From NCBI GenBank assembly GCA_964019335.1, contig OZ025717.1:62001-126000 (forward strand): DNA of 64,000 bases, given 5' to 3'. The position numbers and the translations under genes were made by a program. The DNA is from Diplonema japonicum. Lineage: Eukaryota > Protista > Euglenozoa: Diplonemea. Positions 1 through 64,000 of this stretch are shown here, one piece after another (position 1 is the first letter of the stretch; each line of letters begins with the position of its first letter). Under the pieces are notes generated by a model that did not search any database, had not been told where the DNA came from, and saw nothing but the letters and a program-made list of their open reading frames with translations.

Positions 1-407
1 TTTTAAACTTTTTTTTTTCCCTCCACGAAAAGAAAAAAAAAAAAAAAATCGTTAGCAAGGAACAAAAAAAAAAAAAAGATAAAGGTGTAAGTGTTCGAGG
101 AAATAAGGGCTGAGGAGAGTAGGAGGGGAAGAGAGGGGGGATAAATAAATAAATAAATAAAAGAGGGGAATTAGGGTAAAAGGGTAAGGGTATGTAGTGT
201 AAGGGGGAGGGGGGAGATACCCATTTCTAAATGGGAAATTTGTACAATATTTCTTCTTGTTATTCTTTTTTTAGAATTTGCAAGGGGAGTGAGGAGGGGG
301 AGGCGGGGGAGGAAACAAATAAAGAAGTGAGGAATAAAAAAAAAATAAAAAAAGAAAAGAGAGAGGTCTCAAATTCGTAAATTATGCCATTAGTGAGACT
401 TGAACCG

Positions 408-438
<31 letters not shown>

Positions 439-1396
439 ATTTTCTGCGATTTTTTTTTTTTTAGGCAACATGTGTATAGCACCATGTGTAAAAAATGAAA
501 AGAAAAAAATTTTTTGAAAAAAAAAATATTGGTAGGAGGCCTGTGGATCTTTAAGGAAAGGTTTTTTGTTGTTGTTGTTGTTTTTTTTTTTTTTTTTTTT
601 CTTTTTTTTTTTTAAATTCATCTCTTTTCCTGAGGCATTTCCCCCCCCTTTTTTTTTTAAATTTACAGCTTTCTTTTTTTTTTTTTTGCCAATTGTACAC
701 GAAGCGTGAGAAAAAAAAGGTACAAATACTACCCCCTCCCCCGCCCTATTATACCCGGGAATACAAAGGCGTAGAAGTACAAACAAAAGTTGCCCCCCCC
801 CCCCCCCCCCCTGCTCAAGGGGGCATAGTAAGGCGGGGAAAAAAAAATTCTACTTAACAACTGGGCTTTATCACCACATCTGAGATTGGCTTGTGTATCC
901 CAAGTGCTGGTGCATTCAGTTCCTGTCCTTTGGCGATGCTTAGGATAATAAGCTAAATGTGTCCGGTGTCCAGGGGGGGGGGGGGGGGTATAATAAGGCG
1001 GGGATTTATATATAAAAAAAAAAGAGAAAGAAAAAAAAACCGGGGAGGGAGGGAGGGTGGTATGACGCACACCACTACCATTTCTTTCGAAATAACATGG
1101 GGTAAAATAATTTACCCCTCCTCCTCCTCCCCCCCCCCCACCAAAAATGTGTACCCCTGCAATGAGGCACCGCCCTTTTTTCTTCTTATTTTGTTTTCTT
1201 CTTTTTTTTTCGGCAGGGAAAAAAAAGGGGTGGGGTGTGGTGTTGTTGGGGGGGGGGGGGGGGGGGGACACGGGTGACGGCTAGCTATCCACTAAAGTAA
1301 AAAAAAAAAAAAAAAAAAAAAAAGACCTTATTTCTAAAAATAACGTTTCCGCACCTCCCGCCCCCCCTTCTTTTCTTTTTTTACCCCCTACCCATG

Positions 1397-1501
1397 TCAC
1401 TCCTTGGGGTCTTTTTGGTGTATTTTGTAAGAATTGTACTTGCCAATCTCTTCCCACAACCCTTCCCGTAGTTCCTCAGATGTGAGGTCAGACGAGTCCT
1501 G

Positions 1502-1532
<31 letters not shown>

Positions 1533-2691
1533 CTCACCCACACCTTTTCCCAGTAAAATTTGTCCTCACACTCAGGTTCGTCATTTGGATCATGCAGCTG
1601 CCTAAAAAAGAGGTACTTTTCAATTAAGAATCCATACGCAAGGTAGGGGTGCTTCAGTGCCTCTGAAGCAGTGATACGCTTAGCAGGGTTGAATACCAGC
1701 ATGCTTTCAATAAAATCGATGGCTTGCTTGCTGTAAGGGGGATAGCTTTGAAGTGGGGGGGGGGGGGGGGGGGGCACACCTCGCACTCTGCACCAGTGTA
1801 GAGAGGGGGACGGGTGACTTCTTCTTCATGGACTTGAGGTACCTCACAGCCTCTTCGCTCTTGATGGCTGCCATGTCCTCTTCACTCGGGACTCCCAGCA
1901 CGTCCGTGATGATGTTGAGCTGGTTGATGTAGTCCCTCCCTGGGAAGAGCGGCTTCCTGTTGATGAGCTCCGCCAAGATGCAGCCGATGGACCACATGTC
2001 GACGGCGGGTGTGTAATGGTTGGAGAGGAGGAGGAGCTCAGGCGGCCTGTACCACCTTGTCACAACATAGTCGGTGAGCTCGGCCTTGTCGTAGCCCCTA
2101 GCGAGCCCAAAGTCGCAGACAAGGAGGTCACAATTCCCGTTCACAAGAAGGTTACCCGGCTTCAGGTCACGGTGCAGAATGTTCGCGCTGTGGATGTACT
2201 TCAGTGCCCGCAGTGCTTGGTAGATGAAGTACTGGTGGTGCTCGTCGGTAAGCTTCTGCTTCGACCTGATGATCTGGTGTAGGTCTGTGTCCTGTGAAGG
2301 GTGGTGGGGGAAAAGGGGAAAATAATTAAAAAAAAAATACCATGAGCTCCGACACAAAGTACACGTCTTCGAAGGTGTCCTTGTCCATGGGCCGCAGGAT
2401 GTCCTTGATGCTGATGATGTTCTCGTGGTTCAGAAACGACAGCAGCTTCACTTCCCTTAAGATCCTCTTTCCGTCCACAAGATCATCGAACACCTTTCCT
2501 ATCTTCTTGATCGCTACCTTCTCCCCGTTCTCAGTGTCCACAGCAGAGCACACTACACCATAAGCGCCTGTGCCCACTGCCTTGGAAATGTCATATTTAT
2601 TGTCGACCACGAACTTCCCACTGTGCACAATGTACTCCTTCCTTCCTGCCCCTATGGGCTTGGGGGGGGCTAAGGGCCGGCTTTTTGACAT
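1397..2691 (-). CDS. MAP kinase (TDY activation motif), paralog A; 5 exons
   Basis: [33 protein letters not shown] and C-terminal HDPNDEP motifs. Frame restored by GT-AG introns at 2292-2340, 1731-1779, 1602-1637 and 1499-1543. Confidence 0.95.
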
Positions 2692-4000
2692 TTTCTATCT
2701 AATCTACTTTTTTTTCTTTTTTTCTCCTGTGGATGATTTTGACTTTTTTTCCCCCCTTCAAAAAAACGCGGGTGTTGCAAAAAAAAAAAGAAAGGAATGA
2801 AGAGGGTAAATAGATTGTGTGTGGGGGGGGGGGGGGGGGGAGATAGTAAGTAACGCGACAAGGGAGGAAAAAAAAAAGAAAAAGAAAAAAAAAAGAAGAG
2901 AGGGAAGAAAGATAAAAAAAAAAGAAGAGAGAAAAATAATGAAAAGAGGAGAAGAGAGGAAAAAAAAAAAGACTTTGCCATTTTTTTTTCTCCTTCCCAT
3001 CCCTTCGTCTTTCTCGTTGTTTTTTTTCGCTCTCTTTTTTTTACCCCCTCTTTGCTTTTTTTTTTTCCCCTTGTTAAATTCGCAACGATGTCGTGGGAGG
3101 GGAAGAAATTTCGACCTATTCTTACGGCGCACAAGGTTGTGCCCACTGCTTAAGTAGTTTTAAAAAAAAAAAAGGTGGGAGAGGGGAAAGTTAATCAAAA
3201 TAGGAGTAAAAGGAAGTCACATTTTGGATTGTCCCACAAGTGGCTGCCAGAGAGAGTGAGAAGGAAAGAAGTTAAGGGAGAGGTGGGGGAAAGATAACAG
3301 ACATTTTATGACAAGCAATCCCTTTTTTTTTTTTTTTTTTTAAACAGCGATCCTTGCGTGATGACCTTATCACTAAGTGTGCCGCTGGATGCCCGCAAAG
3401 GCAGCAATAAGAAAGTGTAGATAAAGTGAGTTCGAAAAGCGACTTTTATTTGTTACAGTCGTCCCCCCATGGAAGCTGGAGCATGAAAGAAAGGGTGCTT
3501 ACTTCATTTTAAAAAAAAAAAAACTTTGCGTCTCAGACCATTTTCACCTCCTCTTTTGCGTTACACAAAAGTGGGTTCAGAGGAAAAACAGAGGGGGAAA
3601 AAAAAGGAGAAAAACTACGAGAATAGTTTTACGCAGGCTCGTTGGAAACTTCTTCGTTCTTCTTTTTTTTGTTTTTTCCCCGTTGTTTGTTTTATGACAG
3701 GGGGAGGAAAGTGTTTAGCTCACGGCCTACCAAAGAGAGGGGAGAAAAAAAAAAAAGAGAGCGGGGGAAGGGAATATTATGGTGATAAAAAAATAATAAT
3801 AATAATAATAATATATAAAAAAAAAAAAGAAGAGAAAACAAAGGGAGCTTGTGATACCCTTGCCTTGCGTCTGTCTGTTCCTCTCTGAAGGGGAGAAAAG
3901 CACCATCCACACCCCACAACTTCCCATCAACCGGAGAAACCCTAAATAGCAGAATTTTTGGCGCAGGACGTTTTCATTCACCGCAGTACTTTCGCAATAA

Positions 4001-4039
4001 AATTCACTATGATAGGAACGAAGTGGTTAGCAACGGCCC
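4001..4039. repeat. ~40-bp dispersed repeat, copy 1 (copy 2 at 4775-4815)
   Basis: aattcactatgataggaacgaagtggttagcaacggccc versus aattcactacgataggaacgaagtggttttagcaacggccc. Confidence 0.8.
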
Positions 4040-4774
4040 GCAATAAAAAAAAAAAACTGCTTTTTTGACTTGCTGGGCAGATGGGTTGGAAGTGTCTCGA
4101 GTCTCTAAAAGACAAACCGGGGTATACTCTTATTAAAAGCTATTGTGTATAATCTTTTGGGAAAGCGGGCCTCGGAAAAAGAAAGATGTAACAAGGGGGT
4201 TAAAAAAAGAATTGAGTTTTAATTATAATCAGCGTAAGGGGGAGATGGGGAACAAGGCAAGAGCAAGCAAATACAGGGGGGTGTGTGTGGAAAAAATAAA
4301 ATGAAAAAAATTATTTGTTCGCTGACAAAAGTGATATTATAAACGCAAAAAAAAAAAAAAAAGAGCTCCCTTGTCACCACTTTTGTCCTGCCCCCCCCCC
4401 CCCCCAAAAAAAAAAGAATACTGTAAATTATCTGTGGTTTTAATGTAGAAAAGGGGCAAAAAATGGCAATGTTTGACGGGGGGGGGGGGGGGGGGGGGAG
4501 AAGAAAACAGAGGCAAGGAGAGGAAGGAAATAATTTCCCATTCTTGCTTTTTTTTTTGAGCAAGGGGAAAAAAGAGTGGTGGTTGTCCCACCTGACACGT
4601 GAATAATCTTTTTTTTTTCCCCTCCTTTTTCTTCGTTCTTTCTTCTTCGTTTTTTTTTTTTTTCTGCGACGCAATATAGATTTACAGGTTTAAAAAAAAA
4701 TTACGAAAGTTTTTTTTTTTGTGGAAATAGATCTATATAATGCTATACTTATTTGGTTTGGCACAAAAAAAAAA

Positions 4775-4815
4775 AATTCACTACGATAGGAACGAAGTGG
4801 TTTTAGCAACGGCCC
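4775..4815. repeat. ~40-bp dispersed repeat, copy 2
   Basis: Differs from 4001-4039 by one substitution and a 2-nt indel. Confidence 0.8.
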
Positions 4816-6279
4816 ACCAAAAAAAAAATACCGTTGATGAAGCAAGGGCAGGAGTGTAAACCACAGTTGAGTAGAAGAACTGGCCGGAAAGCCAACAAGG
4901 ATACCCACACTCAACTTAAAGAGGAAGAAAAAAAAAGAATTTTTTATTTTCCAATTGATCGCCTTGTTTCGTTGATATGCTACGCAATGTGGTGGCAGGT
5001 GGCTTTTTTTTTTTTTTTTTTTTTTTTTTGTTGCCATGCACCATTGGAAAATAAAAAAGTGGGGGGAAACCCTCCAGAAGCAAGAGCAACGTCAAAAAAA
5101 AAAAAAAAAAAAAAAAAAGATTCAAAGAAAATATTTAAAAAAAAGAAAGAAACTTTAAAAAGAAAATTAAAAAGAAAGAAAAGACATAGTTAATTCACTC
5201 ACTCACGACGAATAGTGACTTTTGTTTTCCCCACTTTTTTTTTTTTTTTCCCCACTCGAGTGGCAGAATTAACTACGTCAAGAGTGTGGACAGACTCACA
5301 GTTCTGTTTTAAACACCCTCTTCCGCTCTTATGCTGGGGAGGGGGGGAGTTTTTTTTTTTTTCTTCTTTATATATTATTCATATATTTCAACAAAACCAC
5401 AGGGCCCCAAAAAAAAGATTTTTTTTTTACAGAAAATTAAAAAAAACAAAAAAAAGGGGCCCAAAGGTAAGCGAAAGGAAAGTAGTTTTTTTTTTTTTTA
5501 TTTTTTTTTTTCTTCTTCTTCTTTTTCTTTTCTCTCGTTCTAATCTTGGACAAAAACTGAATCCCGGTATATAACGAAGAGGTGCCGGATTCGGATTTTT
5601 TGGGCATATATCGTATTTCTGAAAAAAAAAAAAAAAAAAAAAAAAGTACTTTTCCCTTATTTCTCGGATCCTGTCGGATCATCCTTGGACATTCAAGGGG
5701 AAAGAGGGGAAAAAAAAAAAAAAAAAAAACCCAATAACTGCCCAGATCCGAACCTGGTCTCCATGCCTGCTAGGGGGGGTGCCACTTTGACCCCCCCCAA
5801 AGCAAAAAGTGAGTATGCAGTGGTGATTATAAGGAGGTGCTAGTGCTGAGGGGATGAGTGTGAATTTTCACCTACAAAAAAAAAAGGGGGGGGGGAAATG
5901 GGTAATAATAATGAGGCTCCCCCCCTCCCACTTTTTTTTCCCTCCAAAATTTTCCGGAAAAAGCAGTAAAAAAGATTACCGTGTGCCATCCACCCCGTGG
6001 ACTTAGGTGCTTCGGGTTTGCCTGAAGCAAAACACTTCCTGTCTTTGCCAGTCACTTTGAAAAAACCTGAAGAAAAAGTGACGAGAAAGGAGAAAATTGC
6101 CCGAACATCTTTTTTCGTTTTACAGTGGAGAAGAAAAATAAAGTGTGTGGAAAAAAAAAAGAAAAGAAAAGAAATCGTTATCAGTCATTGCCGTATATTT
6201 TTTATTTATTTATTTATTTTTTTTTTTTGAAAAATTATTACTTAGCAAAGGTTAACCACAACTGCAAAGTTGTCACCCC

Positions 6280-6317
<38 letters not shown>

Positions 6318-7133
6318 GCAAAGACTATAGATTGTTAGAGCGGGAAAAAAAATAATCATAGAACGCCTAAGTGTAGACGAAAGGAAAGGCGGCAGGCGAG
6401 CCCCCCCCCCAAAAAAAAAAGAAATGTCAAGAATGAAAACACTCCAAAGATTTTCCTTTTTCTGGGGACAGAGAGAAACCTTGGCGTGTGTGGCGGTCAC
6501 CTCTCAGAGGGGGATGCCTTTTTCTTTCACTGAGTAATTTTTTTGTGAAAGAAGAAAAGGGAGAGGAAAAAAAAAACACAAGGACACGTGGTACCACCTC
6601 CCCCCATCGCCTTTTCCCCCTCTCCCACTCATCTCTTAGATGACCCATTAGGGTTACCGTACTCCACCCGTATTCTTCATCTTTATTCCTTCCAAAGCTG
6701 CCTTTGGTAGGTTTGAAATATGTTCTTCCGAACATTAAGGTGTATTGATGAGTGGGTGGGTGGGTAGGGTTCGCGAAGGGGTAAAAACAAAAATAAAGCA
6801 TCGTGTGGACCCCCCCCCCCCCCCCCCCCCACATAAGGTGTACCGCATTTGGGAAGAAAGAGAAGAAAAAAAGAGACAATTTACTAAAAGCAACTCTTTT
6901 TTTTCTTTTCCTTTATTTCCTTCCCCCCCCCCGAAGAAAAAAATCAAAAAAAGATCTGTTGTTGTTGCAAGCAAAAAAAAGGGGGGGGTACCACGCCTAC
7001 AGACGGCCCAATTGTTGGGTAAGGCATGTGGTGGTATGAGAGGGATTAAAATAACCAGGGCAAGAACCGTTTTTTTTTTCTTTGCAAGACAAAGGATTTA
7101 CCTCTCTCTTTGGGGTGCGAGAAGTATCCTTCT

Positions 7134-7165
<32 letters not shown>

Positions 7166-7189
7166 ACTCCATCAAAATTTTCGTGGGTG

Positions 7190-8022
7190 GGAGTGAAAAT
7201 AAAAATTCACTTTATTTCACTCCTGACTTTTATTTTCACGCTCCGGCTTCTAAAAGAAATTAGGCCCAGGAGAGAAAAAATTCTGATAGCGTTAAAATAA
7301 GAAAATTATTTCACTCCTGGGCCTAGTTTAAGCAAAACCCTCCAAGAATTCCTACCAAGGTTCCTTTGGGATAGGCAAGAGCCCGACTGCACAAGAGGCG
7401 GACGCAGCAGGGTTCACCCCCTTCCAAGAGCCATACGAAAAGGAGTGGGCACGCTTTTGTGTGTTTTATAATTATAGGAAAGAAAAGAAGGGCCCGTCCG
7501 AAAGAAGAGGATTCTATTCTCTAGTTCAACGACATGAAGCAAGGCCTGCTGCCCGTTCAGTCCGGATGGCTTATTCAAGGCTAAACTCGGTTGTGAGGAG
7601 GAATTACAACAAGCAGTTGCAAGACCACCCCCGACTAAAGGTCCCCCTCAAGAGGACAACAACAAAAAGGCGAACATCTTTACCCAAGAGCAAATGACAG
7701 AATTCTTTAGCACCGAGGTATGGCATCGTCCGCCACGCTAAACATGTGCACTACCGAGGCACATATCTGACATCTGTTGTAATTGGTACCACCTGACCTC
7801 CCACCCACTCAAATTTTTGCTGTCGTTAAATAAAATATCGTATTTGTGAATATAAGATTGATGATTTCACTTGTGGTGACAGTTTTGACTCGTTAAACGT
7901 TATAACACTCGCTTCGCTCGTGATATAACCGTCATTACTTCACGAGCGAAGCGAGTGAAGTAATTACCTCACTCGTCAAAACCACTGCCACCACGCGTGA
8001 AATCATAGGATCTTATATTCAC
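7190..8022 (+). mobile_element. Putative degenerate tyrosine-recombinase (Crypton/TATE-like) element flanked by hairpins
   Basis: Inverted repeats at 7190-7223 and 7261-7325 on the left and 7846-8022 on the right share a GTGAAA(T)/ATTTCAC core. The interior has broken frames with weak YR-like words (TAQ..AD; PRLK..LKRT; SSATL). Confidence 0.4.
7846..8022. repeat. Nested palindromic element (MITE-like)
   Basis: Imperfect ~45-bp terminal inverted repeats at 7846-7889 and 7975-8022. Perfect 18-bp inner inverted repeat cactcgcttcgctcgtga (7906-7923) / tcacgagcgaagcgagtg (7940-7957). Confidence 0.85.
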
Positions 8023-8208
8023 TAAATAAATAGTTAATATTACACAGCGGTGACTTGTTTGGAATGTTTTTGGTTTGGAAAACAAGTTATGTTGATTCGA
8101 CTCCATCTCCCTTCCCTCCGTGGGCAAAAGGTCCACCTCGTGAAGGTATTAAACAAAACTGATCAAAAAAACAACAACAAACGAAGAACAAAAAAAAAAA
8201 ATGGTAAT

Positions 8209-9768
8209 TTAGTTCCCCGAGCCGGAATCCCTGTACGAGCTGTACTTGATCATCTCTTCCCACAACCCTTCCCGTAGTTCCTCAGCAGTGAGGTCAGACG
8301 AGTCCTGTTTTTTTTTTTTTTTTTTTTTCTTCCCCCCGATTTCACACCCTTCCCCAGTGGAACCTGTCTTCACACACTGGTTCATCATTCGGGTCATGCA
8401 GCTGCCTAAAAAAAGAAATGGTGAGAAAAAAAAAGAAAGAAGAATGTCTTTAGCTGCCTCTGAAAATCACTGATTTTTGAGCAACTTCTTTCCTACGGCT
8501 GCGGGTCTGGTGGACTTCGCTCTGGTAGGTTGTTGTGCTCCGTGTCGGGCATGTAAGGATCCGTCCACGCTTTTCTCTGCGCCGGCTGTCTCCCGCATTG
8601 TCTCCCGCGCAGTGCTTCTCGAGTATTTCACATGTCCTGATATGGGACGCGAATTTCCTCAGTATTTGTCCCTGGCATTATCGGGCCTTGGCCACGTCCA
8701 TAAACTTCTCGTTGTACCATCTCAAGAAGAAAAAAAAAAAAAAAAAAAAAAACATCACCCCCGTTTCGACATACGCAAGGTAAGGGTGCTTCAGAGCCTC
8801 CGCCGCAGTTATCCGCTCTTTGGGGTTGAACGCCAACATTTTGCTGATGAGGTCAATGGCCAGATCGCTGGTGCCACTTGCAAGAAGGCTCTTTATGTCC
8901 TTGGGATTCCTCTTTCGCAGGGAGCTGAGGTACGTCCTGGCGTCCTCGCTTGAGATGCCCTGAACAGCCTCACTGTCGGGCGTCCCCAGCACATCAACGA
9001 TGATGTTGAGCTGGTTGATGTAGTCCTTCCCTGGGAAGAGCGGCTCCCTGTTGATGAGCTCCGCCAAGATGCAGCCGATGGACCACATGTCGACGGCGGG
9101 TGTGTAATGGTTGGAGAGGAGGAGGAGCTCAGGCGGCCTGTACCACCTTGTCACAACATAGTCGGTGAGCTCCGTGTCGTCGTAGCCCCTAGCGAGCCCA
9201 AAGTCGCAGACAAGGAGGTCACAATTCCCGTTCACAAGAAGGTTACCCGGCTTCAGGTCACGGTGCAGAATGTTCGCGCTGTGGATGTACTTCAGTGCCC
9301 GCAGTGCTTGGTAGATGAAGTACTGGTGGTGCTCGTCGGTAAGCTTCTGCTTCGACCTGATGATCTGGTGTAGGTCTGTGTCCTGTGAAGTGGTGGTGGG
9401 GGAAAAGGGGAAAATAATTAAAAAAAAAATACCATGAGCTCCGACACAAAGTACACGTCTTCGAAGGTGTCCTTGTCCATGGGCCGCAGGATGTCCTTGA
9501 TGCTGATGATGTTCTCGTGGTTCAGAAACGACAGCAGCTTCACTTCCCTTAAGATCCTCTTTCCGTCCACAAGATCGTTGAACACCTTCCCCATCTTCTT
9601 GATCGCTACCTTTTCTTCGCCATCCTCAGCAGAGCACACTACACCGTATGCCCCGTACCCCACAGGCTTCACCAGCTTGTACTTTTCATCGACTACGAAA
9701 GTGCTGCTGCCCACTTCGTACTGTCTCTTTCCCGGGCCTACCAATGGTCCTGGCTTGCAAACAGGCAT
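8209..9768 (-). CDS. MAP kinase (TDY activation motif), paralog B; 4 exons
   Basis: GYGAYG, HRDLKP, DFG, TDY and HDPNDEP motifs. Introns at 9383-9432, 8406-8774 and 8305-8347. Confidence 0.93.
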
Positions 9769-9905
9769 ATTATTTCTTTTTTTGTTTTCTCTTCAATGAT
9801 AATAGCAGAAGGAAATCAATGGGAGGGCTTTTATATCAATTTAGTGTTTGTTCCCTGGTCCTTTTTTTATATAAAACCAAAAAAAAAAAAAATTAAAGAG
9901 CTGTT

Positions 9906-9936
<31 letters not shown>

Positions 9937-10506
9937 GCGGTTTTGAAGTATTGCAAGAGTCGGGGTTTGTCCTGCGGTACAAAACCCGCCCCCCCCCCCC
10001 CCCCTTTTTTTTTTTTAGGGACAAAATATCAGTGTTTTTTTTCTTCTTTTTTCAAATTCATGCGTTTTTTGTTCGCACGAGTAAGAAAAAAAAAAGAAAA
10101 AAATAGAGATCCCTACCTGCTATTTTCTTTTTTCCTTTCCTCAGGCTGCTGCCGATGAGGGGGGGGGGAAAAAACCCTTTTTTTTTTGAAAAAGAACCAA
10201 GTTATCGCGTGGAAAGGAGAAACAAGAAAGAAAAAAAGAGAGAGAGAAAAAGACCATTTCGCCAAGGAGTTTCCGTCCTTCAACGGGACAGCAAACTGAG
10301 ATGTATACACGAAATAAATAAAGTGATTTTGGAACGAAAAGGCCACAAGGGAAACAAAAAGAAGACGAAATTCGATAATCTCAATTCCAGTGCGCAAGGG
10401 AGGTGCTCACTGTTTCATAGTAAACTAAAGCAAATAAATAAAGGAAGAAAGCATGCTTGACATCACCCAGAGACAGATTGCTGGTAAATACTTCATGACG
10501 CAGCTT

Positions 10507-11142
10507 TCAGACACCGGGGGCGGACCTCGCGTTAGCGAACGACTCCTTGTAGCCCTTTACATCTGAGGTGAGCCTCTCGAGGTACTTCAGGATGTTGGGG
10601 TAAGGGGCGAGGGTCTCGGGACCCACCCAAGCCAGCTGGTCCACCTCGGGGGCGAACAGGAAGTCGGCAAGGGTGAGCTTGTCACCAAGGAGGTACTTCT
10701 GCTTCCCGAGCGTCTCGTTGTAGGCCTCAAGATACGGCTTGACGAGGTCGAGGCCCGCCTGCGTCTTCTCAGCGTCCTTCTTGAAGAGGTGCGCGAAGAT
10801 CACCTCAGTGGTGATCTTCCTCACCTGCGTGTAGTGGCGTCCGAAGTACTCGTTCAGCTTCGCCTCCTCCTTCGGGTTTGCTGACGTCATCGACTCGTCC
10901 CCCTGCGCCACGTGCTTCAGAACCGCCAGCGACTCCGAAAAGCAGAACCCGTCTTCCATCTCGAACCCAGGCACCGTGTGCTGCGGGAACTTCGCGATGT
11001 ACTCCGCTTTCCTCGTCTCCCCGCCCAGCACATCCAATACCTTCCTCTCCACAGTAGTGTTGTTGCTGTAGTCCAGGTACCACTGCACAGAGCGGCAGGG
11101 CTGCGAAAAAGCGTGGCCGTACAGGATACCGGTGGCGGGCAT
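10507..11142 (-). CDS. Glutathione S-transferase, theta-like
   Basis: SQPCRSV N-terminal motif, TVP, FSESLA, and C-terminal LGDKLTLAD. Confidence 0.9.
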   Translation of the reverse strand: MPATGILYGHAFSQPCRSVQWYLDYSNNTTVERKVLDVLGGETRKAEYIAKFPQHTVPGFEMEDGFCFSESLAVLKHVAQGDESMTSANPKEEAKLNEYFGRHYTQVRKITTEVIFAHLFKKDAEKTQAGLDLVKPYLEAYNETLGKQKYLLGDKLTLADFLFAPEVDQLAWVGPETLAPYPNILKYLERLTSDVKGYKESFANARSAPGV

Positions 11143-11796
11143 TTTGTTTAGTTTTGAGGTGTGTATTATGTTTATCTATGAAATCATTGTTGTTGTTGTT
11201 GTTGTTGTTGTTGGTGGTGACTGGGGGGAGCAGAATACGCAAACAATGGGATGGGGTGGGGGGAGGACAAGCTACGTTTTTAATCATCACAGGGAAAAAG
11301 AAAAAAGAGAAGGAAGATAAAAGACAATCCTATAAAAAAAGGGGGGGGAGACAGCAACCGAAAGGAGAACAGACGAAGAGGCCAAGACGTGAGAGGTTGC
11401 TTCTCTTGTCTCGCTGTCGTCGAGGTCTCCACTGCTGGCAAAAGCAAAATACGAGTTTACACGTGACATTCTTACCGCATAAAAAGAGACAACAACAAAA
11501 GCACTCTGTTCCATCACGGGGAAAGGGGGGGGGGGGGGAGAAAGAGAAAGAAACAAAAATACAAAAAAAAAACCACAACAGACAGCAAAAGAGGAAGACG
11601 AAGCGGGCGAGACGTGAGGAGGCTTCTCTTGTCTTGCCACGTCTCTTCTGGCTGGCTGTTTGTTTTTTTTTTTTTTTTTTTTTTTTTTGAACAAATCAGG
11701 AAAATATGGAGACATGTCTACCGTTCTGAAATAAAGAAAAGACGTTGTTGGTTGTTCTTTTTTTAGTTATGTATTTGTTATTATTATTAGCTCCTT

Positions 11797-13152
11797 TCAA
11801 AGACCCGGCCAGTTCCCTGTGGTAGGGTCGCACTTGGTGTAGACGGGAGCGGGACCCCACCTCCAGGTAGGTTTGATGATGTCGTTGAGGTTGGCGGCGA
11901 GCTCGGGGGCGAGCTTGGTGCCGTTGGGGTTGGTGGTGGGGCTCGGGTTCACGGACCACACGAAGGCCCCCAGGAAGCCGTTCTGCTTGGCGTAGGTGGC
12001 GATCTCCTTGTCGGCGGCCATCCCCTCCCACACGCCGCCCGCCGCCTGCTCGCCGGGTTCGAAGCCGATGTTGATCTTCTCCTTCGGGACCTTCCCGTAG
12101 GTCACGAAGTTGTTCATGATGGTCGTGAAGTTCAGCTGCAGCGCCCCTGCAGGGGTCCCCGCGTCGTAGGCCATGATGTTCGCGGTGTCGAAGCTCGCCC
12201 CCGACTGCGGCCAGATCTTCGCCCCTTCGTTGTCCGTCGCGAAGGTCTGGTTCGGGCGCGGGCTCCCCGGGAGCAGGTAGTTCCAAGGGTTCCCTGCGGG
12301 GAGGAAGGCGTTGAAGCGCGTCGTCCACGACACCTCCAGGTGGTCCGGCCCGTTCTTCCCCACCTCGTCCATGAAGTTCATGTTGGTCTGGTAGTAGGGC
12401 TTCATGTCGGCCTGCTGCCACGGCTGCAGGGCGTTGTACTCCGCCTCCAGCTGCTGCTTCCTCGTCGCCGCGAAGCTGCTCCACTGCGGCTTCACGTTGC
12501 TGTCCAGCTCCTCCCGCAGGGCCGCCACCAGCGCGTTGTACGCCGCGAACTCGTCGTCCCCGTTGATCGTCGCGAACGGCGTCAGGTGCTCGAAGTCCAG
12601 GTCCACCCCGTCCGCGAAGGTCCACAGCACCAGCTTCCCCATCAGCTTCGCGATCGAGCGCGCGTTCTGAACGCTCCCCACCCGCGCGAAGTCGCTCCAC
12701 CCGCCGAGCGAGATCTTGAACCTCTTCGGCCCGTCGGGGTGCATCTTCGCCATCCGCGACGACTCCGCGATCGACACGATCCCAGGGGTCGCCGCCGACG
12801 TCGACGGGGTGATCGCCGCCGCCCCGTTCTTCGACGCCGCCGCCAGGTAGATCGCCTTCCCGTCCCACACGGGGCACGGCCCTGAGGCCCCGCCAGAAGT
12901 CCCGTTCGGAGCGTTGCTGCAGCTCACCTGCGACGGTGTCGGGTTCTCCGTCAGGAAGGTGAACCCGTAGTTCACGCTCGAGTACGGCTTCAGCGACGTG
13001 ATGTACGGCTGGGGTTCGAAGCACCCCATCAGGCAGTTCCCGGGGATGTTGTTGTCCCACCACTTCACGTTCACCCAGTCCTCAAGGTACCCCAGCAGCT
13101 CGTTCCCGCTGCACACTCCTGCAAGCAGCAGCACAAGGAGAAGCGTCTTCAT
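11797..13152 (-). CDS. Secreted GH18 chitinase
   Basis: Signal peptide MKTLLLVLLLAGVCSG; SLGGW, intact DGVDLDFE catalytic motif, MAYD and terminal GAFVW. Intronless with high GC3. Confidence 0.9.
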   Translation of the reverse strand: MKTLLLVLLLAGVCSGNELLGYLEDWVNVKWWDNNIPGNCLMGCFEPQPYITSLKPYSSVNYGFTFLTENPTPSQVSCSNAPNGTSGGASGPCPVWDGKAIYLAAASKNGAAAITPSTSAATPGIVSIAESSRMAKMHPDGPKRFKISLGGWSDFARVGSVQNARSIAKLMGKLVLWTFADGVDLDFEHLTPFATINGDDEFAAYNALVAALREELDSNVKPQWSSFAATRKQQLEAEYNALQPWQQADMKPYYQTNMNFMDEVGKNGPDHLEVSWTTRFNAFLPAGNPWNYLLPGSPRPNQTFATDNEGAKIWPQSGASFDTANIMAYDAGTPAGALQLNFTTIMNNFVTYGKVPKEKINIGFEPGEQAAGGVWEGMAADKEIATYAKQNGFLGAFVWSVNPSPTTNPNGTKLAPELAANLNDIIKPTWRWGPAPVYTKCDPTTGNWPGL

Positions 13153-13934
13153 TTTGATGGTGTTGTTGTTGTGAGCGCACTGTCGATGCTGTTGTTGTGT
13201 TGCGCAGGGAAGGGACGAGGGGTGCTCAAATGAAATAGCTTGAAGAAAGTGTAATGCGACGAAGTGATGTCTTTCTCGTTCATTAAAAAGAAAAAGCAAA
13301 AGAAAATCGCGCGAATAAGGGAGAGGAGGGAGGGAGGGATGTAAAAAAAAGAGAGGCAAACAATTAGAGTTTCTGTTCTCTTTCTTTCCTTTTTATTACA
13401 TTCTTCTTCTTCTTCTTCTTCTTGTTCGTGCTATTTCTAACCTTTCATTCTTCCCTGGAAGGGGCTCCATCTAGCTCAGAAGATTCAATCTTAATCCCAT
13501 TTGCACCAGGTGTTGGAAGAAAATGAGAAGAGGAAGAAAAACAAAGAAGGCAAAGAAGAAAGGGCTAAAAGGACAGAAGAGGGGGAGGGGGGGGGGACTT
13601 AAAAGTGCTCCACAGAAAGGGGTACTTTTAAAAGAAAACGCAAAAAAAACCAAAAGAAAAGAAAAACAAAACCAATCGTGGCGCTCGTGTTAGTTGTGCA
13701 CAGCAGCACCTTTAAGGTATGCAGACCATGCTTCCAACGAATAGTTTAGCAGAGTCATAGAAAAAGAGGGAGAGGGAAAGAAAATTGGAGAGAGCGCGAA
13801 TACCGGCAAAAGGCGGAACAAGGAGGGCATTTATCGTGTCGAATACCTTTCCTTGTCTCTTAACCACTGCTTTGTTGTTTTTTCTTCCCTCTCACCCTCG
13901 ATTCTTTCTTTTTTCTTTTTTTAAAATTATTGTT

Positions 13935-14960
13935 TCAAAGACACACACACGGCCTGTTCGGCCCTGTGGTGCCTGGTTTCACATTGTTCTTGGCAGGACA
14001 CCAGTCCTCTCCCACATTTTGGGAGGTGGAGAAGACCGCGACGTGAGGGGCATCTGTGGAGACAGGGATGTCGAGGGTCTCGCCTGCTTGGAGGGTTTTG
14101 TGGAAGACGGTCATGGTCTGGGTCTGCGAGGAGCCTGCGGGGGTGAAGATGGGGGCGCACGAGGAACCCCTCCAGGACTGCGAGAGGAGGAAGCCGGGGA
14201 TCCCACCGTTCTTCCCGCGGGAGCAAGGGGGGCAGTGGTACACCGCAACGAAGAAGTTGCAGGCTTCACCCTTCTGAGCACAGCACTCCAGCTTGATCTC
14301 GTCACCGGGGGCAAGAGGAGGCAAGCTGTACACAGCAGCGGCCTCCAGGACCCCGGGAGGGTTCGCGAGCGTCCTCTCCGCGGACACCGCCTTCCTGTCC
14401 ACGAACGATGAGGGTGGGTGCCTCGTCTCCGTCCCGCTCTTCACAGTCGTCGCCCCACCGCACGTCGCGCAGCAGTCCGCCCTGCCCCTGATCAGGAAGG
14501 GGTTGACCCCCGGGTTCAGCTCCCTGCAGTTGTTTCTCCCGCACACCAGACCATCCCCGCACTCCGAGTCGTAGTCGCAGTCCCCTTCGCCGTGCTTGCA
14601 CCCAGGGTTCAGGAAGCAGTAGTTGCGGTGGAAGGGCTGCATGTTCTCGCAGCAGTCGTATGACCTGCGGTACACGTGATCCATACCAGGGTGCATCTCC
14701 CTGCAGTTATTGTACCCGCACACCAGGTCCCCCTTGCACTCCCGGTCCCTGTCGCAGTCACCGCCCCCATGCCCACAGGGCCCGTTCTTGCAGTAGTGTC
14801 TGTTCCCCGGCGACCCGAAGGTCAACCCTTGGACCACGGGTTCCGCATCCTCCTCCGTTTCCTCTTCGGTGCGGTCCCATTCATCCCCAGGCTGCTCCCC
14901 CTCGATGGCCCCCATCGAAGCAACCGACATCGTCACCACCACCAGGGCAAGTGTCTTCAT
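13935..14960 (-). CDS. Secreted cysteine-rich protein with two GDCD-type repeats
   Basis: Signal peptide MKTLALVVVTMSVASMG; two copies of YC..PxC..GxGDCDxDxECxxxLVCGxNNCRE..P; Cys-containing C-terminal domain. Confidence 0.8.
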   Translation of the reverse strand: MKTLALVVVTMSVASMGAIEGEQPGDEWDRTEEETEEDAEPVVQGLTFGSPGNRHYCKNGPCGHGGGDCDRDRECKGDLVCGYNNCREMHPGMDHVYRRSYDCCENMQPFHRNYCFLNPGCKHGEGDCDYDSECGDGLVCGRNNCRELNPGVNPFLIRGRADCCATCGGATTVKSGTETRHPPSSFVDRKAVSAERTLANPPGVLEAAAVYSLPPLAPGDEIKLECCAQKGEACNFFVAVYHCPPCSRGKNGGIPGFLLSQSWRGSSCAPIFTPAGSSQTQTMTVFHKTLQAGETLDIPVSTDAPHVAVFSTSQNVGEDWCPAKNNVKPGTTGPNRPCVCL

Positions 14961-15483
14961 TATTTCTTCTTTTTTTTTTTTTTGTTGTTGTAAGCTGTTT
15001 ATGTGGTGTGCACAGCAGGCGTGATCAAAAGCAGAAGAAGAAAGAAGAAAACCCTTACGATCGGCGACACCCATGAGATGGTTGCTGCTGTCGTTGGTTC
15101 TGTGGGTTCCCCACAAGGACACCGTCAAGGAAACCGCAGGCTTCTTGGTGCGTTGGAAATGAGGGGAAAACAAAAAAAGAAAACTAACAAGAAGTGAGAG
15201 GGAATGTAGATCCTTTGAATCGGCCTCCTTACACGAGGACGCCTTCTCTAAAGAAGCAGCTAGAAGGGAAGGTGTTTACTGAATTATTTTCGCTTTCATT
15301 TTTTCTTTAAATTGCATTTTTTTATCATCTTGAGGTGTTTCAATTAGGAAGCGTTAGGGAGCCTTTGTGGCTCGCCACTTCCAATTCGTTTCATTTTAGT
15401 TTTCATTTTTATTTTTTCCATTTTCGAGGGTTCATTTCCTCCGAGAGACACAAATTCTTGTGTCTACATTTGCAAAAAAAAAG

Positions 15484-16270
15484 GGTGTCTTTGAAGGGAA
15501 CCTGCAGTATGTGACAGGATCGCCTAACGACAATCAACTCATCTAGTGTTTGATCCCTTCTGTCGTGGTAGTGCCTTAGGCCCGTCGTAGTATCTCATCA
15601 GCAGCTTGGGCGTGAAACCAACTAGCGAGTTGTTGAGGATGCAATGCGTTCGCATTTGTTCCTCTAGGATCGAGTGGGTGACCTTCGGGGACGCGAAGAT
15701 CGGACGAGTGGAGTAGCCAGTGACGGCATGGCTGTGGAACCCTAGGGTGCGTAGTGAGTGTACTGACTTCATAGTTTCTGCCGGAATCAGATGATTCCCC
15801 GTCCCTTTTAGATGGATCCTTTCTAAGACGCTGAGAATCCTGCCGAGCTTTCTCGCCCAGCACGCTATGTCTTCCCCAACCTGTGGAGCCTTTCCGTTGC
15901 AATGAGGTCGACTGCTAGTTCCGCTTTAGAAACTTGCCCGCCTTCCTCGCCCCATTTTAGGGCATTCAGCCAGTTGAGGACAAATGGGATTAGGCCTGGG
16001 AAGTATTTCTTCTGCAGCCCATGCTCGTGGTACCAGGGGAGAGGCTTCGGGGTTAAGAGGTTCCCCGGTCGGAATGGTCTATTCCAGAAATGCTGTTTCG
16101 TGTACCTGACCTGCTTGTCGGCGTGCAGGTTCTCGAGCTTGCCTGCCACTTCTGCTAGCATCAGGTGGAGCTCCTTGACTCTCGATAATGATGCCGTGTA
16201 CGCGGGTGCAGATTGGCCAGTTGATGTGTTCTTGCACTAGCCATTCGCGGTCGGCGTTGGCCGTTCTAAA
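15484..16270 (-). mobile_element. Degenerate retroelement 3' relic (probably non-LTR)
   Basis: Broken frames encode WLNALKW..VSKAELAVD and VHSLRTLG..GYSTRPIF, homologous to the ORF at 30358-30714. Its terminal 40 bp recur at 43979-44018. The non-LTR assignment is from recalled motif resemblance. Confidence 0.6.
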
Positions 16271-16394
16271 ACCGGCGTGTGCCGGGCAGTGCCAAAAAAA
16301 AAAAAAAAAAAATAGAATCTTCCCTACCAAAAACGCCAGGAACGAAACCCTCAGGGTTTTAGTGTTTGTATTCTTCTTGCTCTCAAAGGTACCA

Positions 16395-17053
16395 TCACGC
16401 CTTGTACGCAGCGTGGACCCCTGTCGCATCCTTGTAGTAGGCCTTCACTTGGGGGATGTTAGCAACCATCTTGGCATGCTTTGTGATGTGTGTGTACGTG
16501 TCGAGGCAGTCTTTGGGGAGCCCGTCGAGCCAGCCTGACTTCAGGGGCTGCAGCCAGGTGAAGGCGCAGATGTCTGCGAGGGTGAGGGAGTCTCCAACGG
16601 CGAACCCAGACGAGGACTTCGCGAGAAGGGAATCCACGAAGGCGAACCACTTCGTGAGCTCGCCCCCCTCCGCCACTAGGGCCGCGCAGCGCTCTTCTCC
16701 GCCTCGTCCGCGATCGCGAAGGTCTTCCCCAGGGGCCCGAACACCTCCCCCACAATGTCGCAGAACTCATCCACCTTCAACGCCATCACCGCCTCTTGAG
16801 GGTACAGCGGCTTCCCTCCCACGGACGACACCTTTCCTGCGTACCGCATGATGGCCCCGCTCTGTCCAATCACCTCGTCGTCCACCTTCAACAGCGGCAG
16901 CTGCCTCGGTGCAACCTCAGGCTTGATCTTCGCCCCCCATTCCTCCCCAGTCACCTTCTCATCCTCGAACGCGATGCCCCCCACTGCAAGCGCCAGTCGC
17001 GCAGGCTCCGCACGACCAGGAAGCGCGAAGTACACAATCTTGATGGCAGGCAT
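16395..17053 (-). pseudogene. Sigma-like glutathione S-transferase with one frameshift (pseudogene or sequencing error)
   Basis: YFALPGRAEPARL, QLPLL and QSGAIMRY in one frame; VGDSLTLAD in another. The frame breaks near 16676-16690 with no intron to explain it. Confidence 0.8.
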
Positions 17054-17368
17054 TGTGGTGTGGTGTGTGGTGTGGTGCTGTAGGTGGGTTTTTTTCTTTT
17101 TCATGTGTGCAGTATGTTTCCGACTCAAAAAAACTGTAAAAGATTTAAAAGGAAACCAAGGGAGGTAGTTGAAAAAAAGGGAAATTAAGTTCGAACGAGA
17201 AAAAAAAAGAATAGACAAGTTTTTCTTTGTTTGTGTGCAACAGTTACAAATCCTTACCGCATAACGCTGCCCAACATTCTTTTTTTATAACTACAAGAAC
17301 AAGTGTTTTTGTTCATCATTCAAAAAAAAAAAAAAAAAAAGAAAAGAAAAGAAGTGGAAAAAGAAAGT

Positions 17369-17631
17369 GATTGAAAGTTCGAGGGGAAGGGAGCAGCCGT
17401 CTTGCGCGGTACTCGACCGTTGGTCGGGCAACACCTCGTGTCCTGTGCGTGCGACTCGACCGTGATCTCTCCGAACAAAAGGCAGCCACAGAGGCGGCCT
17501 GGGAAAGGCACGAGAGGGCAACGCAAGCCAGACAGAGGAGCTGTTCCAAACATGTGTTGGGCCCAAGGCAACGGGAGCACCTGCTGCGGAGACGGCATCA
17601 AGGGGCAGGTTGTTGGCAAAGCCAGGCCTGG
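17369..17631 (+). mobile_element. Possible retroelement-derived fragment
   Basis: High-complexity GC-rich island between homopolymer tracts, with a broken frame AAWERH..KHVLGP..CCG. Confidence 0.25.
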
Positions 17632-17826
17632 AAAATTGTGAAAAAATTAATTAGAAAAGAAAAAGAAAGAAGGAAGGAAGGGGAAAAGATGAGTCCCCCT
17701 TTTGTTTTCATTGTTCGTATTTGAGTACATGTCCTGCTTCACTTCTTAAATGGCGAGAGGGAGAGCGAGAGAGAGAGAGTGTGTGTGGTTGTACTTTTTG
17801 GCAGCCACAAGAATCGGAGCTTCTTC

Positions 17827-20091
17827 TCAGGCACTGATGCGGCTCTCGCGGAGCTTGTGGGCGGCGGCGACCATGTTCTTGAGGGAGGGGATGACCTCGT
17901 CCCACTTCCTGGTCTTCAGGCCGCAGTCGGGGTTCACCCAGGTCCTGGAAGGGGGAAGGAGGAGAAGGAGGCCTTGGAGGCGGGCCGCCATGTCGTCCAT
18001 AGTGGGGACCACCGGGGAGTGGATGTCGTAGACCCCTGCGCCAAGGTCGCGGGCATAGCCATAGGAGGAGAGGGCTGCCACCATCTCCCCTGCGCTCCTG
18101 GAGTTCTCAATGGTGAGGACGTCGGCATCCATCCCGTCGATCCTCCCGATGATGTCCTCGAAGGTGGAGTAGCACATGTGCGTCACCACCTGCGTCGAGG
18201 GGCGCGCCCCGCAGGTCGACAGCCTGAAACACGCCACCGCCCACTCCAGGTACTTCTCGCTCTCCTCCTTCTTCAGCGGCATCCTCTCCCGAAGGGCCGC
18301 CTCGTCCACCTGCACCACCCTGCACCCTGCCGCTTCCAGGTCCGCCACCTCCTCCCTCACAGCGAGCGCCACCTCCACTGCCTGCTCCGCACGCGGCACG
18401 TCCACCCTGCAGAATGACCAGTTCAGGATCGTCACGGGGCCCGTCAGCATCCCCTTCACGGGCACCGCCCCGCTCGCCTTCTGGCACACAGCGAACTCCC
18501 GCACCGTCATTGCCGCCCCTCCCTTCCGAACCACCGCCCCGTGGATCACAGGGGGACGCACATACCGAGACCCGTACGACTGCACCCACCCGTGCCTCGT
18601 CAGCAGCATCCCATCCAGCTTCTGCGCGAAATACTCCACCATGTCGCTCCTCTCAGCCTCCCCGTGCACGAACACGTCCAGCCCGATCTCCTTCTGGATC
18701 CCCACCACCCTCTCGATCTCCTTGTCGATCTGCTCCTCGTACGCAGCCTTCCCCACCTTCCCCTCCTTCCACTCCCGTCGCAGCTTTCGGATCTCTGCCG
18801 TCTGAGGGAACGACCCGATCGTCGTCGTCGGGAAGTCCGGAAGCTCCGCCAGCTGCTTCCCCCTGCGCTCCTTGAAGGGCTCGCTACGGGTGTACATCTC
18901 GGGGGTTACCCCCTTCGCTCCCTCCACTCCGCTGAGGTTGTCCTCCCCGATCCATGTTGCGGCAGTAGAAGAGGAATCGGATGAGGCGAGCTTCGTCAGA
19001 ACCTCGAGCTTCTGCTTCGCGAACGCAAGCTTCGCCCTCACCTCCGCAGGGATGCTCCCCTCCTCCTCATGGTCCAGGTCGTAGGGAACGAACTGCAGGG
19101 AGCAGGAGGGAGCAACCACCACCCTCGCGTCGTCCTGCACCGCCTTCCGGATCCTCTGCAGGATGCCCCCCGCCGCGGCCTCATTCCTCCACACGTTGCG
19201 CCCGTCGACCACCCCGGCACCGAGCTCCTTCGTCGCGGGGAAGCCCTTCTCCTCCACAATCTCCACCATCGCCTTGCTCCTGCAGAAGTCGAGCGTCACG
19301 CGCTTCACGGGGAGCTCCACCACGTAGCTGTAGACAGCAGGGCTCAGGGAGTCGAAGTGCACGCACAGGTTCACAGCAGGCCCGCCGCACCCGCCGAGCT
19401 CCTTGTAAGCGGCCGTTGTAAGGGAGCGCACCTCCTCCGTCTCCGCGTCGCTCATCACCAGCCACGGCTCGTGCAGCTGCACCTCCTTCACCCCCGCCCT
19501 GCTCAGCTCCCCCAGCAGCTCCTTGTACAAGGGCACCAGATCCTTCACCAGAGCCGCAGCCGTCCTCCCTTCCGCGTACTTGCAGAGCTTTCCGAGGGTC
19601 ACAGGCCCCAGCACGATCGGGACCACCGCATCCGCCTTCGCCGCCTTGCTGCGGAGGAGCTGCACGTGCGCCAAAAAGGGAGCGAAGTTCCCGCGGGGGA
19701 CCGTGTCCGCCACCACCTCGGGCACCATGTAGTGGTAGTTCGAGTCGAAGTACTTTGTCATGTCCAGCGCGGGGATCCCGTCCCGGCCCCTCGCCTGCGT
19801 GAAGTAGGCGTCCAGCCCACCCAACCCCGCCTCCCTCACCCTCTTGCAGGTCAGCCCGAAGCGCTCGCTCCAGTCAAGCACGTGGTCGTACAGCGTGTGG
19901 TCCCCGACCCCGATCAGGCCCACCCCCGCAGCCTCCTGGTCCTGCAGGCTCTGCAGCGCCACCTTGTCGCTCACCTCCAGCAGCTCCGACTCTGTGATCT
20001 TCTTCCCCCAGTACTTCTCAAGTGCCATCTTCATCTCGCGCTTCGGTCCCGTGCGGGGGAAGCCAACAGTGGTCGTCCTCAGGTGCACCAT
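17827..20091 (-). CDS. metE: Cobalamin-independent methionine synthase
   Basis: GFPR N-terminus, MTKYFDSNYHY, TTTIGSFPQT, VHGEAER.DMVEYF, WVQSYGSR, and Zn ligands THMCYS and PDCGLKTR; 754 aa. Confidence 0.97.
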   Translation of the reverse strand: MVHLRTTTVGFPRTGPKREMKMALEKYWGKKITESELLEVSDKVALQSLQDQEAAGVGLIGVGDHTLYDHVLDWSERFGLTCKRVREAGLGGLDAYFTQARGRDGIPALDMTKYFDSNYHYMVPEVVADTVPRGNFAPFLAHVQLLRSKAAKADAVVPIVLGPVTLGKLCKYAEGRTAAALVKDLVPLYKELLGELSRAGVKEVQLHEPWLVMSDAETEEVRSLTTAAYKELGGCGGPAVNLCVHFDSLSPAVYSYVVELPVKRVTLDFCRSKAMVEIVEEKGFPATKELGAGVVDGRNVWRNEAAAGGILQRIRKAVQDDARVVVAPSCSLQFVPYDLDHEEEGSIPAEVRAKLAFAKQKLEVLTKLASSDSSSTAATWIGEDNLSGVEGAKGVTPEMYTRSEPFKERRGKQLAELPDFPTTTIGSFPQTAEIRKLRREWKEGKVGKAAYEEQIDKEIERVVGIQKEIGLDVFVHGEAERSDMVEYFAQKLDGMLLTRHGWVQSYGSRYVRPPVIHGAVVRKGGAAMTVREFAVCQKASGAVPVKGMLTGPVTILNWSFCRVDVPRAEQAVEVALAVREEVADLEAAGCRVVQVDEAALRERMPLKKEESEKYLEWAVACFRLSTCGARPSTQVVTHMCYSTFEDIIGRIDGMDADVLTIENSRSAGEMVAALSSYGYARDLGAGVYDIHSPVVPTMDDMAARLQGLLLLLPPSRTWVNPDCGLKTRKWDEVIPSLKNMVAAAHKLRESRISA

Positions 20092-20346
20092 CTTTACAGA
20101 GAGATCTTTTGTGGTTTGTTGTTTTTTGAGCTGTGGTGGTGGGTGCAGTTATCATAGCATTGAATTACAAGGAATGCTTCCGAAGAGGGTGGAGGGGAAT
20201 CAATGAAGAGAGTTATAAACGAGTATTATGCCATTGCTACCAGGCAAGATACTAATGAAAGATGGTTTTTGTTTTATAGTTTCTAAATCTACTCTTAAGA
20301 CATAGATCGAAGGTTTCAAGGTAATTCAGAGTTTGACAGAAAGGTC

Positions 20347-21036
20347 TCAAGGAACAGGGAGACCAGGGGACAAGGAGAGAAGGTGTCCATAGGTGACAGT
20401 GGGTCTGGCGGTGCTGACTGGGCCGTCGATGTGCGCGAGAGGCGTGGCCGTGCGTGTGACATGGATGAAGCGGCACTTTTCGTTATACCTGCAGTGCTTC
20501 GCCTGCTGGTACCACTTGCAGAGCTGCCCCTTCCCATTCCGTACCCCAGCGGTCACCAGCACCTCCTCCGATCTGTAAAGATGTGTCCCAGGTGCGGTTG
20601 ACCCCAACATGGTCCTTGCGTATGCTGCTACCACCTGCCCTTTTGCTAGCGTGTGTCCCTCGTGTGCCCTCCTCTCTTCTTCTTTTTCTTCTCTGGCACA
20701 TGCAGTGTCACATTCTTCCTTCCTTCCCCCTTCGCCCGTCCTAGCGCAGGGAGGTGACAACGTCTCTGACGCTTCCACATCTACGGAACCGACGCATCCT
20801 ACGTGCCTGTTGATACCTTTCACGTGGACGAATATGCACTTTTCACCCCACGCGCAGCACCTTCCCCTCAGTAAACTGCTGCACACAGGGCGGTTCAGTC
20901 CGAACTCTTCCACCCTGCCGACCCCTCGCGTCACGAACACCTCCTCAGATGGAACTAGCAACGTCCCCACTCCCACGCCGCCTTCGATCACCTGGCACCT
21001 CACCACGCCTCCCGCATCGTGAAGTATGCCCTCCAT
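20347..21036 (-). CDS. CCCH-type zinc-finger protein
   Basis: Two CCCH-like units: CSSLLRGRCCAWGEKCIFVH and CKWYQQAKHCRYNEKCRFIH. Confidence 0.7.
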   Translation of the reverse strand: MEGILHDAGGVVRCQVIEGGVGVGTLLVPSEEVFVTRGVGRVEEFGLNRPVCSSLLRGRCCAWGEKCIFVHVKGINRHVGCVGSVDVEASETLSPPCARTGEGGRKEECDTACAREEKEEERRAHEGHTLAKGQVVAAYARTMLGSTAPGTHLYRSEEVLVTAGVRNGKGQLCKWYQQAKHCRYNEKCRFIHVTRTATPLAHIDGPVSTARPTVTYGHLLSLSPGLPVP

Positions 21037-21621
21037 GCTCTTGTCTTCTCCGTGTAAACTGCTTTCGCTATGGTAAAGCTCTGGACACCTGAGGAGAGGC
21101 GGAGGCCCTCCAAAGGACCGCCACTAATGTAGAATAGAATATAGTCGGTAAGTGAAAAATGGGAGAAAGAAATTATGCTTAAGACCACGAGTGTTGCAAC
21201 ATCCTGGCACTAATAATCTATCAACACAAAGCATGCGAGTTCCACATGTTGAGTACGTATTCAAGGCGTTTTTCGAAAAAAAAGGAATCGGGCGTGAATG
21301 GTGCGCGAACGGCTAGATAACTCAAGTTGTTATCCAAAAGACACCATTGAAGCACCGGAATACCCTTGCAGGAAAGTAGAGAGATAAAAAAAATTGAAAG
21401 GTTCACCTCCAGAACAAATCTCGAGTGTAAGCCAAAGACGGGAGGAGAGGGAGAATATTCTTCTGCTTCAAAATAAAACATAAAGACGAACACCACACGA
21501 CAGTGGGCGGAGGGGGGGGGGGAAGAAAAAGTGAAACCAATTCACCTTGATCTTCTCTTTTTTAACATTTCTTTTTTCCCCCCTCCGCATAATTTCAAAA
21601 ACGGTGGGGGAAAAAAAAGAG

Positions 21622-21656
<35 letters not shown>

Positions 21657-21727
21657 AAACAAAACAAAGAAAAAAATCACTCGAAATGGGGGGAAGGGAA
21701 GGGAAAACACCAAAAAAAAAAAAAAAA

Positions 21728-22696
21728 TCAAAACTGACAACAAAGATCAGACAACCTACTATGCAGTGAGTCAGCCGTGTCAGCAGCCGACACAACATGG
21801 GGTTCAGTCCACACCAGCTTACACAACGGTTCCTCCTCGGGACAGTGCAGTTCACCTAGATAAGGGTGGCTGAGAACCGCGTCGGGGTGCAACCTCTTAC
21901 CAGGCTCAAGCTGCAGCAGCCCATTGAGAAGATGCGCGTCGATCCTGGAAGAGACGGGAATGGTGTGCGATGGCTTTGCCAAAATTCGTGAAAGCTGATC
22001 CTTGGAGCCACACCCGGGGTACAACGGTTTCTTCGTTAGGAGCAACCCGAAAATACACCCGAGAGCCCACAGATCGCACGAGAAGCTCGTCGGCGCCAAC
22101 AAACAACTTTCAGGAGCTAAATACCACCAACATGTGAGCACAGGGTCACGAGGGACAGTTCGGTTGTGAAAGGACGTCAGTGCCACGTCACACCGTGAGT
22201 TGATGCGTACCGAGGAAGGGTTCAGGTCACCATGAAAAACCCCTGCAGAATGTGCATAGAAAAGCCCCCTTGTAATCTGATACATAATGTACTTCCTATG
22301 TGACTCAGACAAGCTGTTCTTCATCGCTTGCGTTAGATCTGTTTGAAACGAAGGCATCACCACCGATATGTTACCCAGTCTCTTGTCCATTACCACGTTC
22401 CTCACGTAGTGGATGTTTTCGTGGCGGCCTAGAACCTGTAGAATCTCTAACTCGCGGATGGCTTTTTCACATTCACCTACTGTCCTGACTGGGACTACTT
22501 TTATTTCCACTTTTCTGCCTGTTTGCTCGTTTCGAGCCTCATAGACATCTCTTCCTAATCGTCTCTCGATTTTGCACCATTTGGCTACTGCTACCTGCAT
22601 CTCTTTTTCTCCCTCTTCTCCCCTTTCTCTTATCCTGTAAACGTGCTTCCCCCGTTCTGTATCGACAGGGGGGAGAATTTCATATGGGTGTCCCAT
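21728..22696 (-). CDS. MAPK-like pseudokinase
   Basis: MAPK scaffold (RELEIL..GRHENI, TDL, YIMYQI, WYLAPE, DLWALGCI, HPYL..LH.PEEEP). No Gly-rich loop, HRD is HGD, DFG is SFH, no TxY. Confidence 0.8.
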   Translation of the reverse strand: MGHPYEILPPVDTERGKHVYRIRERGEEGEKEMQVAVAKWCKIERRLGRDVYEARNEQTGRKVEIKVVPVRTVGECEKAIRELEILQVLGRHENIHYVRNVVMDKRLGNISVVMPSFQTDLTQAMKNSLSESHRKYIMYQITRGLFYAHSAGVFHGDLNPSSVRINSRCDVALTSFHNRTVPRDPVLTCWWYLAPESCLLAPTSFSCDLWALGCIFGLLLTKKPLYPGCGSKDQLSRILAKPSHTIPVSSRIDAHLLNGLLQLEPGKRLHPDAVLSHPYLGELHCPEEEPLCKLVWTEPHVVSAADTADSLHSRLSDLCCQF

Positions 22697-24616
22697 TTTC
22701 TTTTTTTTTAATGTTTCCCCCTCCTCTTTTTTTTTTATTTTCGTAGAATGGTGCCGCCCTTTGTGATAATTGTGAAAAGAAGAAGGGAGAGGGGGAAAAA
22801 AGGGAAGATATGGGGAAAGACGTCAGTTTTGGGAGCGCTGTCTCGGCTATCGCTGTGTGGTGTTTCTTTTTTCCCTTCGAAAGAATCTGAACGATTTTTT
22901 TTTTTTTTTTTAAAGGAAGGATGGCGTAGGAGGGGAGAGAGCACTATTCTTTTTTTTTTATATAGTTCTTTGTTTCTTCTTTCTCGGATAAAAAGACCGA
23001 ACTTTTCGAAGAAGGAAGAAAAAAAAAACTTTGAAAACGAACAAAAAAAAAAAACATTTTCGAGTTGCAAACCTGCGTCGCTCCGCTCCGCCCTCTGTGA
23101 GAGCTTTGTAAAGCTTTCTCCTTCTTTCAAATCCTTCAGAAAGTATCCATTTGAAAACAAGAAAAACACGGGGGGGGAATATAATTTTGAACGTGCCACC
23201 CCCCTACATCTCTCTGCTCCTTCCCTCTCAGGTGTGAGATGTTAAAAGGAGTTCAAATTTATTCCTCTTAGAGACTCGTGCCAAAGCGGCCAGTCTCAAA
23301 GGAAAAAGTATCCACTGCAAGATGAGTTAAAGACACACGAAACTGTTTTTCCCCCCCTCCTTTTTTTTTCGCTTTTGAATGTATCAACGTTTAAAAGAGT
23401 TCCCTTTTTGGTTTCTTCCTTTTTTTTTATATTATAAACAAAACACAAAGTAAATAAGAACAACAGCCTCCTGTGTGGGTTGCTACCTATTGCTAATGCT
23501 CTTCGTTTCTGTTGTCACCTTTAAAGCACTGTGGTCGTGTCCACTTCTTGTATTTAGACCCCTGTCGTACTCTGCGCGCGTCGGCGAAGAAAAAAACGGG
23601 GGGGAGGACTTTCTTTGATCATAAAAAAAATTAAAAAAGCCGTATCGATCGTAAGGGAAGATAAGAGAAAATCGAGTTTTCTTTTTTTTTCCTTTCTCCT
23701 ATTATTTCTCCCCCTTCGAATGGTTTTTTATTTCTTTTTTTTTTTCTCTTTTCCTCTCTCTATTGTTTTCCCTTTTCTTAGTTCATCAGGGGGTAGATAA
23801 AAGAAACAATCTTTTTTTGGTAGGGGGGAGAGTTGCCAAACAATAAAAAGTGCGGAAGATACCTTTTAAGTACTCCCCCCTCCCTCGGCATGGGGTCCGA
23901 GGGGGGCATCACGCAAAAAAAAAGGAAATTCACCATGATGAGGGGGAAAATGCTAGCAACAACAACCATAAAGAAAAAAAAAGAAGGAACAAAAAAAAAA
24001 AGAAAGAAAAAAAAACAAAAAACCACGCCTCAATAGAAAGCACCCATTTCCCTTTCAGGTTGAAAATAGGTGGCAGGAGACAGGGCAACACGAACAGAAT
24101 ATAAAAAAAATAATAAGAATTCACACTTTGCTACCAAAAGTGGAATTCTTCTTTTCATCCCCACCCCCGTTGCGTTTTCTTTTTTTTTTTTACTTTATTT
24201 GTTTACCTAAGGTTGAAACCAGTATGGTTTTCCAGATAGGAATCACATCAAGCAGAAAAAAAAAAAAAGAGAAAAAAAAAGGCAGATTCCAGTTTTGCTC
24301 TGAACATAAATAAATATTTCACAAACAAAAAAAAAAAAAACATAAAATTGAGAACAAAACAAGGGAGTGAACGGGTGTAAAGGAGAACAAAAAAAAACCC
24401 CCCCCCTTTCCTTACCCCACTCACGGCATCTGTCGCTCCAAGCGCTCAGAGTTGGCCCTCCTGATGGTTATGGCTTCGGACCGGGAAGACGCTGCTGGAG
24501 AGAGAATAGAAGGAAGTGCTTCTGCAGCATCGGCAAGACAAGAGAGATTGACTCCCTGGTGTACCTCGATCAAATCGTCCTGTGTGTGTAAATCTATAAT
24601 TGTACCCCCCCTTCAT

Positions 24617-26221
24617 TCATACAGGTATAGGCACGTCCACGCCCCTTGTCCGGAGGGACTTCTTGACCTGATCTACTTTCATCCCGCGCATGGCATCTTC
24701 TTCTAGCCTGAACTCATAATCATTCTTCACGGACTGGGCAATCCTCTCTTTATATGTGTCTCGCTGCAATAAAGGCATGGTGCCCAGACTGCACTCTGCG
24801 GGTGTGGTTGCCATCGTCGTGACTGGTGATGTGAGCATAGGTACCTTCATGACCCCAACTGCGACTGCAGCCAGCTTCGTCAGCGCGCCCGATGCAGTGG
24901 GCCGTGTGGTGGAGTCGAACGAGAGCATTGCGGCCACTATGTCCTTCATGACAGGTGTAACCTGTTCCCATTCAGCGCCTTTGAACTCGAACCCCTTCTT
25001 CATCGCCTTCAGTAACTCCGCTGGTGTTTTCCCCTTAAACGGTTCCTGCCCAGAGATCATCACATGCAACACCGTCCCTAGTGAGAAGATGTCTAGCTTG
25101 CACAGTCTGGACGCTGTTGTCGATGTATTCTTCGCCAGCACCTCTGGCGGGCAGTAGTTCAGCGTTCCGCACGGTGTGCACGAGAGTGGTCCTGCATCGT
25201 CCCCTGAGAACTCCTTTGCCAACCCGAAGTCACATAGCTTCACTGTAACTGGCCCCTCGTCCTTTCCGAAGATCAGAATGTTCTCCGGCTTGACATCCCT
25301 GTGCACCACGCGCATCACTGTGTGCAGGTAGTCGAGGGCGTTCAGCAGCTGTGTAGCAATGCTGACTACCTCCTCCTCCGTCATGAAGCCCTTTGCCATC
25401 ATGTAGTCGAAGAGGTCGCCCCCGCCAAGCTCCATCACGATGTACACCTTTGACCTTGTCTGGCACACGCGCTTGAGCTCTACTATGTTGCCGTGCTTGA
25501 TTCCCTCGTGCAGGGAGATCTCCCGCTTGATGAAGTTCCATTCCCGCAGAGAGTACACCTTGTACTTATCGATGACCTTTATTGCGACAGCCTCCTTCGT
25601 CACCTGGTGCTGCGCTGAGTAGACGCACCCGAAGGCACCCTTCTGCACGTACTTGGTCATGCCCTTATCGTAAATGTCGTGAATGTTGCGGACCTCTTTG
25701 TAGAGGAGGTTGATACCTAGTTGGAAGCGGTGGCAGGTACGGATGGAGGCGGAGAGGGTGGGGAGAGAGTGGTACGAAAAGATGTGCTGCAGGAGATTGA
25801 TAGGGAGTTTGAAGAGTAGCGGTGCCGCACAGGGGCGGCAGACGCGGAGGGGGGGCCCACCCGTGTAAAGGATCTGCCGCTTTGCAGAGCACGGGTCGCA
25901 GAAGATTCGCCCGCAGCGTCTACACCAGTGGCGCCGGTTAGTGGTCGTGAACACAGAGGCACACGCCGTGCACTCCGCTATGCTGGAGTCAAGGAACCGC
26001 ATCCCCAAGATCCGTATAGCCTTCGGTTCCTTCACCGTCGGGTTTTTCCCTTTCGTCGCTGCCGTCTCGTACTCACTCAGCGGTACTAAATCCTTCGTTT
26101 CTGCCCCTGCGGTCCTCGCCCTCCTGCGTCCATTATCAGGCACCTGTTGCCCTCGCCGTTTTTCCTTCTCTCCTGCGTCCTTGTCCTTCGCCCCTGCTTC
26201 TTTGCTATTCAACTCGCCCAT
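24617..26221 (-). CDS. FYVE + F-box-like + CAMK-group Ser/Thr kinase; possible extra 3' exon via intron 24580-24622
   Basis: C..C..F...RRHWCRRCGRIFC..C...RVC..C (FYVE); LPINLLQHIFSY (F-box-like); KGAFG, VAIK, HRDVKPEN, DFG and CPPE. MGELNSK matches the myristoylation consensus. Confidence 0.88.
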   Translation of the reverse strand: MGELNSKEAGAKDKDAGEKEKRRGQQVPDNGRRRARTAGAETKDLVPLSEYETAATKGKNPTVKEPKAIRILGMRFLDSSIAECTACASVFTTTNRRHWCRRCGRIFCDPCSAKRQILYTGGPPLRVCRPCAAPLLFKLPINLLQHIFSYHSLPTLSASIRTCHRFQLGINLLYKEVRNIHDIYDKGMTKYVQKGAFGCVYSAQHQVTKEAVAIKVIDKYKVYSLREWNFIKREISLHEGIKHGNIVELKRVCQTRSKVYIVMELGGGDLFDYMMAKGFMTEEEVVSIATQLLNALDYLHTVMRVVHRDVKPENILIFGKDEGPVTVKLCDFGLAKEFSGDDAGPLSCTPCGTLNYCPPEVLAKNTSTTASRLCKLDIFSLGTVLHVMISGQEPFKGKTPAELLKAMKKGFEFKGAEWEQVTPVMKDIVAAMLSFDSTTRPTASGALTKLAAVAVGVMKVPMLTSPVTTMATTPAECSLGTMPLLQRDTYKERIAQSVKNDYEFRLEEDAMRGMKVDQVKKSLRTRGVDVPIPV

Positions 26222-26515
26222 CTCGTCCAACCCTGCAGTGTGTTGTGAACGAGCAAAGAGATAAATAGTAGAATGAAAAGTAAAACACGATTGTTCGAAA
26301 CGCCACTGTTGCCACCCCTGAGCTGTCTCGGGGAGCTGCTGCCACATAAGAGGGGAGGGGAGGGGAGGGGGATTGTTCTTCACATCTGCGCATGAATCAA
26401 AGTGACATGAAGAATAGGTGTGCGAAAGAACCTGCACGGAGTGCGGTCCTATTTTTCGCAACTTACGTTGAGGAAGGGAAGGGTGGGTGTGGGGTGGGTT
26501 TAAAGACCTTTTTGT

Positions 26516-27691
26516 CTAGTGCTTGGCGAGGGCGAAGCCGACCCTGTTGTTTGCCATGTCGAAGGTGGTGTAGTACTTCCTCATGAAGACGTCCCCGAGG
26601 ATGGCGCCGAGGTGCTCTGGGAGGGCGGGCATGCCCATGATGCCGCTGATGCACTGGGTGGGCTGGCCCTCCTGCTGGATCTGGAGGATGTAGTCGGAGG
26701 CGTCGAGGGTGTAGGGCTTTCCATCGATGGTGACGGTCATGACGGGGAGCTTGTTGAAGTCGGGGCAGGCCTCGAAGACGCACTCCAGCCCGTAGTCCTG
26801 GCAGCCGAGCTGCTTGTTCATCTCGACCGCTTTCCCGAGGGGGAAGGCGAGGAGCGAGGTCCCCGAGTCCACGACTGCCTGGAAGTTGCTGTTCACGGTG
26901 GCGTTCCCGAAGGTGAGCTTCTGCGCCGCGATCTGCCAGTAGCCGTCCTTCGTCACGTTCGTGTAGGTGAAGGAGCCGGTGAAGTGGTCCGCGTCCACCC
27001 CGCCCAGGGCCAGCTCGCTCAGCCCCTTCCCGGGGGTCGCCGACAGGTAGAAGCTGAACTGTCCCGCCTCCACCTCCTTCTGCTCCATCAAGGTCTGGAA
27101 GACAGGGGTGATCTTGTTCACGGAGATCTCCTTCCACCCCATTCCGAGGATCCCGTCGAAGCGCCCCACCAGCCACGGCAGACCCGGCTCCTTCGTCGTC
27201 TCCGCGAAGATCTGGTTCTGCGCCTTCAAATAGCCGAAGGTCACGAGGTCCTGGTCGCACACCCCCTCCACCGCCCCGGACCCGTACAGGATCGAGAACT
27301 TCGTCCCGTTCGCCACGTAAGTCGTTGACGCCGTGTGGTCGTACTTCTTGTGCACGCACCCGGTGCAGTTCTTCCCCGGCACCCACAGGTTGCTCGACCC
27401 CGTGTCGTAGATCACCTTGAAGTTCTGCAGCGGCGTCCCGATCGCCACGGGCCCGTAGTACTGCGCGTTCATGTAGTCCGTGATCGGCACCACAGGCACC
27501 GCTGTCGCAGACGGCGCGTACTTCACTCCCAGCTTCAGCTGCTCCCCCGCAAGCACCTTCCCGCTCTGCATCACCTCCGACAGGGGACGACCGCTGCGAC
27601 CGAAGATCCCGATCTCCCTCTCCAGCGGGATCTTGTGCAGGGCGCTGCTCCCCCCGGCAAGGGCAAGCAGAAGCATGCAGACAGTCCTCAT
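26516..27691 (-). CDS. Cathepsin D-like aspartic protease (pepsin family A1)
   Basis: Signal peptide; YMNAQYYG, DTGSSNLW, YGSG, FDGILG, DSGTS and ILGDVFMRKYYTTFD. Confidence 0.96.
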   Translation of the reverse strand: MRTVCMLLLALAGGSSALHKIPLEREIGIFGRSGRPLSEVMQSGKVLAGEQLKLGVKYAPSATAVPVVPITDYMNAQYYGPVAIGTPLQNFKVIYDTGSSNLWVPGKNCTGCVHKKYDHTASTTYVANGTKFSILYGSGAVEGVCDQDLVTFGYLKAQNQIFAETTKEPGLPWLVGRFDGILGMGWKEISVNKITPVFQTLMEQKEVEAGQFSFYLSATPGKGLSELALGGVDADHFTGSFTYTNVTKDGYWQIAAQKLTFGNATVNSNFQAVVDSGTSLLAFPLGKAVEMNKQLGCQDYGLECVFEACPDFNKLPVMTVTIDGKPYTLDASDYILQIQQEGQPTQCISGIMGMPALPEHLGAILGDVFMRKYYTTFDMANNRVGFALAKH

Positions 27692-28551
27692 CTTTTTTGT
27701 TTTTCTTTTCCTCCTCTCTTGTTGGCAATCATTAGGTGACGGGAAAAAAAAGATAAAAAAGGGTAAAAAAGGGAGGAGGGAAATATCTGGAGAAATCAGT
27801 AATAGGGAAAAATGCAAAAGGAAGGGAAGTAAAAAAAAAAAAAGAAAAGAAAGCCCGCATAGGAATGAAAGGAAAGTGTGTAAAATGAGTGCTGCAGGAA
27901 AAGAGGAGGACAGGAGGGGAAACCGGGTTGAGAGAGAAGAAGAAAGGAGTTTTGTGGAGGAGAGGTAGTATAGGTCAACTTTCTTCTTTTTTTTTCATTT
28001 GTTTCTTTCTTTTTTTTAAAGCGGAAAAAGAATTCTTTTTAATTTTTTTTCTTTGAAATAAAACATGGCAGCTAAAATAATTCGGCAAACAAAGAGTTTG
28101 TATATTTTTTTTTCCTTCTTTTTTTTCCTCCCATTTCTTTTTGAAAAAAAAAAACAGCTGATCAAAAAAAAAAAGCGGGAAAAAAAATCCTTTTGAGGTA
28201 GTGAACTTGACCATGTAAATAGCCAAGTTAATAAATGACATCCTTCCCCCCCTTTTTTTTTCTTCCCCTTTTCCTCCCTTTTGTCTTCCCCTACTCTTCT
28301 CTCCCTGCTCGAAGGTGCCTTCTTCTTTTTTTTTTTTCTCGATGTTTCTTTTTTGTTTTATTTTCGTCGCACGCAACATTCGGGAATAGAGAAAGAGGAA
28401 ACAAAAAAAAAAGAGTAAAACAGTGAGAAAGAAAAAAACAAAAAAAAACAAAAAAAACCCCTTTTTATAAAAGAAGGGGGGGGTAAAAAAAAAGGGAGCA
28501 AGCAAACAACAAAGGAAGGAGCAAATCTTTTTTTTTTTTGTTCAGTTTTGT

Positions 28552-28830
28552 TCATGAGCAGACATAGCCAATCTGGTACCCAAAGTAGTCCCACTCCTCT
28601 TGTTCGTTGCTGTGTGTATTTTTTTTTTTCCTCCCCCTCCTCATATTTTATCCCAGCACATACGAATCATCAACTCGCACTTGCTTGTTGCTCAAAACTG
28701 CATTCCCAAGCAAGGCGTGTGCTTCTTCATACTTTAACCTCAGCATCTTGTACTTAAGTTCGGCTTTCTTCTTCTGAATAGACTGCAGGGTGGTGATATC
28801 GTCGTTGCTCAAAGAGTACGTAGCGACCAT
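28552..28830 (-). CDS. 74-aa hypothetical protein, two exons
   Basis: MVATYSL...VRVDDS joined across a GTATGT...CACAG intron (28610-28663) to NEQEEWDYFGYQIGYVCS-stop. Both exons are high-complexity islands. Confidence 0.65.
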
Positions 28831-29468
28831 GGTGTTTTCTTTTTTTTTTTTTTGAAAGCCGGGAACGAGGGGGGGAGGGGGAAAAAAAAGAAGAGGGAGG
28901 AAAAAAGGAGGGGGTAACCTGTGTGATTTGCAAACAGTTGCAAGGAGGAGGGAGGGGGGGACAAAAAATAAGAAAAAAAAAAAAAAAAAAAAAAAAAAAA
29001 ACAACGCTGAGGCGTACGTTCAAGGGAAACAAAGCCGATGGGTCAGATTGCAAGCTCCACGCGAGAGCCGTGAAGAAAAAAAAAAAGGAGTGATAAATAC
29101 CGGTAATCCTCGAGGGGGGGAAAGAAATTGCCAAAAAAAAAAAAAAAAAAAAAAACCCGGATTCCTAGGATTATATTAAAACCCCCAGTAACAGAAAAAA
29201 AAAAGGAAAAAAACTTTTTTTCTTCTTCTTTTCTTTTTCTCTTTTTTTTTTTAAGGAACAATATAATAAGAAATATAAAAACTGAACGAACAAAGGAATG
29301 GAAAATAAAAAATAAAAAATAAAAAAAATAAAAAAAAACAACTCAAAGGAACTGTGCTAAAACCTGTGCTCCTCGTCACCCAGTGGCAGGGTCGCATCGA
29401 CTGTGTTGTGCTGGGTGCTCTTTCAGGAAACAGGGCGGGGAGTGTCTGGAGGTCACTTCGTTGCAAAG

Positions 29469-29500
<32 letters not shown>

Positions 29501-29952
29501 ACATTATGCAATGCAACTCTACTCGGGCAGAAATGAGTGGGTAACTGGGAAAGAACTGGGTTTCTCCCCTCTTCTTTTTTTTTTTTCTTTTTTTCTCTTT
29601 CTTCTTCATTTTTTTTCTTCTTTTTATATTTTTCCGATTCACCACAGAGATGATCGGATCTACTAGTTGAAACAAAAGCGAAGAAACAAGAAGAGAATTC
29701 AAAAAAAAAAACTAGTTTAGCGCTTCATTTGTTTGTGCGCACGAGCGGGATTTTACCTAATAAAATAGCTCATTACGCTGCCGTCAACTAGTTTTTTAGT
29801 CTCGACAATAATATTGTTAAAACAAAAAAAGAAAAATAGAGTTCAAAAAAAGAAAAGCTCAAAGTAAAGGGGGGAAGGGGGAAAAAACAATCCCAGCAGA
29901 GGAATAAGATCACGATGATAAAGAAAGTTGGAAAAAAAAAGTATTTCGCAAC

Positions 29953-29983
<31 letters not shown>

Positions 29984-30309
29984 CTATTCTGTTAACTGAA
30001 TCGTCCAATACTACCTATAGGCGCTCTTGCAACGACCAAAAAAAAAAAAAGGAAAATGTCAAGCCTCACTTACACACAAAAATAGGGTGGTAAATACTTT
30101 TTTTTTTCTCCTGGAGAATCGCTCTCTGTTATTATTTTTTTTTTCTTTTCTTTTTTTTTTTCTTCTTTGTTTTGAATTGGGTATGTTTCGTTCTTTGGGG
30201 GGTAAACAAAAAACGAATATAGAAAGAAGCCACAACTAGCATTCTCTTAAAGCGCAGTACTAAGAGCACCGCTAAAGAATTAAAAAAAAACTCAAAGTGC
30301 AGGACAAAC

Positions 30310-30721
30310 CCCCTCATGGAGGGCCGCCCTTGGGTGGGTTGGGGGGGGGCTATCTATTTATACTCCCCTTCTGGAGCATTGCGTTCCAATCGAGGCCTTG
30401 AGCGTCTTGCGGAGTCGTGTGATGCGGTCTCGCTTGTAAGCGGCTTTCAGTTCCATCAGCTTGTCGTGCGTGGAGTGGGTGGCGAAGATGGGCCTCCTGG
30501 CGAAACCCATAGCCGTCTTCCCACCTATTGCGATGAGGGACTTCACTCTCTTCTGTTCATCCGCTGGGAAGGGGCGTGGCTTCTTCCGTGCCCTGCATGC
30601 CGCGTTCAGCTTTCTTATCAGTGCTTTGATCTTGCGAGCCCTATCTTCCAGCAGACCTCCCAGTAACTTGCCTGTCGTCCATTCGAAGTCGATGGCCAAT
30701 TCCACCGCTGACACTTCAGAG
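30310..30721 (-). mobile_element. Retroelement C-terminal relic with an intact 118-codon frame
   Basis: VSAVELAIDFEWTTG and VKSLIAIGG..GFARRPIF match the motifs at 15484-16270; DNA-level match to 52893-52915. Confidence 0.6.
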
Positions 30722-30749
30722 CTGGTGAAAAAAAAAAAAAAAAACTCAC

Positions 30750-33746
30750 CTACATCTCCTCACTAAACGCCGACACAACTAGCGACGCATCTGGCGTAGT
30801 CATCGAGAAGCCAAGACTCCTGTATTCAGGTTCTGTAGCAGTGGTGGCAGACAGAGGCATGCCACCGTGATCGCCTTGCAGCCTAGCCGCAATGTGAATA
30901 ACACACAGCTTGGGGAGGGAACGGAAAACGGGGACAAGTGTGCCCCATTTGAGCCCGGCTATCCCTGTCAACGGAGACTCAGGGGCTTTTTGTAAAACTG
31001 TTGACTGCTGGCGCTGAATTTCGAGAAGCACCGTAATCAGCATCACATCGTCAAGCAACTTCGAATCAACACACAAACAAAGCAAGGAAGCTACGTAATT
31101 TGCAGGCATCCCTTGGTGCCCGTACGAGATAACATGCTTCCGAACAGTTTGAAGAGAGGAAATCCACTCCCGTTTCAGAGACCCTTCCGCTTCCGTAGCT
31201 ACGGTGGTTGCTGATTTTAACGATGTTCTCCTGTGCAAGCCTCCTCCTGAAGGAGCGCCTTCGTCCTCGTATTCCACGAGCTCCGCATTTCTCAAAGTTG
31301 CGAAATGCCTTTCAAGAAGCTCTTCAGGCAGAACCTGCAAGCATGACAATGGGTTCGCAATACCCTTAAACCTGTACTCCCCCAAGTACCTCACATCCAC
31401 CACGTGCTGTAGATCGTCTAAGTACGGTTCGACAGCTTTGTACATGGGCTCTGTGACGAGGACCTGCCCACCGCATCCCGAGTCGGACACCCTGGCACAT
31501 TCGTTAACGATCCCACCTTCGTAGTCGTAGCCGCCTTGCGGGGTTGGTTTTACTATAGGTGTACCAGTGTGGATGCCCATTCGGACGCGGAGGCCTTTGA
31601 ACCCCGGTTCTACCAAACAAGCTTGGTGTTTCAGGATATCCTCAGGCCACTCTGCCTTCAGCAGCTGCAGCTGCGCGTCGCATGTGAACTCGACTGCGTT
31701 CTGCGGCGACGCGAAGGCGATCATGAAGGAGTCGCCGATGGTCTTCACCTCGTAGCCCTCGTGCTTCGCGATCAGCTCCCTGCACAACCGGTGGTGCATC
31801 TCCAGCGCCACGGCCATGGAGTCAGGAAGCGTTCCCCACAATGCCGACGACTGCAAAATGTCCGTGAACACGATAGTCACCTCACCTCCCTTAGGGGCGA
31901 ACCGTGTGAGGCGTTCCCTCGCGTTCTTCAGATGCATCCAATACAAGTACACAGCAGCCAAGACAAACAAGATAAACCCACCCACCAACGGCAGAATAAC
32001 AGGGATGTAATCAGCAGGTGGAGACGAGACCGGTTCCGGCACGCAAGGGCTGTCCCCAGGGATGGGGTGGTAATACCCGAAGTAGCACGGTGTGCAGGCT
32101 TCCCACGAAGGGACGAATTTCGCATGCAGGCCGCAGTCTTCGGCGACCTTCGCTAGCTTAAGAGGCGGGTTTGATGTGTTAAAGTCAAGAACGACGACTC
32201 CGTGGACGGCGGGTGTGTACGGAGATAGATCCTTTAACCGTTTCGCTAGCAGCGACCATGAGTCGACCCCGTTGGTGTCCGGCACCGTGCCTGGCATGGG
32301 GGTCAGGTCGTACTCGTCACCACCGTCGCAGATGAACTTGTTGGTGACTATCCTGTACTGTCGAAAAGGGTCGATGTCCTCCCAACCTGTTCTGTTCGCG
32401 TCGGGGGTCTGCATGGACGTGATGCGGTTGCCCGCCGGTCTTGACGGGTTGAACACAATCCGTAAGCCTTTCATTTGCATGAACTGTCCAGAGATGGTAG
32501 CATTCGGATCGAAGCCCCCTTCCGCAGTCACCGCCGACACAGAGTGCTCCAAAGCCCGCCACAACCTCGCCGCCGTCATGTTGACATGGCACAGGTTGTT
32601 GGGGTATGGGAAGGCAGCTTCGAGATGCGAGGTTCGGACTTCCCCAGCGTCCCATCCCGTGCGCAGGCTCCCACCGTTACACAGAGCGATGTCCGCATTC
32701 TGAGAGGAGATCATGGCATCGGTGATAAGCGTTCCTAAGTGGCACTCTTCGTGCCTGCAGGAATCGTACTTCGTGTTGTTTGGGTACTTGATGTGGCCAT
32801 GGGGCATCGCCGTGGTGCACAACCCCACTATGCTGTCCTTCGCAGCTGCTTCGTCGACCAGCTTCTGAATGAAGTCCAGGTCTTCCTCGTGACCTGCATC
32901 TATGAAGCTATTGGGCAGCGTAGTCGGCAGGTACTGGCGCACGTCTCGGGCACCGGTCATCTTCCCGGTGTTGTCGAATTCGAGAACAAAGGAATCCATA
33001 CTGTACCTCCCGTTCTTCAGTGGCACGAAACGCATGGTGTTGTTGACGAAGGGCTCAGGCGGCTCTGCGTTGGCAGAGTCGATGTACGCGACGGCATCGA
33101 TACCCGTCTGCTGAAGCTGCAAGAAGTCTTCATCAGACCAGGTTTGCACAGCAACGGCGACTACTGCTGTCACCTTGTGAATGGTACGGAGAAAAGTGTT
33201 CAGGTCCGTGACTTGCGGGTGCAAAGGACGCGTCTCGGCATAAAACTCATCAGGGGATAATGCCAAGACTGCGATACGGACCCCTGGAAGGGGCTCCACG
33301 ATCTTATAGGTAGAAAAGAGGTTGAGAAATATAGGATTACTCGCAACGACATTAGTGAGGAGCAAGGTAAGGTTGCTTTGCTGGATGTAGGCGGCATCCT
33401 CAATGGAGGAGTGCCAGGAGAGGAAGTATGGGGAGCGGATCTGCACCATGTCTGCTGCAGCACGTGTCCACATCATGTCGTTGATGGACAGGCGTGCGGG
33501 GTGGCGCTGGATGAGCCCCGAGATCTGCGTGAAGTCCGCAATTTTGAGGTCAGCATCCACCCCCTCACTCCCGTGTCGGAACACAGCGTTTATGAAGGGG
33601 AACCCTCCCACGCAGTCCGCCTTCGACACGTTTGAACACGGCGACCCCCACTTCGTTGTGAAGGGCTGCAGCGACTGCGTCGTCATCATCGTCACACGCA
33701 CAGACACCGACGCCACGCTTCCCAGCACGGTCAGCACCGCTAGCAT
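30750..33746 (-). CDS. Receptor-type adenylate cyclase with a 5'-nucleotidase-like ectodomain
   Basis: Signal peptide; 5'-nucleotidase C-terminal motifs (ECHLGTLITDAM, ADIALCNGGSLR, FPYPNNL, LEHSV, GQFMQMKGL); one TM helix; class III cyclase motifs (TIVFTDI, YEVKTIGDSFM, RVRMGIHTG, VNECARV). Confidence 0.92.
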   Translation of the reverse strand: MLAVLTVLGSVASVSVRVTMMTTQSLQPFTTKWGSPCSNVSKADCVGGFPFINAVFRHGSEGVDADLKIADFTQISGLIQRHPARLSINDMMWTRAAADMVQIRSPYFLSWHSSIEDAAYIQQSNLTLLLTNVVASNPIFLNLFSTYKIVEPLPGVRIAVLALSPDEFYAETRPLHPQVTDLNTFLRTIHKVTAVVAVAVQTWSDEDFLQLQQTGIDAVAYIDSANAEPPEPFVNNTMRFVPLKNGRYSMDSFVLEFDNTGKMTGARDVRQYLPTTLPNSFIDAGHEEDLDFIQKLVDEAAAKDSIVGLCTTAMPHGHIKYPNNTKYDSCRHEECHLGTLITDAMISSQNADIALCNGGSLRTGWDAGEVRTSHLEAAFPYPNNLCHVNMTAARLWRALEHSVSAVTAEGGFDPNATISGQFMQMKGLRIVFNPSRPAGNRITSMQTPDANRTGWEDIDPFRQYRIVTNKFICDGGDEYDLTPMPGTVPDTNGVDSWSLLAKRLKDLSPYTPAVHGVVVLDFNTSNPPLKLAKVAEDCGLHAKFVPSWEACTPCYFGYYHPIPGDSPCVPEPVSSPPADYIPVILPLVGGFILFVLAAVYLYWMHLKNARERLTRFAPKGGEVTIVFTDILQSSALWGTLPDSMAVALEMHHRLCRELIAKHEGYEVKTIGDSFMIAFASPQNAVEFTCDAQLQLLKAEWPEDILKHQACLVEPGFKGLRVRMGIHTGTPIVKPTPQGGYDYEGGIVNECARVSDSGCGGQVLVTEPMYKAVEPYLDDLQHVVDVRYLGEYRFKGIANPLSCLQVLPEELLERHFATLRNAELVEYEDEGAPSGGGLHRRTSLKSATTVATEAEGSLKREWISSLQTVRKHVISYGHQGMPANYVASLLCLCVDSKLLDDVMLITVLLEIQRQQSTVLQKAPESPLTGIAGLKWGTLVPVFRSLPKLCVIHIAARLQGDHGGMPLSATTATEPEYRSLGFSMTTPDASLVVSAFSEEM

Positions 33747-33894
33747 CTCAAAGGGGCTGACCACTTCCCCCGAACCCTTACCCAACTGTCGGTGTGAGAT
33801 TACTTTAAAACAAGAAGACAACCAAGATAACTTTATACTAATACATCTATGAAACCGAGGGGGGGGGGGAGCAGGGAGGACTCGCAATCCTTTT

Positions 33895-34950
33895 CTACGC
33901 ATCGTTCATTGTCTCCTTCTTTCCCGTCTTCTTCTTTTTCTTGTACCCGATAGGGACAGTCTCCTTTCTCAGGTAGTACAAACACAACAGCATTGCTGAG
34001 GCGACGAAGGAACATCCTGCACCCACCCAAGACAAATAGAAGGAGGCCCCATACACACAGGAACCAGATCGCGACGTAGGGGTAGAGGAGTAGGGACGGG
34101 AGCGGAGCCAGGTCCACGAAAGGAGCTCGCACATGTCATAGGAGCAATAGGAGGTGGTGAAGAGGAACATAGAGAGCGCCGGCGACACAATTCCACAAGC
34201 TGTAGAGAGGCCGCTCAGCACTAAGATAACAAGGGAAGCAGTCTTAGTGGGGTGTCCCTTGGAGGCTCCGAAGCTCACTAAGCACACGCCGATGATGGTG
34301 CCCGTCAACAGCACGATACTCAGAATGTACAGGACGCCGCTGCCCACCATAAGGCTGTCTGCTTCATCGGTGTTGCACCTTTCAGAGAAGAAACTAACCT
34401 TCCCGCACTCCTCAGGCTCGTTTGTAGTAGTGTTGCACATGCGCAGCACACCGTACGTCAGCTCAGTGACTTCGAATGTTGCATTACCATCCACTACCTC
34501 CGCTTCACGCTGCAGTTTCACGTTGAACCACTCCTGCAGCACCCCTGCCGCGAGGTATAGCACGAATACCACACTGCATACCCCCAGCACGGTCAGCAGC
34601 ACTGGTCTGCTCTGTACACCCATGCACGTCACCTTCGGCATCTCCACGTCATCCTTGCCATGCTGTTTACTGTGCTCATGTTCGTCGTGTTTTGCTTTCC
34701 CCTGCTCGGTGCCAGGGAATGCCGCCACCAGCGGGTTCTCTGGCGACCTATCGGCCTCCCGTTCCTCGTCGCTCCCCACTGTCGTTGCCATGTCCACGTC
34801 CACAACCTGCGGCTTGTTGTACAGTGTCATGAACTCATGCCGCACACCTGTCACAAGGCATATCTCCAGCTGCATGGACTCGCCGCACTCTCCACAGTAA
34901 GGTCCTCCTGCATAGCCTCTGGGGGTGCCATCTTGCTCAGGGTGTTCCAT
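33895..34950 (-). CDS. Four-TM amastin/claudin-like membrane protein with an N-terminal Cys/His motif
   Basis: Four hydrophobic helices, GVLRMC loop motif, YGASFYLSWVG; N-terminal CGECG..CLVTGVRH. Confidence 0.7.
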   Translation of the reverse strand: MEHPEQDGTPRGYAGGPYCGECGESMQLEICLVTGVRHEFMTLYNKPQVVDVDMATTVGSDEEREADRSPENPLVAAFPGTEQGKAKHDEHEHSKQHGKDDVEMPKVTCMGVQSRPVLLTVLGVCSVVFVLYLAAGVLQEWFNVKLQREAEVVDGNATFEVTELTYGVLRMCNTTTNEPEECGKVSFFSERCNTDEADSLMVGSGVLYILSIVLLTGTIIGVCLVSFGASKGHPTKTASLVILVLSGLSTACGIVSPALSMFLFTTSYCSYDMCELLSWTWLRSRPYSSTPTSRSGSCVYGASFYLSWVGAGCSFVASAMLLCLYYLRKETVPIGYKKKKKTGKKETMNDA

Positions 34951-35029
34951 GCCCTGCAGCTTCCTGTGTGGGATGGACGGAAAGTGGAATGCAATACAAG
35001 TGTACAAGGTAAGTACAATGTAGGGACAT

Positions 35030-36163
35030 CTAAGGTTTGAAGACAAGCGCTTTGTCGATGTCGAGGTCGCGCTTCGAGGTATCGCCCGGGCGGCAACGCT
35101 CCCAGCGGGGGCTGTTCTTGTAGGGGTGCGCGAGGTCGTGGAAGGCCTTCTCGGAGGTGTCGTTGGGTGCAACGAGCTGTGCAAGGATTTCTTGCCGTTC
35201 GACGTTGTCAGGCGTTGCGGTGGAGATGAGTCTGTGCCCAGGGTCGAGCCACGACTGCACACGGTGGCGCTCTGTGATCTCTTCCACCACCTTGCGGGCG
35301 ATTCTTCTCGCACCGTCGGATGCCCAATGCCCGTGGGGGAGCTGGTCTTCCTGCAGCTGTTTAGGCTTCACCACCTCCGTCTTCTTGAAAAGCACAGCGT
35401 CAGCTTCATGACGGGTTCTATTAATTTCCATTTGAGAGGGCGGTCGGAAAGGCTCTGCTTTATTAATACAGGGATTGCTCATTTCTTCCCAACCCTCGAG
35501 GAGCTGGACGCCTTCCCCCTCACCGGGAGCTGTTAACTGGCTTAGGATCTCGTGCTTACAGATGGTGTCCGCAGAGCTCGTGTTGCGTTGTGACTCGTAC
35601 TCCGCAGCACGTTTGGAGGCAAGGGACCTGGATCCTTTTTGAGACCATTCCGATAGCTTTGCGGTGCGCTCCTCGTCAGGTAGTTTTGGGTAGTCTGTCC
35701 GAATCTGTGCTTCTTCTTTCTTTATTTTCTTCTCCTCGTTCAGGATGGCCGCGTCCAGCCGTTTCAGCATGCTCCCTTCGTACAGCCGCTTGAGCATCTC
35801 TTCTTGCTTTTTTTTCGTCATTTTCTTTTCTGCAGGAGGTGGCGTCGGTGGTGCTGTTGGCTTTTTCTCGCTGTCGTCGGTCCGCCGTTTCGTGTTTTTA
35901 AACAGCCGCTCGGACAACTGTTTTTGCTTTTTCCAGTCTTGCTTCTGCCTGGCCTCCATCTTCCGAACCTGCTCGGTTTCGGTTTTTTCCCTTTCCAGGT
36001 TTCTTCTCTTGTGGCCGTCTTCGTGTAACTTCTTCAGGCGGTCCTTCTTGGGCCCTCTCTCCAATCTCTCGAGAAAATCAACTACATCGTCCACACCACC
36101 TGAACACGCCGGGGAGAAAGCTGACCCGTCTGCTGCAAGCTGCCAGAGGTCTGTGCTTGGCAT
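35030..36163 (-). CDS. Hypothetical charged/coiled-coil protein
   Basis: 377-aa ORF co-oriented with its neighbours; internal repeat EILSQLTAP / EILAQLVAP. Confidence 0.75.
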   Translation of the reverse strand: MPSTDLWQLAADGSAFSPACSGGVDDVVDFLERLERGPKKDRLKKLHEDGHKRRNLEREKTETEQVRKMEARQKQDWKKQKQLSERLFKNTKRRTDDSEKKPTAPPTPPPAEKKMTKKKQEEMLKRLYEGSMLKRLDAAILNEEKKIKKEEAQIRTDYPKLPDEERTAKLSEWSQKGSRSLASKRAAEYESQRNTSSADTICKHEILSQLTAPGEGEGVQLLEGWEEMSNPCINKAEPFRPPSQMEINRTRHEADAVLFKKTEVVKPKQLQEDQLPHGHWASDGARRIARKVVEEITERHRVQSWLDPGHRLISTATPDNVERQEILAQLVAPNDTSEKAFHDLAHPYKNSPRWERCRPGDTSKRDLDIDKALVFKP

Positions 36164-36524
36164 TTTATTCCCCTCTTTCTTTCTCTTTTGGGTGTGAAAA
36201 AACTTTTTTAAAAAGAAGACTGCACGAACAGTAAACGGGAGTAAAAGCAATAGATCTTAATGGGTGTGGGGGTGCGCGGGAGTAGCAGGGTTATTTTCTT
36301 TCCTTTCTTTGTTTTAGGTTACGTCGCGACACTTCTTTCTTTTTTTTTAAATCTTTTTTTTTTCCCTTTTTCTAATTCTTTTTAATTTCTTTTATTTCTT
36401 TTAGAAAAAAAAAAAGTTTATGGGGAAAAAAAAATAAAAATAAAAAGATTCCCCCCCTCCCCCCCCCCCCCCCCCCCCCTCTCCTCTTCTCCATGATGTA
36501 TATATCTCCCCCTTACACCCCCTT

Positions 36525-37526
36525 TTATTTCACGGCAACAATAGTAGTAGAAGCACCATAGGCATCGACGGTGTCAGTGTGGTCAAGATAATCAACAAGG
36601 TAGTCGATGCAAGACGGACCGTGCGGGACATCCTTAATATTCATGGAGGTGGGCTTCGTTTGGTACAGGTAGTAACCCCTTCTGTGTAAGAGGTGGAACA
36701 CATCACAGATAGCCTGCTTGGGAACCTGTCCCCCATGCGCATCGGCCATCCCAGTGGGCCACAGGCGGAAGATGAAGGCTTGTATTTTATGAGAGTTGAA
36801 AAGCTTCATTGCACCGCTTATGATTTTTAAGTCCCATCCCTTCCCGTCCACAAGGACAAGTGGGATAACATCTTCATTAATGAATTCTTTGTCCAAGGTT
36901 GTGACTTCGACCTCGGGGGTTTCGAAGTGTGCTTCTGATGACTGCCACTTCCCAACCAGGTACTTGTCTGTGCGCAGGCCTAGCAGGCCATCATCGAAAG
37001 ATCCCCCCATGCGGAATTTACTTGTTCCAGGAGTGTCGGAAAATGCTTTTCTGTGCAATTCGATGCCTTTTAGATCGTTGTCATGGATGGTGCTTTTTGC
37101 TTGTTCGTAAAATTTCTCCGATGGTCTGTACACCCTGGCTCTGCAGCCGTTCTTGACGGCCTCAACCAGGTACTCGTCTGTGGAGTAACCTATCTCCACG
37201 AAAAGGGGGGGCTCCATGTGGTTTTCTTTCATCGCCATAACCAGCGGGCAGTACTCTAAAATGAGCTTTTTGATGATTGTGTCCGGGTCCTTCACCTTGC
37301 TGAACCGTACGCTTGCCCTCGACCTCGGGATTTCAGTGTGCCCTTTGCCCCTTCCGCACGTTCGTTTGTTGTGGAAATCTGCCACTTCTCGAATTTTGTC
37401 CTCACCGTCACCTCCCCGTCTCAGAATTTCTGAGTGTTCCCCTTTTTTCGGCTTAGTGTACTCATCTCCCAGGACCCCTGTCACCGAAAGGCAACAAAAG
37501 ACTGTGAAAGCAATATTTTTTAACAT
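36525..37526 (-). CDS. FkbM-family methyltransferase-like protein with signal peptide
   Basis: FVEIG (divergent motif I), EVEVTTLD, LVLVDGKGWDLKIISGA and GYYLY. Confidence 0.75.
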   Translation of the reverse strand: MLKNIAFTVFCCLSVTGVLGDEYTKPKKGEHSEILRRGGDGEDKIREVADFHNKRTCGRGKGHTEIPRSRASVRFSKVKDPDTIIKKLILEYCPLVMAMKENHMEPPLFVEIGYSTDEYLVEAVKNGCRARVYRPSEKFYEQAKSTIHDNDLKGIELHRKAFSDTPGTSKFRMGGSFDDGLLGLRTDKYLVGKWQSSEAHFETPEVEVTTLDKEFINEDVIPLVLVDGKGWDLKIISGAMKLFNSHKIQAFIFRLWPTGMADAHGGQVPKQAICDVFHLLHRRGYYLYQTKPTSMNIKDVPHGPSCIDYLVDYLDHTDTVDAYGASTTIVAVK

Positions 37527-38187
37527 TTTGCTTTTTTCGCGGTGTGTCCTTTTTTTTATATTTGTGTTTTTTTTTTTTTTTTTTTTTTTTAAATTATAGA
37601 AGATGGGAAGGAGAAAACGAAATTAATTTCAGTAAAAATAATTTTGAGGGATGAAAAAAAAAAAGGAAAGGATGGGGAGGGCGAAAGAGGAGATAAAATG
37701 GAAATCCAAGGTGGAGGGGGATGTGTGCGTGTTGTGAAAGTGCTTCCGGGAAGGAGGGGGAAAAGAGAAAAACACGGGGTTGTGTGTGGTTGGTGATAGT
37801 GATGTGTGACTAGGTAGTAGGCACCCCTTTACTCCTTTCCTCGTCCCCCCCTACTCGAACAGCAAAAGAAATCTAAAAAAAAAAAATGAAAAAAAAAAAC
37901 TGATGTACTTTTTTTTTTTTTTTTTTTTTTCTTCTTCTCGTTCCTATTTTCTTTTCGCAAGCTCCTTCAAGAAAACTATGTGCAGAGGTGGTTGGGGGAC
38001 AGGGGGAAAAAAAAAAAAAAAAAAAAAAAAAATTGGGCAAGGGAAACCGCAAAAAAAATCTAAACAGGGTTTTTTTTTTTTGATCAAATTCCAAGAAAAA
38101 AACAAAGGGGGGGGGGGACAAAATCAAAAAGAGCAAATGAAAAATGGTGGGGGGGGAACACTAAAAAAAAAAAAATGGGGGGGGTTT

Positions 38188-39990
38188 CTAACGGGTCTGA
38201 ACGATATCGTCAATCTATGTGTTTTGTGTGATATTTTCTTTTTCCGCCTTTTCTCATATACCTTAAGGATCATTGCCACAGTCTCGGTCGCAAGCTTCAC
38301 AGCGCTGGAGGGGACAAGGAGTGGGACGACAACGTTCTCAGAAGACATGTCAGTGACACAAGCCTTCCTGACGTTGATACCGTGGGATGCTTCACCGTCA
38401 TTGTGCTTGTTACGGAGCTCTGTCACGGTCCTGACAGGGTTGAGACCGGCGTTCTCGGCAAGGGTGTAGGGGATGACCTCGAAGGCCTCGGCGTAGGCCT
38501 TCACACAGACAGCATCAATGCCCTTAAGCTCCCTCGCCTTCTTTGCAAGCTTGATGGTGAGCTGCGTCTCGGGCGCACCACCACCTGCCACCACTGCGGT
38601 CTTCTTCACAAGCGATCTCACAACGCAAAGGGCGTCGTGGAAGGAACGGTCTGCCTCCGCTCCAAGAAGGCTGTTCGACCCCTTGATGAGCACCGTCGCT
38701 GTGGGCATGAGAACCATCTTAGCAGCCTCTGAGGTGGGCGGCTTCACACCCTGCACCCTCACAATCTTCCCCTCAGGTGTCGATTCCTGCACAACAAGGT
38801 CGGCGGTACCGAACTGTTTTTTTTTTTTGTGAATTGGGAGAAAAAGAACAAAAAATCTTTTTTTTTACCTTTTCCGCCTTGAAGTGGTCGATGGACGAGA
38901 TGGGCAGGCAGCCCAGGGTCTTCGTGATGAAGTCGACGTCCGTCCTCTCGATGTCCTTGAGCACCATGATCTTCATCTTCGCCAAGAAGTCCAAACTCTG
39001 CTCGTTCACGGCGTCCCTGAGGATGCTCTTCTGGATCAGCAGCACGTTGCACCCTGCGTCCTTGATCTTCTTGCACAGCTCCAGGAGGTACTTCCTCTCC
39101 TGCTTGATAACTTTGTCGATTTGTTGGTAATCTTTGATGGCGACCTTTTGTTATGATGGGTTTATCTTTTCACAATGCTACCTGCATCTCCATGTCAGTC
39201 TTAGGAGGGGACAGCTGGAACTGGATGAGGGCGATTTTGGCGTTCTGGATCTTGGTGGGGCCACCAGCAGACTGGGACGCCTTCTGCTTGAAGATGGTAC
39301 CTGTTTATTTTTATTTTTTCTCGTCATTTTTCACAAACCGTTGGTGATGAGTTCCGTGTCGTCCACGGTCCCCCCAAGGCATGTGAGCACCTTGATGTTG
39401 TTAAGGTCAACGTTGGCAGGGAAGGCGGGGTCCCTGACCTTGTAGACGGCGTCGACGGCCATGGGGGCGAGAAGGGCGCTGTTCTGGGACACGACCTTGC
39501 TGGAGAGGGAGGTGATGGCAGCCTTGATGAGCGTCTCGCGGTCATTGATGTCGATCGACTTGGACATGCCCTCGAGGACTTCTGCTGCGTACCTCCCGCC
39601 CTTGAGGAAAGAGGCTGCGATGTCGGAGGGGTGGATCTCCTTCTGAAGGAGGCTCTGCGCGGCCTTCAGGAAGCTCCCGCAAAGAACCACCACAGAGGTT
39701 GTACCGTCTCCCGCCTCCACGTCCTGCGCCTTCGCGAGCTCGATAAGCATCTTGGCGCACGGGTGGTGCACCTCCAGCTTGTCCATGATCGTCGCACCGT
39801 CGTTCGTGATGATCACGTCACCCTTCTCCTGGACTATCATCTTGTCCATACCCCTGGGCCCCAACGACGTCCTCACTGCGTCCGCCACCACCTTCGCTGA
39901 TGAAATGTTCGCCATCCTCACATCCCTCTGCTTGTCGCCCTGGCCCGCCGTGCCCCTCCCCTTCTTCACCGCCTGCGTGGTCGCTGCCAT
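38188..39990 (-). CDS. CCT4: T-complex protein 1 subunit delta; 5 exons
   Basis: [42 protein letters not shown]-type and [10 protein letters not shown] motifs. Introns 39301-39338, 39145-39181, 38814-38868 and 38215-38261 give a full frame ending [11 protein letters not shown]. Confidence 0.95.
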
Positions 39991-40413
39991 TTAATAACTC
40001 TTCTCTCTGGATGACCGTAGTGTTGTGAGTGTACTTGACAAAATAAAATAATAAGAAAAAAAACGTTTGTGGTTGGGATCCCTGTCTTGTTCTCCCCTTT
40101 TCACCCCTCCATTTTCAAGAAAAAAGAAGGGGGGACATTTGAAATGAGTTGCACACCCCCATAAGCCGGGATGTGTTGGCGAATCAATGATACGCCCGCG
40201 TTGTTATATTACACGTATTTCTTTTCTCTCTTTTTTTTTTTCATTTCCCCAACTCTCTCTGTGCACCATCTTCGAAACCGGCGAGCTTGCCGACCGCGGT
40301 TTGAAAGAAAAGGAAGATATGAGATTGCAGAATTTCGGCATGACAAAAACGTGAGATAAAAATGGAGAAAAGGCTTTAAAAGAAAAAGAAAAAAAAAAAG
40401 GCATTTCACCTCA

Positions 40414-41493
40414 CTACAAAGTTGTGCGGAGGTGGTCGGCAGCAGCAAGGCGCAGCATGGCCGTCATCCTGCTGAGAACAGAAGCTTTTTTGTCGCCTTC
40501 GATCTCGATGTCGAAGGCATCCTCCTCGACTGCAAGGGACGCCTCGTCAGAGAGAACGGTCGTTTGGAACGTGCTCCCCTTCCCCTTGACGTAAAGGGTG
40601 AGGGTACCGTTCAAGAGCGACCCATCCGAGCATTCTTCAACGGTGTGGTGCGCCTCCTTGCTGAGGAAAAACACTTTGTTCATATCGTGTGTGAAGCTGT
40701 TCGCTGTAATAAGACCCCCTTCCACCTCTTTCGGAGAAGAGAGTTTTCCATTACCGTCACGGGTATACTCGTAGTGACGATCACCTGAATCCTTAGAAAC
40801 CGACCAGATGGTGTGCCTATAACACCCGTAGAGACACATCGAGGCAAAGTTGTTCTTGTGGTTGTGAATGTACGTCTCGGCCAATGCAGGGAACATATGC
40901 AGCCTTACCTCAAGTGCATCAGACGAGAATAAATAGAATCGTGTCATGACACCTGGTACTTCGTCAACACGCATATCCTCAGCAAAACCGTTTGAGTAGA
41001 TAGCCGTAGTGGCCAAATTGTGGCCAACTTTTTCAATTGAGAAGAGGTCATCTTCTTGCAGTTCCTTACCGGGTCTGTTCATGATGGTATTGTTAAGTTC
41101 CTGCATGGCGTGCATTGCTGAATCTAGTGTTGTGTTTTCTATTGGGTGGTGCCTGCGAAACCCTGGGTTGTTGAGCCTCCACATGTGTGTGACAGCTTGT
41201 TCTATTTTTCGGTCCGCGCGGGCCTTGATTTTTATTTCCTTGATTATGTTTCTTTCTGTGGTTGTGTTGGGGCTTCTTCGTTTGAGCTGCCTGTTTGCTT
41301 TTTTCGCCAATCGCTGCTCTCGTGCTGCGTCTTTCAGTTCGTCTCGTATTGTCTTCTCCCATTCTATTAGGGTCGACAGGCCTACTTCGTCAAGACGCCT
41401 TTCTTTCACTACAACCGACAGAAAGTTCATTGCGGTGTCAACCTTCCCCCACATCTCTGAAGGATCCGAGCCGTTGCTACCTGCTTCGCTCAT
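40414..41493 (-). CDS. Cupin-fold protein with N-terminal helical region
   Basis: VRLHMF..YIHNH..NFASMCLYGCY.H with a distal HHTV resembles a cupin metal site. Confidence 0.65.
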   Translation of the reverse strand: MSEAGSNGSDPSEMWGKVDTAMNFLSVVVKERRLDEVGLSTLIEWEKTIRDELKDAAREQRLAKKANRQLKRRSPNTTTERNIIKEIKIKARADRKIEQAVTHMWRLNNPGFRRHHPIENTTLDSAMHAMQELNNTIMNRPGKELQEDDLFSIEKVGHNLATTAIYSNGFAEDMRVDEVPGVMTRFYLFSSDALEVRLHMFPALAETYIHNHKNNFASMCLYGCYRHTIWSVSKDSGDRHYEYTRDGNGKLSSPKEVEGGLITANSFTHDMNKVFFLSKEAHHTVEECSDGSLLNGTLTLYVKGKGSTFQTTVLSDEASLAVEEDAFDIEIEGDKKASVLSRMTAMLRLAAADHLRTTL

Positions 41494-42013
41494 TGGTGGT
41501 TGCTTTTTTTCCCCCCTTTCGCGTGTATTCTTTTTTTTTTTTTTTGAGAAACAGGAGAAAAAAAAAAAAAAAAACAGAAAACGGAATTTAAAAAAAAAAA
41601 ATGCAAACTAACTTTGGCGATTATTCCTTCCGTTTTTTTTTTTTTTTTTTTTTTTTCTTTTCCTCCAACCTTCAATAGCTTGTAAAGAAGAAAAAAATCG
41701 CACTACTGCAAAAAAAAAAAAAAAAAAAGAAAAAACTAGCTGTAATAATTATTGTTTTTTTTTCTCGTTTTTTTTTTTTTTTTGCGCCCTAATAAATAAG
41801 GTACACTAATATAAAAAAAACCCCCCCCCCCCGTTTTCGTTCTTAAAACTCCGTTCCCCGTATTTCTAAAGAAAAATAAAAATGCGAGAACCCTGCGAAA
41901 TAACACGTCGGGACGGCACTTTTTGCGGAGAAAAAAAAAAAAAAAAGGGCGGAGAAAAAAGAAGAAAAGAAAATATGGGAGGGGGGGGGAGGGGGAATCT
42001 TTTTTTTCTCTTC

Positions 42014-42440
42014 CTAGTTAATCTTAAGAAGCTCCACCTCGAAGTTGAGGTCAGCGTTGGGGGGGATCACACCACCGGCACCCCTGGCACCTGAAGAGAG
42101 GTACAACAAAAAAAAAAAATTTTTTTTTCCCAACTCATACCGTAACCGAAGTCCGAAGAAATCTTGAGAATAGCCTTCTCGCCAAGGCTCATCTGCATAA
42201 CACCCTCATCCCAGCCCTTGATGACCTGGCCAACGCCAATCTGGAACTGGAAGGGACCCCTTTCCACGCTGGAGTCGAACTTGTTGCCGTTCTGCGGGGG
42301 GTGGGGGGTTCAAAAAGAGAAAAAAAGGGGGGGTTACACACCGAGGCAAGAGTACCAGTGTAGTGCATGGAGAGTCTGTCCCCCGCCTTGGGGAAAGTAA
42401 CACCGTCACCGGCCTTAAGCACTTCCTTAACGACACCCAT
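42014..42440 (-). CDS. FKBP12: FK506-binding protein 12 (PPIase); 3 exons
   Basis: [32 protein letters not shown] and IPPNADL.FEVELL. Introns 42292-42341 and 42091-42140. Confidence 0.95.
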
Positions 42441-42510
42441 TGCTTTGTTGAGGGAAATGGTCTTTCTGAACATGATCTATAATGGGGTTAATACAGAACT
42501 GCAACAAACC

Positions 42511-42541
<31 letters not shown>

Positions 42542-43098
42542 TATTCTAAAAAAAAAAAAAAAGAAGAAGAAGTGTTAAGAAAGCATAGTAGTCGAGAGTC
42601 CCCCTCTTTTTTTCTTTTTTTTTCTCCTCTTCCTTTTTACCGTTTTGAAAAAAACAGCAAAACAAATTGTTGATGTTGATAAGAAAAAGAGTCAAGTCGT
42701 AGTTGTTTGTACACACGGTACTGCATGCGGTGATTGCGAAGCTCCCCGTTAGCCCTGCCATGAACATCATGTACATCTGCACCGTGTGGAGGAGGAGGAG
42801 GAGGAAGAGAAGGAGGAGGTGGATAGGGTTCTAAGGTTCGTCGATCTTGAGCTTGAAACGTGGCTTGGGTTCTTTTCAAAGGGTTTCAAACCGGGTTGCA
42901 ACTAGCTCTCTTTATCAGAATCCAGCAGGGTCACAGCACTCGTCCACTTGCTGTCCAAGGCACGCTGCTTCTGCAAAGATACAGCACTCGTAGCCGCACT
43001 TTTCATGTTTATACCACTTCTTTAAAAAAAAAAAGAAAAAAAAGAGTTTTAGAAGGGAAAAAAAAAAAAAAAAAAAAAAAAAAAGAAAGAAAGAAACA

Positions 43099-43896
43099 CT
43101 AAAACCCACGCTGCGCCATGAGCTTCGCCATGCCCTCCACGATTTCTTCCTCGTTGAACCTGCTGCCGAAGACCTCCATGAACTCGAAATTGTTGTCGAA
43201 AAAGTAAATCGCAATGGAATGATCGATCAGGTAGTCACCCTCCGTGGACTCCAAAGGGGATGGAGCAGAGTAGTAGATACGGTGGGATTTGCAAATGGAC
43301 TCCACTTGCTGGGGAGTGCCCACGAGACCCAGGAAGTCCTTGTGAAACTCCGACAGGTAGGCTTTGATCTCCCTTAGTGAGTCCCTTCCTGGATCGCACG
43401 AGACGAAGAGAGGTGTGAAGCTTGCCAACGGGAACTTCTCCCGAAGAGCGTCAGTAACCTTTGACATCCTGTTCAGCTCCACTGGGCAGATCTCAGGGCA
43501 GTGTGTGAACCCAAAGTACATAATAGGAAACGTACCGTAGAAATCAGCCCTGGTTCGGGGCTTGCCGTCTATGTCCACTAACGTCCAGTCACCCCCTACG
43601 GAGGCCTTGCCGACGGACTTCATTTCCGATGTCCTGAAACCTTCTCTCTCCTTCTTCATGTTGCTGTAAGACCACCACCCTGCAAGTGGGCCTAGAATAC
43701 CTATCAAGCCCATTTGGATCCATTTCAGAACGAGCTCTCTGTCCGCCATCGCTTCCTTCTGCTGTTCTTTGTTTTTTTTCTTGTCCTCGTACGTTTTCAT
43801 CTCTTCCTTGTCCTTTCCCAGTCCCGACGCATACCGACGTGTGGCCACAGGCACCCAACTCATTGTGGCGCCCTTCTTTAATACCACTCGAAGCAT
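43099..43896 (-). CDS. SCO1: SCO1/SCO2 cytochrome c oxidase copper chaperone
   Basis: Transit-like N-terminus, one TM helix, YFGFTHCPEICP (CxxxC), DP.RD and YLIDHS. Confidence 0.93.
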   Translation of the reverse strand: MLRVVLKKGATMSWVPVATRRYASGLGKDKEEMKTYEDKKKNKEQQKEAMADRELVLKWIQMGLIGILGPLAGWWSYSNMKKEREGFRTSEMKSVGKASVGGDWTLVDIDGKPRTRADFYGTFPIMYFGFTHCPEICPVELNRMSKVTDALREKFPLASFTPLFVSCDPGRDSLREIKAYLSEFHKDFLGLVGTPQQVESICKSHRIYYSAPSPLESTEGDYLIDHSIAIYFFDNNFEFMEVFGSRFNEEEIVEGMAKLMAQRGF

Positions 43897-43978
43897 TTTT
43901 TTCTTGTTTTTTTGTTTCTCTTCTCTGCTGTGTCTATATCGTTGCAAGAAAATATTATGCAAAAAAAGAGGGGGGAAA

Positions 43979-44018
43979 GGTGTCGTTGAAGGGAACCTGC
44001 AGTATGTGACAGGATCGC
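43979..44018. repeat. 40-bp copy of the relic terminus at 15484-15523
   Basis: 39/40 identical: ggtgtc[g/t]ttgaagggaacctgcagtatgtgacaggatcgc. Confidence 0.9.
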
Positions 44019-44652
44019 TTTAAAAAAAAAAAAATCGGGGAGGGGAAAAAAAAAAAAAAAAAGCAGAAAGCCATGTTAAATTCATGCTAATTTGGCTTTG
44101 ATTTTTTTTTTTTTTTTTTTAGAAAGGGGAAATAGCTGAAAACCTAGGTTGGATCATCAGAATGAAAAAAAAAAAGGGAAAAAAAAAAAAAAAAAAAAGG
44201 GGAAAAAAAAAAGAAGAAGAAGGAGAAAAATTAAACTGGTTGGAGGAGCGCTCATTTTTTTTTTTATAAGATAGGGTAAATTCACGCAACTACTAGTTTT
44301 CCTTCTTCATTCCCTCTTTTGTTCTCTCTTTTTTTCTTTTTCTTTTTTTTTTCCCTCTTCTAAGTACCATTTTTTAAAACACAAACAGACAAAAAAAAAA
44401 AGATGTCAACCCTATAGGTTGCACTTAAGTCGTACTCCCAACAGCCGCCTTCAACTCCACAGCCGTCACCATTAAATTACAAAAAAGAGATTTCTAAAAG
44501 CATCAGTGCCAAACAAGACAAATCCTCTTTGAAGAAAAACCCTCTAAACAGAAGGGAAAAAAAAAAAAAAAAAAAAAACATGAGATAAAAAATAAAGAGG
44601 AGAGGAATAGATACAAAAAAAAATGTAGGCTGTTCGTTATAGAAGAACCATC

Positions 44653-44683
<31 letters not shown>

Positions 44684-44765
44684 AGGAAAAAAAATATAAG
44701 GATACTGAGAAATATAAAAGCCCATTTAAGAGGCCAATCAATTTTTTTTTTTTTTTTTTTTTAAA

Positions 44766-46268
44766 TTAAACTTTGTGTACGAAAACTTCGAGGCCGTTGC
44801 TGTCCAACTGCCAAGTGGCCGAGGGCTTCATCTTGGGGACAAACCCTTCACGCATAGAGAACTTGAAGTTCGCGAACAGCGTCAACAGGGCAATCTTCCC
44901 CTCTAGCATAGCCATATTCTTTCCCAAGCACAGTCTTGGCCCTGCATTGAAGCTCGAGTACATGTAATCATCGTGGGTCCCGTCCATCCATCTCTGAGGG
45001 TTGAACTTTACAGCGTCGTCCCCCCACAGCTTCTCATATCTATTTGTTGCAAAGGGCACCCAATTGACACGAACGTCGGTAGGGACCGTGATCCCAGAGG
45101 GGAATGTTGTCTCGTTCAAACAAACTTTCTCGTTGGCTGGTACCGCAGGGAACAGGCGAAGGGTTTCAAACAGAACAGCCTCCGCAACAGAGGCATTCTC
45201 GACATCGTCGAATGTAAGAATATCTTGCTTGTTTCCACCAGAACATGCCATTGCCTCCTCGTGCAGTTTGTCCTGCCACTCTGGGTGCTCGCAGAGACAC
45301 TGCATGGCCGACGTCAAGGCAGACCCCATGGTGTCCCTGCCAGCGATGACAACGTTGAGAATCATATGCATGACGAACTCCTTGTCGAATGTGCCGCCTG
45401 ACCTTTCTTCGTTTAGGAACAGTCCAGTCATTGTGCGGTCGTCCATGACAATATCTTTTTTCAAGCTGCCGTCCTGTTCCATGTACTGGTCCATCACTTC
45501 TGTGACATATGCCTTCACCACCTTCAGGCCTGTGGCGATACCTTGCTCTGAAGGGAGCTGTAGGAATCTGTTCAACTTCCACCATGGTGTCCTGAACCTC
45601 TGCAGGATACCACGCTGGATGTCGTCGAAAGCTTGTTGGAACTGAACGTCCTTCTCATTCCCTTCCAGGGAACTGACCTCTCTGTTGAACGCTACTCTGT
45701 TGATGCAGTCGAATGTGAAATGGTAGAAGAAGGGCATGATATTGACCGCCTTGCAGGTGGTTGTGGCTGTGTTGTCCAAGACTTTGACAAGAGCCTGTGC
45801 GTGCGTGCCGAACACAATGCTCATTCTCTCCCTGAGCTGTCGGCGGTTGAACAGCTTTGCCATGATGTTGCGCTGTTCCTTCCACACGCTGCCGTCTGTG
45901 TTGAATATACCCTGCCCGAGGAGGCTGGAAAAATTCTCGACAAACTCGGGCGATTTTACGAAATTGTTGAATCTGTCCTTCAGCAGGAATTTAATGTCTT
46001 CCTTCTCCACCACAACAACCGCCATCTTGCCCCCCACAGCGGACCACCCGAAGCTGTTGTACCCGTTCCCTTTGAGCTCTTCATACACAAATTGCGGAAA
46101 TCCAGAGTTGCCCTTCAGGATATTCTTCACGGCACCGAGAGTGGTTCCGAAGAAAGGTAGATGTCCCTTATTCATGGGGATGCCCTTCAGGGTGCGGGCC
46201 CTGTATTTGTAAAGCACGATGCAGAGGAAGCACGCTGCATAGAAGAATATTTGCGTGCAAGGATTCAT
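44766..46268 (-). CDS. Cytochrome P450 (fatty-acid omega-hydroxylase-like)
   Basis: N-terminal anchor, LLG.GIFN.DG..W...R, AGRDT, ETLRL, FNPQRW and haem motif FNAGPRLCLG. Confidence 0.95.
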   Translation of the reverse strand: MNPCTQIFFYAACFLCIVLYKYRARTLKGIPMNKGHLPFFGTTLGAVKNILKGNSGFPQFVYEELKGNGYNSFGWSAVGGKMAVVVVEKEDIKFLLKDRFNNFVKSPEFVENFSSLLGQGIFNTDGSVWKEQRNIMAKLFNRRQLRERMSIVFGTHAQALVKVLDNTATTTCKAVNIMPFFYHFTFDCINRVAFNREVSSLEGNEKDVQFQQAFDDIQRGILQRFRTPWWKLNRFLQLPSEQGIATGLKVVKAYVTEVMDQYMEQDGSLKKDIVMDDRTMTGLFLNEERSGGTFDKEFVMHMILNVVIAGRDTMGSALTSAMQCLCEHPEWQDKLHEEAMACSGGNKQDILTFDDVENASVAEAVLFETLRLFPAVPANEKVCLNETTFPSGITVPTDVRVNWVPFATNRYEKLWGDDAVKFNPQRWMDGTHDDYMYSSFNAGPRLCLGKNMAMLEGKIALLTLFANFKFSMREGFVPKMKPSATWQLDSNGLEVFVHKV

Positions 46269-46850
46269 TTTTATTTAGATGTGTAAAATAGAACTGTTTT
46301 TTTTTTTTTGTTATTATTATAATTTGCAAAGGGGACTCGTTTCTTAAAAAGGGACTTTGCGTTCACCGACCAATGACAGGGGGACGGCTCTTGTTTTTTT
46401 TTTCTTTGTTTTTTTTTTTTTTTTTTGAGGGAAAGAAAAATGGATTAAAAGTAGAGAGTTAGTAACGAAGAAAACAAAAAAAAAAAAAAAAAAAAAAAAA
46501 AAACAAGAAAATAGCATTCAATACCGAACGAATAATAAACAAGAAAATGAAGTGTAAAAAGGAGAGGTGTGCTTTGCTTTCTCTCTTTTTCTTTTCTCCT
46601 GACGGAAACAAAGAAAAAGAAGAAAAGCACAGTGAGAACGTTTTTTTTTTTTTCTTTTTTCTTTTTTCTTCCTTCTCCCGTTTTCTTTCTTTTTTTTTAT
46701 TTCCGAAGAAAACGAATAGCATAATAACGAATATGGAAAGGGAATGGGGGGGGGGGGGATATTTTTAATAACAATCCTTCACCGCTCTTTGTATCAAATG
46801 ATTACAAAGAAGCAGCCATAGACAAAGCGAAGTATCCTTCACCTCGCACC

Positions 46851-48926
46851 CTACACGGTCATCTTCCCCCCGATTCTTGCACGCTGCACCAAAGACCGCG
46901 GGACAGGGGACCCCCGGCCTTTAGAAGCGATCGGTTGTTCTCCATGAGACGACACTGGCGAACGGCGTTTCGGAGACCCCCGTGAAGGGGGAACAGGAGG
47001 AGAACCTGAACTGATTGAAGCGGAGGTACCCAAAGAATCTCCATCAGCAGCTTCATCGGGCGGCACCCCAATGCTGGAAGATCTACTGAACCGGTGCCTC
47101 CTTGTGGGTGTAAGAGGACGGGTGACTGCTTCTTGGTTAATAGAATTTAACTCTTCGGCTGTGAGACAGAAGTCGTTCAGCAGCAACGTGTTATTCATCT
47201 CAACGTCACCCAGAGTGTCATCGAGATCATTAACACTACGATCTGGTACTGTTGCAAACCGGTACACAGCCATGCAAGTGTCGGTGCACCACCTAGCACT
47301 GCAGATTGTGATGGTGAGGACAACGAGCAGGGCCGTGCTGGTGTTGGAGTATCCAGACAACAACAGTGCGAAGGACAGGAAGAGCCCTGCAGCTATGTCC
47401 ATCACTGTGTTCATCGGGCGTGCAAACGGCCTGTGCCACACAAGGACACCCGCATACCCGACATGCACTGCGGCCAGAACAATTCGTTTGTAATAGCACC
47501 CGTCTGCTGTGCCCGTGTGCGCACTCTGCACGGCGCACACCACCACTGTAAACCCTATCTCGACAAGCACAAACCACGCGGCCACCATAGGTGTGTACGT
47601 AAGGTACACCGCGCCATACCTCCTCCTGCACCCCTCCTCGACGGACACCCACTCCCCCGATCCCTTGATCATGTATGCTAGCTTAGTTTCAGCTGTCACG
47701 GAACCGAACACAGCAACTGTATTGAAATCGGGTGCCTGCTTCCAAGACAGCTGCAATCCCACCCCCACGGTAAGGAGGGTTGCTCCACCAAGGTACCAAA
47801 GATCCGAGTTGAACAGAAGCGTGAATGAAGAGAAGACGATGCCAGGGAAGGCAGCAAAGAAGACAAGAAGAGAAAGGTAAGGGAAGAGAACGTTTGCCCG
47901 CCAGCGGGAGAGGAAAGCTACCGCAGCGTGGGTTCCAAGGAAAGCTAGGAAAACCGCAGTATTAAAGAAGAGGGGGGCGGTGTAGGGGGGTGTGCCCATG
48001 GAGGGGTACACGTCGATGAGTTGGTCGCAGGGAAGAAGGGTGACAAATAAACGGCCTCCTGCTAGCGGGCCGCCTGCAAACGGGGAACACACTTGAAGGA
48101 ACACGGCCACCCAAGTTGCGTACTTCAGCCATCTGCTCATCATATTAGACTGCTCGTCCACCTCATGAGGTCTCAACCAGCATGACGGCGACACCACCTC
48201 CACGCTCAGGAACTCCATCCCTGGCGAGCCCCCACCGATATTGATGGTACAAAGGCCATGCTTCACAGTGAACTCCAGTGGTTGTTCAGCAGTGGACCAT
48301 TTCATCCATGGGCTGCCATCGACAGATATTTGCGCATGCTGTCCATTCACTGTTGTCCCTGTCACACGGACGTTGTGGTCATCGGTGGAACTGTCGCACC
48401 ACAAGGGGACCTGCAGCACGCCGCAACACGACACGTCGCCCAAAGGGCAGTCATCGTTAAGGGAGTCGAACTCAACACTGCGTGCCACCTTCCACGGAGA
48501 ACGCAACGTGATCGCCTGCACGGCTTTGATACTGGTGCCCCCCGTGGCTTTCCAAACACATGTCTCTGGGTGAATGGTCAGCACTTCAATGCGACTGTCG
48601 CCTCTCAAAGCGAGCGTGTGCGTTGCATTCGGCGTCACTTTGCTTTTTACCAAAGGCGTCCATGCTGTGTGGATGCCATCGTCGACTTGCACGGTGATGT
48701 GTCCTGAGGCGTCTCTCGTGGATATCTCCCACCAGGCTTCCTCTCCACTGCATGTAAACAAATATTCCGCACTGCCCCCTGCCCCTCCTTCAACTGTCTC
48801 GAGAAGTCTCATCGGTGCTGTCACCTGACCGTCCGCAGCAGGCATGATGTCGGCGGCGGTGCATCCTGCAGATGCCAAGGCCAAGGCGAGAAGCGTGAAG
48901 GATGGCGGTGTTGTGTTACATTTCAT
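46851..48926 (-). CDS. Signal-peptide, multi-pass membrane protein of unknown function
   Basis: 691-aa ORF with a beta-rich ectodomain, seven or more hydrophobic segments and a Ser/Pro/Arg-rich tail. Confidence 0.8.
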   Translation of the reverse strand: MKCNTTPPSFTLLALALASAGCTAADIMPAADGQVTAPMRLLETVEGGAGGSAEYLFTCSGEEAWWEISTRDASGHITVQVDDGIHTAWTPLVKSKVTPNATHTLALRGDSRIEVLTIHPETCVWKATGGTSIKAVQAITLRSPWKVARSVEFDSLNDDCPLGDVSCCGVLQVPLWCDSSTDDHNVRVTGTTVNGQHAQISVDGSPWMKWSTAEQPLEFTVKHGLCTINIGGGSPGMEFLSVEVVSPSCWLRPHEVDEQSNMMSRWLKYATWVAVFLQVCSPFAGGPLAGGRLFVTLLPCDQLIDVYPSMGTPPYTAPLFFNTAVFLAFLGTHAAVAFLSRWRANVLFPYLSLLVFFAAFPGIVFSSFTLLFNSDLWYLGGATLLTVGVGLQLSWKQAPDFNTVAVFGSVTAETKLAYMIKGSGEWVSVEEGCRRRYGAVYLTYTPMVAAWFVLVEIGFTVVVCAVQSAHTGTADGCYYKRIVLAAVHVGYAGVLVWHRPFARPMNTVMDIAAGLFLSFALLLSGYSNTSTALLVVLTITICSARWCTDTCMAVYRFATVPDRSVNDLDDTLGDVEMNNTLLLNDFCLTAEELNSINQEAVTRPLTPTRRHRFSRSSSIGVPPDEAADGDSLGTSASISSGSPPVPPSRGSPKRRSPVSSHGEQPIASKGRGSPVPRSLVQRARIGGKMTV

Positions 48927-49087
48927 TTGCCTCTCTCCCCCTGTCCTGTTTTATGGGTGTTTCGTGTCTTTTTTGTTTTGGCTGTAGGAAACAAAAACAA
49001 AAACAAAAAAAAAAAAAGAGAAAAACTAATACTTACGAATAGGCAAACTTACTACGGGGGATTGTGTAAATAAAGGGAAGTGGGGGA

Positions 49088-50557
49088 TTATTTAACCTGA
49101 GTTGGATCATCGGCAAGGTCGACCTTATACCGGTTCCGCAACGGGGGGTCAGGGGGGTAGTCCTTCATGTTAGTAGAGAGGTCAGGGTGGGTGTAAAACC
49201 ACCTTTTATAATCGTTAAGAACAGCCGATCGGTGCTCAAGACTCTGCACCACGGTGTCCAGCGCATCGTTCCGGAGTGGGGGGCCGTCGGGGTTGTACGT
49301 GAAATGCCGACGGATGGAGAGAAGGGCTTTGCGTTTGGAAACGATATCCGCCTGCGGGATCGCCTTTAGGATGTCAACCATTCTGCCGGATATGACATCT
49401 TCTTCAGGCATGAAAACGGCAAAGGCTGTGTAGTTCAGCAGACCCTCGAACGGGTAGACACATAAATCGCAAACCAACACGGGAATGCACCCTGACAACA
49501 CTGCCGATGTAGGCCGCCGGCTTGACAAACCATCGCCTGCTGCATGGACACAAAACACGCTTCGTTTGAACATCTCAGGGTAGTCCACAGGAACGCCCAG
49601 CCTCTTGGTGTCCACAACGTGCGACCCGAAATCTTGGTACACACATTTAAAACCCACGTCGCCTGCGTGGCTCGTCAGCTCCTTCTTGATCCACCTTCGA
49701 ACCCCTCCTATGGTCGATGTGCCCGACATGAAAACAGCAATGTCCCTACGCGTGTCTGCAGCGACAACATTTTTAAGCCCCGGTGAGAAATCAGGATACG
49801 GGACAATGACAGAGTGCATGGATTCCGTGAATTTCGGTTTCAAAGCCAGCGAGAAATCTTGAAATTTGTTCCGGCCCATCAGCTCCAGGAACTCGTACGA
49901 TATGTAGTTGATGCGAGGAAACAGCCTCGTGAGGTGCTTGAAGAACCGAATGGTCTGCCCGTAGTGCATGCCCCACCTCCACCAGAATATATAGTGGTCG
50001 TGCGCGTGGTAGCGTTTCCAATGGTCGCCCGGCTGCGAGGCGACCCAGTTTAAAATCTCTGTTAAATACTCCATCTTACCAGCACAGTTGTACAAGTGCG
50101 TCATAGCAGGTATGATAAAGACATCTGCTTCCGCCTTGTCGTCAGTATGCTGCGGGTGGTACCGCATGTAGCGTGCGATGAACGTGTCAACTGTGAACAG
50201 AGAATGCGCGTGCCGCCAGTCAAGCATAGTGTAGTTGGTCTTCTTTTTGGCATCTCTGTTGCACACGGATCGGTGCCAGTTAACTTCAAGATCCTTCAAT
50301 GCTCCAGATATGTACTTGCTTGGAATGTCGTAAATGTGGAACTTAAATACTTTTTTTCTGTACCCTTCCCTGTTGCTGTCCTCGTTGGGTACAGCCGGCG
50401 GTGGTAGAGGTGGTCGAGGTGACGATGAAGACAACGAAGCACAGGGAACAGCAGGCAGTGTTAGATTCACCATTTCATTCCCGACCCTGTGTCCCCACAC
50501 CATAGCTACTATTACAAGTATTGTCGCTATGGTGATGGCGAATCTTATTAGCAGCAT
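49088..50557 (-). CDS. Exostosin-like glycosyltransferase (GT47)
   Basis: Type II anchor, FHIYDIP, AEADVFIIP and S.FC...GDG.SSRR...AVLSGCIPV. Confidence 0.9.
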   Translation of the reverse strand: MLLIRFAITIATILVIVAMVWGHRVGNEMVNLTLPAVPCASLSSSSPRPPLPPPAVPNEDSNREGYRKKVFKFHIYDIPSKYISGALKDLEVNWHRSVCNRDAKKKTNYTMLDWRHAHSLFTVDTFIARYMRYHPQHTDDKAEADVFIIPAMTHLYNCAGKMEYLTEILNWVASQPGDHWKRYHAHDHYIFWWRWGMHYGQTIRFFKHLTRLFPRINYISYEFLELMGRNKFQDFSLALKPKFTESMHSVIVPYPDFSPGLKNVVAADTRRDIAVFMSGTSTIGGVRRWIKKELTSHAGDVGFKCVYQDFGSHVVDTKRLGVPVDYPEMFKRSVFCVHAAGDGLSSRRPTSAVLSGCIPVLVCDLCVYPFEGLLNYTAFAVFMPEEDVISGRMVDILKAIPQADIVSKRKALLSIRRHFTYNPDGPPLRNDALDTVVQSLEHRSAVLNDYKRWFYTHPDLSTNMKDYPPDPPLRNRYKVDLADDPTQVK

Positions 50558-51086
50558 TTTCTTTTTTTTGTGTGTAAATGAACTTCATAGTTCTTTTTTT
50601 TTAATTTTCGGGAATAGGTAAACAAAGGGGGGAGGGGGGGGTTTGTAATAAAATCAGAGGGGGCATTTTTTTTTTTGGTGATGGATGAGAAGGCGCCCTC
50701 TTTCCGGAAAAAAAAGAGAAAAAAAAAAGAAAAAAACTAAGCAGAAAACTTGTTTCAGGAAGAGAAATGGGCCAACCACGGGTCTGCCCGTTACTCTCCC
50801 TCTCCGCTTCTTTTTATGGGCACACAACAATGGTTTTCTTTTTCTCTTTTCTTTCATTAATAAAAAATTTTGTTTCTTCTCGGGGAAAATATTTTTTTCC
50901 CCTTAAAAAAAATTGCAAAAGCCACGGGAGGAACCACAGTCAAAACGAGGAAAATAAATCGGATATCAATACTCTTTTTTTTCTTCTTCTTTTTTTTTTT
51001 TTTTTTTTTTTTTTACGTTTTGTGTTTTTCTTTTTTCCTTCTTTCTCTCATCTTCGTTCCCATCACAGTGGAGGGAAAAGAGATCT

Positions 51087-51896
51087 TCACGCGAATTTTG
51101 CAGGAAACATTACAGGGGCAAGGAAATTTTGCGTTTCGGACAGGATGAACACGGCGCCGATCATCCTCCCGGTTCGCCATGTCCAGCCCTGGCAGAACCG
51201 GCCAATGCCTCCCTCCGCATAGAGTGTCGAAAAGGTCTGAGGAATGCTCTTAAACTTCTTCCCTTCCACGTCGCCCTGCAAACACGTCTTGATGGTGTCC
51301 ATGGGATGCGAAGCAGACGCAGCAACTACACCAGCACAGATGGCACCGCACGCCTTGGCTGCTGCTGGTGACATGTTGTAGTCCTCTTTGAAGACAGATG
51401 TCAAGACTGGACCAATACCAAGGTATCCCGCGGTGTAGAGCCCTTCCCTGCCAGAAGTCATGGACGCGCCTCTGAGCATGGTAGCAAGGCCTTGCTCTTT
51501 GACAATGGTAACGGGTGTTTGGAAGAGGGAAAGACCCTTCCGTTGCTGCTGGATCATCACGAGCTCCATTGGGGAGCACACAACACCCGACATCATCCCT
51601 CCGATGAGCCCTGCTACGATCTGTTCCTTCTTTGTGAGGTTCCTGCTTTCACCACTCTTCAAGGCTTGCGAGACTGCTCCCGTAAGAGGGAACTGCAGCC
51701 CTGTGGCAACCCCCATGTTTGCTATGCTCACCCCCAACCCCCTGTACAGCAAGGACGGCTTCATCGATATCGGCAATCCCTGCTGCGACGCGTTCTTGCA
51801 GTACAGCGTAGGCTGCATGATCGACACCTCGATGCTCCCGCACACAATACCCAGCAGCGTGTTCTCATGAGGCTCCAAGCGCTCTACGGCTGACAT
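51087..51896 (-). CDS. Mitochondrial carrier (SLC25) protein
   Basis: Three carrier-signature-like repeats: PTLYCKN, PMELVMIQQQ and PMDTIKTCLQ. Confidence 0.9.
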   Translation of the reverse strand: MSAVERLEPHENTLLGIVCGSIEVSIMQPTLYCKNASQQGLPISMKPSLLYRGLGVSIANMGVATGLQFPLTGAVSQALKSGESRNLTKKEQIVAGLIGGMMSGVVCSPMELVMIQQQRKGLSLFQTPVTIVKEQGLATMLRGASMTSGREGLYTAGYLGIGPVLTSVFKEDYNMSPAAAKACGAICAGVVAASASHPMDTIKTCLQGDVEGKKFKSIPQTFSTLYAEGGIGRFCQGWTWRTGRMIGAVFILSETQNFLAPVMFPAKFA

Positions 51897-52112
51897 TTCC
51901 CCTTTTTTTTTCCTCTCTCTTTCTTTTAAAAGATTTTTCACCTCCCTCCTTTTTGTAGAAGTCGAATTTCTTTTTTTACAGGGAAAAAAAATTCTTTTTG
52001 GAATGGGGGGGGGTGGTGTGTGTCAAGGAGGGGACAACAAAGGGAGGGCAACCAAATGCCCGGTCCCACACACACTTGTACAATACACTATGAGGGGTGA
52101 GGTGCTGGTTGC

Positions 52113-52592
52113 TTACGCAAAGGGGGTCTCGGCGATTTTCCACGTGGTTACTTTTGAGACGGTGTTTGAGTAGAACACTTTGTGTTTTTTGTAGTCCCAC
52201 TTCACCCTCCAGTCCTGATGCTTTTTGACCAGGACAGGCTTGCCCCCTGCCTCCATCTCCGCAGGCCTGTCCTTCTGCGCCTTTCCGTCAACTATGTATA
52301 AATATTCTTTTTTCAAAGCGCAGTACTGTTCAATGACCCCATTCTCCTCCCTAAGTTGTATTGGTTCAAGGGGGTTGTAAGGTGCTGGTGGTGCAGCTGA
52401 TTCCTGCGCCATTGGTGCAGGACAAGGGGGTAAGGGCAGTTCCTTCTTCATTCCGTCCTTCTCCAGCCACGATGCAAGAAACCCCTCCACATCTTCTGGC
52501 TTTTCGTCCAACAACAGAGCGGCCATATCATCCATCAAATCGTGCACTTCGTGCTTCACAAGGTACTCCCGAACTTCATTGCTGACTTCCAT
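52113..52592 (-). CDS. RIIa/Dpy-30-like docking domain plus WW-like domain protein
   Basis: EYL.KH.V..L...LL.EKPED...FL..W at the N-terminus; W......KVFYSN.VSK.TTW...P at the C-terminus. Confidence 0.7.
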   Translation of the reverse strand: MEVSNEVREYLVKHEVHDLMDDMAALLLDEKPEDVEGFLASWLEKDGMKKELPLPPCPAPMAQESAAPPAPYNPLEPIQLREENGVIEQYCALKKEYLYIVDGKAQKDRPAEMEAGGKPVLVKKHQDWRVKWDYKKHKVFYSNTVSKVTTWKIAETPFA

Positions 52593-52774
52593 TGTCTTTG
52601 CGGGATACCTTTTGGGAGGGGGGGGTGTGGGTGGGCAGAAGATGTTGATATTTGGCTTTGCATTTACCGGAAAGATAAAAAGAGAACAAAAAAAAGAGAA
52701 AAAAAAAACGAATTAAGAGTATCATGAAGGGGAAAGAGAAATAAAAGGCGATGTTTTTAAAAAGGCAAATCCCA

Positions 52775-52935
52775 CTTGAGGACAACCCTAGGGGTCTATC
52801 TTTTGATACTCCTTCTGGAGCCTCGCTTTCGTTAGGCGAAAAAGGCTACCGATTAGTTTCTAGTTGTTGTGTCGCAGCTTCAAGATCTCTAGGGCAACTC
52901 CACCGCTGTCACTTCCATCGCTGTGTCGCCAAATT
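52775..52935 (-). mobile_element. Highly degenerate relic of the retroelement family at 30310-30721
   Basis: Minus-strand GAAGTGACAGCGGTGGAGTTGCCC versus GAAGTGTCAGCGGTGGAATTGGCC (21/24 identical), encoding EV[T/S]AVEL. Confidence 0.5.
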
Positions 52936-53445
52936 AAAAAACGTGCGGGGTTGGGAGGGGGCTTTCTTTTTTTTTTTTTGAAACGACCGGAGGAAAAAAA
53001 AGGGGGGTTATTTGTCGATGGTTTTCTTTTCTTTTTCTCCGGGGGACCCTTCCCCCCATTCCCTTCTTTTTGTTATTATTGTGGAAAGAAACAAAGGACG
53101 AAAAAAAAAAACCCCTCCCCTCAATACCCTAAAAAAAAAATCACAAGGAGGGATAAAAAGGAAAGAGCAGGAAAAAAAATAAATAAAAGGGGGATAGGTC
53201 AATGGTAGTGAAACAAAGGAGAATAAAAAGGGCCTTTAAAATGCCCTTTTGGGTGGACGCCACCTTTGCCCCCCCCCCCCCCCCCCTCTCTTTTTCTTTG
53301 TTCCTGTTACTTAAAACAGAAAATTTAGTTTTCGAGAAAAAAAAGGGGGGGACCATATATTTCAAAAAAAAGAAAACAGAGTTGAAGGTAGTTTACACTC
53401 TTTTCTATCCTCTTCTTCTTTTTTTTTCCCTTCCTTCCTTCCCTG

Positions 53446-53499
<54 letters not shown>

Positions 53500-54815
53500 C
53501 AAACACAGTCTTCCCTGAAGGACAAATGAAAGATAAGGAAAGAGAAAAGAAATAGAAATACTCCCTTTGAATATCTGTCCAACGGAAGGTGGCGGGGGAA
53601 CGGTATCAAGATTGCAGTCCCTACATATCCATCCAAAGAAAGAAGGAGAACCTTCCCCCTTTTATTTCCTCTTTCTTTTGTGGTGAAGGGGGGGGGGATC
53701 TTTAAAAAAAGGTGGTTAGTCGTATTTGGAATCGTCTGTAATGTTACCTTCTTGCTCTATCAAATGACAGAAAGGGGGGGGTGGAAAAAAAGAAAAAAAT
53801 AGAGGGGAAATTCTTTTTAAGCATCGGCAAGGAAAGAAAGTGGGGTTTCAAAAACGAGAACAAAAAAAAAAAAAAAAAAAAAAAAGCAAAACGCCCTCTT
53901 TTTTCCTCTCCTTTTTTCCCCCCCTACTTCAGAAGATGGGTGAACGAAGAAAAAAAAAAAACTTCCAACCCCCCTTCTTGTTCATAGCATAAAACCCATG
54001 GAACGAGATTTAAAAAAAAAATAATAACATACATGGGTCTTCCAACTTCCTCTTCCGAGCCAAAAAAAAAAAAACAAAAAAGCAAAAGAAAATTGGGCGA
54101 TGAGGAAGGAAGTCACGCACTCAATTTCTTTCCCCCCCCCCCCCCCCCTCGTTGTTTTCTTCTTCTATTTCATTCACAATTCCACTTTTTTTCCTTCGCC
54201 TCCGAAAAGACAAGGAAAGAGGTCTTTTAAAAAAGGTAGAGGACCAACAGTAGGAACAAACAAAAAAAAAAATGCGTTGTGTGTTGTGCAGAGAAAAAAA
54301 AATTAGAAAAAAAGGGCGGAGTGGGGCTCATGGTATCGAGAGTGTGCTTTCCCGCCATGTTCCTTGCATTTAAATGCGACAGAGCGGGACAGCCTCTGTA
54401 ACTTGTATTCAATGAAAAAATACTTGTACTTTGTTAAACAAGCAGCCCCCCCCCCCCCCCCCCCCCCCTCTCGAAAAAACCTTTGTGACATATTTTGTTT
54501 GTTTAATTCGTAGTGGGCTTGGGAGAAGGAAAAAAAAAGACCCCCAATTTGTGTAAAGAATATGGTTTGTTTTCTCGTATCTTTTCTTTCATCCCCCCCC
54601 CCCACACACACACAAAACAAAAAAGTATAAAAAATATAATAGAAAAAAAATATGGAAATAAAAAAAAAAACCAAACGGAGACAAAAAATGGGAGAAATGA
54701 AAAAAATACAGATTCAAAAAAAAAACCCCCCCCATCCCCCCTTTTTTCCTTTTACTGTATCAACACTCCTTTTTTTTTCGTTTTTTTTTTTTTTTCCCTT
54801 CGTTTAGTGTTCTCC

Positions 54816-57421
54816 TCAAGGCGAAAGCGAAGAGGGAGAGTGTTCACCATGCGACGACACGACTTCAGGCTCGCTGTAGGACGCTGCAGTTTCTAAGGCA
54901 ACGTCGATGGGAGGCTCCGGGTCAAGGTGGGCAACAATAGAGGTACGAAGGGGGTTGAATGGCACCGATGGCACCGGTGACGTAGGGGAAGACACCACCA
55001 CCTGGACATCATCACAAGACGTAGCTGAGATCAGCGTGGCGTGCTCCCCACGACGGTACGGGTTGGACATGGCAAGCGAAGCTGGGAAGGAGGCCGACCT
55101 CTTCACCCTATGCTTCGCACGACCTTCAGGACGCTCGCCAAGCTTCGTAGCTGTCGCATCTATGTTGATATCAGGGACAGGGTTTTGCTTTATGTTCCTG
55201 GTGTAGTCCACCATCGAGTAATGGTCCATTTCACCAACAGCGATAATGCTTGACTGCAGGCGCCTCTTGGCGTCTCTGTAGTGCGAATCTGCTGCAACGA
55301 CAACCGCCTCACGTGGGGACCCGTCGGCCTTCTCGCTGTCACTTACCTTTTCCAGCCATTTCGGTCCAAGCATGGCAATGGCAGCCGCGCCCAGTGGTGC
55401 TGTGAAGATCACCCCCAGTACGCTGACCTGAAGGATTATCTTGCCCCATTCCACATCCTCGTCGTACTGGCATGGAGCTTGCGTGACGCCATTTGCGAGG
55501 GTTTTGCAGAATTTGTCCTTGAATTTGTTCGCTTCCTCCAACGCCAGCCCCCCAACCGCAGCTTGGACCGTCGCCTTCGGCATCCATGCAAGGGCAACAA
55601 ATATCCTGTTTTTCATACTCCACCCGCTCCCGGTGCACGCAAGCAGAGCTCCAATGCACCTTGCCGTCAGCGATACCGTGATGCACAGCATTGCCTTCCA
55701 TAGAAGGTCGGGGTCAGCCTGGATTGTTTTTTTGTTTTTTTTTTTTTAAAATCTTTCGCCACATACCAGATCCCCCAGATCAATGGAGTTACCCACGAGC
55801 GAGAACAGTAAAGGGCACGCTACGAGGTCCCAGACAATCTGGTTTAGTTTTTTTTTTTTCTTTTTCTTTTATTAAATACTTTGAAGTTCATGTTCAGCTG
55901 AGCCAAGGCCGTGGCGTGAAGCTTGGTCACGGCGGTGATGTCTTCTATAGATTTTTTATTTTCTTGAATTTTCGTGATCATCGAGTCCCCGGGACGGAGC
56001 TTGAAAAAGCGCCGGGTGGACATATCGGAGTCCAGCTGCGAGGCAGACTCGACGCACCACGTCAGCAGGTTGATGTCATTGTGGAGGGACGTGAGCTGGA
56101 AGGAGGCCTGCGAAAAGCAGTAGTTCACAGAGAAGCACGTCGCCATAGCACCGAGGACACCAAGACTGTCCAGAGCACCTGCAGATCCAACATCGATACC
56201 CGCAACTGTGACATTTATAAAACGAAAAAAAAGGGTTAACATACACCCAACCACCATGCAAACACAACTCAAGAACACCAGCATAAACACCAACAAGTGC
56301 GACCTTGTGTCGGCGGGCATCTTGTTCTGAGATGTGCCGAAGGGATCGACGGAGTGCGTGATGCCGAACACTGCCATGTCGTTGTCTTGCGCGGTTTTCT
56401 GTCTGTACTCGGACACCCCTTCAGCAGAGTACTCCTTTGGGATGACCCTGTGCGCAATGCGGTAGAGGATGTACCCGAGAAGAAACCCCGCGACGATCCC
56501 ACCAAGAATTTCAAGCGGTGCTTTAACGATTTTGTCCGTTACAGCACCACCGCCAAACGCCATTCCAAAGAAGATCCCAAAGAATGTGATGGCAAACACA
56601 TCATCAAGACCTGACGCAAACATCACAATCGACGGGACCGGTGTCCCAGCCCCTCCTACAAAACCCCTTGTTTGCAGATCTATAAGTCCGGGGACTACAA
56701 CAGCAGGGGATACTGCCGCCATTACGAATCCTAGTAAGAAACCCCATATGATGCTGAACTTGAATATAAGTACAGCCATGCCGGCGTACGACAGGGCCTC
56801 AAAGGCCATCGGGGTCACGGCAAGAAGCAAGCCTGTTTTCAACTTTTTCAACGAGTTTAGTACGCGGGAGCAGTTTCCTTGTTGATGCCATTCAATACGC
56901 CCGTCGACAACTACTTTTTTACGGATGTCCCTGATGTCTCCTAAAAAGGTATTCACAGGTAGACCGAGCCCAGCACGGCCCACGATAATAGTCAATGCAA
57001 CCTCTTTTATAACCGAGGTGAAGTTGGACGATATTCCATCAGTCAGTGTTGGGTCTGATTTAATATTCCGAACGACCATGCCGATGATCATGAAGCCGAA
57101 TAGTGGTGGGAGCCCGATAACAGCGCTTAACGCATTTCCAAACACGTAGCTGCAGGAAACCAGCACGAAGAGGTCGAACATGCTGTTTCCCGGCTCGAAG
57201 GGATTTTTGTCGGCGTTGTGGAAAGCCAGCCAGCCGATCAGAAACATGACCCCCCAGCACAAACACCACAGCATGTATGGTACTATTTCTATCTTGAATA
57301 TCCTGCCGCACATGTGCACCAACATCCATCTGCTTTGAACGATTGAAAAACCCGTCCCTGCTATACGGCACGAACACCCCTCGAGTGAGTATGTCCTGAT
57401 GTTCTCATCTTCATTAATCAT
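54816..57421 (-). CDS. Na+/H+ antiporter, NHA/SLC9B-like; 4 exons
   Basis: LPPL.G, AL.II..RAGL, AAVSPAVVVP, LDDV and AWMPKATVQAA. Introns 56206-56244, 55839-55879 and 55719-55766 join the ORF pieces in frame. Confidence 0.9.
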
Positions 57422-57515
57422 TAACGGTAACGGTGGATTATGTGTGGTATTTTTTTTTTTGTCCTTTTTTTTATTTTTATTTTTTTTGTAGGTAGGGGGG
57501 GGGGGAAAAAATCTG

Positions 57516-57680
57516 TCAAGCCACAACCTTTTTCGTTTCGCCTCCTATGCCCCACCAATCTCTGCTCTGGTACACCATGAAAAACAAAGCGGCAAAAAAC
57601 ACGGCTCTAAAAACACCGCCTATAACCCCGCCAGCTACAAAGGACACAGCTTGACTTCCTCTCAATGTGGGTGTTGTCAT
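57516..57680 (-). CDS. 54-aa single-pass membrane microprotein
   Basis: ATG after an A-run; MTTPTLRGSQAVSFVAGGVIGGVFRAVFFAALFFMVYQSRDWWGIGGETKKVVA-stop. The ORF fills a high-complexity island. Confidence 0.6.
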   Translation of the reverse strand: MTTPTLRGSQAVSFVAGGVIGGVFRAVFFAALFFMVYQSRDWWGIGGETKKVVA

Positions 57681-58275
57681 TTTTTTTTTTCTTCCTTCCC
57701 CCCCACCTTAGGTGTGTGTGTGTTTTTTTTTTTTTGATTTTTTTTTGAAAAAAAATAGAAAATAAAAAATTAGTACCAAACACAGTGTACAGTAAAGAAA
57801 GAAAAAAAAATATGGCGAGAGAAATTTTGATGTTTTTCCCCCTTAAAGAAATCGAATAGCATAGAAGGGGGAAAATAAGGGGGGGGGTGCAAAAAAGGAA
57901 ATATATAGCAAGTGTAATTTCCTTCTTTTTCTAAAATTTCCCTTACAAGGTAAAAGAAAAATTCTGTTCTTTTTTTTGTTGAAGAGAAACAAGAGATGTG
58001 CCATGAGAGCTAGAAAACACAATTTTAAAGAAAAAAAAAAAAAAAAGCATCAATGCGATGGGGAAAGAATGTATGCCCACCCTAGGTTGATCATCACCAA
58101 ATGCTTCACATGTTTGGTGGCTTAACTTCGTATCGGGCAGAATGGATACATTTAACCGGAGATATATGGCTGTGGAAAAAAAAAAGGAAAAAAAAAAAGG
58201 AAGGGGGATTTTCAGTTGCGCTTCTTGAAGATGATGCCACACAATGTAGATACAGCCTTTACACGAAAGCACTAC

Positions 58276-58308
<33 letters not shown>

Positions 58309-59033
58309 TACGCCCGACTCATACGAAAGGCATTCTCTCCCTCGAGGAAAAAAAAAAAAAGGGAAAACAATGAAAGAAAAAAAAGAAAAGAAAAAAATAT
58401 TTTTGATAGTGGATGATGTGGTAGCAACACCCACCAACCAAACTATTTTCCCCCCCTTTCTTTTTTCTTTCTTTTATTTTTTTTTTTTTCCGTAAAGGTG
58501 GAAAAATAAAATAAAAAATAAAAAGTGGGGTCAAGGACAAGAAAGAAAAAAAAAACAAAAAAACAAAAAATAACCTCACAAACTCAATGTTTCTTGTCAA
58601 TTAACCTTTTTAAGCTCAGAACAGGTAATCCACTTTTTTGCATTTTCTGTTTAGGGAAGAAAATAGTCTTCAAGCGGTCCAATTCTATACTCCTTAAAAC
58701 GGCCGAAAATCGAAAAGAAACCAACATGAGTTGGAAAAGGCGGGAGGGAGAAGAAAAACATAAAGAATATGCAAATATTACAGACCGTATTCAAAAGAAA
58801 AAATAAAGGAGGGGGGGGGGCAAAGCCTTCACCACCCCCCCGTTTTGCTCTCTTTCGTTTTTTTTTTTTCTTTTCTTTTTTCTTTATTTCAACTTTGCTC
58901 TTTCTGTAAAATTAACGAGAAGGGATATAAAAAAAAAAAAAAGCTAGGGGAAAAAAAAGTATGTTAAAATTCAGCGAATCATTATGTAATTTTTTTTTTT
59001 TTTATGACAAAAAGAACCCCAAAGCCGTATTCT

Positions 59034-62000
59034 TTAAACCTCTGTTTCCGCAGGCTCCTCAACAACGCTGACGAAAATTTCTTCTAAAGTTGTTTGGGAG
59101 ATCGCGTACTCAGAGATGCCAAGGACATCTGCTTTGTTCTGCATCACGCGGAGGAGTTGAGAAGGTGTCGCATCACGAGTAGTGAGCTTTGCGTGTCCAC
59201 CATGCGTCTCAGTAGGCACGAGTGAAGGGAAGGACTGCTGAAGGGAACCAATAACCATGCCAAGACGGTCGGGATTCTGCACAGACACAGCAATGGTGTA
59301 CCCGCGTGATAGGGCAGATCGAATTTCCTGAGGTGTCCCTACACACTGCAGCCCGCCGCTTTTCATGATGGCGATTCGAGATGACAATGCATCGACTTCC
59401 TCCATAGAGTGGGTAGTCAGCACAACCGTCCTCTTCTTAGCAACATGCTTGATAACGTCCCAGAGTACCCTCCTCGACTTGGGGTCGACTCCGGTCGACG
59501 GTTCGTCGAGGAAGATAACCTCCGGTGCGCCCATCAGTGCCAGAGCAACGCTGAGCTTCCTCTTGTTCCCCCCGCTGTACGTCCCGCATGGTCTTGTCTC
59601 CTGGCCCGTCAACCCTACCAACGTTACAAAGTCCTCAACCTTGTCCAGTGAAATTCCCTTCAAACGCGCGAAGAAGGTAATCATTTCCTCCCCGGTCATC
59701 TCGCCTAGGATCGCGTCGAACTGCGGGCACAGCCCAATGTGGTGGTTGATAGACTTCTGATTGCTTAAGATGCTGTACTCATCACCGTTCAGTCTAAACG
59801 TGGCGTCACCCGAAGTAGGGGCCACCTCGCCTGTCAGCATCTTAATCGTTGTTGTCTTCCCAGCGCCGTTCGCCCCCAGCAACCCGAAGCACCCCACGGG
59901 GATGCTCAGATGCAACTCGCTCACAGCCACCATGCCCTTGTTGAACGTCTTCCCAAGCCCGCTCACGAGGATCGATGTGTTGCTGTCGCCGCCATCCGCC
60001 ACGAAGCTCTGCTCCTTGATCACACCGAAGAACTTTTCTTGGGAGCTACCATTGATGAGCTTCGTGGTGACCGACCCGAATGTGCACCTCTGGGTACGCA
60101 GCTTGGCGAACACGAACCAACGTTTGAAAGGGATCTCCGAGAGGAACACCGCGATCATGCACCCAAGCATCTGCAGTGCAAGGATCATGTGAAAGATGCC
60201 CATGAGGTTGTAGTCCAGCAAGTTGTCGATCCCGTGTTCGTCCTTCAGGTAGTCCGCGCTGCCCATGAAGTTCAACGCCAGCATGGCACACTTGGCGGCA
60301 CCGTAGGTAGGGTTGATTGACGCGAAGATCTTCGGCAAAAGCACTGCAGCGCTGGAACCAGACCCTGTAGAGGCTGAAACAGCAAGGTCAGCAATGACGA
60401 AGGAGAAGGCTAGCCCGATGAGCCACCCGGAGATGTTCACCTGCGCACTGCCCTCGTCGTCGAAGATGACGGATGCAAGGTAAGCCACCCATGACACAGA
60501 CACCCCGTAGAGAAGCATGGACAGGTACAAGCACCACAGTTCGTAGCCTTGGATGTTGATGGCGATGACAGTTGTCAGCAGCGACATAGAAATGAAGGTT
60601 AGGATGCAGTCGAATGCAAAGGTGGTCACCCAGTACTGCAGCTTGGACACGCCTGAGGCGTACTGCAGATTCCTACATCCGGATACCTTCTCTCTGATCA
60701 CAAAGGCGGCGTACGACGAAGGGATGAAGGACAGGGCAGTGGCGATGGCAATCACGAACACCATGTCACCAGCCATCTTAAGCTGCCATGCCGATTCCGG
60801 CATGTCAGTGACTCTCCCGGTAGCGTTAACCTTAGCAGTGGAAAAGGACCACGCGTGCATTGCAGCCATCCCTGCGTAGCGCAATGTGGCATTGTAGTGC
60901 ATCGTGGCCTTCGCGTTCGTGCTGCTGAGCTCTGTCACGTTGAACCCCACGGCTGTGACCTGATCCTCGATCATTTTGGCCATGTCCTGCCCACGTGTGA
61001 AGAACACGTCGTTGGGGAAGGGGTGAAACATGTTTTTCACAGCTGTCTCCATAGTGTCGTCGACAGTCCCAAAGATCATGCCCGTGCTGTAGTCCTTCAC
61101 GCCAAGAGGGATGGACGTGGGTGTGTCGGGGGTAGTGTTCACAATGGCGCGGACGATGATACCGGAGAAGATGAAGATGAAGGGAAACAAGATAATGAAC
61201 ATAAACGTGGGCAAGTCCTTCTTCGCGCAGCAGAACCTTTTGTACATGAGCGCGTAAAGCACGGTGAAGTATCCAGCGTTCTCCCTGCTGATGTCCGCCG
61301 CGGAGTAGTCCTTGTTATCCCTCAGCACGCCGTCTTCTGCCTGTGACGACGTCTCTAAACGGAGGAAGACCTCCTCAAGAGTGGTCATCGATAGGCCGTG
61401 CGACACAATGCCGAGTTCCACAGATCGCTCCGTGAGCTCGTCAAGCAAGTTGGGCAGTTCAGGAGTGTCGGCCAACTGGTACATCACCTCACCACCGCAC
61501 ACAGACATCACGTTTGCAGAGGAGTTGGACGATTTCACCAGTGCAGTTATGTCGTTCAGCTCTGCTGAAGGCGAGAAGGCAACGATTAGCGAGTAACCTT
61601 TCCCGTACTTCTTTTTGAGTTCCAGACTCGTGCCGCAGTCTTTGATAAGCCCAGCGTGCATGATGGCCACTCTGTTCCCTAAGATGTCTGCCTCGTCCAT
61701 GAAATGAGTCGTCAAGATGATGCCTACCCCTGCCTTCTTCTTCTCCTCTACAAGCTCCCAGATGTGCCTGCGTGACGCAGGATCCATGCCTGCCGTCGGC
61801 TCGTCGAGTAGCACAATCCTTGAATTGCCCAAGAACGCCATTGCGACTGACATCTTCCTCTTCTGCCCGCCTGAGAGGGATCCTGCCACAGCGTCCTTTT
61901 TCATCGCAACACCCACCTCCTCTAAAGCCTTTTCGGCAGCGGCGTTCAGGTCATTAATAGAAACGCCCTTCAGGGCGCCCACAAGTAACAAGTGGTCCTT

Positions 62001-63665
62001 TGTCGTCAATGCATCGAACAGGATGTCGTGTTGAGGGCACACGCCAAGCACTTGCTGCAGGGCCTCTGTGTTGTTCGCCTTACCTGCGTAGTAGATGCTG
62101 CCCGACGTGGCAGGCATGCTACCGGTGATGATGGAGATGGTGCATGTCTTTCCTGCTCCGTTGTGTCCGAGCAAAGAGAGGACTTCTCCAGGGTAGATGT
62201 CAAGGCTCACATCCTTCACCGCGGTGATGGCAGGAAACTGTTTATGGATGTTCCTGGCAGAGAGGACGGCCCCCGCCGCGTAAGTACCCGATTCCTCGTC
62301 GGACAGCGTCTTCTGGCGCACGAAAGGGAAATTCCATGGCAAGGAGTTCCCCAGAACGGCGGGCATGATGTGCTCAAGGTACCAAGTGAGGACCTCGTAC
62401 AGCACGACGGACAGGAGTGCGATCCACATGGCCCCCCCTACTGAGGGGTAGTTATTGACACGGGTGTAGAGGCTGTCCCACTTCAGCCCGTCATGCGTGT
62501 TCTCGAGTTCCCAGATAGTCGTGATGAACACCGTCAGGAAGGACGACGGGAAGAAGCAAACCAAGAGACTGCCGCCTTCGTTCTCACCTTTCTGCACAGC
62601 GAACATACCAAGCCCCACGCCACCGGCATACACGACAAGAGCGACAAGCGAGACGACCTTTGATCTGGTGAAGAACAGGGACAGAACACCCGAGAAGGAG
62701 GTGGCCTGGATTATGAACAAGATGTTCACAAGAAAGACGACCCCCAAGTCAGACCCATAGAAAAGGCCCAAGGTCTGGTAGATGAACAGCGGGGGGAGGG
62801 ATGCAATGCCAATAAGCACGATGTTCCTGAGGACGTAGACCATGCGGTAGGAAAGACCGTCAATGCCCATCGTCTGCAGGGACTGTCTGATACGGAGCTC
62901 TCTATCACGCACCATGTTCCTTGAAGTGCTGACCAACACGATGATTAAAGAAATACCCCAGAAGGGAGGGCCCATTTTGGTCCAGGAGCCTTCTCTAGAC
63001 AGAGTATAGCGAGCTTTATTAGTATCACCGGCGGTGGACTGCGGGTACCGAACGAGGGTGGTGTTGAAGGAAACGGAGGAGAGTGACTCGGCGAGCTTGG
63101 TTTGCATGCTGAAGACTCCATAGTTGCTCATTCGCTTGGTCCAGGAACGGAGAAAAGAGGGAACAGTTGTGGGTTGAAAGGGCGAAGAGGCCATGTTCCC
63201 AACCTGAACTTGTATGTCATAGGTCACGAAATCATGGGCGTCCTTAGTCAGCACAAGGGTGTAGTCTGCTTGAAGGTCCGTCTTCCCGGCCTTGTACAGG
63301 TTGTCCTGCATTGTGCTGTAGTTGTTGTAGCGCATGCTTTGATCCTCTGCCTGCTTCGTGTCCCCGTCGTATAGAGAAACGATGATTTCGTGAAGTTCTG
63401 TGTCCGTGAAACCAGTAGCGAGGTACCATAACTTGTCAGTGGTTGTGCTGTCGTCCCCAGTGTCCTGGCTTTTCCAGTCACGGAAAGCATACTCTTCATA
63501 CTCGTTAGCGGTGTCCGGTATGCCTGCCAGGTACACGGCAATGATCATGCAGGTCATCATGCTTGGCACGCACCATGTGAAGAACACGCTCCACTTTCCC
63601 CTCCACATCTTCTTCAGTTCCTTGAACCAGAAGAGAAACACAATCTTCTGCAATATGTTAGGCAT
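59034..63665 (-). CDS. ABC transporter subfamily A, full-length
   Basis: Two TMD+NBD halves: GHNGAGKT, GVCPQHD, LSGGQKRK and LLDEPTAGMDP; GANGAGKT, CPQFD and YSGGNKRKLS. Confidence 0.96.
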   Translation of the reverse strand: MPNILQKIVFLFWFKELKKMWRGKWSVFFTWCVPSMMTCMIIAVYLAGIPDTANEYEEYAFRDWKSQDTGDDSTTTDKLWYLATGFTDTELHEIIVSLYDGDTKQAEDQSMRYNNYSTMQDNLYKAGKTDLQADYTLVLTKDAHDFVTYDIQVQVGNMASSPFQPTTVPSFLRSWTKRMSNYGVFSMQTKLAESLSSVSFNTTLVRYPQSTAGDTNKARYTLSREGSWTKMGPPFWGISLIIVLVSTSRNMVRDRELRIRQSLQTMGIDGLSYRMVYVLRNIVLIGIASLPPLFIYQTLGLFYGSDLGVVFLVNILFIIQATSFSGVLSLFFTRSKVVSLVALVVYAGGVGLGMFAVQKGENEGGSLLVCFFPSSFLTVFITTIWELENTHDGLKWDSLYTRVNNYPSVGGAMWIALLSVVLYEVLTWYLEHIMPAVLGNSLPWNFPFVRQKTLSDEESGTYAAGAVLSARNIHKQFPAITAVKDVSLDIYPGEVLSLLGHNGAGKTCTISIITGSMPATSGSIYYAGKANNTEALQQVLGVCPQHDILFDALTTKDHLLLVGALKGVSINDLNAAAEKALEEVGVAMKKDAVAGSLSGGQKRKMSVAMAFLGNSRIVLLDEPTAGMDPASRRHIWELVEEKKKAGVGIILTTHFMDEADILGNRVAIMHAGLIKDCGTSLELKKKYGKGYSLIVAFSPSAELNDITALVKSSNSSANVMSVCGGEVMYQLADTPELPNLLDELTERSVELGIVSHGLSMTTLEEVFLRLETSSQAEDGVLRDNKDYSAADISRENAGYFTVLYALMYKRFCCAKKDLPTFMFIILFPFIFIFSGIIVRAIVNTTPDTPTSIPLGVKDYSTGMIFGTVDDTMETAVKNMFHPFPNDVFFTRGQDMAKMIEDQVTAVGFNVTELSSTNAKATMHYNATLRYAGMAAMHAWSFSTAKVNATGRVTDMPESAWQLKMAGDMVFVIAIATALSFIPSSYAAFVIREKVSGCRNLQYASGVSKLQYWVTTFAFDCILTFISMSLLTTVIAINIQGYELWCLYLSMLLYGVSVSWVAYLASVIFDDEGSAQVNISGWLIGLAFSFVIADLAVSASTGSGSSAAVLLPKIFASINPTYGAAKCAMLALNFMGSADYLKDEHGIDNLLDYNLMGIFHMILALQMLGCMIAVFLSEIPFKRWFVFAKLRTQRCTFGSVTTKLINGSSQEKFFGVIKEQSFVADGGDSNTSILVSGLGKTFNKGMVAVSELHLSIPVGCFGLLGANGAGKTTTIKMLTGEVAPTSGDATFRLNGDEYSILSNQKSINHHIGLCPQFDAILGEMTGEEMITFFARLKGISLDKVEDFVTLVGLTGQETRPCGTYSGGNKRKLSVALALMGAPEVIFLDEPSTGVDPKSRRVLWDVIKHVAKKRTVVLTTHSMEEVDALSSRIAIMKSGGLQCVGTPQEIRSALSRGYTIAVSVQNPDRLGMVIGSLQQSFPSLVPTETHGGHAKLTTRDATPSQLLRVMQNKADVLGISEYAISQTTLEEIFVSVVEEPAETEV

Positions 63666-64000
63666 TTTCTTTTTGTTCTCCAGGATGGTTCCTTATTTCT
63701 TCTTTTTTTTTTACCTTTTTTTTTTAGACCTGATTTTCAAAGAGAAAAAAAAGAAAAAGAATGCAAAAAACAATAATAAAAATAAAGGAGGCCGGTGTTG
63801 GCGGCGCCCTGCACAAGAACTGTCTACAAAAAAAGAAAAGCTGAAAAGAGAAGGCAGGGGGGAACACACACCAAAAAAAAAAAAAAACCTATCCCCTCTC
63901 CCCCCATTCTTCTTCTTCCCGCTTGTGTCTACACAATTATTTTAAAAGCTCTTTTAAAAAAATATGTCAGTACCCCCCCCCCCCCCCCATCGGTCGAGCA

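What the first reader, a model, noticed from the sequence alone, without database searches (positions are those of the whole stretch)
30750..33746. Receptor adenylate cyclase with an apparently dead 5'-nucleotidase ectodomain: candidate extracellular nucleotide/nucleoside sensor
Seen: signal peptide, a ~550-aa ectodomain, a Cys-rich linker, one TM helix (~31940-32005) and an intact class III cyclase domain (~31300-31890). The cyclase keeps both metal-binding Asp (FTDI, GDS), the ATP-selecting Lys (EVKT) and NxxxR. The distal ectodomain (~32170-32830) carries CD73/UshA 5'-nucleotidase substrate-binding-domain motifs. The proximal part sits where the metallophosphatase domain belongs but shows no DxH, GD, GNHE or GHxH ligands (remnants KIADF, DMVQIRSPY, LLLTNV). 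Known: trypanosomatid receptor cyclases (ESAG4/GRESAG4) use Venus-flytrap ectodomains, and 5'-nucleotidases undergo a large hinge rotation on substrate binding. Inference: an enzyme has been repurposed as a ligand clamp linking external AMP/ATP/adenosine, such as prey or lysis cues, directly to cAMP. This would be purinergic signalling without a GPCR.
Basis: partly seen in the sequence, partly recalled or inferred. Interest (0 to 1): 0.85.

Follow-up and report, generated by a model that had tools for sequence, protein, structure and literature searches.

The report
Receptor cyclase with dead 5'-nucleotidase sensor
A marine protist (Diplonema japonicum) gene encodes a membrane receptor whose outer part is a 5'-nucleotidase that has lost its catalytic metal site but kept its AMP-binding pocket, wired to an intact cAMP-making enzyme inside the cell, so it is probably a direct sensor of external nucleotides.

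Summary
Window 30750-33746 (minus strand) is one intronless 998-aa gene. In order it encodes a signal peptide, a two-domain 5'-nucleotidase-fold ectodomain, a Cys-rich stalk, one TM helix, a GRESAG4-like class III adenylate cyclase and a tail.

- **Fold:** the AlphaFold model (pLDDT 93) matches CD73 and Thermus 5'-NT over both domains (Foldseek E 1e-27 to 1e-29; Z 26-27).
- **Dead catalytic site:** in 36 full-length relatives every dimetal and catalytic position is lost.
- **Binding pocket kept:** the residues that hold AMP on the CD73 C-domain are retained (83-97% against a median of 33%). In this gene they are R383, N409, R414, Y433, F523 and D529.
- **Cyclase:** all six catalytic residues are intact.
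- **Distribution:** the family spans diplonemids, prokinetoplastids and euglenids. The same dead ectodomain is also fused to protein kinases, ART domains and class C 7TM bundles, and all of these form one clade apart from canonical enzymes.
- **Paralogues:** sister cyclases in this genome carry solute-binding-protein ectodomains instead.

Ligand binding and signalling remain inferred. I found no paper describing the cyclase fusion. A 2025 preprint lists 5_nucleotid_C on choanoflagellate GPCRs. First-stage notes of this scan flagged paralogues elsewhere in this genome.

The parts
30750..33746 (-). Complete CDS (998 aa from M53, stop at 30750-30752) of the receptor adenylate cyclase
   Evidence: Single ORF. 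The start codon is argued from upstream gene's stop, the polyPy/AG tract and the conserved leader. A 99% identical Trinity transcript from Diplonema japonicum exists.
33847..33880 (-). Polypyrimidine tract (33851-33880) plus AG (33847-33848): likely trans-splice acceptor / 5' UTR start
   Evidence: Read directly from the sequence. The function is inferred from what is known of euglenozoan mRNA processing and was not shown by reads.
33705..33746 (-). Signal peptide (aa 53-66, MLAVLTVLGSVASV)
   Evidence: Hydropathy peak. Homologous hydrophobic leaders sit directly before beta-strand 1 in family members.
32898..33704 (-). Ectodomain N-domain (aa 67-335): metallophosphatase fold with all dimetal and catalytic ligands replaced; keeps the CD73-like Cys-x7-Cys-x-GG loop (C89/C97)
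   Evidence: Collinear alignment with canonical 5'-NTs. The N-half alone matches CpdB/YfkN phosphoesterase domains at Z about 17.5. No Metallophos hit.
32841..32897 (-). Long inter-domain linker helix (aa 336-354), the hinge region of 5'-nucleotidases
   Evidence: Helix H264-282 of the model. Whole-chain superposition on CD73.
32178..32840 (-). Ectodomain C-domain (aa 355-575): 5_nucleotid_C substrate-binding domain with an intact nucleotide pocket (R383, N409, G411, R414, Y433, F523, D529; disulfide loop C382-C387)
   Evidence: Pfam E 1e-32. Residue-level alignment to CD73 and 2z1a. Residue roles from PMC8677862. Family conservation.
32010..32177 (-). Cys-rich stalk (aa 576-631; C590, C603, C606, C620, each 97% conserved) between the sensor and the membrane
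   Evidence: This part lies outside the 5'-NT fold in the model. The equivalent region scores as Ephrin_rec_like in relatives.
31938..32009 (-). Single transmembrane helix (aa 632-655)
   Evidence: Kyte-Doolittle maximum of 2.67. A TM helix sits at the same place in about all family members.
31326..31901 (-). Class III adenylate cyclase catalytic domain (aa 668-859) with D681, D724, K720, D793, N800, R804
   Evidence: Pfam PF00211 E 5e-22. GRESAG4.1/4.3 E 1e-30. The six residues are invariant in 27 cyclase-bearing relatives, with one exception at R804.
30753..31325 (-). C-terminal cytoplasmic tail (aa 860-1050), no known domain; conserved only in close relatives
   Evidence: No Pfam hit. phmmer 'TAIL' matches only in P0001-3, P0031 and P0033.

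Best explanation
The gene encodes a type I membrane receptor of Diplonema japonicum.

Shown by the analysis:
- The extracellular part is a homologue of CD73/UshA-type 5'-nucleotidases and keeps the whole two-domain, hinged fold.
- It has lost every ligand of the dimetal centre and the catalytic Asn-His/Asp, so it cannot hydrolyse nucleotides.
- It retains the preformed nucleotide pocket of the C-terminal domain: an aromatic clamp for the base, Asn/Asp for the ribose and two Arg for the phosphate.
- A conserved Cys-rich stalk and one TM helix connect it to a fully equipped, ATP-specific class III cyclase domain. Such domains are active only as dimers.

Inferred mechanism:
- An extracellular nucleoside 5'-monophosphate-like ligand (AMP or a related nucleotide or nucleoside) binds the C-domain pocket.
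- Binding and/or closure of the N-domain over it changes the geometry of an ectodomain dimer. This change passes through the stalk and TM helices to the pairing of the two cyclase domains and so changes cAMP synthesis.
- The dead enzyme thus plays the role that Venus-flytrap/PBP domains play in trypanosomatid receptor cyclases and class C GPCRs.
For: - Architecture and topology. All 8 N-glycosylation sequons and the conserved Cys pairs lie in the ectodomain, and there are none in the 395 cytoplasmic residues.
- Fold: AF2 pLDDT 93.1, pTM 0.87. Foldseek E 2e-29 (2z1a) and about 1e-27 (CD73) over 540-558 columns. VIA Z 27.4 and 26.4.
- Dead site: motifs I, III, IV and V are replaced in the query and in all 36 family members. 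Canonical 5'-NTs, including this genome's own (C50, C84, C5), keep them and score as Metallophos.
- Pocket kept: R 30/36, N 33/36, G 35/36, R 30/36, aromatic 35/36 and 34/36, D 32/36, against a median column conservation of 33%. The roles of these residues in AMP binding to open CD73 via the C-domain alone come from PMC8677862.
- Cyclase competent: six catalytic residues invariant.
- Sensor-module behaviour: the same ectodomain clade (SH-aLRT 100 against canonical enzymes) is fused to cyclases, Pkinase, ART and 7tm_3. The nearest cyclase paralogues carry SBP_bac ectodomains.
- Expression: Trinity transcript P0001, 99% identical.
Against: - There is no experimental or docking evidence of ligand binding, hinge motion, dimerisation or ligand-regulated cAMP output.
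- In CD73 high-affinity binding and closure also use the metal site and N-domain residues that are missing here, so affinity for AMP may be low or the ligand may differ.
- CD73's clamp also accepts caffeine, flavin and pyrimidines, so base specificity cannot be predicted.
- The closed-like pose of the AF2 model may be a modelling bias.
- The sequencing runs laid on the locus behaved as DNA, so transcription rests on one transcriptome assembly.
- The tree is a quick LG+G4 search with limited sampling of canonical enzymes.
Confidence: 0.6

Rival explanations
1. It is the same receptor architecture, but the retained pocket binds a different small molecule. Candidates are NAD or dinucleotides, UDP-sugars, 2',3'-cyclic or 3'-nucleotides, flavins, or another phosphorylated aromatic metabolite rather than AMP or adenosine.
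For: The 5'-NT superfamily includes UshA (UDP-sugars), NadN (NAD) and CpdB, all matched structurally. CD73's clamp binds riboflavin and caffeine. The family has its own invariant motif next to the second Arg (NGGxxRxGWxAG, with W417 100% conserved) that canonical enzymes lack. The 7TM relatives have changed the first Arg, the Asn and the Asp, which shows that the pocket can be retuned.
Against: In the cyclase subfamily all six AMP-contacting positions of CD73 are kept together, including both phosphate-binding Arg and the ribose-binding Asp. That combination is most simply explained by a ribonucleoside monophosphate moiety.
Confidence: 0.2
2. The ectodomain has no small-molecule ligand. It acts as a constitutive dimerisation scaffold or as an adhesion / protein-binding domain, and the cyclase is regulated otherwise (for example by membrane stress, as proposed for trypanosome cyclases).
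For: CD73 dimerises through its C-domain (established structural knowledge; not tested here). No ligand is known for any kinetoplastid receptor cyclase (PMC7719234). Some family members have degenerate pockets (P0056, P0066, P0115).
Against: Pocket residues rank among the most conserved columns together with structural Cys, Gly and Pro, although the catalytic residues a few angstroms away in canonical enzymes were freely replaced. The same module was recruited repeatedly in front of different outputs, as expected of a sensor.
Confidence: 0.12
3. The ectodomain is still an ecto-enzyme using a non-canonical active site, so the protein is a bifunctional nucleotidase/cyclase.
For: Only the general fold and an intact substrate pocket.
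Against: All seven metal ligands and the catalytic His/Asp dyad are replaced by non-ligating residues (T/S/Q, S, P, Y, V, D/E, A/P) in the query. There is no conserved replacement set across the family.
Confidence: 0.03
4. It is a non-functional relic (a pseudogene or an expansion by-product).
For: It belongs to a large expanded cyclase family with at least 47 copies in this genome.
Against: The 998-codon frame is intact and transcribed. There is a 56% identical orthologue in D. ambulator and relatives across three euglenozoan classes, with invariant catalytic and pocket residues.
Confidence: 0.02

Closest known systems
Trypanosomatid receptor-type adenylate cyclases (ESAG4/GRESAG4; PDB 1fx2, 1fx4)
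   Same: Type I topology with a large ectodomain, one TM helix and a single class III catalytic domain that must dimerise. It is the best sequence match for the cyclase domain (E 1e-30), all catalytic residues are shared, and it likewise belongs to an expanded gene family.
   Different: The ectodomain is not a periplasmic-binding-protein / Venus-flytrap type but a catalytically dead 5'-nucleotidase followed by a Cys-rich stalk. The PBP-type (SBP_bac_1/8) version exists as a paralogue in the same genome.
Ecto-5'-nucleotidase CD73 / bacterial UshA and Thermus 5'-NT (PDB 4h2i, 1ush, 2z1a)
   Same: The same two-domain hinged fold (Z 26-27). Both disulfide loops align with the CD73 Cys pairs I recall as C51-C57 and C353-C358. 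The C-domain AMP pocket residues are identical or conservatively replaced. The membrane-proximal C-terminus matches the GPI attachment end of CD73.
   Different: There is no dimetal centre and no catalytic Asn-His/Asp. It is anchored by a TM helix and continues into a cyclase. It carries the family-specific motif NGGxxRxGWxAG. It is a homologue, not a functional member of the enzyme family.
Class C (Glutamate-family) GPCRs with 5_nucleotid_C and Ephrin_rec_like ectodomains in choanoflagellates and relatives (bioRxiv 10.1101/2025.04.15.649019)
   Same: The same kind of Metallophos-less 5'-NT ectodomain plus a Cys-rich stalk in front of the membrane. Metagenomic 7tm_3 proteins fall in the same clade as the euglenozoan receptors.
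   Different: The output there is a 7TM bundle, not a cyclase. Their pocket has drifted (first Arg, Asn and Asp are variable). As far as my term search of it showed, the preprint records only the domain annotation, not the dead metal site or the retained clamp.
Class C GPCR and natriuretic-peptide receptor guanylyl cyclases with Venus-flytrap (ANF_receptor) sensors
   Same: The logic is the same: a bilobed hinged binding domain (plus a Cys-rich stalk in class C GPCRs) controls a dimeric output across the membrane.
   Different: The sensor fold is unrelated. Here an enzyme fold has been repurposed as a pseudoenzyme.

Membership tests
Class III adenylate cyclase (Pfam PF00211), receptor type | Catalytic domain scoring above the Pfam gathering threshold | tested here: met
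   78.8 bits against a cut-off of 21.9. GRESAG4.1/4.3 E 1e-30.
Class III adenylate cyclase (Pfam PF00211), receptor type | Two metal-binding Asp, an adenine-selecting Lys/Asp pair, and transition-state Asn and Arg, all in one chain (homodimeric type) | tested here: met
   D681, D724, K720, D793, N800 and R804 are present and invariant among relatives. The residue roles come from established class III cyclase knowledge.
Class III adenylate cyclase (Pfam PF00211), receptor type | Signal peptide, ectodomain, single TM helix, then the cytoplasmic catalytic domain | tested here: met
Class III adenylate cyclase (Pfam PF00211), receptor type | cAMP synthesis activity | not testable with these tools
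   Needs an enzyme assay.
Trypanosomatid RAC (ESAG4/GRESAG4) subfamily | Periplasmic-binding-protein-like ectodomain | tested here: not met
   The ectodomain has the 5'-nucleotidase fold. The PBP/SBP type is found only in paralogues L003 and L004.
5'-nucleotidase / UshA / CD73 enzyme family | Two-domain fold: N-terminal metallophosphatase domain, linker helix, C-terminal substrate-binding domain | tested here: met
   Foldseek E 1e-27 to 1e-29. VIA Z 26-27 over about 465 residues.
5'-nucleotidase / UshA / CD73 enzyme family | Dimetal centre ligands (motifs DxH, GD, GNH(E), H, GHxH/N) | tested here: not met
   In two alignments no ligand column of the query shows a canonical residue, except that one alignment places an Asp/Glu at the first motif V column. 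By eye D123 of KIADF could fall at motif II. There is no Metallophos hit, while canonical paralogues of the same genome do hit.
5'-nucleotidase / UshA / CD73 enzyme family | Catalytic His (GNHE) with its partner Asp | tested here: not met
   The His position is Pro in the query and in 22/36 family members. The Asp position is Leu.
5'-nucleotidase / UshA / CD73 enzyme family | C-domain nucleotide pocket (CD73 R354, N390, R395, F417, F500, D506) | tested here: met
   R383, N409, R414, Y433, F523 and D529. Roles from PMC8677862.
5'-nucleotidase / UshA / CD73 enzyme family | Nucleotide phosphohydrolase activity | not testable with these tools
   Predicted absent. Needs an assay.
Receptor-type pseudo-5'-nucleotidase ectodomain clade (defined here) | Groups with the Metallophos-less receptor ectodomains and apart from canonical 5'-NTs | tested here: met
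   The 63 receptor ectodomains split from the 13 canonical enzymes at SH-aLRT 100. The query sits in a starred diplonemid cyclase subclade.

The most novel reading that the evidence does not exclude
The dead 5'-nucleotidase ectodomain is an old, widely distributed eukaryotic sensor module. It would be a functional analogue of the Venus flytrap that binds extracellular nucleotides without hydrolysing them and drives at least four output types (adenylate cyclase, protein kinase, ART and class C 7TM). That would make it a previously unrecognised superfamily of purinergic receptors. This gene would be a direct AMP/nucleotide-to-cAMP transducer, giving the first predicted ligand class for a euglenozoan receptor cyclase.
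Probability: 0.35. Interest if true: 0.85.

Novelty: new variant of a known kind. Interest (0 to 1): 0.72.

Why it matters
No ligand is known for any kinetoplastid or euglenozoan receptor adenylate cyclase, despite decades of work (PMC7719234 states this). Here the sensor is a homologue of one of the best-characterised nucleotide-binding folds, with the AMP-contacting residues intact and the catalytic machinery removed. That gives a concrete, cheaply testable ligand hypothesis and a set of point mutants.

It is also a clean case of an enzyme turned into a receptor (a pseudoenzyme). The hinge of the enzyme may have been co-opted for signalling. The same module is shared with receptor kinases and class C GPCR-type receptors in other protists, which links the choanoflagellate GPCR annotation to a mechanistic idea.

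Diplonemids are among the most abundant marine heterotrophic protists. Sensing dissolved nucleotides (from lysis, prey or detritus) through cAMP could matter for their foraging behaviour.

Tried and rejected
- **RNA evidence:** the runs that hold the locus behaved as genomic DNA (flat depth, contigs crossing intergenic DNA). They gave no transcript ends or SL junction.
- **The look-up of encoding contigs:** Their taxonomy stays unknown.
- **Word-indexed homology search:** it found only three full-length relatives. The exhaustive HMMER search was needed to see the family.
- **First tree run:** the run with the mixture model did not finish in time. I used LG+G4 quick instead.
- **M1 (33902) as start:** rejected because it overlaps the upstream gene's last codons and precedes the polyPy/AG tract. 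M73, where the Trinity ORF starts, is also rejected because it would delete the conserved leader and beta-strand 1.
- **Pseudogene or residual enzyme:** both considered and rejected (see rivals).
- **Literature:** searches for the cyclase fusion found nothing.
Full report
**1. What is there**

Window 30750-33902 (minus strand) is one uninterrupted 1050-codon frame. The real start is M53 at 33746.
- The upstream minus-strand gene (33895-35313) ends with TAG at 33895-33897.
- A 30-nt polypyrimidine tract and an AG follow (33847-33880). The next ATG opens a 2-codon mini-ORF. The ATG at 33746 begins a hydrophobic leader (MLAVLTVLGSVASV) that relatives also have directly before beta-strand 1.

I use ORF numbering below; subtract 52 for numbering from M53.

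The parts in order are as follows.

| Part | Residues (ORF numbering) |
|---|---|
| Signal peptide | 53-66 |
| N-domain | 67-335 |
| Linker helix | 336-354 |
| C-domain | 355-575 |
| Cys-rich stalk | 576-631 |
| TM helix | 632-655 |
| Cyclase domain | 668-859 |
| Tail | 860-1050 |

All eight N-x-S/T sequons and the conserved Cys pairs are in the ectodomain and none is in the cytoplasmic part. This fits a type I surface protein.

**2. Source and expression**

The best database match (99% identity) is a Trinity transcript of Diplonema japonicum in EukProt. A 56% identical orthologue comes from D. ambulator. The assembly has 62.5 Mb in 132 contigs and at least 47 cyclase paralogues. The public runs that hold the locus behaved like genomic DNA and say nothing about transcription. 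Expression therefore rests on the transcriptome entry.

**3. The cyclase**

Pfam PF00211 scores 78.8 bits. The closest solved structures by sequence are T. brucei GRESAG4.1/4.3, E 1e-30. The six residues that define an active, ATP-specific homodimeric class III cyclase are all present: D681 and D724 (metals), K720 and D793 (adenine), N800 and R804 (transition state). They are invariant in 27 cyclase-bearing relatives, with one exception at R804.

**4. The ectodomain is a 5'-nucleotidase by descent and by fold**

- Pfam finds 5_nucleotid_C (E 1e-32) but no Metallophos.
- An exhaustive HMMER search with the ectodomain found 4213 relatives. About 45 cluster representatives of roughly 1000 aa cover the entire ectodomain. 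One canonical 545-aa 5'-NT (P0175) aligns over residues 11-497, which includes the N-domain.
- An AlphaFold2 model built on a 49-sequence alignment has mean pLDDT 93.1 and pTM 0.87.
- Foldseek matches Thermus 5'-NT (E 2e-29) and human CD73 (about 1e-27) over 540-558 columns.
- VIA-align gives Z 27.4 and 26.4 with about 465 aligned residues. The N-half alone matches the CpdB/YfkN metallophosphatase domains at Z about 17.5.
- The model superposes better on closed than on open CD73 (rmsd about 5.0 Å against 8.7-10.8 Å). I do not treat this as evidence of a state.
- Model residues 504-558, the stalk, lie outside the 5'-NT fold.

**5. Dead catalytic site, live binding pocket**

I tabulated the catalytic and substrate-binding columns in alignments with canonical enzymes.

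| Position (canonical residue) | Query residue (two alignments) |
|---|---|
| Motif I Asp / His | gap or S / T or Q |
| Motif II Asp | T (by eye D123 of KIADF could align here) |
| Motif III Asn / His / Glu | S / P / Y |
| Partner Asp | L, or a gap |
| Motif IV His | V |
| Motif V His / His-or-Asn | D or E / A or P |

- Across 36 full-length family members none of motifs I, III, IV or V survives. The catalytic His is Pro in 22 of 36.
- Canonical sequences keep every one of these residues.
- The same genome encodes canonical paralogues (C50:464119, C84:403435, C5:50908, and C50:483438 with EF-hands) that Pfam does recognise as Metallophos + 5_nucleotid_C. The missing hit in the receptor is therefore real divergence.

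The C-domain tells the opposite story. According to the structure of AMP bound to open CD73 (PMC8677862), the site is preformed on the C-domain alone. The base stacks between Phe417 and Phe500, the ribose is held by Asn390 and Asp506, and the phosphate by Arg354 and Arg395. The residue-level alignment maps these onto the query.

| CD73 residue | Role | Query residue |
|---|---|---|
| Arg354 | phosphate | R383 (inside the conserved C382-x4-C387 disulfide loop) |
| Asn390 | ribose | N409 |
| Arg395 | phosphate | R414 |
| Phe417 | base clamp | Y433 |
| Phe500 | base clamp | F523 |
| Asp506 | ribose | D529 |

- Within the family these columns are conserved at 83-97% (aromatic 34-35 of 36). The median column is 33% and the 90th percentile is 73%.
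- The remaining top-conserved columns are mostly Cys, Gly and Pro, plus a family-specific invariant Trp in NGGxxRxGWxAG (W417).
- Selection has therefore kept the binding half of the enzyme and discarded the chemistry.

**6. Family and modularity**

- Named members come from diplonemids (Diplonema, Rhynchopus, Lacrimia, Hemistasia, Flectonema, Artemidia, Namystynia), prokinetoplastids (Papus, Apiculatamorpha) and euglenids (Rhabdomonas, Entosiphon).
- In this genome Pfam 5_nucleotid_C hits 13 loci. At least six lack Metallophos and look like receptors (C70, C37, two on C47, two on C80).
- The same dead ectodomain precedes other outputs. These are protein kinase domains (Artemidia P0055, Namystynia P0072), ART domains (P0054, P0056), unidentified 400-aa cytoplasmic parts, and class C 7tm_3 bundles in about 25 metagenomic cluster representatives.
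- The 7TM group also lacks the metal ligands. It keeps the aromatic clamp and the second Arg, but varies the first Arg, the Asn and the Asp.
- In a quick ML tree of 76 ectodomains, all 63 receptor-type sequences are separated from all 13 canonical enzymes by a branch with SH-aLRT 100. The 7TM clade nests among cyclase types. This fits one ancient loss of catalysis followed by shuffling of output domains. The tree is unrooted in effect and canonical sampling is thin.
- The nearest relatives of this gene's TM-cyclase-tail portion (about 40% identity) carry bacterial solute-binding-protein ectodomains. The pseudo-nucleotidase therefore occupies the slot of a Venus-flytrap-type sensor on the same chassis.

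**7. Mechanism**

Shown: the topology, the fold, the loss of the catalytic site, the retention of the pocket, a competent cyclase, and modular reuse of the ectodomain.

Inferred: an extracellular nucleoside-monophosphate-like ligand binds the C-domain. Binding or N-domain closure re-arranges an ectodomain dimer (CD73 dimerises through the membrane-proximal C-domain, from established knowledge). The Cys-rich stalk and TM helices pass this on to cyclase dimerisation and cAMP output.

Base specificity cannot be predicted. Affinity may differ from CD73, because the closed-state contacts from the metal site are gone.

**8. Comparison with what is known**

- It works like a trypanosomatid receptor cyclase or a class C GPCR, but with a different sensor fold.
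- It is a member of the class III cyclases.
- It is a homologue of the 5'-nucleotidases but not a functional member, because the defining metal site was tested and not met.
- Full-text searches found no description of a 5'-nucleotidase-cyclase fusion or of a dead 5'-NT receptor in Euglenozoa.
- A 2025 preprint lists 5_nucleotid_C and Ephrin_rec_like domains on choanoflagellate Glutamate-family GPCRs. My term search of it turned up only the domain annotation.
- The claim 'purinergic signalling without a GPCR' needs tempering. P2X channels and plant P2K1 already qualify (my own knowledge). What would be new is a direct nucleotide-to-cAMP receptor and a pseudoenzyme sensor superfamily.
- First-stage notes of this scan flagged paralogues on other contigs of this genome with the same reading. 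They are unchecked and are not independent evidence.

**9. Verdict**

The finding is a new variant of a known kind (a receptor cyclase with a novel pseudoenzyme sensor). I put interest at about 0.7, because it turns the long-open ligand question for euglenozoan receptor cyclases into a direct bench test.

Noticed in passing
window 30400-30720: Directly 3' of the gene lies a very high-copy repeat. Contig word depth in the genomic runs is roughly 20- to 700-fold that of the gene body, with many short contigs and loose ends.
   Followed up: no
window 33895-35313 (minus): The upstream neighbour is a 472-aa ORF with several hydrophobic helices and a Ser/Thr/Pro-rich N-terminus. Only about 150 nt separate its stop from the receptor's start, as in polycistronic euglenozoan gene arrays.
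   Followed up: no
L005:1294-4110 (G000:C47) and L013:1223-4267 (G000:C80): These paralogues have the same dead 5'-NT ectodomain and TM helix, but their cytoplasmic part scores only marginally as a cyclase (Pfam E 0.056 and 2e-4) and is not found by a family cyclase HMM. They may be 'double pseudoenzyme' receptors. An earlier first-stage note says the same.
   Followed up: partly
P0055, P0072 (kinase); P0054, P0056 (ART); diplonemids Artemidia and Namystynia: The same ectodomain plus TM helix is fused to long cytoplasmic regions that end in a protein kinase domain or an NAD:arginine ADP-ribosyltransferase domain.
   Followed up: partly
P0090-P0172 (about 25 metagenomic cluster representatives, e.g. 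P0094, P0121, P0129): These are class C GPCR-type proteins (7tm_3) whose ectodomain is the same Metallophos-less 5'-NT. The metal ligands are lost, the aromatic clamp and second Arg are kept, and the first Arg, Asn and Asp are variable.
   Followed up: partly
L016 (G000:C50:464119), L018 (C84:403435), L023 (C5:50908), L025 (C50:483438): Canonical Metallophos + 5_nucleotid_C paralogues in the same genome have 170-220-aa N-terminal extensions and no obvious signal peptide. One begins MGCGAS, which looks like an acylation motif, and one carries EF-hands. These look like intracellular or Ca-regulated 5'-NT-family enzymes, which is unusual for this family.
   Followed up: no
L003:1429-4140 (G000:C52) and L004:1-2691 (G000:C82): These receptor cyclases have bacterial solute-binding-protein (SBP_bac_1/8) ectodomains. 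They are the closest paralogues of this gene's TM-cyclase-tail portion.
   Followed up: partly
window 32643-32678 (aa 409-420): The family-specific motif NGGxxRxGWxAG has W417, G416 and G420 100% conserved in the receptor family and absent from canonical 5'-NTs. It may be a replacement contact at the pocket rim.
   Followed up: no
window 18001-20000: There is a local GC spike (0.655, GC skew -0.23) against a background of 0.35-0.56 in the window.
   Followed up: no
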